From Octopus sinensis (lineage: Eukaryota), in NCBI RefSeq assembly GCF_006345805.1, contig NC_042997.1:51212001-51276000 (forward strand): a DNA stretch of 64,000 bases. The letters are read 5' to 3'. Below the pieces are notes generated by a model that had not been told where the DNA came from, made no database searches, and saw nothing but the letters and a program-made list of their open reading frames with translations. The translations under genes and the position numbers were made by a program. Position 1 is the stretch's first letter; the number at the start of each line of letters is the position of its first letter. Shown in pieces: positions 1 through 64,000 of the stretch.

Positions 1-439
1 AATCACCCAAGGTAATTCCTTGGATATGATAAGTAAATAGAGTATATGATGATGATGATAACATGGACAAGGAGATATCACATCTTTATTTGATGATTAC
101 ACCACACAGGACTGGCAATCATTTCTGTTGTGCCAGTATATTTAGATACAGAAAAAGTGGTACAAAATACTGTATATGGTAGGAGGTGTGCTGCATGCGA
201 AAGAATAGACCCAACATTTTCTCTACATGTCATAATAGACGACTAAAAGAAGTTGAGGTAGGACTTGCACACCATCCTCTGGAAACCCTCACCAGTAATT
301 ACTACTCAATCAAACTCATCAAGTTCTCTCCTCCAGGAAAGTACCTTGACTGCTTATAAAACAAGTCATATGAAACAGTTTGAGAAAAGTCACCAGGATC
401 TCCATCTATCAAATTCACTCAGAGTCGGAACCTCAGTTA

Positions 440-960
440 ACTGATGGAGGCCTGTTTAGGTGAGGGCTTTGAATGTTCTCTCTTTGAGGGTTGGCTCCCA
501 TCTGCCCTTGATGTTTTTGGAACTCAGCCATTTACAAGTCACTGTGGCAGCCTTATTGGAGGTGTGTTGGCCAGGCAGGGGCAAAATCTCAACTGGTGGA
601 TACACCTATTACTGGTTTGAATGCTCTGATGGCTGGCATGTTGGAGGAGTAGCAGTTGATTCCAGTAGTATCAGATGTAACACCTGTTAATGCGTGTATT
701 TATGCAGCCTTTCCTTAGTTCCAGTGTATGATCCAACTACTGGACCAATCTGTTCTGAAAACCACAATAGCTTCAGTGCTGGTGACTGACATGCCAGTCA
801 GCTATGATCTGCCATCTGTAGACAAGGTTTGAAAATGGTAAATCAGCTGAAAAGTAGGAAGGCAGCTGGTGTTTGCAGCATCTATGTGGAGAATATCAAG
901 AATTATCTTTCTTGTTTGTAGCAGATTATCCACTTGTCTTGAAGCAGTAGCATTGTTCCA
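440..960 (+). mobile_element. Decayed RTE-type LINE (APE endonuclease and RT-proximal fragments)
   Basis: ORF 460..690 reads ELSHLQVTVAALLEVCWPGRGKISTGGYTYYW...GGVAV. A piece near 835-890 reads MVNQLKSRKAAGVCSIYVE. Confidence 0.65.
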
Positions 961-1652
961 TCTGACTTAAGAGGGGCATAATTATCCCTCTCAGGAAAAG
1001 AAAGACTCAATAGAATAATAAAACACATTATATTCATCCTAATCTTAATTACTGGAAACAACAAAAATGATAAAAGTAAATCAAATGTTGAGGCAATGAA
1101 ATTTGTTGTCCGAACTTTAAACCACTGTGTGATTATACTTTTTTGACAGTATTTGTTGAAGTCATGCTAGTATTAACCAAGTATTTTGCTTTTGGCTAAA
1201 ACTGAACTCACAGCAGAAAAAGAAAAAAAACAAACAAACAAACAAATGATGCTATTAAATAATCATCAGAAAAACAAATGATGTTTGAAGGAAGTCAGCC
1301 ATGGAACATTATACTGCCGGCAGACAAAAATAAATTGGCAGGATATGTGATAAATAAATAGCATCTACAGATAATTAACCAGTCAGAGTACTGGACTACT
1401 TTTGGGTGGAAACAAGAAACTAGAACATGATAAATAAATGAAGTACTCAGGCAATCAGCCAATCTGAATGCTAGGCCACATGCAGACAAAAAACAAGTGA
1501 AGTATTTGAGTAAAAAGCCAATCAGGACTTGAACTGGCATCTGAAAACCTACACATATATATATATATATAGATATAGTTCAAAGATGGGAATCTGAATT
1601 CTCCATACAGAATACGCTTAGTAGTGCTCATGAGGTTTACACTTGAGTGGGT

Positions 1653-2340
1653 AGAGAAATAAATGTAAGGACAAGCAAGTTAGGCAGGTTGATATACAAA
1701 GAATATTAAATACAAAAAATGTTTATATGTTTAAATACAAAAGGTCCGACTTAGAATAAAAATGATATCAAGAATTAAAGGGGTTGAAGTAGAGTTTTGC
1801 ACATCCAGCAGCTGTTTCTGGGAGCTCAGTGGTAAAAAATAATGGTTGTAAATTGATTCTATCGTCAGATGAAATGAGCCTTTGTCTTCAGGGAAGAAAT
1901 CTTACATTTGTGGTGTTAACAGAAAGGAGATTAAAGATGGGAAAATTTTTTAGTCTTCTTATTAATCCCTAACCCATGAAATTTATTTTCTCGCTATTCT
2001 CTATTTGAATACCTCCCTTATTTCCCACTCTAATACACTTGGCTCTCCAAAAAATCATTCCATCCTTAATCTCCTTTCTGTCAACACCTCCCCTGAAGAC
2101 GGAAGTTGTTCCATCTGTTGATGGAATCAATTTATAATCATTATTTTGGACCATTGAGCCCTAAGAGACAGCTGTTAGATTTGTAATACTCTTTTTCAAC
2201 CCTTTTAATTCTTGATATCATTTCTATTCTGAGTAAGTTGAATCGTTTGCATGTAAACATATATACAATTTTGTACTTAATGTATTTAATATTCTTCATA
2301 TATCAACCTGCCTAACTTGCTTGTCCTTATATTTGTTCCC
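1653..2340. repeat. Foldback element with imperfect inverted arms of about 300 bp (1653-1953 / 2047-2340)
   Basis: taaggacaagcaagttaggcaggttgatata pairs with tatcaacctgcctaacttgcttgtcctta; inner ends agaaaggagattaaagatgg pair with ccatccttaatctcctttct. Confidence 0.85.
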
Positions 2341-2637
2341 ATATATATGTGTATATATATATATGTGTGTGTGTAAATATATATGTATATAAATATATAT
2401 ATATGTAAATATATATATGTAAATATATATATTTAAATATATATATATATGTAAATATATATATTTAAATATATATATATATGTAAATATATATATATAT
2501 GTAAATATATATATATATGTAAATATATATATATATATGTATGTAAATATATATATATATGTATGTAAATATATATATATGTGTGTGTGTAAATATATAT
2601 ATATGTGTGTGTGTGTGTGTAAATATATATGTATGTG

Positions 2638-2682
<45 letters not shown>

Positions 2683-2697
2683 AAATATATATATATA
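2341..2697. repeat. Compound (TA)n/(TG)n/ATATGTAA microsatellite
   Basis: Read directly from sequence. Confidence 0.95.
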
Positions 2698-3020
2698 TCA
2701 TCATCATCATCATCATCGTTTAACGTCCGTTTTCCACGCTAGCACGGGTTGGACGGTTTGATCGGGGTCTGGGAAGTTAGGGGCTGCACCAGGCTCCAGT
2801 CTGATCTGGCAGTGTTTCTACAGCTGGATGCCCTTCCTAACGCCAACCACTCCGCGAGTGTAGTGGGTGCTTTTTACATGCCACCGGCACAGGTGCCAGG
2901 GGAGTCTGGCATTGACCACGATTGGTTGGTGCTTTTAACGTGCCACCGGCACGGAAGCCAGTCAAGGTGGCGCTGGCATCGGCCACGTTTGGATGGTGCT
3001 TTTTATGTGCCACCGGCACA
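2698..3020 (-). mobile_element. (CAT)n-tailed short retroposon or LINE 3' end, an abundant family in this window
   Basis: (CAT)n then cgtttaacgtccgttttcca...ctggatgcccttcctaacgccaaccac, with internal GTGCTTTT..TGCCACCGGCAC units. Homologous copies at 21.6, 22.0, 24.9, 25.6, 28.3, 31.7, 41.0, 47.1 and 48.0 kb. Confidence 0.85.
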
Positions 3021-3259
3021 GAAGCCACTTGTGTTCAAAAGTTTTGAATTCAAATCTTTCACCTAATCTTAGTCATAATTTAATGTTCCTAACACTAGCT
3101 TAATGATAACTGAGTTATTTTACTAAATTCTTTGTTATATTTAAGGCAATTGAAAGAAACACAGAGCATCACAAAATAAATACAGTATATATATATTACT
3201 TTTTAACATCTATTTCCCATGTGGGTTGATATATATTTTGTTTTTTCCATGTTTTGTAG

Positions 3260-3399
3260 GTTGTGATTCGGCCCACTGCAAGCAGTAGCCGGCAACCAGA
3301 ATGGTTTCAAATGCAAACCATCAAAAAAAATTGCCCCGATGATTTACGTATTAAAATAGCTGTTCGAATGGATAAGCCACAAAATATGAAACATTGCGG
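3260..3399 (+). CDS. CADPS: CAPS exon (C2 domain end): [47 protein letters not shown]
   Basis: Acceptor ttttgtag at 3258-3259 and donor GTAATT at 3400; 140 nt, phase 0 to 2. Confidence 0.95.
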
Positions 3400-5464
3400 G
3401 TAATTACTTTACATTGAAAATTTTTAAATATGTATTATTTCTCATTAATCATTATATTCATTATTATTTTTAGGTACTTATTTCTTTTAGTAACAAATTA
3501 TTTGCTTTTGTTTCATTAAAATTTTGATTTTATAACCGCCAATGTTGATTACATTTTAATGTAAATATTTATTATGAGCTAACAACTAACATCTGAAATA
3601 AAAATTTTCTGAAGCATTCTATGATGGCATACAATAATTTGAGATTGAAGAAACACTGAGCCCACTAATTAGAATTGAAGTACATGTCTCTCACTTACAA
3701 ACGCACTTGTATATTATACATATTTTTTCTTATTTTATCAGCATTCAAATAAGCTGATAATGTTTAATGCACTTCCAATATATGGTGTTTCAAGCACTAT
3801 ATTTAAGCCCTGAAGCATGTTTTTTTTAAAATATTTTTTTTTATATTTGTATTATATTATGCAAATGTGTCTACATATGTTTCTACTCTTATAGTTACCA
3901 TATTTGCTGGCATATAAGGTGCACTCTTGTGTAAGATGTACCCTTATTTTACAAGTTTATTTTGTGGGGAAAATATTTAATGTTTTATAATACACTTATT
4001 GAAAGATATTTTGAAGTGATCTTGTAGGGAGAGATATATGATTCTGTGCATGTTAACATGATGCTGTCACAGTATACTGGAATATAGTATGAAAGTATAA
4101 ATTTATAAATAAACTACTGGATGTACTGTATCTTAGCTTGATCTTCCTGATCAGTGGTTAGAGTTGTTTATATTTTAGTTGAGAGAGTTGCTATTCAGAT
4201 AGTAAAAGGTGTATTTTTGGCTATGGTGTTTTGTGTAACTGTAATCAGCCATCAGTGTGGTGCATAACTACTATGGTTTTGTTGACATCCACTTTCTGCA
4301 AATAGCTTACAGGCAGATGAAAGTTTAAAATTCTTTTCATCTTTCTAGGAAAATTTTCATTTAGACAATTAAAACTGTTTCTTAAACATTACATTGTCAT
4401 TAAATGATATATGACACATATGAAGTGTAGGTTATGTATGCTGAGGAAGGAGGAATAATGAGATGATGTGACCATAAGTAATTATTATTTGGAACATTTT
4501 GTGGTAATTTTTACACATTTTGAAACAATTAATTAAAGGAAAGAAAACAAAAATCTCTTTATTGCAATTTAAAACAATTGCCAACTAGTATTTCCCACCT
4601 GTAAACAATTTCAACAGTTTTAGCATGAATATATAGATTAAAGATGTTTATTTTACTGTCATATAAGCTGTGAATCATTCACATATGACCATCTCATGCT
4701 GAACAATGCATCACGTTTACTTACATTTTATGCAAACAATTTCAGAATGACTGTTTTGAGTAACATTTGTTTTATTTTTTAGCTTTTTAGATTGTCATTG
4801 AGACTGTAATAAGAGTAACAGAATGGGGATAATACAGTTAATTTTCTGCGCTGTTTGTTACACTTTTTGTCCCAATGATGTTTTAATCTATTTTCTTCTA
4901 GCTTCTATAAATATTTTGACTTATAGTCCTAAAGTAGTCTTCAAAAATTGACTATATGGGATGCAAAATAAAACATCAAAGACTGAATGGGGATTATTGA
5001 ATCATTAGCTAAAAGGTGTAACCATGTGAAGGTTATGTTCAAAGTATTTTTATTAATGTTCTCAATTGATATTTGCTGTGGTGCAGCAGTTACTCCACAA
5101 CAATTTTTTTATTTATCCACTACATTTTGAGTGCTCTTTCCTCTAATCCTTTTGCATGTGCATTATTTCTAAATATATGCATATTATTTCTAATGCAGGA
5201 CTTCAAAGCTTTTATCTATTCTGTCACAATCTTACAGAGATATGTATGTGAAATTTAGAGATTTTAAAACTAATCTTAACAATGACAATTATAATTTTTT
5301 AAACTCTGCACTGATATTTTAACTCTGCTCTCATATACTATATTTTATACTTAACATGACACCAAACATAGGTAAAGTCAAGATTTAAACCTAGAGCAGA
5401 AAATAAAATTAAATACTGTGATACATCTAGTGTAACTCACTATCATTTCTGAACCAATATATAG

Positions 5465-5600
5465 TCTTCTCTTCAAATTCCTCTGAAGTCAGCTTTGCTT
5501 TTCATCCTTTTGGGGTCGATAAATTAAGTACCAGTTGTGTACTGGGGTCTATCTAATCAACTGGCCCCCTGCCCCCAAATTTCAGGCCTTGTGCTACAGC
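5465..5600 (+). mobile_element. tRNA-derived SINE, partial
   Basis: Reverse-complement homologue of 13540-13728, sharing the core ttcatcctttggggtcgataaattaagtaccagt...tactggggtc. Confidence 0.75.
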
Positions 5601-6562
5601 CAAACTGGGTTGTTGCTGTTAAAACAGGAAAATTCTCATTTCTTAATTAGGGCCTCACATTTTGACACTAGATTGTATACATATCAACATTTCCAAGATG
5701 AATTATTACTTGAGGAATATATATCAACCAGATCAGTTCTGTCATTTGTATTTCTAATCTATTCTGCATGTCTCTCAATGTATCATCCTTTGTGTGTTTT
5801 TGCATAAATGACTATATTTACACATTCTTTGCTAAATTTTCACTGTAACACATGGTTTAGGTATATTCACTACACTAAATTTTTAATTAAGGCATCCTAA
5901 TCTACTAACAGTGTTGCTTTTAATTTACCAATGATGAGATATATTTCATTTACCTTGTTTCAGAACTCTGGTGTGATTTTAAAAGAGCAGAAAATTTTAA
6001 TATATATTGATTTAAGAGTGGTGGGCTGGTATAAACAGTAGAGACTAAAGACTTTGTATTACATAGTTTTAAGTTCAAATCTCACTGGACAAACTTTGCT
6101 TTTCGCCCTTTAGGTTTGATGAAATTAGATTTAACTCTTTTGACACCAATCTGCCTGAGATCGACTCTGGTTCAATGATACAAACTTACTATTTCTAAAT
6201 TATAGCCTTCCACCAAAATATCAGGTTAATTTATGTTCAAAACACCAGATAAATAATGACAAAGTTATTTTACTAAATTCTTCATTATTTTTTAAATCAT
6301 TTGAAACTGTGTATTTCAACAGAAATATGCTTTATATAAAATTCTAATTTGTGTAACATTTTAACATTTCTGTAGTAAATATTAAAGAATCTTATTAATT
6401 CAATTATGTAATGCAAATATTTCTTTTACAAGTAAATTTTGTTTTCTCTTTTAACTTTGGTCTTAAAGATATTGATTAGAAATATCCCAAAACTGGAAGA
6501 TTACAATGTATAAATAATATAAAATATGTTTAAATTAGTATCATAGTGATGTTCAAAATTTG

Positions 6563-6565
<3 letters not shown>

Positions 6566-6627
<62 letters not shown>
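6566..6627. repeat. (TA)n microsatellite, about 31 units
   Basis: Read directly from sequence. Confidence 0.97.
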
Positions 6628-6631
<4 letters not shown>

Positions 6632-6822
6632 ACTACTATTTGGAATTTGTATAAATTATAATTTCAGATCTAGATATGCTTAATATGAGTCTTGTAATTG
6701 GAATGCTAAAGTATGACCAGATATACATTTCATTCACAAAAACCATTGATACACCAATATATTTCATAATTGTATTAATAAGTTCTACAATGTTAAATAT
6801 GAAAAAATACCAAAATATTAGT

Positions 6823-7340
6823 ATTAATACCAGAAGGCAATCTTTGTATCCTACTTAACTTGGATGTATGTTAGAAAATAGAATACTGCATTATTTACCT
6901 TGAGAGGAACTCAAGGTAAATATTTATATCAAGATAAATAATGCAGTATTCTGTGTTCTAACACAACTTCCAAGTTAAGATGGATATAAAGATTACCTTT
7001 TGGCATTAATACTGCTTCTGTTGCTATCATTTAGTTTTTAATAAGTCTGCTGGCTATTTGCAACGTCAGTGCCTCAATAGACACTGAAAGTCTATATATT
7101 GTTGACAGGGAAATTTGGCTATTATGTTGCTACCAGACGTCTGCCACTGAGGAGCCCAGGCAGGGCAAAATCATGTGATCTGACAATTCTCGTGACCATA
7201 GCAGATGGTTCTCATTTGTTATCAATATAAATATGAGTGCTTTTATGTACCATGATAAGAGGTCTTCTCAAGGTAAATAATGCAGTATTCTGTGTTCTAA
7301 CACAACATCTAAGTTACATTAGATATAAAGATTGCCTTTT
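6823..7340. repeat. Three copies of a 75-90 bp MITE-like arm: 6823-6904, then inverted copies at 6910-7010 and 7267-7340
   Basis: aaggcaatcttt...gaatactgcattatttaccttgag pairs with ctcaaggtaaataatgcagtattctgtgttctaacacaac...aaagattgcctt. Confidence 0.85.
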
Positions 7341-7393
7341 AAAAAATTGTTATAAATATATTATGCCTTTCAGTTTATTTTTTATAATTGTAG

Positions 7394-7460
7394 ATACCTG
7401 TTTGCTTTGGGGAAAAACGTTTGGAAAAAAAGCAAGAAAAGATATTTTGTTTTAGTTCAG
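7394..7460 (+). CDS. CADPS: CAPS exon (PH domain start): GYLFALGKNVWKKSKKRYFVLVQ
   Basis: Acceptor ttgtag at 7392-7393 and donor GTATGT at 7461; 67 nt, phase 2 to 0. Confidence 0.95.
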
Positions 7461-9704
7461 GTATGTTATTTTTTGTTATTACTTTTAACCACTTTTCATT
7501 TGACCATATCCCTCCCTTATAAATTCATGATTTTGTACCATTGTAAGAAATCATCCTCATCACTATTTAGTTTAGAGAGAGGTATGTCAGTATCCATAGT
7601 CCTTCCAAGCCTTCACAGACTTGTGAAGTTAATGCAATAGATCTTTTACAGGTTGATGACCATAGGGAAACACAGATTGGGAGTGAGTTCCAGAAAGTCG
7701 CACTTCTAGGAAGGAAGGAAAAATTAGGCAAAGTGTTTTGTATGGAGTTATTGAGTGAAATGCAGTAGGGAAATCTTAATAAGAATTTTGCTAATAAAAA
7801 CCTGATAATACCTGAAATTCATGGGATAAAAATGGCTAAATGTTGCAAAAAATGCTGCATGTGTGTCTCTTATTTATATATTTTTATCCCCTTTCAATAA
7901 GAAAACCACATCTACTCAGAGATTCGGTGCTAACTGAGATGAAATGATCCCTTTAAAGAAAAATTGCTTTTATTATTTTTGTGCAAGCTGTAAGAATTAT
8001 GATTCTCAGACAGTATAAAATTATGCTGAGGAGGATAGCAGCAAAAGAATGAGTTATGGTAACCTGTTATATAAATGAATTGCTTTTTACTGATATCATA
8101 TATTACCTGTTGCATTTAGCAACTCTGTTAATAAAGGCCTCTTATGTGATACTGCGCAAATAATTTTTCCCAGGGTTCATTTGATGTTTTTTTTTAGCCT
8201 TAAAACATCTCTGATCAACAGGCCTATGATCAAAGACATTTTAGCTGTAATCTTCCAACCATTTATTGCTATTCTTACAGTTTTAAATAATGTCAGCTGT
8301 GATTCAAGGAATTTTTGTCTGCTTTTTTCACGGCACCAGCACTAGTGAAGTTACTATGCAGCTGATAGGAGTAAAACCCCTTTAACTGAGTGTGGCTACA
8401 ATTGAGAAGCAGCATTATGCTAGGAGATGAGGAGCTAAAGTATGACAGAGGAAGTCAAGACAAGTTTTTTTCATGTAGAGGAGCTGCATGGCTGCTCTCA
8501 TTATAAAAGAAAAGGTAGAACTAACTGAGGTGAAGATGGAAATAGATGAAAATACTGGTAAGGAAGTTAGTAGAGACAGAGAATAGGAAGTGTATATGGA
8601 TAGGGATTGCAAGAGTTATAAGAAGAGTGAGAGATGGTTAGAGTTAGAGAATGGATGAGCAGATGAATATAATGAAGAATAAGTGTTGAGGAATAAGTAG
8701 AGAAGATTAAGTGACAATTGTAGAAATTAGTTAGGGTTGATGGATGGGTGTAATGACTTGTGGATAAGGAGTTGGAGGTGACTTATGATGCATATGATTT
8801 GGGGAGGTAGGGGAGAATAGGGGATGATTGACAGTTTGTAAAAAAAGGTGAAATGAAGAGCAGTAGTATCACAATAATGATAGTGTAGATAGGGAAAGGA
8901 AGAGAGAGAGAGAGAGAGAGGGGGAGCTGACCTGTGGTTGAGTGGTTGCATGAAGCAGTGTTGGATAAAAATATAATCATGTACGACCATAGTTAATACA
9001 TTTCATGTCATACAATCGAATGATTCAGATCATAAATCATAGTGGAATGTATTTTCGCACATTTTGTCTGTGAGGAGAATTTTTTCTGAGACCATTTCTG
9101 CAGCAAATGGTCTTTCAATGTTCAAATGTACACAAATTTGTTAAATATGGTTGCATATACTTATATTTTATTCAGTGCTGCTTAGTATACTTCTAATTAT
9201 TTAATTCTCACTTGACCAAGCTTTACTGTTCTTATAATTAAGAATTATCATTCTTGTTGGACTGTAAAAAACAATTCAGTATTCTTAGCTAATATATGGT
9301 AATATTCATAAATGTTTAAGTAATGTTACAGATTGTTTCCAGTTTGTTTTGTTGTTTACTATTGAACAGGGATAGTTGTGATATATCCACTAAACAGAAA
9401 TTTTGTCCTAAACCATACATCTCAGCCATGTTTTCAACTTTAAGCATTTCATTTCAATATTAAATTTTAGTTAATCTCATATATCTAGTCTAAAGATGAT
9501 AGTAGGACCTCTACATTTTTGTTGACACTAAAAGTCAGATAAATAAAAATTGCTTTCAAAATAACTTGACCAAATTCCAAAATTAGGCTTTTTACACTCT
9601 CTTTAAAGTTATTTCAAGCTTCAGTTAGTTTTCTTTTTTTCTTTTTTTCTTTTGAACTTCCAAAAAGTTGGACATTCTGTTAATAATTGTTAATTTCATT
9701 TTAG

Positions 9705-9813
9705 GTATCTCAATACACATTTGCCATGTGTAGTTACAGAGAAAAAAAACCTGAACCAACAGAAATGATGCAACTTGATGGATTTACGGTAGATTATACT
9801 GAGCCCCATCCTG
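9705..9813 (+). CDS. CADPS: CAPS exon (PH): [36 protein letters not shown]
   Basis: Acceptor cattttag and donor GTAAAT at 9814; 109 nt, phase 0 to 1. Confidence 0.96.
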
Positions 9814-10504
9814 GTAAATATTACTAATATTTAGAATCAAAATTATCTTATTTATTTATTTACTTAATATTTTTTGTACCTACTTAAATTGTATGGACCT
9901 GACTGGTGTCAGCAGTCTGTTTGATTCTGTATTTGCACCTCTTTAGTCTTTCCACTACTTTATATTTTGGTTTTTCTCCACTCTAGTTTTCAGCATATAA
10001 TAATTTACAGAATTTATTCAGTTTTCACTCACCTCTTTTTATTTGGCTATGCCACTGTATACTCTTTTGTGAACTGGGTTTATATTTGTTTTTGTCATTT
10101 GTCTTAATGTTGTACTTCAAGTAAGTCACTTGTAGCTAATTTTGATTCAAGACACTTCATCTTATATTTTCATATCATAGACGAGTCAAAATTTTCAAGA
10201 TGTTCTCTGCTGACTCTAATTATTCATTATACTCTCTAATCGCTATTCTCAACTCTTAAACAATAAAGATATCTCTTGATTCAGGGAATACACCATCAAC
10301 ATCCACACATCATTTATACAACTAGTTTTGCTAATGAAGTGTTAGCCTAAAGTGCAAGTCCTTCTTCAGACTACTTTGAATCCACAGGGTTCAGAGTAGA
10401 TACTTTTATACAATTGCTGCTTTCAATACTTACTTAATTTTGAGTAGCACTTAATCTCTTTCTACATACTAAATCAAGGTCACTATTTAGATTTTGCTAT
10501 ATTT

Positions 10505-10735
10505 CCTTTTTTTAAAACTCCAAACACATTTTCCAAGTTTCCAACTTCTTCTGCATTTCCTCTAGGGATTCATTGATGAGAACCAGGTCATTTGTATATA
10601 GAAGTTGCCATGGGAATTCTGATGAAAGGGCTTCAATATCTGGAAGAAAAGTTATGGGCTCAGAACCAAATTTTGGTGAATGTAGAATTCTTCTCAACAA
10701 GTTACTAACCCTGGCCTGGCTTTTTGAATTTTAAC
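10505..10735 (-). mobile_element. RTE-type RT fragment
   Basis: ORF 10512..10700 reads EFPWQLLYTNDLVLINESLEEMQKKLETWK, a decayed YADD motif. Confidence 0.8.
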
Positions 10736-11205
10736 ATATTGATTTTTAGTTCATTTGTCCAAAAATAACTGTACTATAAAAATTGTGCAGTTTTTCTATT
10801 GATAGTTTGGTATTTCTCTTGTTGGCTCAATAGCAACATAATGTTTTTAGTTTATTCATCAATTCTATGCTTTTAGCATGCTGTAAATGCTTTGAAATGA
10901 TCCTTTGTGTGATTAATACAACTAAATCTATTATCATCCCTTGTGACTAACTAACGCTCAAAGAAATCTAAATTATTGTTTAAAAAGGTACTGAAAATTG
11001 AAGACAATAATTCTGAGAAAAATATTTTAATAATTTTACTATGTATAAGCCAAAGAAAAATCTAATGAAAATGATGGCTAAAATCCTTGTTTTCCTAAAT
11101 TAAATTTCAATAAATACAAAATGATTTTTTCAAGACAGTGTAAAAAGGAAACTTAATGTCGTCAGTAATGTTGCTTGTAGACTGAAGTAGTCATCATAAT
11201 TTTAG

Positions 11206-11308
11206 TTGTTATTGATGTCAGTGATGCTGCTGTTACAGTCATTATCATCAACATATTCATTATTATTGCTTTCTTTTTCTTTAATCTTTTTCTATTTATC
11301 TCTCCTTT

Positions 11309-11346
<38 letters not shown>

Positions 11347-11391
11347 ATAATAATAATAATAATACTGCTACTACTACTAATACTGCTGCTG

Positions 11392-11437
<46 letters not shown>

Positions 11438-11458
11438 CACTGCTACTGCTGCTGCATT
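11206..11458. repeat. Compound trinucleotide repeat (CTA/TAA/CTG/CAC)
   Basis: Read directly from sequence; explains the poly-Leu and poly-Val ORFs. Confidence 0.92.
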
Positions 11459-13539
11459 ATAATTTCTGCCTTAGCAATGGTTTATGTTCACTGATAACAT
11501 TTGGCTATTTTTACAAAATAGCTTCCCTTTTTTGCTTCTTTTGTAAACTTAAATATCCTAAGTAATCCTACTTGTTGGAGGAGGGAAGGGGTATACTGCT
11601 TTTCTGATTTTAAATTACAACTAGAATTTCTTCCTATCTATCTATTTTGTAGCACTTCCATACTACCTTAATCTCTGCAAACAACACTTATCCTTTAATT
11701 TGTTAGCTCATTGGAACATTGCTATCCTTTAGAATTAAATACTTGATATTTTTAGGAAATAGCAGTTGTATCATTTCTCTATAATCATATAAATTTCATT
11801 TTAATTTTTTATATTTGCTGCCAAATATTGAGGTTTTTTTTTTTTTTTGCTCTTTACAAGAAATATATTTTTAAATTGTTCTCTATCTTTCATAATTTTA
11901 GTTATTATGTTGCCTTTCACTCTCACTTCACTGAGTTAAATTGTAAGTTTTATTTGTGATATTGATGCACTTAGTGAAATGGATAATGCAAATATATAAG
12001 AAATATTAATTGCTGTAGATTGAGGAAGAGAATAGATATCATTATGTAGAAATTCAGCAATACTAAGCAATATCATCAGCGCAATTAATAGCATATACCC
12101 AATAATTTGATGTATGATGTGTAGATCAAATGTACAACCTCAAAAGGTAAGCAGATAAATAAAAATGAAGGCTAGTAATAAATGTCATTGATGTTTATAA
12201 TCTGTAACAATATTTCATGGGCAGTACAAGAAAATTTCAAAGATGAACTTAAAATTATTGATAATAATGAAGTTTATGATGTTAAAAGATTTTCAACAGA
12301 GCAGAACTTACATATATAAAACAATTGCTTTCCTTAATAATTTTATGGTACTCAGATGTTTCTTTTCTAATCTGCTGTATTACTCATTTGAATTGTTGAA
12401 AATAGCTACTCACTGAAGGTGAAAGCTGTTCAACTTGTTTGTCCACTTGTGTATTGATCCTTTCAGTACAAGTTAGCTATATTGAATTAAAAAGTGATAA
12501 ATATTAGCTGAATGATTAAGTATTAGGTTTTGTCACTGGTTGACAGTTACTGTCTAAAGAAGATGATGTATGAAATTTATTTAATTGAAAAACAAATCAG
12601 ACAGATTGATTAACTATATTCTCTGTCAACAGCAAGAGAATGTTAACTGTTACTAGACCATTTTATGTAATAAATTATGAAAAGAAAATATAATCATCAG
12701 TTATCAAACTTCAATGGATTTCTCTTTTTTTTTTCTCATTTTAACAAGATTATTATAACAAGCATCCATAAATGTTTGCATCTTTGAAAAAAAGCATTAT
12801 TATACTAGATACAAACAACAAGGATCTAATTCTCATAAGAACGCATTCAACACAATTTCTCAGTTCATTATTGATTCACTAGCATGGGGAAGAGACAAAA
12901 ATCAAAACTCATTCTACTTTATTGTAAGGATCTGACTTAGATTGTATAATGTATAAAGTATCTTAAAATAATATAACATATGAATTGTCTTTAAAAAATT
13001 TACTCCTGAGTGAATAATCTATAAGAAATACATAACATAAAAATTGAAAATTTATTACTCCCTTAATTTATGGAAGGACTGACACATATGAAAATGGATG
13101 ATATCCAAAGATTAGAAATATAAACACCAGGAATTTATGGATAAAAGATGAATTATAAAAAAGTAAAGAATAGTGTGATGAAAATTAGTAAGCATGCATA
13201 CCATAAAATTGATCTTTCCATCATAAAGAGCTGCAAGAAGAAAAAAAATTCAAAGATGTAATAAAGTGCTATAACCTGCTTAATAAATCCACCACACCTT
13301 TCAATCCAGTATAACTTGGTGCTTTTGTGGAATAATTTTAAGTACCATTGAAATTGAGACTCGGGCTTTCTGAGACTTTGTTGCATTGATTAAAAGCCAT
13401 GAACCATAAATTTGGGGGATTCTAATCTTATTCTAAAGAAATATGAATGAAATGAGAGAAAATACTGCAATCCTGATTTGATTTATAGAAAAGAGATTAT
13501 GTAGCACTCTGTACTATTTAAGTATTCTTTTCTACTCCA

Positions 13540-13728
13540 GGCACAAGGCTTGAAATTTTGGGGGATGGGGGTCAGTCGATTAGATCAACCCCAGTATGCA
13601 ACTGGTACTTAATTTATCAACCTTGAAAAGATGAAAGGCAAAGTCAACCTCAGTGGAATTTGAACTCAGAACATAAAGACAGACGAAGTACCACTAAGCA
13701 TTTTGCCCGGCATGCTAACATTTCTGCC
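13540..13728 (-). mobile_element. tRNA-derived SINE, near full length
   Basis: Minus strand has an A-box-like GGCAGAAATGTTAGC and a B-box GAGTTCAAATTCC, followed by the shared core. Confidence 0.8.
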
Positions 13729-14183
13729 TTATACTATTTAAGCATTGAAAGCAGCAATTTTATAGGAAATACAACATTGAGTAACTACAGAAAACTTTCT
13801 CATTATATTGTGCATTATGATTTGTCAGTCTGATGGAGTTCATCTTTCCTCAAGATACAACTACTGACTGAAATATCTGGAACAAGAAGCAACTGCAAAG
13901 TCATAGTCTCAGTTTGTTGAGATCTTCTCTGTCTTTTTGCAGCACTTTTTGCATTCCTTATATAAATTCCAAAATATTCTTAAAGTAACATAGGTAAATA
14001 TAACAAAGAAAAAAAAATGAGTTTTATAGTTTCACAGTCTTTTACCCTATAGATATAATATATTCTAGACATGTAGATATCTATTTCAAACCAAAGAGAA
14101 AAATAATAAAATATTGATGTTCACAGTAATTTTCACAGAAATTTTAATGCATTTGGTTATATTATTCTCTTGCTTTCTAACAG

Positions 14184-14381
14184 AGTTCATGGAAGGGGGA
14201 AAATATTTCTTCAATATTGTGAAGGAAGGTGACACGGTAACATTTGCTACAGAAGATGAAACAGAGCGTACATTGTGGGTTCAAGCAATATATCGAGCTA
14301 CAGGACAGACACACAAACCTGTACCTCCTGTAATGCAAACTAATAAAATTAGCAATACTCAGATATCAAGAATGCAAGGAG
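14184..14381 (+). CDS. CADPS: CAPS exon (PH domain end): [66 protein letters not shown]
   Basis: Acceptor ctaacag and donor GTAAGT at 14382; 198 nt, phase 1 to 1; lies within ORF 14114..14470. Confidence 0.96.
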
Positions 14382-14870
14382 GTAAGTTATCATACATACA
14401 TATATGCCTACATACATATACACATCCATGCATTATGCATGCATGTTCTACTATAGTTTATATTTTCTAAGTAGGGGTAAAAATTCAGATGTTTTTTAAT
14501 GCTTTTTAATGTTGATTTTTGTTTTTATTAATAACATAATTGAAAATTACATTTCAAAAAAGTAACCATGTAATCAGTTTTTACTTTTTACTATTGCCTT
14601 GATTGTTCAACATTTGAAGTATGTGAATGATCATATACTTAAATTTTATTAATCATCTCCAGACATTTTATATTTGACTGTCTGGTATTATGAACTTGTG
14701 TGTTGCACTGAAGCATTTGAGTTGCTGTCTTTGATTGTATGTGCTCAACCAGATATAATCAGGGTTACTCAGCAGCAACAACAATCCTTAACCTATGTAT
14801 CAAAAGTTAAGAATCTTTTGACAATTTTAATTTCACTATTTTTATTTACTATTATAAATTTATTTTCTAG

Positions 14871-15007
14871 ATGCAGATAGAGCCCGAAAACATGGATTAG
14901 ATGAATTTGTCCAGGCAGATCCATGTCTCTTTGATCATCATGAAATGTTTAGCCTTCTGCAAAATTTATCCCTTGATTATAGATTAAATGATACTTACAC
15001 TTCACTA
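14871..15007 (+). CDS. CADPS: CAPS exon: DADRARKHGLDEFVQADPCLFDHHEMFSLLQNLSLDYRLNDTYTSL
   Basis: Acceptor ttttctag and donor GTAAGT at 15008; 137 nt, phase 1 to 0. Confidence 0.95.
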
Positions 15008-15949
15008 GTAAGTATACTTGAACTAATTTTTATGTTATTTTTATTTTGATCAATGCATTTATACTAGCACTTTTTAACTGGTGATATTTACAACTTTATC
15101 TCAAGAATAGATTAAATCCGAAATTTAAAAAAATACAAGTTGAATTGAAGATTTTTTTTATTTCAATACATTGCCAATCAACTTTCTCTAAATTTATTTC
15201 CATGATTACTGTAAATCTTATTTTGGTATAAAACCAAAGAATATGCTTTTGATAAATATCTATAGCAGTCATGGAGAATCAGTAAAGCCTTGTTTAAAAT
15301 CATATAAACTGTATACTTGCTTGTCTTGACAAATAATTTTCTTATATATATGTGAGGTTTATGCTTAGGCTATTTTAATGTATCACTTTTGAATTCACAA
15401 TGTTTAGTTATTCTTTCATTAATAAAATTTAATAAATCTACTTTAATCTGGTTTTGAGTATGTATCATTCTTATGTCTTTTGACTACGTTTGCTGTTGAA
15501 GTAAGACACCTTCAATAGCTAATGACAGTAGATAAATACTGAAATAAATAAAAACAAAGTTGTAGAAGCAAAAACATAAAAACTAATGAAAGATGAAAAC
15601 AAAGATATTTATAATTGAAAAATAGGATTTTCATATCATTCCATGGAATGAGTTTATAATTTAACCGAAATTCCTTCAGCCTCTACCAGTAGCTCATTTT
15701 TTGTTTTGAGGCAAATTTCTTGTTGCAGCAGCATTGGATTACCTTGAATTCCAAAGTTTGTTCGAGACAATTTGGTAACTTAATTAAAGGCATAGTATAG
15801 GCAGCACAGAACAAATGTCTTTCACAAGACTAACATGGTTTGCTTCTTAGCTGTTTACTTTTGGAAAAGTATCTTCTTCTATAGCCCCGAGGTGACTAAT
15901 ACTTTGTGAGGGAATTTGAAAGACTGGAACTGAAAGAAGTCTATAATGT

Positions 15950-15996
<47 letters not shown>
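15950..15996. repeat. (GT)n microsatellite
   Basis: Read directly from sequence. Confidence 0.95.
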
Positions 15997-16001
<5 letters not shown>

Positions 16002-16390
16002 TTAGAAAGTATGCTGAGCTTTTGTGCAACCAGTGATGTCTTTTGTCTGCTATTTATATGCTTTTGAATTCTTCTGGACAAAAAAAAAATCACTTGCTTG
16101 TAAAACAAGGATTGACTTCAGGAAGACCAGCAAGCTGTAAAAATCCCTCTTCAGTTACCTTCCATCTAAGTTATGTTAATATGGAAAAATGAACATTAAA
16201 AGAAATGATAATGCCTTTCTTTTTATAATAAAATATTTTTGCCATCATGGTAATTGATAAAGGATGTATTACAGCTTTATATGTAAAGATCTATTTCAGC
16301 TATTATTAGCCATGAGAATATACATATAAGTGTCCTTTCTTCTCTTTCACATTACTCTTTTATATTAATATTGTGTATTCATTTATTTAG

Positions 16391-16578
16391 GGTTGGTTTA
16401 GTCCAGGCCAAGTTTTTGTCTTGGATGAATATACTGCTCGTTATGGTGTCCGGGGTTGTCATCGGCACCTTTGTTATTTGAATGATTTACTGACTCGGGC
16501 TGAAAAAGGAACAATGATTGACCCAACCTTAATTCACTATAGTTTTGCCTTTTGTGCATCCCATGTTCATGGAAATAG
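16391..16578 (+). CDS. CADPS: CAPS exon: [63 protein letters not shown]
   Basis: Acceptor tatttag and donor GTAAGA at 16579; 188 nt, phase 0 to 2. Confidence 0.97.
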
Positions 16579-17035
16579 GTAAGAAATTATTTTTCTTGTA
16601 TCATTTTTGTTTTCATAAAACACATTACTCTGGCATATTAAACTATATAAATCATAATTTACTTTTATAAGTTTTACCATTCAGTGTATTCACTATCAAA
16701 AACAATTAGGCGCTGTTATTTTTGTGATATTATATTTCTCAAAAGCTAGGAAGTCCAATTTTTTATTATCGATTATAATCGATAATAATTATTACTGAGC
16801 AAAATAAACATTTTTGTTACCTTTTTAGATATTTTCTTAAAATGTTATTTAGATATTAAACATACAAGCCAGCTGCATTCAGTATACAATATGTTTGCAA
16901 AAAAAAAGTACAATAGAAGTACATTCTTATTCAGTGGTACATAGCAACACAAATTCTCTTAATTATTAGTGAGTATAGTAGTAATGCATGACACATTCAA
17001 ATAATCTTAATCTATGAATAGCTGTTCAAAAGCAG

Positions 17036-17039
<4 letters not shown>

Positions 17040-17120
<81 letters not shown>
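17040..17120. repeat. (TA)n(TATG)n microsatellite
   Basis: Read directly from sequence. Confidence 0.95.
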
Positions 17121-17121
<1 letters not shown>

Positions 17122-17629
17122 TTGAATACCTGATTTATTACAGTTGAATCTCATTCAGAAAAGTTCAGTATTAATGATTCACATTTAAGAAATAAGAAAC
17201 TAGCTCAGAAAGACTGAAAGATATGTGACTATAAAGTGCAATCATTATCAAGTAGCTGGAAGTGAGGATACATATTGGTATACATAACAAAGCAGGAAGT
17301 TGAAAAAAAGAGGGTTACATATGTTCTATATCATGAGAATTAGAAGTGTAAGGTATTTCATATTGCATTGCTATATACCAGAAAATTGGGATATTGGGAA
17401 CTGCAAATTTATTACTTCAATAAGATACAGTCACTTTAAAATTTGATAAGAGTTATTTCCCTGTGATATTGGAAACAATGAAGTTGATCATCATTTTCAA
17501 TACAGCTGTTTCACTTTTACATGACTAAGAGTTGTCACATTAAATGCCAGTATAACATGTTTTTAGTTAATGATAAAGTTTAAATAAATCACTGATAAAG
17601 AAAAAAAATTATGTTGAAGCTTTTGATGA

Positions 17630-17880
17630 AAAAGAGGAGGATATAGCATCACATAATGGGGAGGACAACTGGAGGTTCCTACAGGGCAACCAGTTGAGGG
17701 ATACTGACCAGATCTATGGCTGGTGCAAAGTTCCCACTCAAACTAAAGTAATGTGGTGGTGCAACAATGTAGTTGACTAAGCCATTAGGGAAAAGAAACA
17801 GGCATGGAAGGAATGGAAGTGTGGTGATAGCAGAGAACTGTATCAGATCACCAGAAGTGAAGCTAGGAGACAGGTTTACT
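17630..17880 (+). mobile_element. RTE LINE EN-RT linker fragment
   Basis: WWCNNVVD.AIREKKQAWKEWKCGDSRELYQITRSEARRQVY; homologous to 58600-58740 on the minus strand. Confidence 0.75.
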
Positions 17881-17884
17881 TATT

Positions 17885-18810
17885 TTGACAGCTATACTCT
17901 TGGAGCATCCACCTCCACTACTAACTTGGCCACCTGGGTAACAGAAGCTACCTACTACTTCTAGCTTACTCCCATGGCAGTTGATGTACATTTTTGGTGT
18001 TTATCGTACCTGTGCACCTACCATGCACAAAAGCTATTTTCTGTGTTAACCTTCCTCTGATATTGCTGCACTTTTTATGTGTCCAAAGCTTAAACTGGAT
18101 GCATCTTACTGAGTTACTATTTACACCTTTTCAACACATCGAGCAGGGCCATCTATCTGAAGGGACTTGTGATTTGTCTGCCTTCCTACTTACTAACACT
18201 TTGGTTTTTGCTAGGTTAACTCTAAGGCCCTTTGATTCTAGACCTTGCTTCCATACTTGGAACTTCTCTAGTTCTGGTAGTGATTCAGCTATAAGAACAA
18301 GGTCATTATCATAGAGGAGCTCCCAGGGGTAGCCTGTCTTGAATTCCTCTGTTATTGCCTGGAGGACTATGATAAACAAGAGTGGACTGAAGACTAATCC
18401 TTGGTGAACCCCTACTTGTACCCTGAATTCTTTGTTGTACTCATTGCCAATCCTCACTTTAATGGTAGCATCTTTGCACATGGCTTATACAGCTCTCACC
18501 AGCCACTTGTCTATCCCTAGTTTCCACATTGACCACCAGATAAGGGATTGGGGGACCCTGACAAAAGCTTTCTCCAAGTCAACAAAAGCTAAATACAGAG
18601 GTTTATCTTTGGCTAGGTATTTCTCCTGCAACTACCTTACCAGAAGTATAGCATTAGTGGGGCTTCTCCCTGGTACAAAACCAACCTGCATCTCATCTAG
18701 ACTAATTCTCCCCTAATTAGTTGGGTTATGACTCTGAGTCCTTAACTTTCATCACCTGATCCAACAATTTGATTCCTCTGTACTTATTTCTGTCCAAGGC
18801 ATCACCTTGG
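17885..18810 (-). mobile_element. RTE LINE reverse transcriptase fragment
   Basis: GDALDRNKYRGIKLLDQVMKV, FVDLEKAF, GVHQGLVFSPLLF, PWELLYDNDLVL, a Cys-rich insert, and KLEVVGSFCY. Confidence 0.9.
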
Positions 18811-18849
18811 TATACTTACCTGGTGTAAGTACAACAGGCCATATATGGT

Positions 18850-19100
18850 TGTATGGGACAGGGAAAAAGAGATTAGCTACCCAGTAGACGTGAATGTCTC
18901 TTCAAATACTTGGGAAAAGGGGAACATCTATGGAGAACCAATGAAAAACCTACAGCTCTTATATCCAGACTACAAATCTTTGTTTTCATCATAGGTGCCC
19001 TGTGCTACATAACAACCTATTAACATAGAAATCTAGGAAGGTCCTCTGAAAATGAACACAGCAGACAGATTTGCATTCTCCAGATACAGTCAGAGGAACA
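18850..19100 (+). mobile_element. Possible R4/Dong-like LINE C-terminal restriction-like endonuclease remnant
   Basis: Decayed EISYPVDVNVS...YGE..NLQLLYPDYK...IIGAL pattern, recognised from memory. Confidence 0.45.
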
Positions 19101-19873
19101 ATGAAAAATGAGGTTCCTAAATGAACATATACGCACAACAACATCTACATATGGAATACACACACACACACACACACACACACATAACAATGAAACATAC
19201 ACACTTGTGTTTTGCTGTGAGATGCAGACTCATGAGTGCAAGAGTATCCACATATACATATGCACAATGCACACATGTATGCATGCATCAACCAATTCAT
19301 GTAACCACAAACTCCAAAAGCTGTCTTGACTTTAAAAAATGAGAAAAATAGGAACCATGCCACTTTGTTAGTGACCAGCTTGAACTTTGCAAAGGCAGAA
19401 AAACTTAAAATAAATTCCAGAGAAAACATATATCTATCAATCAATCAGTCAGGTGCAAGAATTGCTGTGTAGTTAAGAGGTGCTAGTTAAGAAGCACCGG
19501 CATGCCAGGCTGATTAACAAGTTTGCTTCATAACCATATGGTCTGAAGTTTGCTCTTGCTAGATAGCATGTGTCTGTTACATGGGCAAGTAGTCATCTAC
19601 TATACTTGTAAATATGTGTGTGTGTGTGTGTGTGTTCCCATTTTATTAACATTGTTCATGTCTGTTGTAAAAATTGGCCTTTGAGAGATTTATTATTTGA
19701 AAGACCAGAAGAATAAGTAACTTATTTGTTGTAAGGGCTGTTGCTAAGAAGGGCGTCTAGCCATAGAAAAACTTCCTCAATTACTCTTGTTGATATAATA
19801 TTTTATTACTTAAATATTGGTGTAAGGATAGCATTTCATAACTGTTTCTATGAGATTTTTTTATATTTTGCAG

Positions 19874-19975
19874 GCCTGATGGCATAGGAACAGTTCTTCT
19901 CTCTGAAAAAGAGAAGTTCGATGAGATTAAGGAGCGATTGCGTGTACTATTGGAGAATCAGATCACAAACTTTAG
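19874..19975 (+). CDS. CADPS: CAPS exon: [34 protein letters not shown]
   Basis: Acceptor ttttgcag and donor GTAATT at 19976; 102 nt, phase 2 to 2. Confidence 0.96.
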
Positions 19976-20610
19976 GTAATTTCATTTTTGCCATGTCTTT
20001 TTGATGCAAGTTGCTCAGAAGTTTAAATAAAACCTCATGAATTATGTCCAACTGAAGTTGTTATTAACATCAGCTGTTTAATTTGTAAATTGTTACATAT
20101 CAATAATATCATACTTTTGAAAACTTTAATGAAAAACTTGTTCCTATGGCCTCCTTCAATATATTCACTTTTCAGTTATTCATTACATGAGATCTTTAAT
20201 ATTTATCTACTTCCATCAATAAATTTAAGATTAATTTACTAGTTAAATGTTTCTTAACTGCATCTAGAAGAAAAGATTTAAAATCTATATTGTTTATTAA
20301 ACAAGTTGCAAGGGAAAGAAAAGTGTAATTGGTAGTAGAATCATTAGAGTGCCAGGTAAAATGTCTTGTATTAAATTACGTCCTGTTATGTTCCAAATTA
20401 GTCAACTTTACTTTTCTCACTTTCAATTTGATAAAATATGTAATGGAAATAAGTATTGAATGTTAGAAACCAGTATAAAAGAAGTAGCAAAATTATATAT
20501 TTTTACTAAATATTATTAAATGAGTTGAAATTATTTCGAAAATTAATTGTATGTGTGTATTGTTTATCAAATTCGTTTCTGAATATTATATTTGTAATTT
20601 TATTTTGTAG

Positions 20611-20674
20611 ATATTCCTTTCCATTTGGAAGGCCTGAAGGTGCTCTGAAAGCTACTTTATCTTTGTTAGAACGC
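20611..20674 (+). CDS. CADPS: CAPS exon: [21 protein letters not shown]
   Basis: Acceptor ttttgtag and donor GTAAGT at 20675; 64 nt, phase 2 to 0. Confidence 0.96.
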
Positions 20675-21592
20675 GTAAGTAAAATGAGATTCTTGTTAGT
20701 TTTTGTTTCTACAATTAATTCAACTTTTTCTTCAAAGTTTGAATAAATGTACAATTTTAAAAAACATTTTAATGTGCATTAATTATTTGATTGCTCTCAT
20801 TTAATTAAATTTAATCCAAGACTACATAGGAACTACACAATCAGAATCAATTACTAGCAAGAGATTAACACAGTATCTTTTAGCTGTATTTTAAACTACT
20901 ATTTCCATTGACTTGATATGCAAGAAATTATAAAAATTTTAACTTTTTATCATAATTTTAGTTAGAGAACTGTGTAGCTATAATCTAAAATGAACACTTC
21001 TCATCTGATATCTTGTATTTTGTAAAAGTAAATGAGTATGCATTTGTTAAATATTTATATATATGCTGTAGTTTTCTATCTTCTTGTCATGAATTGTTTC
21101 AATTGTTATCATTAAATATTTTTCATATTAGACAAATTTTCATATCTCTTTGGAAATGTTCAACTTATTTAATAATTATCTAGCACTGTTTAATCTGTAT
21201 CATATAACTCATCTACATCTTTTTCAATATCATATATTACAAGTCATTCTCTCATTCTTCATTGTTATGTCTTTGTTCTCTAAATTTAAAATAACTTAAA
21301 GATGTTACTGAATGAATCCACTCAGTTGAACTCCTTTATAATTGTTTACTGTTTTATTTGTCAGCAATAAGAAAAAGAAAGCTTAGGTTTCATCAGTGAG
21401 ACCTATGAAGTAAATCTATTACTTTGGTTCTTAATTTTAGAAATTTTTTTCTTATTTTAGAAATTTGTTTCTTAGATAAGCTCAATTTCATATTTCTCAG
21501 GACCTTATTGTTACTTCTGTTCTTTAATATGTTTATTATTTAAGTTGCATAAAATTAGCATTCTGTCTATTTTACAAAGAAATCCCCTCAAG

Positions 21593-22260
21593 TCATCATC
21601 ATCATTTAAAATCCTTTTTCCATGCTGGCATGGGTTGGAAGGTTTGACCAGAGCTAGCCAGCTGTGGACTAGACTAGGTTCCAGTGAGATTTGACTTCTA
21701 TGACTGGATGCCTTTCACAATGCCAACCACTTTACAAAGTGCTGGGTGCTTTTTACATGGCACCTGCGCAAGTGCTTTTTACATGGCCTGACACAAATAC
21801 TTCCTACATGTCTCGACATAGGTGCTTTTAATGTGACCTGGCTCTTGTATGTTTTACATGACACAGGCATAGGTAATTTTTACATGATACCAGCATGGGT
21901 GCTTTTTATGTGGAACTAGAATGAAGCTCTTGTAAGGCAAAAACCCTTTCAGCTAAAGGGGAGAATTAACTATCCTTCTGTGGTACAAAATAATATTCTA
22001 ATAATCATCATCATCATCCATATCATCATTTAATGTCCATTTTCCATGCTGGCATGAGTTGAATGAGCTGACAGGAGCTGGCAAGCTAGAGAGCTGCACC
22101 AGGTTCCAATTGTCTGTTTTGGCATAATTTCTACAACTGGATGCCTTACCTAACACCAACCACTTTACAAAGTGTACTGGGTGCTTTTTACATGGTACTG
22201 GCACATGTGCTTTTTATGTGAAACCAGCACATGTACTTTTTATGTGATACTGGCACCATG
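21593..22260 (-). mobile_element. Two tandem degenerate (CAT)n-tailed retroposons
   Basis: CAT tails at about 21593 and 22003; family core ctggatgcc...ccaaccactttacaaagtg and repeated gtgcttttt.atg units. Confidence 0.8.
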
Positions 22261-22519
22261 GGGTTTCCAAGTAACTTACATGACAAAGACCTCTTAGTTG
22301 AAAGAGGGAGTGGAACTGAAGGAAGTGGCTGTGTGCTAGGCAAGAGGTTAGAGACAGTTGTTTTACTATAGAGGAGAGACTTGGCCATCCCAGTAGGACA
22401 AGGAAGGAGAAGGAAGATGGGAAGGAGTTAAAGAGAAAGATAGAGAGAGAGAGAGATGGACACCCTGATTAACTGTACAAGTGACTAGCCGATATCCCTC
22501 TTTGCCAGATATTTAAGCA

Positions 22520-22900
22520 TCTTGGCAGTGATTCCTCTCTTCAAAGACTGATTTGCCCTATCTACCAAACTACTATGGATTCAGTTAACTGGTCCCTCTG
22601 TTGGGTTCACATTAGGCTGACTCTCCTCACATGCATTCTCTACATTTAGCAGCTTTTCATAATGGCACTTTCAAGCCTCTTTCTTTGCAGAATTGCTAAC
22701 TGCAAGTGAAATGTCATCCATGCAAATGCACTTCTCTCCTACAATATTGCAATTTTCTCTAGCTTTGTCTTGCAATCCAAAACATCTTAAGTCTCTGCTT
22801 CTCTTGTTGCAGAACATTGACAAACTTCTTCCTTTCTGCTTCTCCCCTAGCTAAATATACCTGTCTCCTACCTTCCCTTCTAGCTACCTGATACAGTTCT
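22520..22900 (-). mobile_element. RTE LINE linker fragment
   Basis: Minus strand reads NIVGEKCICMDD...HYEKLLNVENACEESQPNVNPTEGP, homologous to ORF 58060..58479. Confidence 0.7.
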
Positions 22901-23411
22901 CTGCTACCACCTCTCTTCCAGTCCTGTTTCTTTGTTCTAATGGCCCTATCTACTACACTGTTGCACTACCTTAACACCTTAAGTCTGGATGGGACTTTGT
23001 ATCAGCCACAAATTTGGTCAGTGGCTCTCATTAAGTTGACCTATGAGAACTTAAAGATGACCTCAATATTATATATCACTATCTCATTCTCGTCAAATGC
23101 TTCAATTAGATGTCTCTAAATTTCTGACTATTCAGAGGAGACTTAAGCTTCCAGATCTTTCTTTTCCATATTGGTTTGCTTCTTGGAATCTTAGTCTGAA
23201 ATCTGAAATTACATCTTCCAGTCAATTCATATATTACTTTATTTTGTCCAAATTTAGCAATAACAAGAAACATACTTAGAGTTTGCATTATTAAAAATTA
23301 AAATTTAGTTTGCTACTAATAACTTGGATTTACAATCTCTGAATTTGAACAAATAATTTATTTGTAAATTTAATTTCATTCGACATATATATGTATTTTT
23401 ATTGATTTTAG

Positions 23412-23535
23412 GTTCTGATGAAAGATATAGTGACACCAGTCACTCCTGAAGAAGTTAGGAAAGTTATTAAGAAATGTTTGGAAAATGCTGCGTTAGTTAA
23501 TTATACTAAGATATCTGAATATGCAAAAATTGAAG
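23412..23535 (+). CDS. CADPS: CAPS exon: [41 protein letters not shown]
   Basis: Acceptor gattttag and donor GTAGGT at 23536; 124 nt, phase 0 to 1. Confidence 0.96.
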
Positions 23536-23691
23536 GTAGGTTCTTCTTTATTTACCTCTTTTATGTGTTCCAGCCTGAAGGCTGTAGCCATGCTGGGGTG
23601 CTGCCATCATTAAGGGCTATCAAGAAAGACTTTAGACATTGTATGAGCTTGTTATTAAGTTTTTAGCTATTTCACAGAAACTGTGAAAGTG

Positions 23692-24008
23692 CATGGCTTA
23701 ATGGTTGATGTATACAGCTCACAATTGTAAGGTCATGTGTTTGATTCCCAGTGGCATGTTGTATCCTTGAGCAAGACACCTTATTTCATGTTGCTCCAGT
23801 CCACTCAACTTGTAAAAATGAGTTGTACATGTATTCAAAGGGCCAGCCTTGTCACATTCTGTGTCACACTTAATGTACCTGAGAACTATGTTAAGGATAC
23901 GCATGTCTGTGGAGTGCCCAGCCACTTACATATTAATTTTATGAGCAGGTTGTTCTGTTGATTGGGTCAACTGAAACACTTGTCATCATAACTGATGGAG
24001 TATCAGTT
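23692..24008 (+). mobile_element. tRNA-derived SINE, second family
   Basis: A box TGGCTTAATGG and B-box-like GTTTGATTCC, then a core with ccttgagcaagacac. Confidence 0.7.
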
Positions 24009-24179
24009 TTTATTTCACAGAAACATATTTGTAATGACTAATGCAATATATTTTCTAAATATGAAAAGAATTTGTCTGTTATTTAAGGTAAAAGAAAAAT
24101 TTTTTTATTTTTAAAGGATTTTTAAAAAGATTGAAACAGATAATTTTAAAGTGATTTTACCAGAAAATATGTTTTAATA

Positions 24180-24455
24180 AATTCTGTCCAACCTATGTGA
24201 TGGTGATGATTTATATCTATGTGTATACACATGGACACACAGACATGTGTATACAGACACACACATATACAAAGACATCTGTACACACACACACACCACT
24301 CTTCTTTCAGTTTCTATCAACCAAATCCAGTTACATGGCTTTGGTTTACCCAGCGCTTTAATAAAAGACACTTATCCAAGGCACCATGCTGTGGGGATGA
24401 ACCTGAAATTACATGATTGGAAAGTAGGCTTTGCAGCCACTTAGCCATGCCTACA
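24180..24455 (-). mobile_element. tRNA-derived SINE with (TG)n tail, third family
   Basis: Minus strand reads GGCATGGCTAAGTGG...GGTTCATCCCC...aaactgaaagaag followed by TG repeats. Confidence 0.65.
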
Positions 24456-24740
24456 TCTACCGTTTCTATTATTGACATAATTCTGTAAAATGTGGAGTGG
24501 ACTTGCTGTGCAGTATTTATATTTTGTATTGATCTTAATTAATAACTCATTAATAAACTTATAGCTTTTATTTATATTACTATATTATTATATATCACAT
24601 TCTACTCATTTTCCTCCTATTTTCATTTTGAAAATAAATCCCTTCATCCTACTTTCCAGGTTCTTAGACAAAAACTTTCAATTATATTTTAAAAAAGTTT
24701 TTACTTATTTCATCTAATAATAATACATCTATCTTTACAG

Positions 24741-24758
24741 CAAATGAACGTGCTGCTG
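24741..24758 (+). CDS. CADPS: Candidate 18-nt CAPS microexon (ANERAA)
   Basis: Branch-like CTAAT at 24714, acceptor atctttacag, exon CAAATGAACGTGCTGCTG, donor GTATGA. Phase 1 to 1, stop-free and frame-preserving after EYAKIE. Confidence 0.75.
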
Positions 24759-24821
24759 GTATGAAAATGTTCATATATTTGTTGTTGTTGTTTTTTTTTG
24801 TTGTTTTGTGTTTAGTTTCAG

Positions 24822-24827
24822 TGCATG
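24822..24827 (+). promoter_or_regulatory. TGCATG (RBFOX-type splicing element) downstream of microexon 1
   Basis: Exact hexamer about 64 nt after the donor, following a U/UG-rich tract; function inferred. Confidence 0.4.
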
Positions 24828-25568
24828 TTATTGTTATGCAGTTGTCTTTGAAATTAGAATTAAGTTGATGTCTTTGTTGTTGCTTTATATATATTTTGAA
24901 AAAAAAATAAAGTTATTGTAATTTGTATTTCATCATCATCATCATTGTTTAATTTCCGCCCTCCTTGCTTGCATGGATAGGATAGTATTACAATTAATTA
25001 TATCTATTATGTTTCTTAAATTCATTTATGTAATCTTTTAATTCTTTTACTTATATCTAACAATTATAGTTATATATATATTTAGATACTAATTTCTGCT
25101 TGTTTAATTTGTGAACAATTATTTTCCTGTTGTAATCTATGTTAAACTTAACATCTGTATCAACTTTATTTATCCATCTTCCCTTTTTTTAGATAGGATA
25201 TATACAAATGAAAACAAAAAATTGCATGAAAAGTTTATGAAGATTGATAAATCTTATAATTTCATACTAGTTGTTTAGTAATGACAAAAATATATAAAAC
25301 ACACTAGTAAATGTAATTGGTTTCAAAATATCACTTTTCTATGATGATGGTTGTCATTTAAAACTTATGACTTAACCTTCCTGTTGACATGGAAATGTTG
25401 ATGTAAAATGATGTCATTAGAACTACCAGCTATATTTTAGTATTTCCTTATATCTTGTATTCAATTTAGATAACAATGGTGTCATGCTGGTGTTGAAAGA
25501 GTTGATGTAGGATGATAGTATATTATCCTTGGTTAGACTTTCAGTCTTTCAGTCTTTTCAATGAGGCA

Positions 25569-25726
25569 TCCTGATGCCAACTCTCACCTGTTTTCAAACA
25601 TGATGCAGGTGAGAGTTGGCATCAGGAAGTGTACCCAGTTGTAATAAACTCTGCCCCAACATAGTTTCATCAACTCATGCAAGCATGGAAAAGTGGGCAT
25701 TAAGATGATGATGATGGATGATGATG
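25569..25726 (+). mobile_element. (GAT)n-tailed retroposon 3' fragment with a perfect 22-bp foldback at its 5' end
   Basis: Family core gttggcatcaggaagtg..ccag and GAT tail at 25704-25726. Arms 25569-25590 and 25606-25627 are exact reverse complements. Confidence 0.8.
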
Positions 25727-26743
25727 TATATATATGTACGTATTTGTGTTGTGATTTATCTGCATATAATCATTCTGTGTTTCTCTCCTGGCATGTGGCC
25801 TTTCATGGCTCAGAAGACTTACTTTTGAATGTGTAATACTACTCCAGAATCTACAGATGAGATTATCTCTAGACCCTCTGCTACTAAGAACATCAACACT
25901 TGCAAGTTTTACACATATTTAATGGGCAGTTTGATTTTTCTTGAATTGCAAGTTGTACCTCCTAGTTATAGAAGTACCATTTACTTCTGTTCAGTGCAAG
26001 ATGTTACCGATTAAATGTTGATGTTCAAGACTTGTGGTTGCCTTTTATGAAATCTCTTTGGTTGGGGATGCTTAATGAAATCTAATTCTCCAGAAAGAAA
26101 TTGTTTTTGAAGCCTGAAGTCATCAAAACAGACAATATTTGATGATGTGAAATTCAATACTAAAGCAGATTACCCTGTTCAGCACTTCCATGTCAGGTGT
26201 AAAAGATTTCCAATTGATGTTTAATAAATACCTTAGATACTGCCTCTGCAATCTTGCAAGTATTTTGGTATCAGTACAGAATCCATGTCATAGGTAATTA
26301 TAGTAGGGATGTGATGACAAAAGCATCATAAATGTAAAGCTTGATACAAAGTTACAAACTCTTGTCTAACCAGACTTCTTTCTCTAGTTTACCAAAATAC
26401 AACAAAAGCCTTCTCAGTCCTCAAATTGATCTCAGAATCCAACGATCTATCTCTGGTGTCAGAGTTGCCAAGATACTCAAAAGAATCTTCTACATCCATC
26501 TCTTAACAAGTGTATTTGTTTCCACACATGACTCTCCAACTTATCATAAAATCAAAAGCAATACAGAGAAAGAGTTTCATTACTTCCTTGATATATTGTT
26601 CTAAGTGAATTATAAGGCCACAGTCATCAGAATATAATAGATCATAAACTAGAGTTAGGAAATCTTTGATTCATTTTTGAAACGTTGCAGATTAAACAAT
26701 ATACCTGTTGTGTGATATCTTGAACAATCACATCTGCAAAATA

Positions 26744-27971
26744 TTGGGTCATCCCGTAAATAATGCGTTTTTTTTCAATTGCATGAACAAAAAATCAGAG
26801 GTGGAAGGGCTAAACCCCCTGCATTAACTTGCTACAAAAGCAGGTAGTAATTTTAACTTATACTTATTCTCAGTGCAAGTTTTTGAAGAGTGCTCTTCGA
26901 TTTTAACAGTTATTTTTTTCAATGCTATAATGGAAGTGACAAAGGAGCATATTCAGCGTATTTTGCTAGGAACATTAATGCAGTATATGGGGATTGGACA
27001 ATAAGTGTAAGTCAATGTCAACAGTGGCTTCAGAAATTCAGTGCCGGAAACTACAGCCTAGAAGACATGCCTTGTCCTGGAAGATCTGTAGAGTTCGATG
27101 AGGATGTCCTGCAAAACCTGGTGGAACAAAATCCCATTGTAACTGTTGAGGAACTAGCAGAGAAGCTTGGATTTTGTTCATTCAACCATTTATCAACTCT
27201 TGTGTGCTATTAGAAAAGTCATCAAATTGGGTTAATGGGTTCCTCACAAACTTTCCAAGTCTAATCATTGGCAGAGAGTGAATATGTGCTTTTCTTTGCT
27301 GTCACGTCTCACAAATGAGCCTTTTTTTGGACCGAATAGTGATTGGTGATGAGAAATGGGTTCTCTATAAAAATGTCAAGTACTGAAGACAGTGGGTAGG
27401 GAAAGGAGAATCACCAGCACCCCAGGCTAGAGTTCTTCACCCACGTAAGCTGTTGTTTGGTGGGATATGAAAGGTTTAGTCCACTTTGAACTTTTAAACA
27501 TAAACCATATGATGACAAAGGAGATCTACTGTGAGCAGCTTGAAAGCTTAAGTCAGTGCTAGAAGAAAAATGACCATCTTTGGTTTCAAGATGAAAGATG
27601 TTCTTCCATTAGGATAATGCTTGGCCACATACAGTGAGGATGACATTCCAAAAGCTGGAGCAGTTTGAATCGGAAACTATGCCCCACCCACCATATTTGC
27701 TGGACATTGTCCCATCTGATTATCATTTATTCCACAGTCTTCAAAATCATTTGGATGGAAAAAATATGAATTCTGTAGACAAGGCCAGAACAGTACTGAA
27801 GGAGTATTTTTCATCACAGACAAGTGAATTTTGCAAGTCTATCTGATAGATAGAAGAGCATTGTAGAAATTGAAGGAGAGTATATTTTAGATTTAAAAAG
27901 AACTTTGTTATCTTAATTTTGAACAATAGAAGAAGTATAAAAAAACCTGCATTATTTATGGGATGACCCAA
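26744..27971 (+). mobile_element. Full-length but inactivated mariner transposon (1228 bp)
   Basis: TIRs TTGGGTCATCCCGTAAATAATGC / GCATTATTTATGGGATGACCCAA with TA on both flanks. Motifs IGDEKWV, DNAWPH and HPPYLLDIVPSDYHLF are present with stops and frameshifts. Confidence 0.95.
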
Positions 27972-28019
27972 TATATGAAGAGTGAAGTTGACACAGATAT
28001 ATACCCCTATTTAACACCA

Positions 28020-28800
28020 TTGTCCATTGGGATTTGTTCTGCCAGAGTAACATATAAGTTGAAATAGGCCTTCATACCAGTGACAAACATAATAAACAAG
28101 AATGGGGACCCAAATCTTTCTCAAAATTCTCCACAGTAAATTTCTGTTCATTGTATCAAAGATTTTCTTTAGATCAACAAAAACTTGGTATAAGAGGAAT
28201 CTCTGCTCTATACACTTTGCTTGCAATTATCTACTGCTAATGATCACATTTTGTGATGCTTCTACCAAATCTAAATCCTTGTTGAAACTCTGTTACAACA
28301 CTGAAGTGTATGTCTTCAGATCATCATTGTTGTTTAATGTCCGCTTTTCATGCTGGCATGGGTTGGATGGTTTGATTGTGGGCTGACAAGCTAGAAGGCT
28401 GCACCAGGCTCCAATCTCATCTGGCAAAGTTTATGCCAAAATTTACAAGAAAATACTACACACATTATCACTGTTTGACTTGGTAATTTTCTCCTTTGAT
28501 CAGGGAAATCTATATAGCATCTCTCCAATCAGTTGTAACTGATATATTCACTATTAGTGTGGTCACAAGATTAGCCACAACATCCCCATTATGCTTAATA
28601 ATCTTAGCTGGTATACCATCAGCTCCTGGTGTGTTTTTTTCTGATTTGACCTGTTTAATGACAGTTTTGACTAACTCTATACTAGGATTTTTATCCATTT
28701 CTTCCATAATATAGTGCTGCAGTAAATCTTTTATGACGTTCTCATATGTTTTGGATAGATTGTAGAAAAGAACTGCGAAATACTCTAGAATAGATAACAT
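28020..28800 (-). mobile_element. Decayed RTE-like RT, interrupted by a (CAT)n retroposon at about 28320-28440
   Basis: PGADGIPAKII, QQGFRFGRS and QAKCIEQ...FVDLKKIFDTMNRNLLWRIL lie on either side of the insertion. Confidence 0.75.
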
Positions 28801-28929
28801 AAAACATTATATAAACTTTACAAAAGTAAATAAAATAAAAATGTATAATTAAACAGTAATGTCATATATCAACAGAATGTTGCAACTAATATCTAAAAAG
28901 GTTTAGAGTCAGCCTCATGGACAAAATCG

Positions 28930-29300
28930 AAAAAGGCATTCCCCCAGAGGATGGAAAGGGAGATGAGGCTTGCACTTGTGGATAACCATCTCCACCACAA
29001 TAGCAGTGAGCAGGGATGTGGTCCAGGCTCCAAGAATGCCAGAGGTCTCTACTGCTACAGACTCAACAACAAACCTGTTAGAGAGTAGCCAATACTTAAA
29101 CAGTTTGCCCTTCTTGGCCTGTTGAGCAGTGAACCCTGGGCTGGAAACTGAACACATCAATTACTGGAGAAGGTGTTTAATTTATGTGGTATCCCAGATG
29201 AGAAGGCCTACAACTATGGAATGGGAAAATTGTCATACCATCAAGCCATTTACTGTCCCTCTGGCTCAAGTTGGGAAGGGAAGCCTACAATGTTTAGGCC
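28930..29300 (-). mobile_element. Possible CRE-clade LINE C-terminal restriction-like endonuclease remnant
   Basis: Decayed DGMTIFPF...LIWDTT...PGFTAQQAKKGKLFKY...RFVVESVAVETSGILG. Confidence 0.55.
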
Positions 29301-29499
29301 ATGCTTTATGATCTCATTGAGAGTAGCATGGTATGGAGGACAGCCAGTACTATAATGGCATGACAATAAGTGAGGTTGAAAGAATCCATAGTAGAACCAC
29401 AGCAGCATTTGTGAGGCTTACAGATCTATTTGGCAAATTGCTGATCTGTCGGGCATATGATTTTTCAGGTTTCAAAGCAAAGGAAATTCAATATCATTT

Positions 29500-30260
29500 T
29501 TAATTCTCTTTATAATTAATGAATTGTTTTCCCTCTGAACAATGTTGCAACAATTTGAAAAGGTGATAGCTAGATGGAGCATGATCAGGAGAGTAAAGAG
29601 GATGAAGCAAAAGTTTCATAATTAGTTCCATAAACATTTCCTGAGTGAATTGAGTAATATGTAGTCTACATCCCTCAATGTTTGGCCAATGATGGGAGTA
29701 TTTTCTGGAAATTTTTGTACAGTGCTTCCAATTCATGACAATATTTGTCTTTATTAACTGTTTTATTTTGGTTTAACATTTTATGGATAAACAACAACCT
29801 TCATATCCCACCAGACACAGAGCATAATGTTTTGGGGGTGTAGTCTTGGTTTGGGAATGGATTCTCCTTTTTCATTGGATACTATCCAATGTTGTTTTCA
29901 TTGAATATGATTGTTTTCACCCCTTCCGATGATTCTATCCAGGAAAAGTTTGGTAGCAAGTCTACACTTCAATGACACTCAGAAGACAATTCTTTGGTTA
30001 AACTGAGAAGCAGTCAGATGTTGATTGATCCACAGACCAAATTGAGACACTTTCTCTATTTGTGAAGGTGTCTTATGATCAAAGTGTGTCTTGAATTGAA
30101 CTAATTTTTGTGCAGTTTGCTTTGGATTTTCCTCAATTACAGTTTTCAGAAGCTGAATATTTACAGAATTGGTCATCCAGAATGAGGGAAATCTGTGAGA
30201 GAAAAATTTCCTGAGCAAAACTGGCTAAACCATCGTTGGTTTGTCTGGACACTTAAAACT
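29500..30260 (-). mobile_element. Second, more decayed mariner transposase remnant
   Basis: LLHPLYSPDHAPSSYHLF and LLKTVIEENPKQT motifs; no TIRs identified. Confidence 0.8.
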
Positions 30261-30589
30261 TCATTTCCACAGGCAGTATGAATATTTCTTACTGTTTCTA
30301 TTGCTGACGAATCCCCTTTTGAATTCTTATAGCATGTGGTGTCTAATATGAATCTGATCTAAACTCATTGAAAAGGATAAAATCAATACACATTTAACCA
30401 TTCTGGTAAAAAGTAATCTACTAAGAAAGAATAACACATTAGAAGGTAAAAATTAATGCATATTTCGCCATAAATATTGAAAATGTTCCCTCAAAATGAC
30501 CATGTCAAAAAATGCGACAGGATTTTCTTTCCATTCTAATATACACATGTACATATATGTATATGTTTATCTATCTGTGTGTGTCTGTC

Positions 30590-30674
30590 TGTCTCGCTCA
30601 CTCTCTCTGTCTATGTGTGTGTGTGCATGTATATACACACATATTTGAATGTGTTGTGTTTGTATATATATGTG

Positions 30675-30706
<32 letters not shown>

Positions 30707-30745
30707 CACATACTCACATACACATACATTTGATATACACATACA
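30590..30745. repeat. Mixed (CT)/(TG)/(TA)/(CA) microsatellite
   Basis: Read directly from sequence. Confidence 0.85.
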
Positions 30746-31659
30746 TATATTTTTACATATTTGTCAAATTTAATTCAAATATTGTTTATCTAAAAGCCTC
30801 ATTCTTATTATTTAAGTAATTGCAAATAGATGATAGCTTTCGAACTTTTATTTCAATAATTGGCGAAACTAATAGCAGTAGTTCTGAGATGAATGGGATC
30901 CTATAATCCCATTGCAGGTGTTGTACTCATGTTGTGAAGGTTACATTGCAAGAGTACATTCTACTGCAGACTTTACCCACAGGTGTAATTGAGTGAATTA
31001 TTTAACAGTTACTGCTTATTGTTTTGAATCAGTTCTACTTAGCTGTAAATATTTAACTCATATATCTACTGGACCATATATGAGTTAAATATTGGCCAAA
31101 AATGAATCTCTATGCAAATAATAGTACATGAATATTAGTTGTTTTTTTTTAATTGTTGCATGTTTAATGTAGAAATATGTTGTAAAAATATTTTACACTT
31201 GAGAATATATAGTATATCGCATGAATAATAAATAGAACAGTAATATATATTTAGAGCAGCTTTCTTTTTTTATAATGTTGTATAGTGTTTGTGGTAATTA
31301 GTTTATAAATGCTAATGTACTTTTGTTTTATTAAAGCACAATAAAACACACTATTGAGCTATTTAAATACAGTTCCACTATCATTGTCATATGCCAATAT
31401 TAATGCAAAGACAAATGCTAGAGAGACTGGCACTAACTTCTCAATAGTAGATTATATGTTGTGAGTGTATATTCATAAAGTTGCTTTTTTTCAAAATTTC
31501 CATTATTTCCAAAAGTATAAGATCTTTCTCTATCTGGCCAGAAAAACTTGTACTTCCTCTTTAGCAAGAAACCTATATCTGTTTCACTGTAACCTTTTCA
31601 TCATCACCTCCTCCAATGCATCCTCCCCTCTTAAAAGTTTTTGTCTTGCATGTACTTGG

Positions 31660-31991
31660 TAACCCTGTCAGTGCAGGTGCCTCTTAAAAGCACCCAGTCC
31701 ACACGGTAAAGTGGTTGGTGTTCAGAAGGGCATCCAGCTGTAAAAACCTTGCCAAAACTGACCTCGCCTGCGCTTGTGCCACATAAAAAGCACTACTCAC
31801 CTCACCTGTGCTTGTGCCACATAAAAAGCACTAAGTCCACTCTACTGAGTGGCTGGTGTTAGGAAGGTCATCCAGCTGTAAAAATCCTGCCAAAACTGTC
31901 ACAGAAATCCAGTGCAGTCTCCAGCCTAGCCGGCTCTTGTGGTACCATTCCACCTATGTTAGCATTGAACATAGATGTTAAATGATGATGT
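31660..31991 (+). mobile_element. (GAT)n-tailed retroposon with partial internal duplication
   Basis: Core gaagggcatccagctgtaaaaa occurs twice, reversed gtgccacataaaaagcac units, and tail at 31982-31991. Confidence 0.75.
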
Positions 31992-32781
31992 GATAACATA
32001 TGTATTGCTGCAACTGCTTTGTGTGAGTCAGCATTAAACAGGATTTTTGTAAAATACATGAAATTAGGTATCCAAGAATGGAGATGAGACTGATGTAGTG
32101 AATAGTAAAAAGTCACATAAGTACTTACTATGATATTTGAATGAGACACTTAGAGGTCAATCAGAAAGGGTGTAATCTTAGGAGCATCAGTATCTTATAT
32201 ACATAAATGGAGTTCTGGCACTATATTTACAGGTCGATAATGATGTTATAATCCAGCATTAATGCTCATGCGTTTAATATAATTTTAGAAATAACTACAA
32301 GTACTACACAGTGATATCTTATATGATTAATATAGTTAGTTTTTATTCTTATCTCAGTATTGAGTCATTGATGGTGACAGCAGAATCAGTTGAGTCCCAG
32401 TCAAAATGATCTTGTTTTATTTAGATGTTCCTTTACCTTCTGAGTGTCATTTACCTCTGTGTGTCATTTAATGAGTACCAGTAATATACAGGTTGTCTAT
32501 TTAATCAACTTTGCTCATCTCTTAACAATCTGTGTCATTGTGTTGTGTCAACACATGAAATCAGTATTGAATTATTGGAGGTTATCTATATATATATATA
32601 TATATATATATTCAGTAAATCATAAATCCAAAGGAGAAGCACACTCTAAGTTATAGAGCAGTAGAATAATTAGATAAAGATAGCTAAGGCTGGTCTGTGT
32701 GGTTACCCTTGGTTTCACATCCATAAAGATGGACATGAAACCCAGGGTAACATTATAGATGAACCATAGCTACCTTTAATC

Positions 32782-32820
<39 letters not shown>

Positions 32821-32824
<4 letters not shown>

Positions 32825-33484
32825 AAGAAGGGTAGAAATATTAGTTACTACCAGGTGCCCAGCACAAAAGACGAATCAGTCATAAGACAAAAATATTATT
32901 CGTATAGAAAAATATTATTCATGTAGTAATACAATTAAAGGCCCCTAAATTAGGGTGCCGAGTGCTGGGGACACAAAAAGAAGATGAACTTATCGAGAGT
33001 GAAAATCAAAAACATTTACCGATAACTTTACACCTCGGACCGATCAGTTTCTGCCTCTTTCTAGCAAAACACAAAATATGTTTGCTAAGGCTGGCTTTAT
33101 CAACGAGTCGCCTAAATTGAATCGAGGTCTGCAGCGATGTGAGAACATGTGTCGATCTCGACTACTAGCAGATCTTAACTTTACAAATCTCTGCGCAGAC
33201 GCAAAATCTACACGGCAGTATAGGGCATGCCGGGAAGTATTTTACGAATAAATTCATCATGTAAATATGCGAATATAAACAAGAAGGGTAGAAATATTAG
33301 TTACTACCAGGTGCCCAGCACAAAAGACGAATCAGTCATAAGACAAAAATATTATTCGTATAGAAAAATATTATTCATGTAGTAATACAATTAAAGGCCC
33401 CTAAATTAGGGTGCCGAGTGCTGAGGACACAAAAAGAAGAACTCCCCAGCACTCGGCACCCTAATTTAGGGGCCTTTAATTGTA
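32821..33484. mobile_element. Young element with 164-bp direct repeats plus a terminal 42-bp inversion, inserted in (TA)n; Penelope-like architecture
   Basis: 32821-32984 equals 33277-33440 with one visible mismatch. 33443-33484 is the reverse complement of the repeat's 3' part. Flanked by (TA)n on both sides. Confidence 0.7.
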
Positions 33485-33594
33485 TATATATATATATATA
33501 TATAATATTAATATTAGGGAGTAAATCCAAACTTACAGGGAAAAATTAGATTTAGGATTAAATCTAATTTTACAGTATAAATATATATGTATGT

Positions 33595-34023
33595 ATATTT
33601 AATTAGAGATAAAACCACTATTAAGCAAATCAAACATAAACCAAAACATAGAAATAAAATTAATTAATATAATATACAAAATATATAAAATATAAAATTC
33701 AAGTTTGATAATAGAGTTTTTTATAAGAAAAATTATTATTTTATTTATTTCTTAAAAAAATATTGTTTAAATATATTTGATTATTCATTTAAATATTATC
33801 ATTAACCTGAAAATTGACTATAACCATAATTCGAATTATTCATTGAATTTAAATTATTGTTATTCAAATTAGGCTATGGGCATGAAACAATCGTAGTGGT
33901 TTTACTTTTTATCTTATATTAACTTTTTAATACTTTTTGATAGTTATATATATTTAATATAATACTATTAAAAAAAATTAATAAATATATATCATTAAAT
34001 AAATAAAAATAAAAATAAAAAAT

Positions 34024-34073
<50 letters not shown>

Positions 34074-34227
34074 TAATTAAAAAGTTTTTTTTAATTTTTA
34101 ACTTTTAAATAATTTAAATTTTGAATTTTATATTTTATATACTTTGTATATTATATTATATTAATTAATCTTATTTCTATGTTTTAGTTTATGTTTTTCA
34201 CTGTTTGATTATCTCTAATTTAATGTA
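33595..34227. repeat. AT-rich foldback with inverted arms of about 120 bp (33595-33710 / 34105-34227)
   Basis: aaacataaaccaaaacatagaaataaaattaattaatataatatacaaa pairs with tttgtatattatattatattaattaatcttatttctatgttttagtttatgttt. Confidence 0.75.
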
Positions 34228-34667
34228 TCTCTCTATATATAAACGGCAGTTTGTCTGTGTGTGTGTCTGTGTGTCTGTCAGGTTGTACCCTCACCCTGAC
34301 CACGGCTTTCAACCGATTCTGATGAAACTTGACACACACATAGCCCAATGTCATAATTCAAAACTAACGCAGTGAAAATTTTGAAAAGTTCCCCCAGTTC
34401 TGAGAAAAATCGATAAATTCGACATGGGGTCGAGAATCTAAGCTTTTTATATGCAACACATTTTCTGTCTAGGGGACACAACTCGACCTTTTTATCGTCC
34501 AAAGAGACAGCTAGGAACATGGTATATACAGAAGTATTCGAGTGAAGAGAAGACATTGCAACCTACACATGCGCCTTCATTCCCTAGAGGGAAAGGACTA
34601 GATTGGGATTAGTCGTTGCCTACTAGGGGCTCTTACATACCCGGGCAACGCCGGGCTATGCTGCTAG
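34228..34667 (+). mobile_element. Non-autonomous Helitron
   Basis: 5' TC start, 3' hairpin CCCGG-GCAAC-GCCGGG then CTAG, inserted between A and T with no TSD. Confidence 0.85.
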
Positions 34668-35089
34668 TATATATATATATATATATATCAAAAGTACCAT
34701 CAGAAAATATTTTGAATAAAAGATGACTACAGCATTCTGTACATATAATTTTAAAATAGAATATAGCTGTTTCATTTTCTCTCAGCTCATTTGTACTCTA
34801 TCATTCAATCATACTATTATTTCACATCCAATCAAGTATTGACAATAAATACTAAATATCATAAACACCAAAACTGAACCTGGTGGTTTATTAAATGTAA
34901 AGTTGAAACTATCAGAAAAAACATTTCTTCTGATCCAATCTCCTTTTACGTGTTAAAAAGAACAAAATCGTTTAACAATAGAAATACGGGTACAAATATT
35001 CCTATAGAGAACAACTAATAGATTTAAATGACTCTTGTACTTTTTGTCTTCTATGGAAAAATAAAAGGTTAAGGTGTCACCAGCAATAT

Positions 35090-35520
35090 TTCTAACATCA
35101 GAAATGACAAGGAGCTTGCAGAGTTGTGAAATGTGATTCTTTAGGAGAATATTGAGGATAGCATGGACAAAGTGTCTAATGAAGAAGTGATGACCCAGGC
35201 AGTGGTAAATAGGAAACTGCTTCATGAAATAAGGCCCTAGAAACTGAGCTGTTTTGGTCACATGATTAAGAATGAGGGCCTGGAGAATTTAGCAATGACC
35301 AGAAAGACTGAAGGGAAAAGAAGCAGAGGAAAGAGAATGATGATATGGACGTCAAGCTTGATGAACTGGTTGAAAGAAAGACGTGTTAAACATCAGGAAG
35401 TGGAACTGTTATAGAAAACAAAGAACAGAGAATTGTGGCAGACACAATCACCTATGTCTTACGTTCTGAACATGATCACCTATGTTCTACATTCTGGACA
35501 TGACACCCAAAGAAAGAAAG
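35090..35520 (+). mobile_element. RTE-type LINE 3' end
   Basis: SCEM.FFRRILRIAW..VSNEEV...FGHMIKNEGLENLAMTRKTEGKRSRGK. Confidence 0.75.
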
Positions 35521-35807
35521 ATAACTGGAAAGCTACATCTTAACTGATCGTAGTTAATGGGCTGAGCACATACATGACATAGTAGTAAAATTTCAGCAAA
35601 GGGAAATCATAAAAGGAATTCATCAAATTTTTTTACTTGGAATATTTTTATTATGATAACATTGTTGAGAAAGAGACAAATGTCACTGCTTCCCATTACT
35701 TTACCTATATAGTTATCATTGTGAATTGTTGATTTTACTAAGATTGAGATTTCAGTAATTAGGATTTCTAATATAGGCATATAAGGTCACTGATTTTGTG
35801 TATAGTC

Positions 35808-35838
<31 letters not shown>

Positions 35839-35844
35839 ATGCTA

Positions 35845-35945
35845 GTACTCGTTTTATTGACCCTGGAAGGATAGCAGCTAAAGTTGCTCTTGATAGATTT
35901 GAACTGGGAAAAGAAAGGTACATAGCTAAATATTGCAAGACATTT
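35845..35945 (-). mobile_element. tRNA-SINE fragment, same family as 13540
   Basis: ctcgttttattgaccctggaaggatagcagctaaagttg...atttgaact. Confidence 0.55.
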
Positions 35946-36159
35946 TGTCTGATACTGTACTGTTTCTGCTTTAATAGAATACAAATATATTCAATTAATT
36001 AAACAAAATTTAAAGAAGTATTTTTGAAAATTAAATATGTTTAATTTATATGCTTTTATTTTTTATAATTTATGATATTTCTAATACATTCATTAACAAT
36101 TTCTTATTGTTGTATTATATTAATCTTTTAACATTAGAATTCCCCCTTTTTTACTCCAG

Positions 36160-36192
36160 CTGCTGCCGCTGCTGCAGGGCTTGTTTCAGGTG
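36160..36192 (+). CDS. CADPS: Candidate 33-nt CAPS microexon (AAAAAAGLVSG); 30 nt if the upstream donor is used
   Basis: Strong pyrimidine tract tccccctttttactccag, then a GC-rich codon-like island in AT-rich intron. Donor GTAGGT at 36193, alternative GTGGTA at 36190. Phase 1 to 1. Confidence 0.7.
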
Positions 36193-36245
36193 GTAGGTGC
36201 TACAAACTTATGCACTCTTCTGTTCACATACTTTAATTTAATTTT

Positions 36246-36251
36246 TGCATG
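36246..36251 (+). promoter_or_regulatory. TGCATG (RBFOX-type) downstream of microexon 2, with further copies at 36405 and 36856
   Basis: Exact hexamers about 54, 213 and 664 nt after the donor; function inferred. Confidence 0.4.
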
Positions 36252-38304
36252 ATATTTTGGTGGTGTTGAATAGATGTGTAATCTTTTCTCTCTCTTCTGT
36301 TATTTTGCACCTCAGATACATTTCACAAAATATCTAATTTATATATTTTATATTTGTAGTAATTGAAGTATGAGTGTGTTTATATATGCATACATGTGTG
36401 TGTGTGCATGTTATTTATACATATCAACCAGTAATATAACATAATATGATCTTGATTCAATACTTTTAAAAAGCTCTTAATTTAATCAAGAACTTTTTAA
36501 GAACAAATTTATATGCAGAAATAAAGGTTCCAGTCATAATGGAGTTAACACAGTCAGTTTAGTTTATCATAGCTCTAGTTTAATTTGGTTTTGTGTGAAC
36601 TTAAAAATGTTTAATATATATATAACAATAAGTTATATTTTCCTTATGTCATTACTTAAAAATCAGTATATTTAAAAGGCAATTTATTTTGCCAATTTTT
36701 CGGAAGTAATATTTTCTTTAGCATGTCATTAAAATTAGATTGACTTAAAATATTATCATAATTAGTATTTACAACTTCTAAATTTATTTGACAGCATCAA
36801 TATGAAATTGCCTTTTTGTTTCAAGGCTGATTAAGGCTACTCAATAATAATAATATGCATGCCCATACAATTCTTTATTCTTATCACTTTATTTAAATAC
36901 CTTAGATTTATTCTTTAAAATATTATTTCAAAAAAAATCTTTCTCTGCTTATGTTTTCATATTACATTGTATGTATATGTGTGTGTGTGTGTGTAAGAGA
37001 GAGAGTTAGAGTACATATTTTTCAAATGTGTAAATCATAAGAAATACATCCAATCACCAGTCACTTTCCTTAACTCAAAATCATTTGCTCTTACCTATCG
37101 CATTGATACTCTACATCATATCTGATCCTTTGGGTTTTGTTGTTTAATCAAGAGCCTCAACCAAATTTTTTTTACTCTCCAAAATAACTTCCTTGAAGAT
37201 GTCAAGATTTTTAATTTCTCTGGTTCTCCTAATTCATTACACAGGTACATCTGATGTGGGAGCTCAGATCTTTATCCTTAAAAAATTTGCCAACTAATCT
37301 TTTCTCACTTTTATAGTTACAATTCTTCTCCTTAACCCTACCAACTCTTGATTCCTTCCTCATTTCACAATTAACCTATACTTCTATACATCTAAGTTTC
37401 CTTTCAGTTATTCATTTGACCTCTTTCTCATAACCACCACTTGCATAAGAGCCAAATAAACCCATCTGCACCTTGAATTTGCCTGCTGATAGTCTGCACC
37501 GTAGAAATTACCTTTACCATAAATAAGATGAAAGAAAACCCTGTGTGATATAAATATTATTGGCTTATCATTTCCACATGCTGAGTTTCTAATCTGAGGG
37601 TAGTGGTTTTAAATGATCACTTTCCTTACTAACTTAATGCTGTTTCCCTCCTCAATGACTGCAAGTATATTTCCACAGAACAATATAAAATGGAGCATTT
37701 CTCTTACATCATATATTAGTGTTTTTTTCATCTGTGAAAACTCAAGGTTGCTCAGTTTATTCATAATGTTAATTTTTTTAGTTTTACAGTAATGTGATTT
37801 AACATCATTATTTTCACATCTCTCTGAAATGTAAGAGCTTATTACATTAGGTAAATCATGTACATCATCAAAGTATTTTTTCATTGCAGGTTTAACCCTG
37901 ATGCTTCTTAAATTAGGAGAGTTATTACTTCTTTAACAAGATTCATTGTTGTTTTTTATAGCTTCATTATGTGCCCATTTCAATTGGTATATGTTTAGGA
38001 CTGATTTAGTCTACACAAACCAAATTTCTAATCCAATTCCTTGTACTGGAAGCAATTTTGATTCCAATTTTTAAAGTTTGCAATTGCTAGTGTTGAACTA
38101 TATTGATTAGTGTTGAACTAATCTGATATCCCATCAACTCAAAGGACTTTGTTATCTGTTAGCATGAAGAATAGTGTGATAGTTGAAAATTAATTGAGGT
38201 AAAAAGGACTTTAAATTTTTCTCTCTGTTGGGAGAGTGCATTTAACACCATTTTGACTGTTTGCACCATAATTTGTGCAATTCAAAATTTTTGACATGCA
38301 AGTA

Positions 38305-38682
38305 CACTACCGTCAGAAATTAATTAGCACCCTTGATTTGCTCTTCACTCAAGGTATGTGCTGTCACCTAGTGGCCATATCTCGAACTATTGCTTTGTTG
38401 CGAGTTCACTGTTGCGCAGAACGATGACGTAACTTTGTTTGCAGAGCAGTTTGAGAGTCTACAGCCTTATGATGTTGACATAGCAGTGCAACAACAACTT
38501 GGAGTGCGGATGCAGACAAATCTTCCTTTGTTTAATAGATATAGGTAGCGCCTCGCAAGGACCGAAATCACCATACTAAGTTTTATCATCGCGTAAGACG
38601 TTTTGAACAGCTCATAGGTTAATTAATTTAACCTATTTAATGTAGAAATTTGAGAAGTGCTAATTAATTTCTGACGCAAGTG
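38305..38682. mobile_element. Tc1/mariner-type MITE (378 bp)
   Basis: 26-bp TIRs CACTACCGTCAGAAATTAATTAGCAC / GTGCTAATTAATTTCTGACGCAAGTG with 2 mismatches, TA on both flanks, and a CpG-rich interior. Confidence 0.88.
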
Positions 38683-40339
38683 TAAATAGGAAAATGGAAA
38701 TTATCATGGCACCTGTTTTAGGATACAGTGCTTTCTTTCAGGAACACTTATAGCTTCTTGAAAAAGAATCTGTTATGATAAGCAGCAATCTAGTACCATT
38801 AATATGAATATGATTCATGTATACATGAATCCAGAGATCTAAATCTTTGGGCCATGAATGGAATCTATTCTCTTGAAATTTTTTTTCTTTGCACATGGAT
38901 ATAATTCTCAACATTACTTGAATAGCCAGGCTAGTATGCCTCAAGTTTTAGGTGACATAGTTTACAATTGTCATTGTTGTAACATCCTTGATACATGGCA
39001 TTTCTTGTATATACTTTAAATGAGTTTAATTTGTATTAATTCTTTAATACCTAGGTCACATTGACCTCTTGCCACATTATTGCGGACTGAGTTGTTTGAA
39101 CTCGTAATATTGAGAACGATGCCAAAGTTTTGTGATGATCTCAGATGATTTTTGATATGGAGACAAATGTGGTTCCTTCAGCAACAACAAAATTCTTTTT
39201 GGGTCTCATATTATTTATAATATTAAAAATAAACACCCAAACTGATGTATTGATCAAAGAATTGAACAACTTATATGATTGGATCTACCTTTTAGTATTA
39301 TTAAATTAAAAGCCAACCATCAAGGCACCCTAATATATTTTAAACATAGGAATAAATGGTATACCATGAAAAAGAAGAGAAGTTTGATATTTCAGAAAAA
39401 GCTTTTTATGAGAGAATTAAAATGCTCATTGTAGATATTTCCTATTTCTCCAATGACTTCTTTACCTTGTGACATAGTTCTTTGTGTTACTATTATAGAA
39501 CATTACTAGTTTTTTTTTATTCTATTGTTTAACATCTACAAATAAAATAAACTGAGCTATAGGTTTTTATTCTATGAAGAATGAAATAGAGACTTTCAAA
39601 CAATAGTAAATGTTCAACAAATGTGTGTACTAAGCCATTACTTTAAGAATATCTTATAAGTATTTTATCCTTTACTATAATGTTTTCATGTTCTTCCTAT
39701 TTTTAATAAGATCATTTTCATTTAAATCACATATTTTTTGCATGCCATACTACTATATTTTACTGAAAGGGTAGAAATTGTTTTCCTTATTATGCTATCT
39801 TTAGAAATAGATTATTCAAATAATAATTTTTACCGTGTATCATTTTGAATTTTACTTGTGTTTTACTTATGAAATCAAAATAAACAATTGAAAATGTTTC
39901 CTTTTTTTAATTTCATTTTTTTATTTATTAATTTTGCTTTTACTTTTTATTAGTATTAAATACAATTCAATATTTAAAAAAAAAAGTTATGAAAACATTT
40001 TAAGTCCATTGCTCCTATTTTTGTATGGTAAATCAAAAAATTTATACTTGAAAATAACAAAAAATAATCAAGTTTTTAATTGGTTACATGCAAATTGCAT
40101 ATCTGTGTATAAAAAATGTATTGACATCTAAGCAAGATGACTGGCCTTTGGACTTAGTATTTTCATTTGATGTTGCTTAAATTATATTTTGTTAATTTTA
40201 GATAGATTTCATATCTGGTAAAAAATTATAAACTTTGTTTTTAATATTTACCAACCATTTTTTTTTTTTGACATGCCTGAGAAACTGGAGCAATTAAATT
40301 GATACATGACAATTGATATATGGGCTCATAATGAGTGGC

Positions 40340-40735
40340 TTTGGTTGACACATGGTTTGCAAGATGGTAGTTTATAGTTCTGCTCTCACTTTTGCTGCTG
40401 TAGTTTGATGGTATTTAGACACAGTATGTTTCTCTAGTCTGCAGTTCCTCTCAGCAAGCTTTCCTTTCTGTCCAGAATTATGCTTGCCAGGGTTGCTTTT
40501 ACCTTCGTTTTGAAATGCCAACATGATTTTAGAGACTGTACTGCTCAAAACATTAAACAATTTGGCTGATTTAGATCCAGCCATTTGTACTCCAACATTT
40601 GTACTCTTTGGAAATCAGATATGTCAAGCATATACACACATATACACAGACTAGAACAGTTCTGAATTTGTCATATTGCCAATAAGAAAATATTTAAGTA
40701 AAAAGTGGTGTTTTCATTATTTTGACCAACCTCTG
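40340..40735 (-). mobile_element. Tc1 transposon 5' remnant (HTH region plus one TIR)
   Basis: ORF 40372..40584 reads AKLFNVLSSTVSKIM...SGQKGKL...TTAAKVRAEL. TIR-like CAGAGGTTGGTCAAAATAATGAAAAC lies next to TA at 40736. Confidence 0.75.
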
Positions 40736-40977
40736 TATTCTTCATTTTAATTGTTTATCTCTCCAGTCATCAGTTACTCTGCTTTTGTATATAATTCTTA
40801 GTCTGGTTCATACAATACATGCTCCATGTAGCTAAAAAGTCAAAATCACCACGGATGCAAGCAATGTTGATAACTGAAGTTTCTCCAACAAATTTGCTTT
40901 CCATCTGCTATCCACTCACTTCATGGGATATTGTTTCTAAATTAGTTCTGTTATAACTTAGTACTATTTACAATTGG

Positions 40978-41487
40978 TCATCATCATCATCATCATCATC
41001 ATCGTTTAGCGTCCGTTTTCCATGCTAGCATGGGTTGGACGGTTCTACTGGGGTCTGTGAAGCCAGAAGACTTCATCAGGCCCAGTCAAATCTGGCAGTG
41101 TTTCTACGGCTGGATGCCCTTCCTAACGCCAACCACTCCGTGAGTGTAGTGGGTGCTTTTTACGTGCCACCCGCACTGGTGCCAGACAGAGCTGGCAAAC
41201 GGCCACGAATGGATGGTGCTTTTTATGTGCCACCGGCACGAGGGCCAGGCGAAGCTGGCAACGGACACGAAACGGGGCGGTGCTGGCAACGGTCGCGAAA
41301 CGGAAAGTTCTCTTACATGCCACCGGCACTGGTAACACATCTGCAATTTCCATTGATCGATTTCGATTCTGATTCTCACTTGCCTCAACGGGTCTTCAGA
41401 AGTAGAGTTTCGACATGCCACCGGCACTGGTAACACATCCGCAATTTCCATTGATCGATTTCGATTCTGATCCTCACTTGCCTCAAC
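40978..41487 (-). mobile_element. Well-preserved (CAT)n-tailed retroposon with an internal 75-bp direct repeat
   Basis: Close homologue of 2698-3020. 41315-41389 and 41413-41487 match with 2 mismatches. Confidence 0.85.
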
Positions 41488-42433
41488 ACGTCAATAAAAG
41501 TATTTTTGTTAACTGCCCTACCTGTAGTGTCTAATTTGTAATGAATACTTGAATTATCTTTCTTTCAAGTCACCTCATTTCTATTTGTACATTCAATTTA
41601 TGTGAGAGTCAGAGAATAAGTTACTGAGAAAAAGTACTTGTGGATCTGCATGAAAAAGCAGTAGACAAATTAGCGCTATCATATTTAATGAATTAAGCAT
41701 TAAAATGTCAATTAGAAATAATTATGCCGTGAGAAGATAATATTAGTCAATGACATATTATTTTAATTATTCTGGCAAATTTGGAAAATAACTTGGAATA
41801 TGTTTCAGTCTCCTCACACTGCATTAAATATATAGTAAATATGTAGTAAACTAACTTTTCTGGGAAGGTCTTATAAACATTGAAAAATATGGTGTTGTCT
41901 CTGTTACTGACTGAATTTTTTTTTTTTTTGTAAAAGCAATACTTGTTGTTGAACTCCATATATATAGCTTCTCATACTGCTTTCAAGAATTCGAATTATA
42001 TTTAGTATCTATAACCATTTAGTCAGAAAACAATCTGCATTACTATTCTATTTTTCATGAATAGTACCAGAATATTGTCCTTTCTATATATTGGGAGTAC
42101 CTTTGAATAACGTCTTCTCAAAAATTTTTTTGTATTCAATACAATAGATCTTCATATTAGTATTGATAAATTCTATCACAGTCATTCAATGTTGGAATCC
42201 TTTTAGACTCTACAAAGCAAATTTTCTTCTCTTCAAAAATCGCACCAAATAGTCATCACATTACTCTAGTCATATTGCATTTATAACAAAAAGTGAAATT
42301 TAAATGATAGAACAGAAAATTTAATAGAAGTATTTATATTTACTTTTTATAAAAATCCACCTGCAAAACTAATTGAATATTTCCTATGGAATCCAGAAGA
42401 AAACCTGATTCTACTTAACTTCATAATATTATA

Positions 42434-43314
42434 CAGGTTGTCCCAAAAGTCACTGATGGGTTTCAGTTTTTAATAACTTCCTTAACTTTACAAATAAATG
42501 CATGAAATTTTGATTGTATATAAAGGTCATAATGGAAATTAATATGCACAAGTCAAATTTTGCAACACCACTACATCATATGCGAAAAATAACATCGCTT
42601 AAATGACAGCCATTTTCGGCTTTGCACTCTGGTGCTCTTTCCAAAACTTGCACCATAACGCCTTCAACAGTTTCAGACCCCACTTTTCTGATTTCTCTAT
42701 CGATGTTCTCCTTCAGTTGCACCAGGGTCTCCAGTTTGTTGACATAAACCCTCTCTTTCAGGTATCTCCACAAGAAAAAAATCAGGCTAGTCAAGTTTGG
42801 GGAACATGAAGGCCAATCAAAGTAGACCTCAAACATGGTTCCAGCAAGATGGGAATCTGCTCATTCTGCAAGAGAAACAGTACAGTTGCTACAGTAGTAC
42901 TTTGGAGAGAGAATAATCTCCTGCTACAGCAATGTCAACTGGCCTTCACATTCCCCAGACGTGACTAGCCCGAATTTTTTCTTATGGGGATACCTGAAAG
43001 AGGAGGTTTATGTAAAAAAACTGGAGACTCTGGGGCAACTGAAGGAGAACATCAATACAGAAATCAGAGAATGGGATCTGTTGAGGGTGTCATGGTGCAA
43101 GTTTTGGAAAGAGCACAGGTGTGCAAAGCCAAAAATGGCTGCCATTTAAGCGATGTCATTTTTTGTATATGATGTAGTTGTGTTGCAAAATTTGACTTGT
43201 GCATATTAATTTCCATTATGTCCTTTATATTGTATCAAAATTTCATGCATTTATTTGTAAAGTTAAGGAAGTTATTAAAAATTGAAACCCATCAATGACT
43301 TTTGGGACACCATG
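42434..43314. mobile_element. Palindromic non-autonomous rosa-like (DD41D) Tc1/mariner derivative made of two transposon 3' ends
   Basis: TA-flanked ends CAGGTTGTCCCAAAAGTCA / TGACTTTTGGGACACCATG. Arms 42434-42815 and 42940-43314 both encode WP..SP.LT...FFLW.YLKE.VY. Confidence 0.9.
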
Positions 43315-44439
43315 TATATGAATTTTGTGCCCACTCTGTCATGATGGAAATTGTTTTGGTGGGCAATATTGATCTCAGTTGTAGAAAATGTTGACACTTT
43401 CCATGAAGCAATTAGATTCCTTTTTATTCTTATATCATGTAACTTACTTAGTATACATTACATATTATCACCAAATTGTGCAGCAATTTCTTGAAGTATT
43501 TGTTGAAAATTCTATTAGATATTAAATTATATACTGAATTGGAAATTTAAGACATTTTTTTTACATGATGTTTTTTCTTGTCCTTTGGGTTATAATTTTC
43601 TCTTCTGGTTTCATGTAAATGTTTTTACTATATTTTAACTCCTGCATGTGTATCATGTTTTTAATTTCACTTTTTTGACCAAATTTTTAGTTTGCATAGT
43701 TTTTATAATCTTCAGAACATATGTATCTCATGATTATCCTGTGATAAACAACATTCAAACTAATAACCCACTTTTTATGTTGTAATATGGGTTATCATCT
43801 GTAAAGGCTTCTTTTTATGTTGTAATATGAGAACTCTTATGAAGACCTGGACACTAGCACTCATAAGTGAGGATTTGACTGGTTGCAATGAATGCTTAGC
43901 TTATTTTGAGTGATGGGGGAGAGCATTGAGTTCTGCTGGAGCAATTGAAGGGCATTTTACTTGATACCAATCACTTTTTATCAATTGTTGAACTAGCCAT
44001 GAAACCATCAAGAATAATTCACCATTTCAATAAAATTAATAATGACAAGCCAAAGTAATTTGGCATGTAATAGTGATATCAGCTAGTTACATTGGCTGTG
44101 TCAACATTATGAAAAGCAGCAGGTTTATTGTATACAGAGTGGCACATTTTTTTCCTCTTATAGTTGTGAACTAAAGTTGTTGCTCACACGACTGTAATAA
44201 GAGAAACAGAAGACAAAAAATTTGTGCTTTTGTATCCTCTTTTTATACCATCAATACTAGATGAATATCAATGAATTTTTTTTTATTGTGTTTTCCTGTA
44301 ACACCTAAAAATGTTTGTTCTCCTTCAGTTATCTTGCATTGAGATTTATTCGTTCAGCAACAGATCCTTGTCTCCCATTGTGTCTTATTTCTAACTGTGA
44401 TTCATAAAACAAGAAAGTAAAGTGATAAAGCCTATTCCT

Positions 44440-45670
44440 TTAAGTGCTAAAATCTAAAAATTGGATCAGTGAAATGGCAGATGTAAAATATCAGTTACTG
44501 AAAACTTCATGAATGGAGATTTTCTATACAAATGAGTGAATCTAGTGTTAACAATAATATTGCATATGTGGGTTAGTTGGATAAAGATGCATCTTTAGAG
44601 GAGCTGCTTTTTATCAAAAAAGCTGGAGGCAGAAACAATGAGTGGGTCTGTCTTTTAATTATCTCAATAAATATCTCTACTATAAACAATATTCCTACTG
44701 ATGACATTATTTTTTGTCAGTCAATGGAGCTTCCTATGTAGCTACTCAGTATCAGGCTTTATATAATATTTAAACGAAAATGTTCCATAATTCATCTGCA
44801 ACATCTTGTTGCAAAATATCTCTGCCAAGACCTATAACAATTGCTCCAGATTTGCAATTAAGATGATCACCAAAATCAAGAGTTTAGTAAAATCTGACAA
44901 AATGTTGTGCAAGAGAATGAAGAATTTGATGCATTACTTCTAACAGAAGTGCAATGACTTTCCAAAGGAAATTACCTCAGCTGACATATACACTAAAATT
45001 TCTCTAGAGTGGGAACTTAGTAATGATATATGATTTGAAAAGTTCAAAAGTAACATTTTCTACATGACATTTTTTTCTCCAGATTTGTAATGACATTAAC
45101 CTGCAGCTTCTAGGGGTAAAACGTGACCCTTATTGATACTAAACATATCATTTCTATTTTTTTTTTATGATAAAATGCAACTTTGTCATTGCCATGCCCT
45201 ATACAAAAATTTGCATTATTTCTCATAACTAGCTGGTGATGCAGAGGAATTATTAGATTGTTATTAAGTCCATTTTGGCAAACATTTGAAATTTGTATCA
45301 GATGATTTAGAATCCCAGTTTTATGACATCATTAACATAGATGTATTTGACAGGATCTTTGATGTAAAATTAGTGGAAACTTTCCCATATTACATGATAC
45401 TGAAGTTAAAAAGGAATGCAAACAATACTATTAAGTCATGTAAATAAGCAGAAGCGTTACTATCAGGCATGTAAATTTATGGTTCGAAATTGAATTACTG
45501 TTTCTCTTCTTTTCCACCTTGTCTTGTTGAAACAGTATACTCCAGCATGAATCATATATTGATTAAGCATTTCAGGTAAATAAAGTGTTTCAGACTTGCC
45601 TCCCCCATTAACAAAATTTTCTCCAAATGTTTTTGCTCTTACTAAAAAACACGAAGTTCAGGTAAAGCAT
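44440..45670 (+). mobile_element. Decayed hAT (Buster/Charlie-like) transposase
   Basis: Frameshifted remnants resembling SEMA.DV...FSIQ..ES...EELLF, GASYV, HLQHLVAK and MLCQENEEFDALLL.TEV..LSKGN. Confidence 0.65.
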
Positions 45671-47039
45671 TGAGTAACTCTTTTATAATGTAACGTCAGA
45701 TATGTGTAGTTAGATTTCTGTAGTGTATTATAATGTGGTTCACAAATGATTGGGTATCCAAGTAAGGAGTTCTGTTTCTGATATATTTTCATTGAGAGTT
45801 ATTTATCTGAAATTTAATTATCATTTAACCTGGTAATTTTAAAAATCATTATAAGTTTGGTGGGCATTTTCACTTTATAATGTTCAAAAATGGGCAGTAT
45901 GAGGAAAAATGTTACCAAGCACTGATCTAAACTAACTATAATATAAAATGAAAAGGCTAAATGTTTGTATCATACATAAGATAGTAGGGTCACTCATCTG
46001 ATCTTTCATACAAAAAGTATTTATCAATAGTGGGAAGCACCACTGATTTTAAGTGATGGGAAAATCAGTTTTCCCAAGAGTATCAACATAATAAATGAAA
46101 TAGTTACTAATAGAATGAATCAAACCAGTTGCACAGACTTGTAGCTTCCTGAGAGCTGTGGCATATTATAATCTCTAACATATCTAACTAGTTTTACCTT
46201 TCAACTCCAGATTAGCATTTCATATTGAACCGACATCCGAGTTGTGTTTTTATTTTTTTCAAACATATGTTTATGACTACCTTATCCAATATGGCTTTCC
46301 TTTTTAAAGATTTTAGGGTGGGTTTTGTGAAAAGTTTAGTCGTTATTTCTAGAATTTCAAGCAACTATGTAGAGCTTCAGAGAATCCTGAACCATTTTCA
46401 TTCTATGATCTGCTATCAGAGTAGATGATTCTTTATAGCTGTCATTTAACTATTTTGCCAGTACTAAATCAGATTCCCAAAGTAAGACTCTAAGTATCAA
46501 ATCTAAGTAATTGAAATTAAATGTCTATGAAACAAAGATTGAAAATGTTGATAAATTGTAATTTCAGATTTTATGCTCTTCTATATTGTTAGTGAAAATT
46601 TTCTCTCTACCTAACCTCTACTGATATCCATTCTTCATTCTTACCTGCTTCCCCTACTCCTATTCATTATTCCCTAAGTTCATCCTGACACCATTTCTCA
46701 TACAATCATTCACTCCCCCAGAGTCTTGCAACTTTTACCCACTCTTCCCAATAGTTTGTCCCCACTCTTTTATTCACCTTCTTGTACCTTGAGGGTACAC
46801 TCTAACAGTTTATCACCATCTTTATCTCTCTTTCCAGTTCCACCCCAATCACTCTACCCACCCTTATATAGTATAGTATAGGGCAGCCATGTATCTCCTC
46901 TACTACAACAAACCTGTTCATCTCGCTTTATCAAACTTTAATATCTTAACACTTAGCTTAAAGCCGTTCCTTTTCTATCATACACTATTCAATTGATGGG
47001 TTGTTTAGTCTTGTGAATTACATAGTGACCCCACTAGTA

Positions 47040-47230
47040 CTAGTGCCAAAAACATAAAGGAAAACAAATGCTGCCAGTACACTCTGTTCAGTGTTAGGCA
47101 CCAGGAAGGGCATCCAACTTCAGAGACTATTCTAAAACTAAGATACTGGAGCAGGATGTTCTCCAATCTGCTGCATCCTGTTGAACTATCCACCCCATGC
47201 CAGTATGGAAAGTAGACATGAATGGATATT
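47040..47230 (+). mobile_element. (CAT/GAT)-family retroposon fragment
   Basis: ggcaccaggaagggcatccaact...ccaccccatgccagtatggaaagtagacat. Confidence 0.7.
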
Positions 47231-48498
47231 GATGAATATGATATACTTTAAATATTATTTGAGTGCACTGGTGTTGCTTAAAATTATCATTGAAAATGTA
47301 TTTTAAATCTTTGGTTAATGTATATCTCCTGAAATTCTTATTCACTTATTCACAAAGGTATTGCAATTGCATAAAATGATATGGAGAAAAATCATTATGA
47401 TCATATTACAATCTAGTAATGCTTCTAAACATAATTAGAAGAACAAAAACTGTTCAGTATTTCAGATTGATAGATAAGATCATCTAATTAAAAACAGAGT
47501 TCATCAGATAATGAAATAACAGCTGATTGGTAACATGGTAACCTATGAAGCAATACATACACTGAGTCCTGTCAGTGAGCCTGTTGCTTTTTTTGTCTCA
47601 GACTTGGGCTTATAATAGTCTATACCAGAATTTATCAGTTTCATAAATTCTAATAACATTACTATACTGTGTATTAAATATTTGTCAATCATTAGTGGCA
47701 TATTTTCCCCCAAAATCCTTTTTAGAATTAGTAAGTTGATAATGATCATATCTTAAATTTCTTTATTTTTATACATAGTGTCTGAAAAACTCACCTGTGA
47801 AAATATGTAGCATTTTGCATCTTTTTAAGTCAATATAAATTGCAGTGTGCATCACATTCACTATTTAGTAAGTTAAATAACTGAATTTTCTGCATGTTTC
47901 TCTTTCCTAATGTAATAGTATGTTACTGTTTTTTTTAGAGACGTGCAGTAGCAACTGACAGTCTTATCTCAATTTTTAAAAAAATTATTTTGCTGGCATA
48001 GGTTGGATGGTTTGACAGAAGCTGGCTAGTCAGAAAACTGCACCAAGCACTACTGCCTACTTTAGCATGATTTCTACAACTGGATGCCCCTCCTAACATT
48101 AACCACTTTGCAGAGTGTACTGGGTAGGACCAACAGCAGTGAGGTCATCAAATAACTTACAAGACATCAGCTGATGGGGGAGTAGTATTGAAGGAAGTGG
48201 CTTAGTGCCAGGTGGTGAGAGGTAAGGACAGAAATAGGTATTTTGCAGTAAAGGTACAAAGCTACATCAGTAGGAGACAGTGATGGAGTAGAGAGAGAGA
48301 GAGAGAGACTGGAGACAAGATGGTGAAAATGGGATGAGTGGGTACACTCAAGTTACAGGGAAGTGTATATTAGTTTAGTCAAATCAAGGATTAGACTGGA
48401 TGAGTGAATAGGTGACTTCACAAGATTGTTAAAGGAGAGTGGGGGATGGAGAGGAGGGATATAGTGGGTGGACACAAACAGAAAGAGGGAGTTTTTGG

Positions 48499-51400
48499 AA
48501 TTCAATTCAATTCAATTTTTATTGGCTCAAAAAGCAAAAGCAAGGCCATGTAGGAGGACAGGGAGGGTGGTCATACAAAGAGTTCAGGCCATTTCTGGTC
48601 AAGAGAGAACCGAGCGGTCGTCAGCATCTTCACTATCTCATCTGGCAGCTTATTCCACGGATCCGCAACCCGGACGGAGAAAGCCCCTCTCCTTCGATTG
48701 ATATGAAATCATCATAAATAGAGCTTTTCGGAGCGACCCCCGCAGCCCACACTCTGGAGCAGGAGTGAAGAACAGCTCTTTTGAGAGGTTACACTTTCCG
48801 CTTACAATGTTGTGAGCGAGAATGAGATCACCACGGCGTCGGCGTTTTTCGAAAGAATAAAGGTCGAGCGTCTTCAGACATTCTTGATAAGACAAATGCT
48901 TGAGACCAAGAACCATGCGGGTAGCCAGCTTCTGGACTCTTTCAAGATGATGTATGTCTTTGAGGAGATAAGGAGAAGAGGCTTGAATCTCGTACTCCAA
49001 TATAGGTCTCACCAGCGTGAGTGGTAGGAATATGGCTGCTGTGAGCATTCCGAATGACCATCGTATCAAAAACAGAACTCCGCGTGCTTTGTTGGCAGCA
49101 TGGACGCATTGGGCCAAAGGCGAAAAGGAAGAATCCACCAAGATACCCAGGTCCTTTACTTGGTCGGTCTTCTCCAGCAGCAGACGACCCGGCTCGAAAT
49201 CAAGTTGAGTTGCAGCAGAGGAGCCACCAGGCAGATTACAGCACTTTGACACGTTCAGACACAGGTCCCGTTTGATCATCTCCAAACTTGGTGGAGGCAT
49301 CGATGAAGATCGTCTATATCACTGCGAGGAGCGACCAGTTTGACATCATCGGCAAATAGAAGGGTGTGTTGCATGAGGTCATTGATGAAGACTAAAAACA
49401 ATAACGGCCCAAGCACTGAACCTTGAGGCACGCCACTGCTCGCACTGGAGACGTCGAACAGCGAGCCATTAACTTGGACTTGGAAGGAGCGATCTGAGAG
49501 GATGGCACCAACCCATCGTACAATATCCGGATGGAAACGATATGCTTGAAGCTTGACAGGTAATAGGCAGTGGTTAACCGAGTCAAAAGCTTTGGCAAAG
49601 TCCAATAAAACGATGTCAACAGCATCACCATCATCCAGGATACACGTCACCAATTCTTCCATTACCAGTAAGTTGGTCAAGCATGATCTCTTCGGCACGA
49701 AGCCGTGTTGGGAATCAGAGAAAGAGGCTGTGTTTTGGAGGTGGAGCAACATACTTTTCTTGAGGATGGTTTTGAACATCTTGCTGAAGTAAGGGAAACT
49801 GGTCGGTAGTTAAGCGGGACTTCATGGCTCCCTTTCTTGAAAATCAGGCAGATTATCGCTGTTCTCCAGTCCGCAGATACAACACCCGTCGCCAATGACA
49901 TATTGAATAGAAGTGTTAGAAGTTCGCAGATGACCGGAGCCAACAGTTTGATAACCTGTGGGTGTATGCCGTTAGGGCCATGACCCTTGTTGACATTGAG
50001 GCCTTGAATAACGCATTCGACTTCACCACGAGTGATGACCAATCTAGGCATTGGAGGTACCGATCGACTAAATGGAGGGGGTTCATGACCATCATCTTGT
50101 TGAAAATTGTCAAAAAAGCCTCGGCAAATAACTGACTCTGCTGATAAGGGTCCTCAAACGATACGCCTGTTGAGTCTACCAACATTGCAATTTGGTTGTT
50201 CAAGCGGGAATTCCATTGGATATGGGCAAAGAAGGTTTTTGGATTGCGACTGGCGTTTGCCGCGATTCTGCATTCATATCTGAAGCGTTCTTCCTTTTCA
50301 ATTTTCACTGCTCGGTCTTGTTGAGTTTTGTACACCTCAAAAGCTGCAGTCGAATCTTGATTTTTGAATGCAGCCCAAGCAATATCTCTGAGTCAAAGTT
50401 CTCATTTAACCTTCTTCGTCACCCAGGGCTTGTGTTTCTTCTTCTTGGGAAGCCCAATGGGAACTGCTTGGTCAGTCAACCAGATTACATATGCTTTGAG
50501 GGACAACCATAGTTCAACAACTGAGGACATCGTCATCAGGGATCGCCAGTCCAGAAGCGCAGAAGCCTCGGTTAGAATTTCAAGATTGATTGCAGAGAAG
50601 ACTCTACGTGGCAGCGAAGTAGTCGTGAGCATAGAAAAAGTTGTGTGCATGTCGAACTTCAGGACTGCATGATCACTCTTGGCAAGAGGAGTGCACACAG
50701 ATAAGCCTGACACTGATCTTGGATAGTGGGAGACTACCAGATCCAGCATAGATGACTGCTGCCCAGACTGATGCCTTGTCAGAGATTCAACATGTTGCGA
50801 TAGAAAACAATCTTCAGCCACGTCAAGAAGGGCCAGGTTTAAACCGGGAAGATGATGTACAAATGGATGTGGGCCAGTCGATCGTGGGAGCATTGAAGTC
50901 TCCTAATATCAAACATTCATGAGAAGATGAAACGAATCTTATTGCTTCGAGTAAATGAGCATCGTCCTGGGGGTCAGCAAGAGGTGACCTGTAGACAGCT
51001 AACACGAGTAGGCAAAACCCGGATAGGCTCAGCTTGCAATAGACGGCATCAAATTTTGTCGTAGGTTAAGCATTAGTGGGTAGAATACAGCTGGATGGTT
51101 TGAGATCAGATTTGGCATACACAGCAACACCTCCACCTCGCCTTTTTTCTCTGTCACATCTGAAGAGGGCGTAGCCCTGTAGGTGGATTTCCGAGTTCTT
51201 TACTGTTGGAGTCAGCCAAGTCTCGGTGATAGCTATCACATCTGGGGAATCATGCATGGCCAGTGTAAATAATTCGCTGAACTTTGGAAATAAGGAGCAT
51301 GAGTTGGTATAGATGATGCTGAGCTGTGAAGTTTGAGGGGCGGGAATTAGGGAACAAGCAGAATAAGGGGTATCAGAGATAGCATCGTTGTCGGGGGTAT

Positions 51401-51790
51401 CTACTTTACTTCGATTCACCCTCGATTCACTTTCCCTGGCAGCACTACAGCATGTGACCAGAGGTAGGACTTGATTATTTGTCCATCTTGGATGCGTAAA
51501 CCCTTCTCTCCCATTTGTTTTCTCATCTTCAGCTCGGATATCAGGTTTCTCCAACGGATTCTCTCTCTCAGTGAGTATTCCTCGTGAAAACCCATATTGG
51601 GGTCCTCCCAGGCATGCTTTTGAGCTCTGTTCAGAAAGGTTGAAGCCTCCTGATTGTAAGAAAAGATTACATTTATTGGACATGGTCTAGTGTCTGAGGT
51701 TGAGTTCACTTGGAATCTTCCTAGCCGAGTGACCTTATGGATACTGACATTTTCGTTGACAGAGAACAATTCTCCAACTAAAACGGAAAC
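48499..51790 (-). mobile_element. Young 5'-truncated CR1-type LINE (ORF1 C-terminus, APE-RT ORF2, 3' tandem tail)
   Basis: IAITETWL, LILGDFNAP, LDLV and SDH endonuclease motifs. RT motifs LLDFAKAFDSV, GVPQGSVLGPLLF and LLFADDVKL. AATAAA followed by a (TTGAA)3 tail. GC/CpG-rich with a few stops and frameshifts. Confidence 0.95.
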
Positions 51791-51849
51791 AAAATTTATG
51801 TCATCTTTTAGGCGGTTTATGCCTGTATCACCGGTGGAAGGTATGTTGT

Positions 51850-52440
51850 AGAGATGGTTAATGGAACTAAACCAAACTACACAAAATACTAAACTTAGAA
51901 ATACAGCTAACCTTACCTCTATAAATAATATTCAATCAATACAAGAAGATGAAACTTCTGTAAAACATGACAAGAAACCTAGATGTTATGGTAGACATAG
52001 AACCAAATATAGTAATAACAAAAAAAAAACACTCAAGAAATACTATGCAAATTCCAAAATCAGTATATAACTAAAATAAATTACCTAGTAGAAGTGGAAA
52101 TAAGGAAGTTATTTGGTACACTCCCCCATTTTCAATAAATGTTAAAGGATTAGCAAAAAAATGTCTAAACATAGTCAAAAATAGCTTTCCTAAATCATCA
52201 TAAGTATCACCATATATTTAATTGATCAACAATGAAAATATCTTTTCCTACATTGCTGAATATAGGATCCATTATCGCCGGCTCTAATAGATGAAAACTT
52301 AATAATTATAAACATAGTTTAAGAAAAAATAACTACAACAATATTACTAGTAATGAAATATACAATAGTCCTAGAACACCAAATAATACTCAACATAATA
52401 CTTGTTCAATAGATAACATTATACGAATACATAGCAATAC
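51850..52440 (+). mobile_element. Decayed Penelope-like element fragment
   Basis: KVIWYTPPFSINVK..AKKCLNIV..SFPK pattern, typical of the region before the GIY-YIG domain. Confidence 0.55.
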
Positions 52441-52485
52441 TATAACAGTAACAAAATATCAGCAAAATTCCATACATAATCATAC

Positions 52486-55060
52486 ATCTCCATCAATGTT
52501 GTTTTTAGGCAGGACGTTTCACTACTTTTGGGATGTTGGTTGAGTCGATTTGCAACCTTCATCCATCGTCTCAAGAAAATCTTCCTCTCTCTTGGAATCT
52601 TGTTCCTAATTGTATTGGCCTTGTGCTCTGGGACATATTTCTGGCATATGGCTTGCACAACAGACATGAAACATTCTAGTTTCATACCAATGTCTGGTGT
52701 GGAGAGACATTTTGGCCAGTCCTCACTGAAGATCACTTTTTGGATCATTTTCCAGTCTGCTTTGTGGAAGTTCAGATTGGAGAGATTTTGGGTGCTTCCT
52801 TTAGGCTGTATGTCTCTGGTTACTTTCAGCCAAACATAGCTCGATAATGTTGTGATCTGAGACTAATGTCAGCGTCACTTTCACATCATGAATGATGTTC
52901 ATATTGTTTGTGAAGCAGAGATCCAGAATGTTATTTGCCCTAGTTGGTCTGAGTACAGCTTGCTCCATGAATAGGGCATTGGTGAGGTTAAGCAGGGACT
53001 CCACCTGCTCTTGCTTGCAATGAGTCATTCCTGAGAGTATGAGACCTTCGGGCCATTTGACGTTGGGGGAGGTTGAAATCGCCCATAAGAAATATGGTCA
53101 CGTGGTGTTCCAGATTCATGAGGATTTCTTTAATTCTTGTGAGGCAATCTTCAAACTTGCCTATATGGTTTGGAGCATCTGGTGGGCAATATGTATTGCA
53201 TATGACTATATTGTGTTGTCTTATGTATACAATTAGTTTGTCACATACTGAATTTGAGTATGACAGTAAGATCTGGGGTGTGAGGTCATCAGGGATGTAT
53301 GCAGCAACCCCTCCATAGCTCCTTTCCCTTCAGTATGGCATAGTTTGGTACGTGTACTTCTGCATCCTCTACATCAGGGTTGAGGTGAGTTTCCACGAGT
53401 GCTATGCATAGGGCTTGATTGCATGCATTAAGATCTCTCAGGAAAGAAATTTTGCTTTTATTATGATGCAACAGGCTCCTAATATTTAGTAAAAGTATTG
53501 GGGTGACGACTGTGTAGGCATTAGGGGAGGCCATCCCGTGTCTGTTGACTGTAGTGGTCTTGCATAGTGATGGGCAAGGTTCTTTGTTTGTGCTTGGTGT
53601 AGCCAAGTCAGCTGCTGTACAATCCTTTGTGCCATGCACAAAAAAGATTCTTGCTCAACTGCTGCATTGCACATAACATCTGAAGAGCACACTTCTTTTG
53701 TAAATTTTTTCCTTGGAGACATTTGTTGTCTTTCCTCAGTGAAGTTTTTCTCTTTAAGGCCCCTGTAGTTCTGGCGGAGTGTCAGGTGAGCAAACCGACA
53801 GTTTTTGCCACCCCCCCCCCATGCCAACATTTGCCTTGCTGGTAAAATTTGCAGGTTCTTGAGTGCCTTCCAAATTTCTTCTTTCCTGTAGGGTTTTTGA
53901 TGGCATTGGATCCTCCATGGGATTTTCTGTTGTTTGTTTGGTGGGTTGGGGTTTCGGTTTTGGTTGTATTATTTTTGCCTTTTCCTTTTTCTTCCTTTCC
54001 TTCTTTATTTTTGTTTTCTGTCCTTTCTTTTCTTGTGGTGGGAACTTTTTTCTTCTGGTTTTTTATTGGGGTGAGGGCTCCATTCCTTTGTAGGACCACT
54101 GGCGCAGGGGGGATTCTAGTTACTGCTTCCTTGGCTCCCCTATCCTTTTCTGCTTGGTCGTTCACCGGGGCTGGTGATCCATTCTTTTGAGGAACCTCTG
54201 GATCACAGAGACTTCCAGGTTTTGTTTACTTTTCATCTTCTCCATCCTTATTGGCCTTGCCACAATAGTTTTCGATTATGCCATCCAAGGTGTCAATATG
54301 TGGTCTTATATGCTCTATCTGGTCAATGGTTCTGTGAAAACCATTCTTCTTCAGTGCAGCAGTGATGATGTTGTTTGACGGGTTGCCACTAGCAATCATC
54401 CATGCTCGCAGCAGTAGATTTAATTCCTTCTTCTCCCACGTAGGTGCCATCTTCGTTTTTAAGCCCTGAATGGGAGTAGAGGTAATAGATAGAGGGAGGA
54501 AGAAACACAGAGGGAGGAAATAGTGAAAGAGAGAGGAAAATATGAAGGAAAGAGATAGGTTGATATGGGGAAGGCAAGGGGGTGAGGTGTGTTAGAGAGA
54601 CAGATGAAGGAAGAGGAAGGGGAGAGAAAGAGAGACAGGGTGAGGGAGAGGAGGGGAATAGAAAGAGAGACAGAGTGAACGAGAGGAGGGGAAGAGAAAG
54701 AGAGATACAGTGAAGGAGAGGAGGGAAAGAGAAAGAAAGACAGAGGGAGTGAGAGAAAGGGAGAACCGGAGTGAGAAGAAGGGGTAAATGAGAAGTATAT
54801 GAGGGAGAGGGTGAGGTGACAGGAGGAGAGGTAGATGTTGTGAGATACAAAGGAAAGGAAAGAGAAGTGAGAAAAGAGGGGGATTTGAAAGGGAGGGAGA
54901 GAGATGAGAAAAAGAGTAAGATATGCAAGAGAGAGGGAAAGAGTAGGCGTAAAGAGAGATAAAGGGAGAAATATATGTAAGGGAGAAGAGAGGAAGAGTA
55001 TATATGAAAGACAGTGAGAGCAGGTAATGAAGATGTATAGGAAAACGGAAAACAATATAT
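52486..55060 (-). mobile_element. LINE family B (CR1/L2-like), 5' half: CT-rich 5' region, Cys/His-rich ORF1 and endonuclease; 3'-truncated
   Basis: ORF1 from 54450 with CKFYQQGKCWH..CRFAH. Endonuclease motifs LLLNIRSL, IALVETHL, GDFNLP, PTRANNILDL and SDHN. Confidence 0.88.
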
Positions 55061-55776
55061 AATTCTAAATATGATTTATAATTCTAAATGATTTTAAAGA
55101 GATAAAGTTAAAAAAGGAACGATAGTTCAAAGAAAGGGGTTTCGTGATTTCTAGTTTTCAAATAGATTGAAAGCGAAGTGGACGCTGTAATAGAAATTGA
55201 AAGAAAATTATAGTAAGAATTCTCAGAGAGTAAACAAAGATGAAGTCGTAACTCAAATGTTACCTTAAGTTAAAAGAAAATAAACAATTGAAAAGGATAC
55301 TTATTCGCAAAAGGTAAAATTCCAAATCCTTGTTCTTGTATGAAATTTTCTTTCAAAATAACAATTCTTTTTGCTTCTTACATTCATCTGGAAATAAAAT
55401 TATGACTTGCAACCACGTGCTTTTTCAACAAAAACTCTAGCTTGTGTAACTGATTTTAATGTGTTATATTCAGCTTGTAGTGAAATATATTACATTATCT
55501 AATTAATATATTATAGTGGGCTGTTATGAAAAAACAAGTTCTATGTTTTTGTCAGTTTTAGCAGATTTTTTCGTCGATTTATGCAACCACTTTTTGGTTG
55601 TTTCAGGAGAATGAAAAACATGTCTTTCTTCAACGAAGAATATATATGTGTATATATATAAATATGTATATATATGTATATATATATACATATTTATATA
55701 TATAAAACTATGTATATAAATAGCTATATATATATGTGTGTATAAATATCTATATATATATATATGTATATAAATA

Positions 55777-57916
55777 TTTTTTTTTAGTTTCAGCTCAGAG
55801 CTGCGACCATGCTGATGCACCACCGTTTTGCTATGCTGTCATTACTAAGAGCCTCCTCTAATATGTGGCAGTTGGTGAAGAATGGAGTTTGATATAACTA
55901 CCATCATTTGCACCTCTTGCTGTGAGATAGGTTCATCTGAGACTCTCGACAGGAAGAGGTCCAGCTTTGATTCAAAAACCCCTACATCTACTTTGTGCAA
56001 GTTCATAAGACTTGTTTGGAGAATATTAAAAAGTTGTGGGCCTTGAAACCCAGGCTGTTGCAGTAACTGGTCCTGAAGTATGATGGGGTTGCTGGGATCT
56101 TTGGCACTATGCTGTGTCATCCCATTCTGGCATTGTGTAGCTTTCAATGCCAAAATTTGGCACAATTCCTTCCAGGATCTTCCAGATATATATCACTGCA
56201 TACCTCTCCCATCTTCTCTTCAGGGAGTAGAATCGTAGCAATTTCAACCTTTCCCGGTAGCTGAGCAGTTGCAAAGAGACAATCTTCTTTGTGAATCTTC
56301 TCTGGGTTGCTTCAAATTCCGCTGTTAATTTCACACTGGTGGGTGACCATAGCTCTGAGCAGTAATCCAGGTGGCTGAGGATGAATGTCCACCAGAGGAC
56401 CATCATGGTTTCCTTATCTCTTATTCTGAATATTCTTAGGATCCATCCAGTCAGTAGTCTGCACTTTGTCACCATCCTGGTAATGTGCATGTGGAAACAG
56501 GTATCATCACTCATGTCGATACCTAGGTCCCTCACTGACATAGGCTCTGGGATTGAAATTCCCTGTGGACCGGTGTACCCTGTAAGTTTCATATTCAGTT
56601 TTGGATGGTGGTAGTGCAGGGCTTGGAAGTTTTCAGCATTAAACTGCATATTATTATCTTCAGCCCATCTGTAAATTGAGTCCAACTCCTGCTGCAGGTG
56701 TGCAACATCGCTGGGGTTCTGTATCTTCTGTGAGACTTTCGTATCATCTACATAGCTTGCAAGGGTGGCTATCCAGGCATTTGAGGGCATATCTGAGAGG
56801 GCCACTATAAAAAGCAGTGGTCCCAAGACATTGCCCTGTGGAACACTGCTCACTATTTTGTGTTCATAGAGGTGGCTCCATTAGCAACTACTACCTGACT
56901 CCTATCTTTCAGGAAGTCATGTAACCACTCTCCAAGTTTTCCAGCTATGCCAAAGTCACACAGTTTGTGGCATACCATACCATGATCCACCTTGTCAAAA
57001 GCTTTTGCAAAATCAAGGTATATTACGTCCACATTTGAGTTGTTGAGTAACTGCCTCAACACCCAGTCATAATGTTGTAAGAGCTGGGTTAGGCAGCTCC
57101 TACCTGGTTGAAAACCATGCTGGGTATCACTCAGCAAGTTATTTTCTTTAAGGAATGCAATTAGTTTCCTTCTGACTATATGTTCCATGACTTTGCTGAT
57201 GTGTGAAGTCAGAGAGATAGGCGTATAGTTTTTGGCATCTGCTCTACTTCCCCCTTTATGTATTGGGCATATTATTCCCTTCTTCAGCTTGCTTGGCAGT
57301 TTGCCATTTGTAAGAAAGCTCTGGAAGAGAATCTTGAGGGGTTTTGCCAGGGCATGTTTACATGCTTTGAGGAGGATGGCTGGGAAACCGTCTGGACCAG
57401 CAGTTGAGTTTGTGTCCACTTCATCTGTGGCTAGAAGTACATCTTCTTCGCTAATGTCAATATATTCCATTGTAACTGCCTCGCTGGTTATAGGTGAAAC
57501 AGCAAAGAAGTTCACTGGTTCGTTCTAATGGAGTGGTAAAGACACTTTTGAACTGGTCATTGAGTATCTCACTGATCTTAGTTGGACTGTCTTTTTGGAG
57601 GAGGGGTCCTGTCTTGTAGTGTACTGAGGATGTTTCTTTCACATAATGAAATAAGGCCTTTGGGTTTGACTTAATGTTTTTTATAACCCAGGCTTCCTTG
57701 TCTGCATTCTCCCTCAAATAGGATTCTTGCAGCCTTTTTTCGATCTCTATCAGTGTTTTTTTTAGCCGGGACGTTTCGCTACTTTTGGGATGTTGGTTAA
57801 GTCGATTTGCAACCTTCGTCCGTTGTCTCGTGAGGATCTTCTGCTCCCTTGGAATCTTGATCCTATTTGTTATGGCCTTGTGCTCTGGGACATATTTCTG
57901 CTATATGACTTGCAGA
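55777..57916 (-). mobile_element. LINE family B, 3' half: RT domain, 3' UTR and A-tail; 5'-truncated
   Basis: YLDFAKAFDKVDH, VPQGNVLGPLLF, YVDDTKV and SHLDYCSELWSP; T-run at 55777-55785. Confidence 0.92.
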
Positions 57917-57961
57917 GGAACCTACCTCACGGCAAGAGGTGCAAATAAGGGTAGCTATATC

Positions 57962-58048
57962 AAACTCCATTCTTCACCAAGTGCCACATATTAGAGGAGG
58001 CTCTTAGTAATAACAGTGTAGCAAAATGGCAGTGCATCAGCATAGCAG
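57962..58048 (+). mobile_element. LINE family B 3'-terminal fragment in opposite orientation
   Basis: ctccattcttcaccaagtgccacatattagaggaggctcttagtaat is the reverse complement of about 55800-55885. Confidence 0.8.
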
Positions 58049-58125
58049 TGTATATATATTTATATGTATATGTAAATACGTATATACATATTTATATATA
58101 TATATGTATATGCATATGTATATGC

Positions 58126-59575
58126 ACCTTTACCCTTGCAGCAGTTGTTTATGGTGCTGCTACACCAGTCATTGAGTATGACTCCATCATGAACTACCTG
58201 GTTTACAATGCGGGTGACTAGGCCATAGCCCACACCACGAGATGTTTTAGGCATCTCAGCAGTGATTCCTGATGGGCCAGGGGCTTTTCCTAGCATCATA
58301 CCCTTAGTTGCTTTATCTACTAGGGATCTATCTACATGGATAGCTGGTCCTTCTCCTGGGTCAACATTTGGCAGGCTCTCCTCCGCCCATTCATTCTCCA
58401 CATTCAGCAGTCTTTCATAATGGCTTCTCCAAGTCTCTTTCTTTTCAGAATCATTAAAAGTAAGTGCACCATCATCCACGCGGACACATTTCTCTCCTGT
58501 GACATCACAATTTTGTCTTACACACTGTCTTGCAATCTGAAATACCTCAGTTCTTTGGTCCTCACGTCACTGGACATTGGCAAACTACTTTTCCGTTATG
58601 TATACCTGCCGCCCAGCCTCCCTTTTGGCTACCTAGTACAGTTCCCTACTACCCCCACTCTTCCAGGCTTTCCAGGCCTGTTTCTTTGCTCTAATGGTTT
58701 TGTCTACTGTACTATTCCACCACCATGTAACTCTAGGTCTGAAAGAGACTTTGCACCATCCGCAGACTTGGTCTGTGGCACTCAGCAAGCTGTGCCGTAG
58801 GAATTTCCAGTTATCTTCTTTGTCCTATTTCTGTAGCTCCTCCTTCCTCTCATCAAATTTTTTGATGAGGATGTCCCTAAATCTCTGACCATGTAAAGGG
58901 TTCTTTAGCTTCCAAATCCTTCTTTTTTGGATTGGTCTGCTTCTTGGTATCCTTCTGGCCTCGAGCCTAAAGTCACTAATGACTAGCCTATGCTGGGGTC
59001 ACACTCTTCACCCGGGAGGGTCTTTGTATTTAAGAGCAACCCTGCATCCCACTGTCTGGTGAGGATGAAATCAATCTGGCTAGCAGAGTCCACTGATTGA
59101 TAGGTTATAAGATGGCTGTCTGGCTTCTTGAGTTAGTGTTGCAGATTGAAAGGTTACATGCATCACAGAACTCCAGTAGCCTAGTTCCCTCATCGTTCCG
59201 GGTGCCAATACCATGGCCCCTGTATACTCCAGTGAAGATGCCAGATTTTCGCCCAACATGCCCATTAAATCTCCAGCCACAAAGATGAGGTCATTGCCAC
59301 TTATCTTTGAGTATCCTATAGAAGGTTATCATAAAAGTGGTCCTTCTGATCATTTGGTAGCCCCACATGTGGGGGCGTAGGCAGAGATAATTGTAGCTGT
59401 GCTGTTCTGCAGGACTAGCCTGAGCTTAAGCACTCTATCGCATAACCTAACAACCTCTATGACCTTATCCACCAATTTCTCCGCAAGGAGGGAGGTTGTT
59501 GTGTGTTTGTTTTTTAGGCATGCTTCATCTGTTCTCTCTTCCGACCTGACAACATTCAAGCATTGAAGCATGTTA
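58126..59575 (-). mobile_element. RTE LINE 5' part (APE endonuclease and linker), truncated at KGKG
   Basis: TIISAYAPTCG, AGDL.GHVG, KAPGPSGITAEM and NDWCSSTINNCCKGKG. Confidence 0.9.
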
Positions 59576-59581
59576 AGATTG

Positions 59582-59619
<38 letters not shown>

Positions 59620-59892
59620 TTATATATATTTTTGTTATTTTTCATTTGTCTTGCTCGCTTACGTTTCTGGTGTGCTAAATTTTCTGGAGAACAATTCTTA
59701 ATGGTTGAGACCATAGCGGATCTTCTTCTAGCATAAGGGTTTCCACATAGTGGTTAAAAAATTCACTCTTATATTTATGTATGAAACACTATATACTGAA
59801 TCTCAATTTTTTTTATATGCTAGATCACTGGTGTTAAAATTGATGTTATCAAATTAATATCCAATTTTTGACCCTCATTTTGATTTTATATA

Positions 59893-59904
59893 TTTGTTTA
59901 TATG

Positions 59905-59935
<31 letters not shown>

Positions 59936-60199
59936 GTATATATATATATTATATATATGTATATATATGTATATATATGTATATATATGTATATATATAT
60001 ATATATGTATCTATATATATATATATGTATATGTATATATATATATATGTATATGTATGTATATGTATGTATGTATATGTATATATATGTATATGTATAT
60101 ATATGTATATGTATATGTATGTATATGTATATATATGTATATGTATATGTATATATATGTATATATATGTGTATGTATGTATGTATATACATGCATATG

Positions 60200-60250
<51 letters not shown>
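59893..60250. repeat. Long (TA)/(TATG)/(TATATG) microsatellite, about 360 bp
   Basis: Read directly from sequence. Confidence 0.97.
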
Positions 60251-60409
60251 ACGAAAGAAGGTTTGAAAATGCAATTTAAAACATTTATGTACTTTACCGG
60301 TTTCACTCTTTGGAAAAAGATTGTCAAAAGTAACATGTAGAAGTTTGGTTGCATTAATTATTGGTTGTTACAAATTGCTACATTACATATATACAGTCTT
60401 TGGTAACAG

Positions 60410-60770
60410 GGACATGTTAAGGACATAAAAAAGTTCAACAAGTTCCTTAAAATATTGGGCACAAAAGATTACTACATAAATAATTGTTCTCAAGGACATG
60501 CTTAAGATAGTTTCCAGAAGGAATTGATATTGGTATTGGTGTTGTATCTGTATATTCAAACATGCACAGAATATTGGTTGATACAGAGTACTACAATCCA
60601 TATAAATATACATTCTTTGGTGACAAGAGCATGTTGAGAATATAAAAAAGTTTAACAAACTCATTGGAATAATGGGCACAAAAGATTACAACAAATATAT
60701 TATACATTCTCAAGATAATTTCCAGAAGGAATTATTAAAAAAGTTCAGTATACACGTACAGAATATTATG
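60410..60770. repeat. Diverged tandem duplication, period about 215 bp
   Basis: aaaaaagtt.aacaa..tgggcacaaaagattac..ttccagaaggaatt..cagaatatt occurs twice. Confidence 0.7.
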
Positions 60771-61160
60771 AGTTCAAAAAGATTTACATTATAATAGTAG
60801 TGAAGCTAAAACTGACCTGTCCGCTGTGGAAAAAAGGCAGATTTTCTCTGCCTGTACCCATGTTCCTATTTAATACAATTCTACAAAATAGAATTTCTTC
60901 AATTAGAATTTACCTATGATTTTTTGAAGTAGATTCGATTCGGTCATGGCATATAAATTTCTTTCAATTTGACCCCCAATTAAGCAAAAATTTGAAAAAA
61001 CTCAATATTTTACGATTTCCCTCTCTCACTTCAAAGGCTTTACTCCGCCTATTACCACACTTTCTCTTTACACACATAGACATGCAAACATATACATTTA
61101 TGACAGTGTCAATTGTTGAAAGAAAATTGTAAGCTAAGAAGGTGTGTGTGTGTGCGTGCA

Positions 61161-61193
<33 letters not shown>

Positions 61194-61315
61194 TGGAAGT
61201 GAAGGATAAAAATATGGCAAGAAGTGGACAGATGTACATATATACATACATACATCCATACATACATAGATGTGTGTGTGTGTGTGTATGTATGTGTATT
61301 AATGTGTGTGTGTTA

Positions 61316-61704
61316 TCTCTCTCTATATAAAGCTGAAGTTGTCTGTGTGCGCCAGGTTTGGTAGCCTTCAACTAACACTATCTTCTCCGAGACCCTGCGA
61401 CACAAGTTGACCAAAATTGAGAGTATGATAGAAGAGTTGCTCTTCCTTCCGTAGAAGATAAAATTCAAATCGGACCATGTTAACACCAAAAATTATTTAC
61501 ATCAAAAAGGTGCTTTTTTTCTATGAAAATTCCTATTTTTTACGATTTTATCACTGCTGTGTCGCCACTTTTCGGTGTATTTCAACCAGAAAAATGTTCA
61601 CTTGAAGAGAATAACAAGCTACATAATGCAAAACTTTTACTTTTCAAAAATTCCAATTCCAGCGGGTCGAAACAAACCCGAGCAACGCCGGGCGATACTG
61701 CTAG
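61316..61704 (+). mobile_element. Non-autonomous Helitron (second)
   Basis: A|TCTCTCTCTATATAAA start and ACCCGAGCAACGCCGGGC..CTAG|T end. Confidence 0.85.
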
Positions 61705-61719
61705 TATATATATATATAT

Positions 61720-64000
61720 ATATGCATATATGACATAACATTTTCATGAATATTTTCGGATAGAAATATAAGAGAAATACGAACTCCCCACGTCCAAGAC
61801 AAATCTCACATAGAGAAGATTTTGAGAAGGACCAAAGAATAAGTAAGAAGTTCTCCCTCTCTAGTCATTTCTTCCATAATAATCACCGCTTCCAAACAGA
61901 ACATTACCATTACAACAATCCCACTCAGAGCCGTCCACAACAAAGAACCCACAACAGACCAAGGGTTTGTGGAAGGACTAATTAGTTACACTAATTCCCT
62001 ATACGAGAGAAACCATTCTGGGCCAAAACCAGGACACTCAATGGTACCAACCAAATATGAGATTTCGAAGGTGATAAATATCTCACATAAAGCCCTGTTG
62101 AACCAGGAAATAAAAATTCTTGCAAAGGGATTAATGTTCACCCCAACACCACAAAGGTTGAACCTAAATGATATACAAAATGACATCCAAGAATTCTGCA
62201 GAAAACTTCGCATCACTGAAGAACTACTGGATAAAGATAATAATGATCAATCAATCCTTCACAATAAAAGTAACTACTGTCCGACAAAAGGAAGAAATCA
62301 AACTCTGGATAACTTTTGTTATTTGATTTCCATTTACCTCTCCAATTTACTCCCACCCCGAAAATTTTAAATAAATACAAATAGAGAAGAATGGGAAATC
62401 GTTAATAATCTCAGGGAGGATGACAACAAAATTATAAAAGAAGCTAACAAAAGTGGAACTGTAGTTCTCATGGACACAAAAAAATACATAAACGCTACCC
62501 TAACTCTCCTTTGAGACAATACCCACTATGAAAAAATCAACAACTACAGTCAATCCAAGATAATGACCAAACTGTCTACCCTTATCCACCAGTTCCAATG
62601 AGGTTTAACAAAAATGGAGACAGATGACTTCACTAGATTTGACTGCAAACCATAACTTCTATGGACTTCCCAAAATCCACAAAAGTGAGGTCATAAACGA
62701 AGCCTGTAACAAGTCAACTTGTAAAGTCATAAATATTCCACACTCCAGAGATCTCAAAATAAGACCAATTGTGGTCTTAAACCTATTCTCCAAGATATAC
62801 CATGCTTTATATGGGATGATCTGGACTTTTTAAACCATCTCCAGAACAAAATCAGCAAAGACTCCCTCCTGGCTTCATTCAATGTAATAAACCTCTACAC
62901 CTTGATTCCTCATGAATACGGAATAATAGCCATACAATACTGGCTGGAAAAATTCCCAAATGACATTCCTGACAGAATTGGAAAAGAATTCATCGTTGAA
63001 GGAATAAAATTCATCCTACAGAACAACTTCTTCAATTTCAACAAAAACACTTTCAGACAAAAATCAGGCACAGTAATGGGAATGCGGGTAGTGCCTACTT
63101 TTGCCAACCTTGTCATGGCATACTTGGAAGTCCAAATATACAAACACACTAGATTGAAATTTGGAGACAACTTCCAAAAATACTTACTCACCAACTGGAA
63201 ACGTTACCTGGATGACTGTTTCATCCTGTGGCCACATAACCTTGAGCAACTTTCAAAATTTAAAAACTTAATCAACAGCATTAACCACAGTATCCAGTTT
63301 ACAATGGAATATAGCCACAAACAATTACCCTTCCTGGACATCTTAATAATAAAGAGAAATACTGAAATTGAAACCAACATCGTCTTCAAACCAACAGACT
63401 CAAAACAATATCTTCTATTCTCCTCTTGCCACCCAAAACATATAAAATAGATATGCCGTTCAACTTAGCGAGAAGAATTTGCACGATTGCATCAAATCCC
63501 GAAACCTGAGAAAAGCGACTCCAAGAACTTAAAAACACATTACTAGATAGAAAATACCCAGCCAGTCTAATCAAAAATGGAATAGAACATGCAAAAATGA
63601 TAGACATCCAAGAGTTAGGGAAAACAAGAACACACCATCACACACTTAAAACTCTATCTTATGTATCAACTCACAACACAATCAAACAAACATGGAAGCA
63701 TACATCATCCACCAAAACATACCCCTCCTTATGAAGGACCCACAAATGAAAAAGGCACTAGAAACACATAGGATTATTAAAAGCAAGAGACAACCACAAT
63801 CCCTAAAAAATTACTCACCAGCACCAAATTACCCACTAAAAATACCTCACAAGTCAAAAAGTGCAACCACCCTAACTGCGGGGCTTGCATCTTCCTCTTA
63901 TAGGGCTCAACTTACAAATTTAAGTCAGGTCAAACTTTTACCATAAAATATGACTTCACTTATGCTTTGAAGAACTTAATCTATGTTCTTAAATGTGGAG
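61720..64000 (+). mobile_element. Penelope-like retroelement RT, frameshifted, running off the window end
   Basis: FYGLPKIHK, RPIV, NLYTLIPH, GTVMG...PTFANLVM, WKRYLDDCFILW, FSSCHPKH and a C-terminal CNHPNC. Confidence 0.88.

What the first reader, a model, noticed from the sequence alone, without database searches (positions are those of the whole stretch)
24741..24758. 18-nt CAPS microexon that may be homologous to the vertebrate ENQKDA insert
Seen: a clean AG/GTATGA-bounded 18-nt phase-1 cassette 1.2 kb after the EYAKIE exon encodes ANERAA, with a branch-like CTAAT upstream and TGCATG 64 nt downstream. Recalled, not verified: human CAPS1 has [26 protein letters not shown], a 6-aa segment at the same position. 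ANERAA and ENQKDA share N2 and A6, with E/Q and R/K conservative. Inference: a neural microexon shared by cephalopods and vertebrates at the entry to the MUN region.
Basis: partly seen in the sequence, partly recalled or inferred. Interest (0 to 1): 0.75.

Follow-up and report, generated by a model that had tools for sequence, protein, structure and literature searches.

The report
Octopus CAPS 18-base alternative microexon
The 18-base exon is a real, already annotated, optional piece of the octopus CAPS (vesicle-priming) gene. It sits at a spot where nearly all bilaterian animals splice in short inserts, but it cannot be shown to be the same exon as the vertebrate ENQKDA insert.

Summary
Window 24741-24758 (+) is ag|CAAATGAACGTGCTGCTG|gtatga, 18 nt, phase 1-1. 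It lies 1,206 nt after the ...EYAKIE exon (23412-23535) of the Octopus sinensis CAPS/CADPS gene and reads ANERAA.

Splice signals alone would not single it out: 32 similar decoys lie in the same 40 kb. Other evidence does:
- RefSeq isoforms of O. sinensis and O. bimaculoides include or skip it.
- Argonauta hians has ANERAA.
- A distant cephalopod contig has ag|CTGCTGAACGCGCGGCGG|gt (AAERAA) in the same intron, with three synonymous changes.

It is the first of three independent cassettes: ANERAA (18 nt), AAAAAAGLVSG (33 nt, window 36160-36192) and EEQQ (12 nt, beyond the window). Each has TGCATG 46-64 nt downstream.

The vertebrate half of the idea is partly right. Frog DNA shows ENQKDA as a free-standing 18-nt phase-1 exon in the orthologous intron. 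However, the same intron carries different short cassettes in every phylum sampled. Examples are GRK/GS, GRKK/GNC, AKHGKS, ATHNGKSK, AQSGKGG and vertebrate e16a.

ANERAA resembles ENQKDA only weakly (p 0.004-0.02 uncorrected), and AAERAA does not (p 0.36). The splice site is homologous. Exon-level homology is unproven, and neural specificity was not testable.

The parts
23412..23535 (+). Constitutive CAPS exon (124 nt) reading [41 protein letters not shown]. It ends in phase 1 (GAA G|gtaggt).
   Evidence: Translation. 100% match to O. sinensis XP_036356657.1 by tblastn. The same GAA G|gt boundary occurs in Lingula, amphioxus, Gadus, frog and Lottia.
24714..24718 (+). CTAAT, a branch-point-like motif 24 nt upstream of the acceptor.
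   Evidence: Read directly. It fits the CTRAY consensus but is common in AT-rich intron sequence. Not tested further.
24741..24758 (+). Cassette A: 18-nt phase 1-1 microexon CAAATGAACGTGCTGCTG, reading ANERAA.
   Evidence: Sequence. Included or skipped in RefSeq isoforms of O. sinensis and O. bimaculoides. Present in Argonauta hians GAB1599148.1. Conserved as AAERAA, with AG/GT and three synonymous changes, in cephalopod contig L007.
24822..24827 (+). TGCATG (Rbfox-type motif) 64 nt downstream of the cassette A donor.
   Evidence: Only 5.2% of 100-nt windows in this sequence hold a TGCATG.
24970..24975 (+). Second TGCATG, 212 nt downstream of cassette A.
   Evidence: Only 0.97% of 300-nt windows hold two or more.
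36160..36192 (+). Cassette B: 33-nt phase 1-1 exon CTGCTGCCGCTGCTGCAGGGCTTGTTTCAGGTG, reading AAAAAAGLVSG. Bounded by ccag|...|gtaggt.
   Evidence: Independently included or skipped in RefSeq isoforms. Present in Argonauta.
36246..36251 (+). TGCATG 54 nt downstream of the cassette B donor. A further copy lies at 36405.

Best explanation
Window 24741-24758 is a genuine alternatively spliced 18-nt cassette exon of the Octopus sinensis CAPS (CADPS) gene. It is the first of three independently used tandem cassettes:
- A: ANERAA, 18 nt.
- B: AAAAAAGLVSG, 33 nt.
- C: EEQQ, 12 nt.

All three lie in one roughly 67-kb phase-1 intron between the exon ending ...EYAKIE and the exon starting ESLQAEVSPKKRLED.... 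Including them lengthens the segment that joins the helix ending in EYAKIE to the first helix of the DAMH/MUN module. The nine residues ESLQAEVSP between EYAKIE and KKRLED grow to as many as 30.

Inferred: cassette A, and the alanine run of B, prolong the preceding helix. This changes the spacing and orientation between the PH-proximal region and the MUN module.

Inferred: inclusion is promoted by an Rbfox-type factor bound to the UGCAUG found 46-64 nt downstream of each of the three cassettes.

Shown: the exon is conserved within cephalopods.

Inferred on origin: the intron position and its use as an insertion point for short regulated cassettes are ancestral to bilaterians. The cassettes themselves differ between lineages. 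ANERAA is therefore best treated as a cephalopod-lineage cassette at a recurrent splicing hot spot, not as a demonstrable orthologue of vertebrate ENQKDA.
For: - Exon anatomy.
- Isoforms: none / A / B / A+B / A+B+C in XP_ models of two Octopus species. Argonauta has A+B.
- Genome placement: O. sinensis-sized assembly, with the next exon 26.5 kb past the window end.
- Cassette C: tctcag|AAGAGCAACAAG|gtgagc at window-equivalent 79723-79734.
- Cephalopod conservation: L007:15525-15542 has ttttccag|CTGCTGAACGCGCGGCGG|gtacgaat, reading AAERAA. It matches 12/18 nt, with CGT>CGC and GCT>GCG twice being synonymous. It is one of only 12 loose candidates in 7.2 kb, and it is the best local alignment of the flank query on that contig.
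- TGCATG lies at +64 (A), +54 (B) and +46 (C). Background is 5.2% per 100-nt window, so the joint chance is about 1.4e-4.
- Structure: an AlphaFold model of isoform X5 has a helix at 588-628 running through EYAKIE-ANERAA-AAAAA, a low-confidence loop at 630-643, and a helix at 647-679. PDB 6A68 starts just after the site.
- Hot spot: different cassettes sit at the identical GAA G|gt boundary in oysters, scallops, Haliotis, heterobranchs, Mercenaria, Mya, chiton, nemerteans, Lingula, amphioxus, hemichordates, starfish, arthropods and vertebrates.
- Functional precedent: the neighbouring mouse cassette e16a at this same site changes CaV2.2 coupling (PMC13232204).
Against: - No RNA-seq reads were examined. 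Transcript support is inferred from RefSeq models.
- Tissue specificity is unknown.
- The downstream TGCATG is not present within 300 nt of the AAERAA exon in L007, so the Rbfox inference is not supported by conservation.
- The helix prediction over the cassette has pLDDT of only about 60, and that stretch has no alignment depth.
- The species of L007 is unknown.
- The ANERAA/ENQKDA pair is the best-scoring pair among all cassettes compared with ANERAA. Shared ancestry is therefore not excluded.
Confidence: 0.72

Rival explanations
1. One reading: ANERAA and vertebrate ENQKDA descend from one 18-nt microexon that was already present in the bilaterian ancestor.
For: - Same gene, same intron, same phase and the same 18-nt length in octopus, L007, frog and mammals.
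- ANERAA vs ENQKDA scores BLOSUM62 11, the best of all cassette pairs tried with ANERAA, with p = 0.004-0.023 uncorrected.
- 10/18 nt are identical to the frog exon, binomial p about 0.013.
- Both exons lie near the 5' end of a long intron: 1.2 kb of 67 kb in octopus, 2.6 kb of 15 kb in frog.
Against: - AAERAA in the other cephalopod scores 3 (p = 0.36) with 7/18 nt identical. The N2 match is therefore not a fixed cephalopod character.
- The p-value does not survive correction for about 8 comparisons and post-hoc choice.
- No ANERAA-like or ENQKDA-like cassette appears in any other mollusc, brachiopod, nemertean, hemichordate, echinoderm, arthropod or amphioxus isoform.
- The teleost paralogue has a 33-nt VEKGQKDPKDP exon, so only QKD is conserved within vertebrates.
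- ENQKDA follows e16a as the second cassette, whereas ANERAA is the first.
- Flanking motifs differ.
- A 20-species study that included O. bimaculoides called only the APBB and MADD microexons ancestral to bilaterians, and CADPS does not appear in its main text.
Confidence: 0.17
2. ANERAA is the strongly diverged cephalopod descendant of an older lophotrochozoan first cassette of the A-x-H-(x)-G-K-S type, seen in Lingula (ATHNGKSK) and heterodont bivalves (AKHGKS/AKHGKP). Any link to ENQKDA would be indirect or absent.
For: - Lingula ATHNGKSK and Mercenaria AKHGKS are clearly similar (score 18, p = 0.002). A cassette of this type therefore predates the mollusc-brachiopod split, and the cephalopod ancestor should have had it.
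- Like it, ANERAA starts with Ala (G|CN).
- ANERAA is 18 nt, as in Mercenaria and Mya.
- It is the first cassette, about 1.2 kb after the upstream exon. The Lingula exon lies at 1.24 kb and the amphioxus AQSGKGG exon at 1.6 kb.
Against: - ANERAA shows no significant similarity to AKHGKS, ATHNGKSK or AQSGKGG (scores 0-2, p = 0.39-0.67).
- The Lingula and amphioxus exons carry a TGC 9 nt before the acceptor. The cephalopod exons do not.
- Pteriomorph bivalves and gastropods show yet other cassettes: GRK, GRKK, GS, GNC, GGA.
Confidence: 0.2
3. The exon is splicing noise or an annotation artefact without function.
For: - Splice signals are no better than about 30 decoys in the same intron.
- RefSeq X-isoforms are computational models.
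Against: - It is annotated independently in O. sinensis, O. bimaculoides and Argonauta.
- Frame, length, AG/GT and 5 of 6 residues are kept in a cephalopod whose introns no longer align. The third-position changes are synonymous.
- TGCATG enrichment is shared with cassettes B and C.
Confidence: 0.03

Closest known systems
Vertebrate CADPS/CAPS1 18-nt microexon encoding (E)NQKDA
   Same: - Orthologous gene.
- Orthologous phase-1 intron after ...EYAKIE.
- 18 nt, frame-preserving and optional.
- Free-standing with AG/GT (frog L011:3737-3754; isoforms).
   Different: - Sequence is only weakly similar.
- It is the second cassette, after e16a.
- It has no GCATG within 300 nt downstream in frog.
- It is 33 nt in a cod paralogue.
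- No traceable intermediates occur in other phyla.
Mouse Cadps exon 16a (23-residue cassette GKKREMYEHPVFCLASQVMDLTI; PMC13232204)
   Same: - It inserts at exactly the same exon junction (EYAKIE|).
- It is optional and cell-type specific.
- The preprint reports that inserts here change CAPS function, through CaV2.2 coupling.
   Different: - It is 69 nt, not a microexon.
- It is highly conserved across vertebrates: frog and cod match at 96%.
- No counterpart was found in the octopus window (best tblastn E above 3).
Recurrent ('type I convergent') neural exons at equivalent coding positions, e.g. the syd/SPAG9 hot spot (bioRxiv 10.64898/2026.09.05.749416)
   Same: Different short cassettes occur at the same coding position in orthologous genes of many phyla. 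The exons are small (data).
   Different: - CADPS does not appear in the main text of that paper, and no supplements were held.
- Neural specificity of the octopus exon is untested.
Rbfox-enhanced cassette exons (downstream UGCAUG)
   Same: TGCATG lies 46-64 nt downstream of each of the three octopus cassettes, a strong enrichment over background.
   Different: - No binding or perturbation data exist.
- The motif is not conserved at the AAERAA exon of L007.
SRRM3/4 (eMIC)-dependent neural microexons
   Same: Length is 27 nt or less, the gene is a synaptic or secretory one, and the exon preserves the frame.
   Different: The UGC motif close to the 3' splice site is absent from both cephalopod exons. 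It is present upstream of the Lingula, amphioxus and cod microexons at this site.

Membership tests
Alternatively spliced cassette microexon | Length of 30 nt or less with canonical AG...GT borders, preserving the frame | tested here: met
   18 nt, ctttacag|...|gtatga, phase 1-1, no stop codon.
Alternatively spliced cassette microexon | Both inclusion and skipping isoforms exist | tested here: met
   RefSeq isoforms of O. sinensis and O. bimaculoides exist with and without ANERAA, independently of cassettes B and C. This is model-level evidence. Reads were not inspected.
Alternatively spliced cassette microexon | Conserved in related species | tested here: met
   ANERAA occurs in Argonauta hians. 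An AAERAA exon with AG/GT and synonymous changes occurs in contig L007.
Neural microexon programme (SRRM3/4, eMIC) | Neural-enriched inclusion | not testable with these tools
   No tissue RNA-seq was available.
Neural microexon programme (SRRM3/4, eMIC) | UGC motif within a few tens of nt upstream of the 3' splice site | tested here: not met
   No TGC occurs in the 40 nt upstream of the octopus or L007 exon. It is present at -5 to -9 in Lingula, amphioxus and Gadus.
Rbfox-enhanced exon | (U)GCAUG in the proximal downstream intron | tested here: met
   TGCATG at +64 and +212 (A), +54 and +213 (B), and +46 (C). Background is 5.2% per 100 nt.
Rbfox-enhanced exon | Motif conserved in orthologous introns, or dependence on Rbfox | tested here: not met
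   No GCATG lies within 300 nt downstream of the L007 exon. Dependence on Rbfox is not testable here.
Orthologue of the vertebrate CADPS ENQKDA exon | Same intron position and phase in orthologous genes | tested here: met
   GAA G|gt after ...E[YF]A[KR]IE in octopus, frog, cod, amphioxus, Lingula and Lottia.
Orthologue of the vertebrate CADPS ENQKDA exon | The vertebrate insert is a separate exon, not an alternative 3' splice site | tested here: met
   Frog L011:3737-3754 lies 12.6 kb upstream of the next exon. The cod 33-nt exon lies 2 kb upstream of the next exon.
Orthologue of the vertebrate CADPS ENQKDA exon | Sequence similarity beyond chance | tested here: inconclusive
   ANERAA gives p = 0.004-0.023 uncorrected. 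AAERAA gives p = 0.36. Nucleotide identity to the frog exon is 10/18 and 7/18.
Orthologue of the vertebrate CADPS ENQKDA exon | Traceable in intermediate lineages | tested here: not met
   Other molluscs, Lingula, nemerteans, hemichordates, starfish, arthropods and amphioxus carry unrelated cassettes.
Orthologue of the vertebrate CADPS ENQKDA exon | Same order relative to neighbouring cassettes, or shared flanking elements | tested here: not met
   ENQKDA follows e16a, whereas ANERAA is the first of three cassettes. No e16a-like sequence occurs in the window, and the flanking motifs differ.

The most novel reading that the evidence does not exclude
The junction after ...EYAKIE in CAPS carries a microexon that is ancestral to bilaterians. 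Under this reading, ANERAA (cephalopods), AKHGKS (heterodont bivalves), ATHNGKSK (brachiopod), AQSGKGG (amphioxus) and ENQKDA (vertebrates) are diverged descendants of one exon about 700 million years old. It would have been kept for regulated lengthening of the PH-MUN linker rather than for its sequence.

This would add a case to the two ancestral microexons (APBB, MADD) currently recognised.
Probability: 0.18. Interest if true: 0.65.

Novelty: new member of a known kind. Interest (0 to 1): 0.4.

Why it matters
CAPS primes dense-core and synaptic vesicles. A 2026 preprint reports that the neighbouring mouse cassette at this same junction (e16a) switches CaV2.2 coupling and pain behaviour.

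The octopus uses this junction too, with three independently optional micro-cassettes, and almost every bilaterian phylum inserts something there. This marks the PH-to-MUN linker as a recurrent, probably functionally tunable, control point of the exocytosis machinery.

It is a clean case for asking whether deep conservation of microexon programmes lies in the exon or in the site.

The octopus exon itself is already in public annotation and is not surprising on its own.

Tried and rejected
- **PDB search with the upstream exon peptide.** No CAPS hit. A longer query found only 6A68, which starts after the site.
- **Genomic DNA for Argonauta and Haliotis CAPS.** Mercenaria, Mizuhopecten and one amphioxus isoform were not on record.
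- **Logan contig L008 from another octopod.** It aligns at 85% for 0.3 kb into the intron but ends before the microexon.
- **Short-query protein search for spliced transcript fragments.** It returned mostly genomic read-through calls (...EYAKIEG+intron) and no cephalopod transcript junctions.
- **ENQKDA as an alternative 3' splice site extension (GATGCAG|AA).** Rejected by frog and cod DNA.
- **EEQQ as an alternative acceptor of the ESLQ exon.** Rejected: it is a separate 12-nt exon 10.8 kb upstream.
- **Cassettes A and B as tandem duplicates.** Rejected: their flanks align no better than shuffles.
- **CADPS microexons described in the literature.** These lie at other positions. One is the 9-nt GLK exon. 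Another is the 9-nt exon 19 of CADPS2. The third is the RBFOX1-dependent exon between LQQNEEH and FAVDMDA.
- **A GRK-type 9-nt exon in the octopus intron, as in other molluscs.** None found.

Full report
**What is in the window.** The + strand carries part of a CAPS/CADPS gene. tblastn with Octopus sinensis XP_036356657.1 places exons for residues 242-618 between 3260 and 23537, most at 100% identity. The window is G000:C1:51212001-51276000 of a 2.72-Gb, 13,516-contig assembly. The exon at 23412-23535 reads VLMKDIV...[12 protein letters not shown] and ends GAA G|gtaggt, in phase 1.

At 24741-24758 lies ctttacag|CAAATGAACGTGCTGCTG|gtatga. With the carried-over G it reads ANERAA. CTAAT sits 24 nt before the acceptor and TGCATG 64 nt after the donor.

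**Is it more than chance?** Not on the signals alone. The 40.5 kb of this intron inside the window hold 77 open AG-N18-GT candidates in phase 1. Three of them fit YAG|N18|GTRNG, and there are 32 such strict candidates of 6-33 nt. The exon is validated by other data.

- I searched with an X-padded query so that full-length proteins would qualify. The O. sinensis isoform X5 returned reads EYAKIE-ANERAA-AAAAAAGLVSG-EEQQ-ESLQAEVSPKKRLED.
- The 90% cluster contains O. sinensis and O. bimaculoides RefSeq isoforms with none, A, B, A+B or A+B+C of three cassettes. Gnomon has no way of proposing 12- to 33-nt cassettes without read support; that step is inference.
- The Argonauta hians protein GAB1599148.1 has ANERAA-AAAAAAGLVSG.
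- A short-query search returned genomic read-through fragments. One (P0430) led to a 27.9-kb ENA contig, L007. Its EYAKIE exon is 88% identical at the nucleotide level, while its introns no longer align. About 5.4 kb downstream it has ttttccag|CTGCTGAACGCGCGGCGG|gtacgaat, reading AAERAA.
  - It matches 12 of 18 nt.
  - It has three synonymous third-position changes and one replacement (N>A).
  - It is one of only 12 loose candidates in 7.2 kb.
  - It is the top local alignment of the octopus flank query.

The exon is therefore under purifying selection across a deep cephalopod split. The species of L007 is unknown.

**The surroundings.**
- Cassette B is at 36160-36192: ccag|CTGCTGCCGCTGCTGCAGGGCTTGTTTCAGGTG|gtaggt.
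- The next constitutive exon (tttatag|AATCTCTGCAG..., ESLQAEV...) lies at window-equivalent 90508.
- Cassette C (EEQQ) is a free 12-nt exon, tctcag|AAGAGCAACAAG|gtgagc, at window-equivalent 79723-79734.
- A and B are not duplicates of each other.

All three cassettes have TGCATG shortly downstream: +64 and +212 for A, +54 and +213 for B, +46 for C. Only 5.2% of 100-nt windows and 0.97% of 300-nt windows in this sequence reach one and two copies respectively. The joint chance of one motif within 100 nt of all three is about 1.4e-4. This is the known architecture of Rbfox-enhanced exons (established knowledge).

There are two limits on this inference. The motif is not seen within 300 nt of the L007 exon. 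Neither cephalopod exon has the UGC motif near the acceptor that marks SRRM3/4-dependent microexons. The Lingula, amphioxus and cod microexons at this site do have it.

**Protein context.** An AlphaFold model of isoform X5 was built from a 40-sequence alignment (mean pLDDT 68). It has a helix at 588-628 that runs through EYAKIE, ANERAA and five alanines of B, with pLDDT about 60. Residues 630-643 fall below 50, followed by a helix at 647-679 ([27 protein letters not shown]). The crystallised CAPS1 fragment 6A68 starts at ENVGRL, immediately after the site.

The cassettes thus lengthen the connection into the DAMH/MUN module, probably by prolonging a helix. This is an inference of low confidence.

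**The vertebrate side.** Mouse and pangolin isoforms show four states: [12 protein letters not shown], +ENQKDA, +e16a (GKKREMYEHPVFCLASQVMDLTI), and both. e16a is the nociceptor-enriched mouse exon 16a that a 2026 preprint reports as coupling CAPS1 to CaV2.2 (PMC13232204).

Frog (Staurois parvus) DNA settles the structure:
- Exon 16 ends GAA G|gtaaga.
- e16a (69 nt) follows 1.8 kb later.
- Next comes acaaatag|AGAATCAAAAGGATGCAG|gtgaac (18 nt, ENQKDA).
- The ENVGRL exon follows 12.6 kb further on.

A cod paralogue has e16a and then a 33-nt exon reading VEKGQKDPKDP.

**Is it the same exon?** The boundary GAA G|gt after ...E[YF]A[KR]IE is shared by octopus, Lottia, Lingula, amphioxus, cod and frog. 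The intron is ancestral, and any frame-preserving cassette in it must be phase 1-1.

The cassettes differ everywhere:

| Lineage | Cassette(s) at the site |
|---|---|
| Oysters | GRK + GSGST/GSGTLT |
| Scallops | GRK + GS |
| Haliotis | GRKK + GNC |
| Heterobranch gastropods | GRKKGAG/GTG |
| Patella / Lottia | GGA / GGS |
| Mercenaria | AKHGKS or DHDLSSD |
| Mya | AKHGKP or VDYPEVFPDPDGDGDD |
| Chiton | GRGKNK |
| Nemerteans | GREQGKK |
| Lingula | ATHNGKSK (24-nt exon, 1.24 kb in) |
| Amphioxus | AQSGKGG (21-nt exon, 1.6 kb in) plus a 57-nt alternative-acceptor extension |
| Hemichordates, starfish, arthropods | Other inserts |

The similarity tests gave these results:

| Comparison | Score / identity | p (uncorrected) |
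|---|---|---|
| ANERAA vs ENQKDA, BLOSUM62, general background | 11 | 0.004 |
| ANERAA vs ENQKDA, cassette-composition background, gapped | 11 | 0.023 |
| AAERAA vs ENQKDA | 3 | 0.36 |
| Octopus exon vs frog exon, nucleotides | 10/18 | about 0.013 |
| L007 exon vs frog exon, nucleotides | 7/18 | 0.22 |
| ANERAA vs any other invertebrate cassette | 0-4 | 0.20-0.67 |
| Mercenaria AKHGKS vs Lingula ATHNGKSK | 18 | 0.002 |

With roughly eight comparisons and a post-hoc choice, the octopus-vertebrate match is not significant. Six of its eleven points come from N2, which is not fixed in cephalopods. The only clearly similar cross-phylum pair is Mercenaria AKHGKS and Lingula ATHNGKSK.

A recent 20-species analysis that included O. 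bimaculoides recognised only the APBB and MADD microexons as ancestral to bilaterians. It describes frequent independent origin of neural exons at equivalent coding positions. The CAPS site fits that pattern.

**Verdict.** The exon is real, cephalopod-conserved and already in public annotation. The site is an ancestral, pan-bilaterian insertion point. Orthology of ANERAA with ENQKDA is possible (I put it near 0.17) but unsupported. Neural specificity and Rbfox dependence remain to be tested.

Noticed in passing
window 36160-36192, and G000:C1:51291723-51291734 (window-equivalent 79723-79734): Two further independent micro-cassettes lie in the same intron: AAAAAAGLVSG (33 nt) and EEQQ (12 nt). 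Each has TGCATG about 50 nt downstream. A+B creates an eight-alanine run.
   Followed up: yes
L006 (amphioxus) 52671-52748: A possible unannotated 78-nt exon, aaatcag|ATTTGAAACTTAAACATGGAGAG...GACT|gtatgt, is in frame in phase 1. It lies 99 nt upstream of the AQSGKGG microexon. Its translation (KHGECYEHTNFCLSSTI) matches 9 of 17 residues of vertebrate e16a (tblastn E = 0.05). If real, e16a would predate vertebrates.
   Followed up: partly
L004 (Gadus chalcogrammus) 47966-48037: A perfectly conserved e16a exon (23 of 24 residues) is present in the cod gene but absent from the deposited protein model P0040. That model also seems to repeat a PH-domain segment after the MUN start.
   Followed up: partly
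L005 (Lingula) 25404-25427 and L015 (Lottia) 16803-16811: The Lingula 24-nt ATHNGKSK microexon has GCATGC directly before its polypyrimidine tract and acceptor. Lottia has a candidate 9-nt GGS exon (ctatag|GAGGAAGTG|gtaggt) matching the GGA insert of Patella. It is not in the Lottia gene model.
   Followed up: partly
window 26887-27843 and 42898-43146: Remnants of mariner/Tc1-type transposase lie inside the intron. The Mos1 HTH_48 domain scores E = 6e-7. Motifs such as DNAWPHT and SPD..P.FFLWGYLK are also present.
   Followed up: partly
window 61843-63768: Long open frames with a reverse-transcriptase domain (RVT_1, E = 3e-5, YLDD motif). This is a retroelement copy in the intron, on the + strand.
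   Followed up: partly
window 2743-3063, 21688-21828, 28286-28383, 41029-41430, 47952-48026: A repeated element whose translation reads ...HGLDGL.GV.E.R.CT/HQ...LAVFL.LDALPNANHS.SVVGAFY.PPA... recurs in several introns. It is probably an abundant octopus interspersed repeat. It had no Pfam match.
   Followed up: no
P0001 residues 675-690 (outside the window): A second variable site follows ...[12 protein letters not shown] (octopus LRDKSKLSPWESNYTS), with many lineage-specific inserts in other phyla. The RBFOX1-dependent mouse Cadps microexon of PMC13067610 maps to this second site, not to the EYAKIE site.
   Followed up: partly
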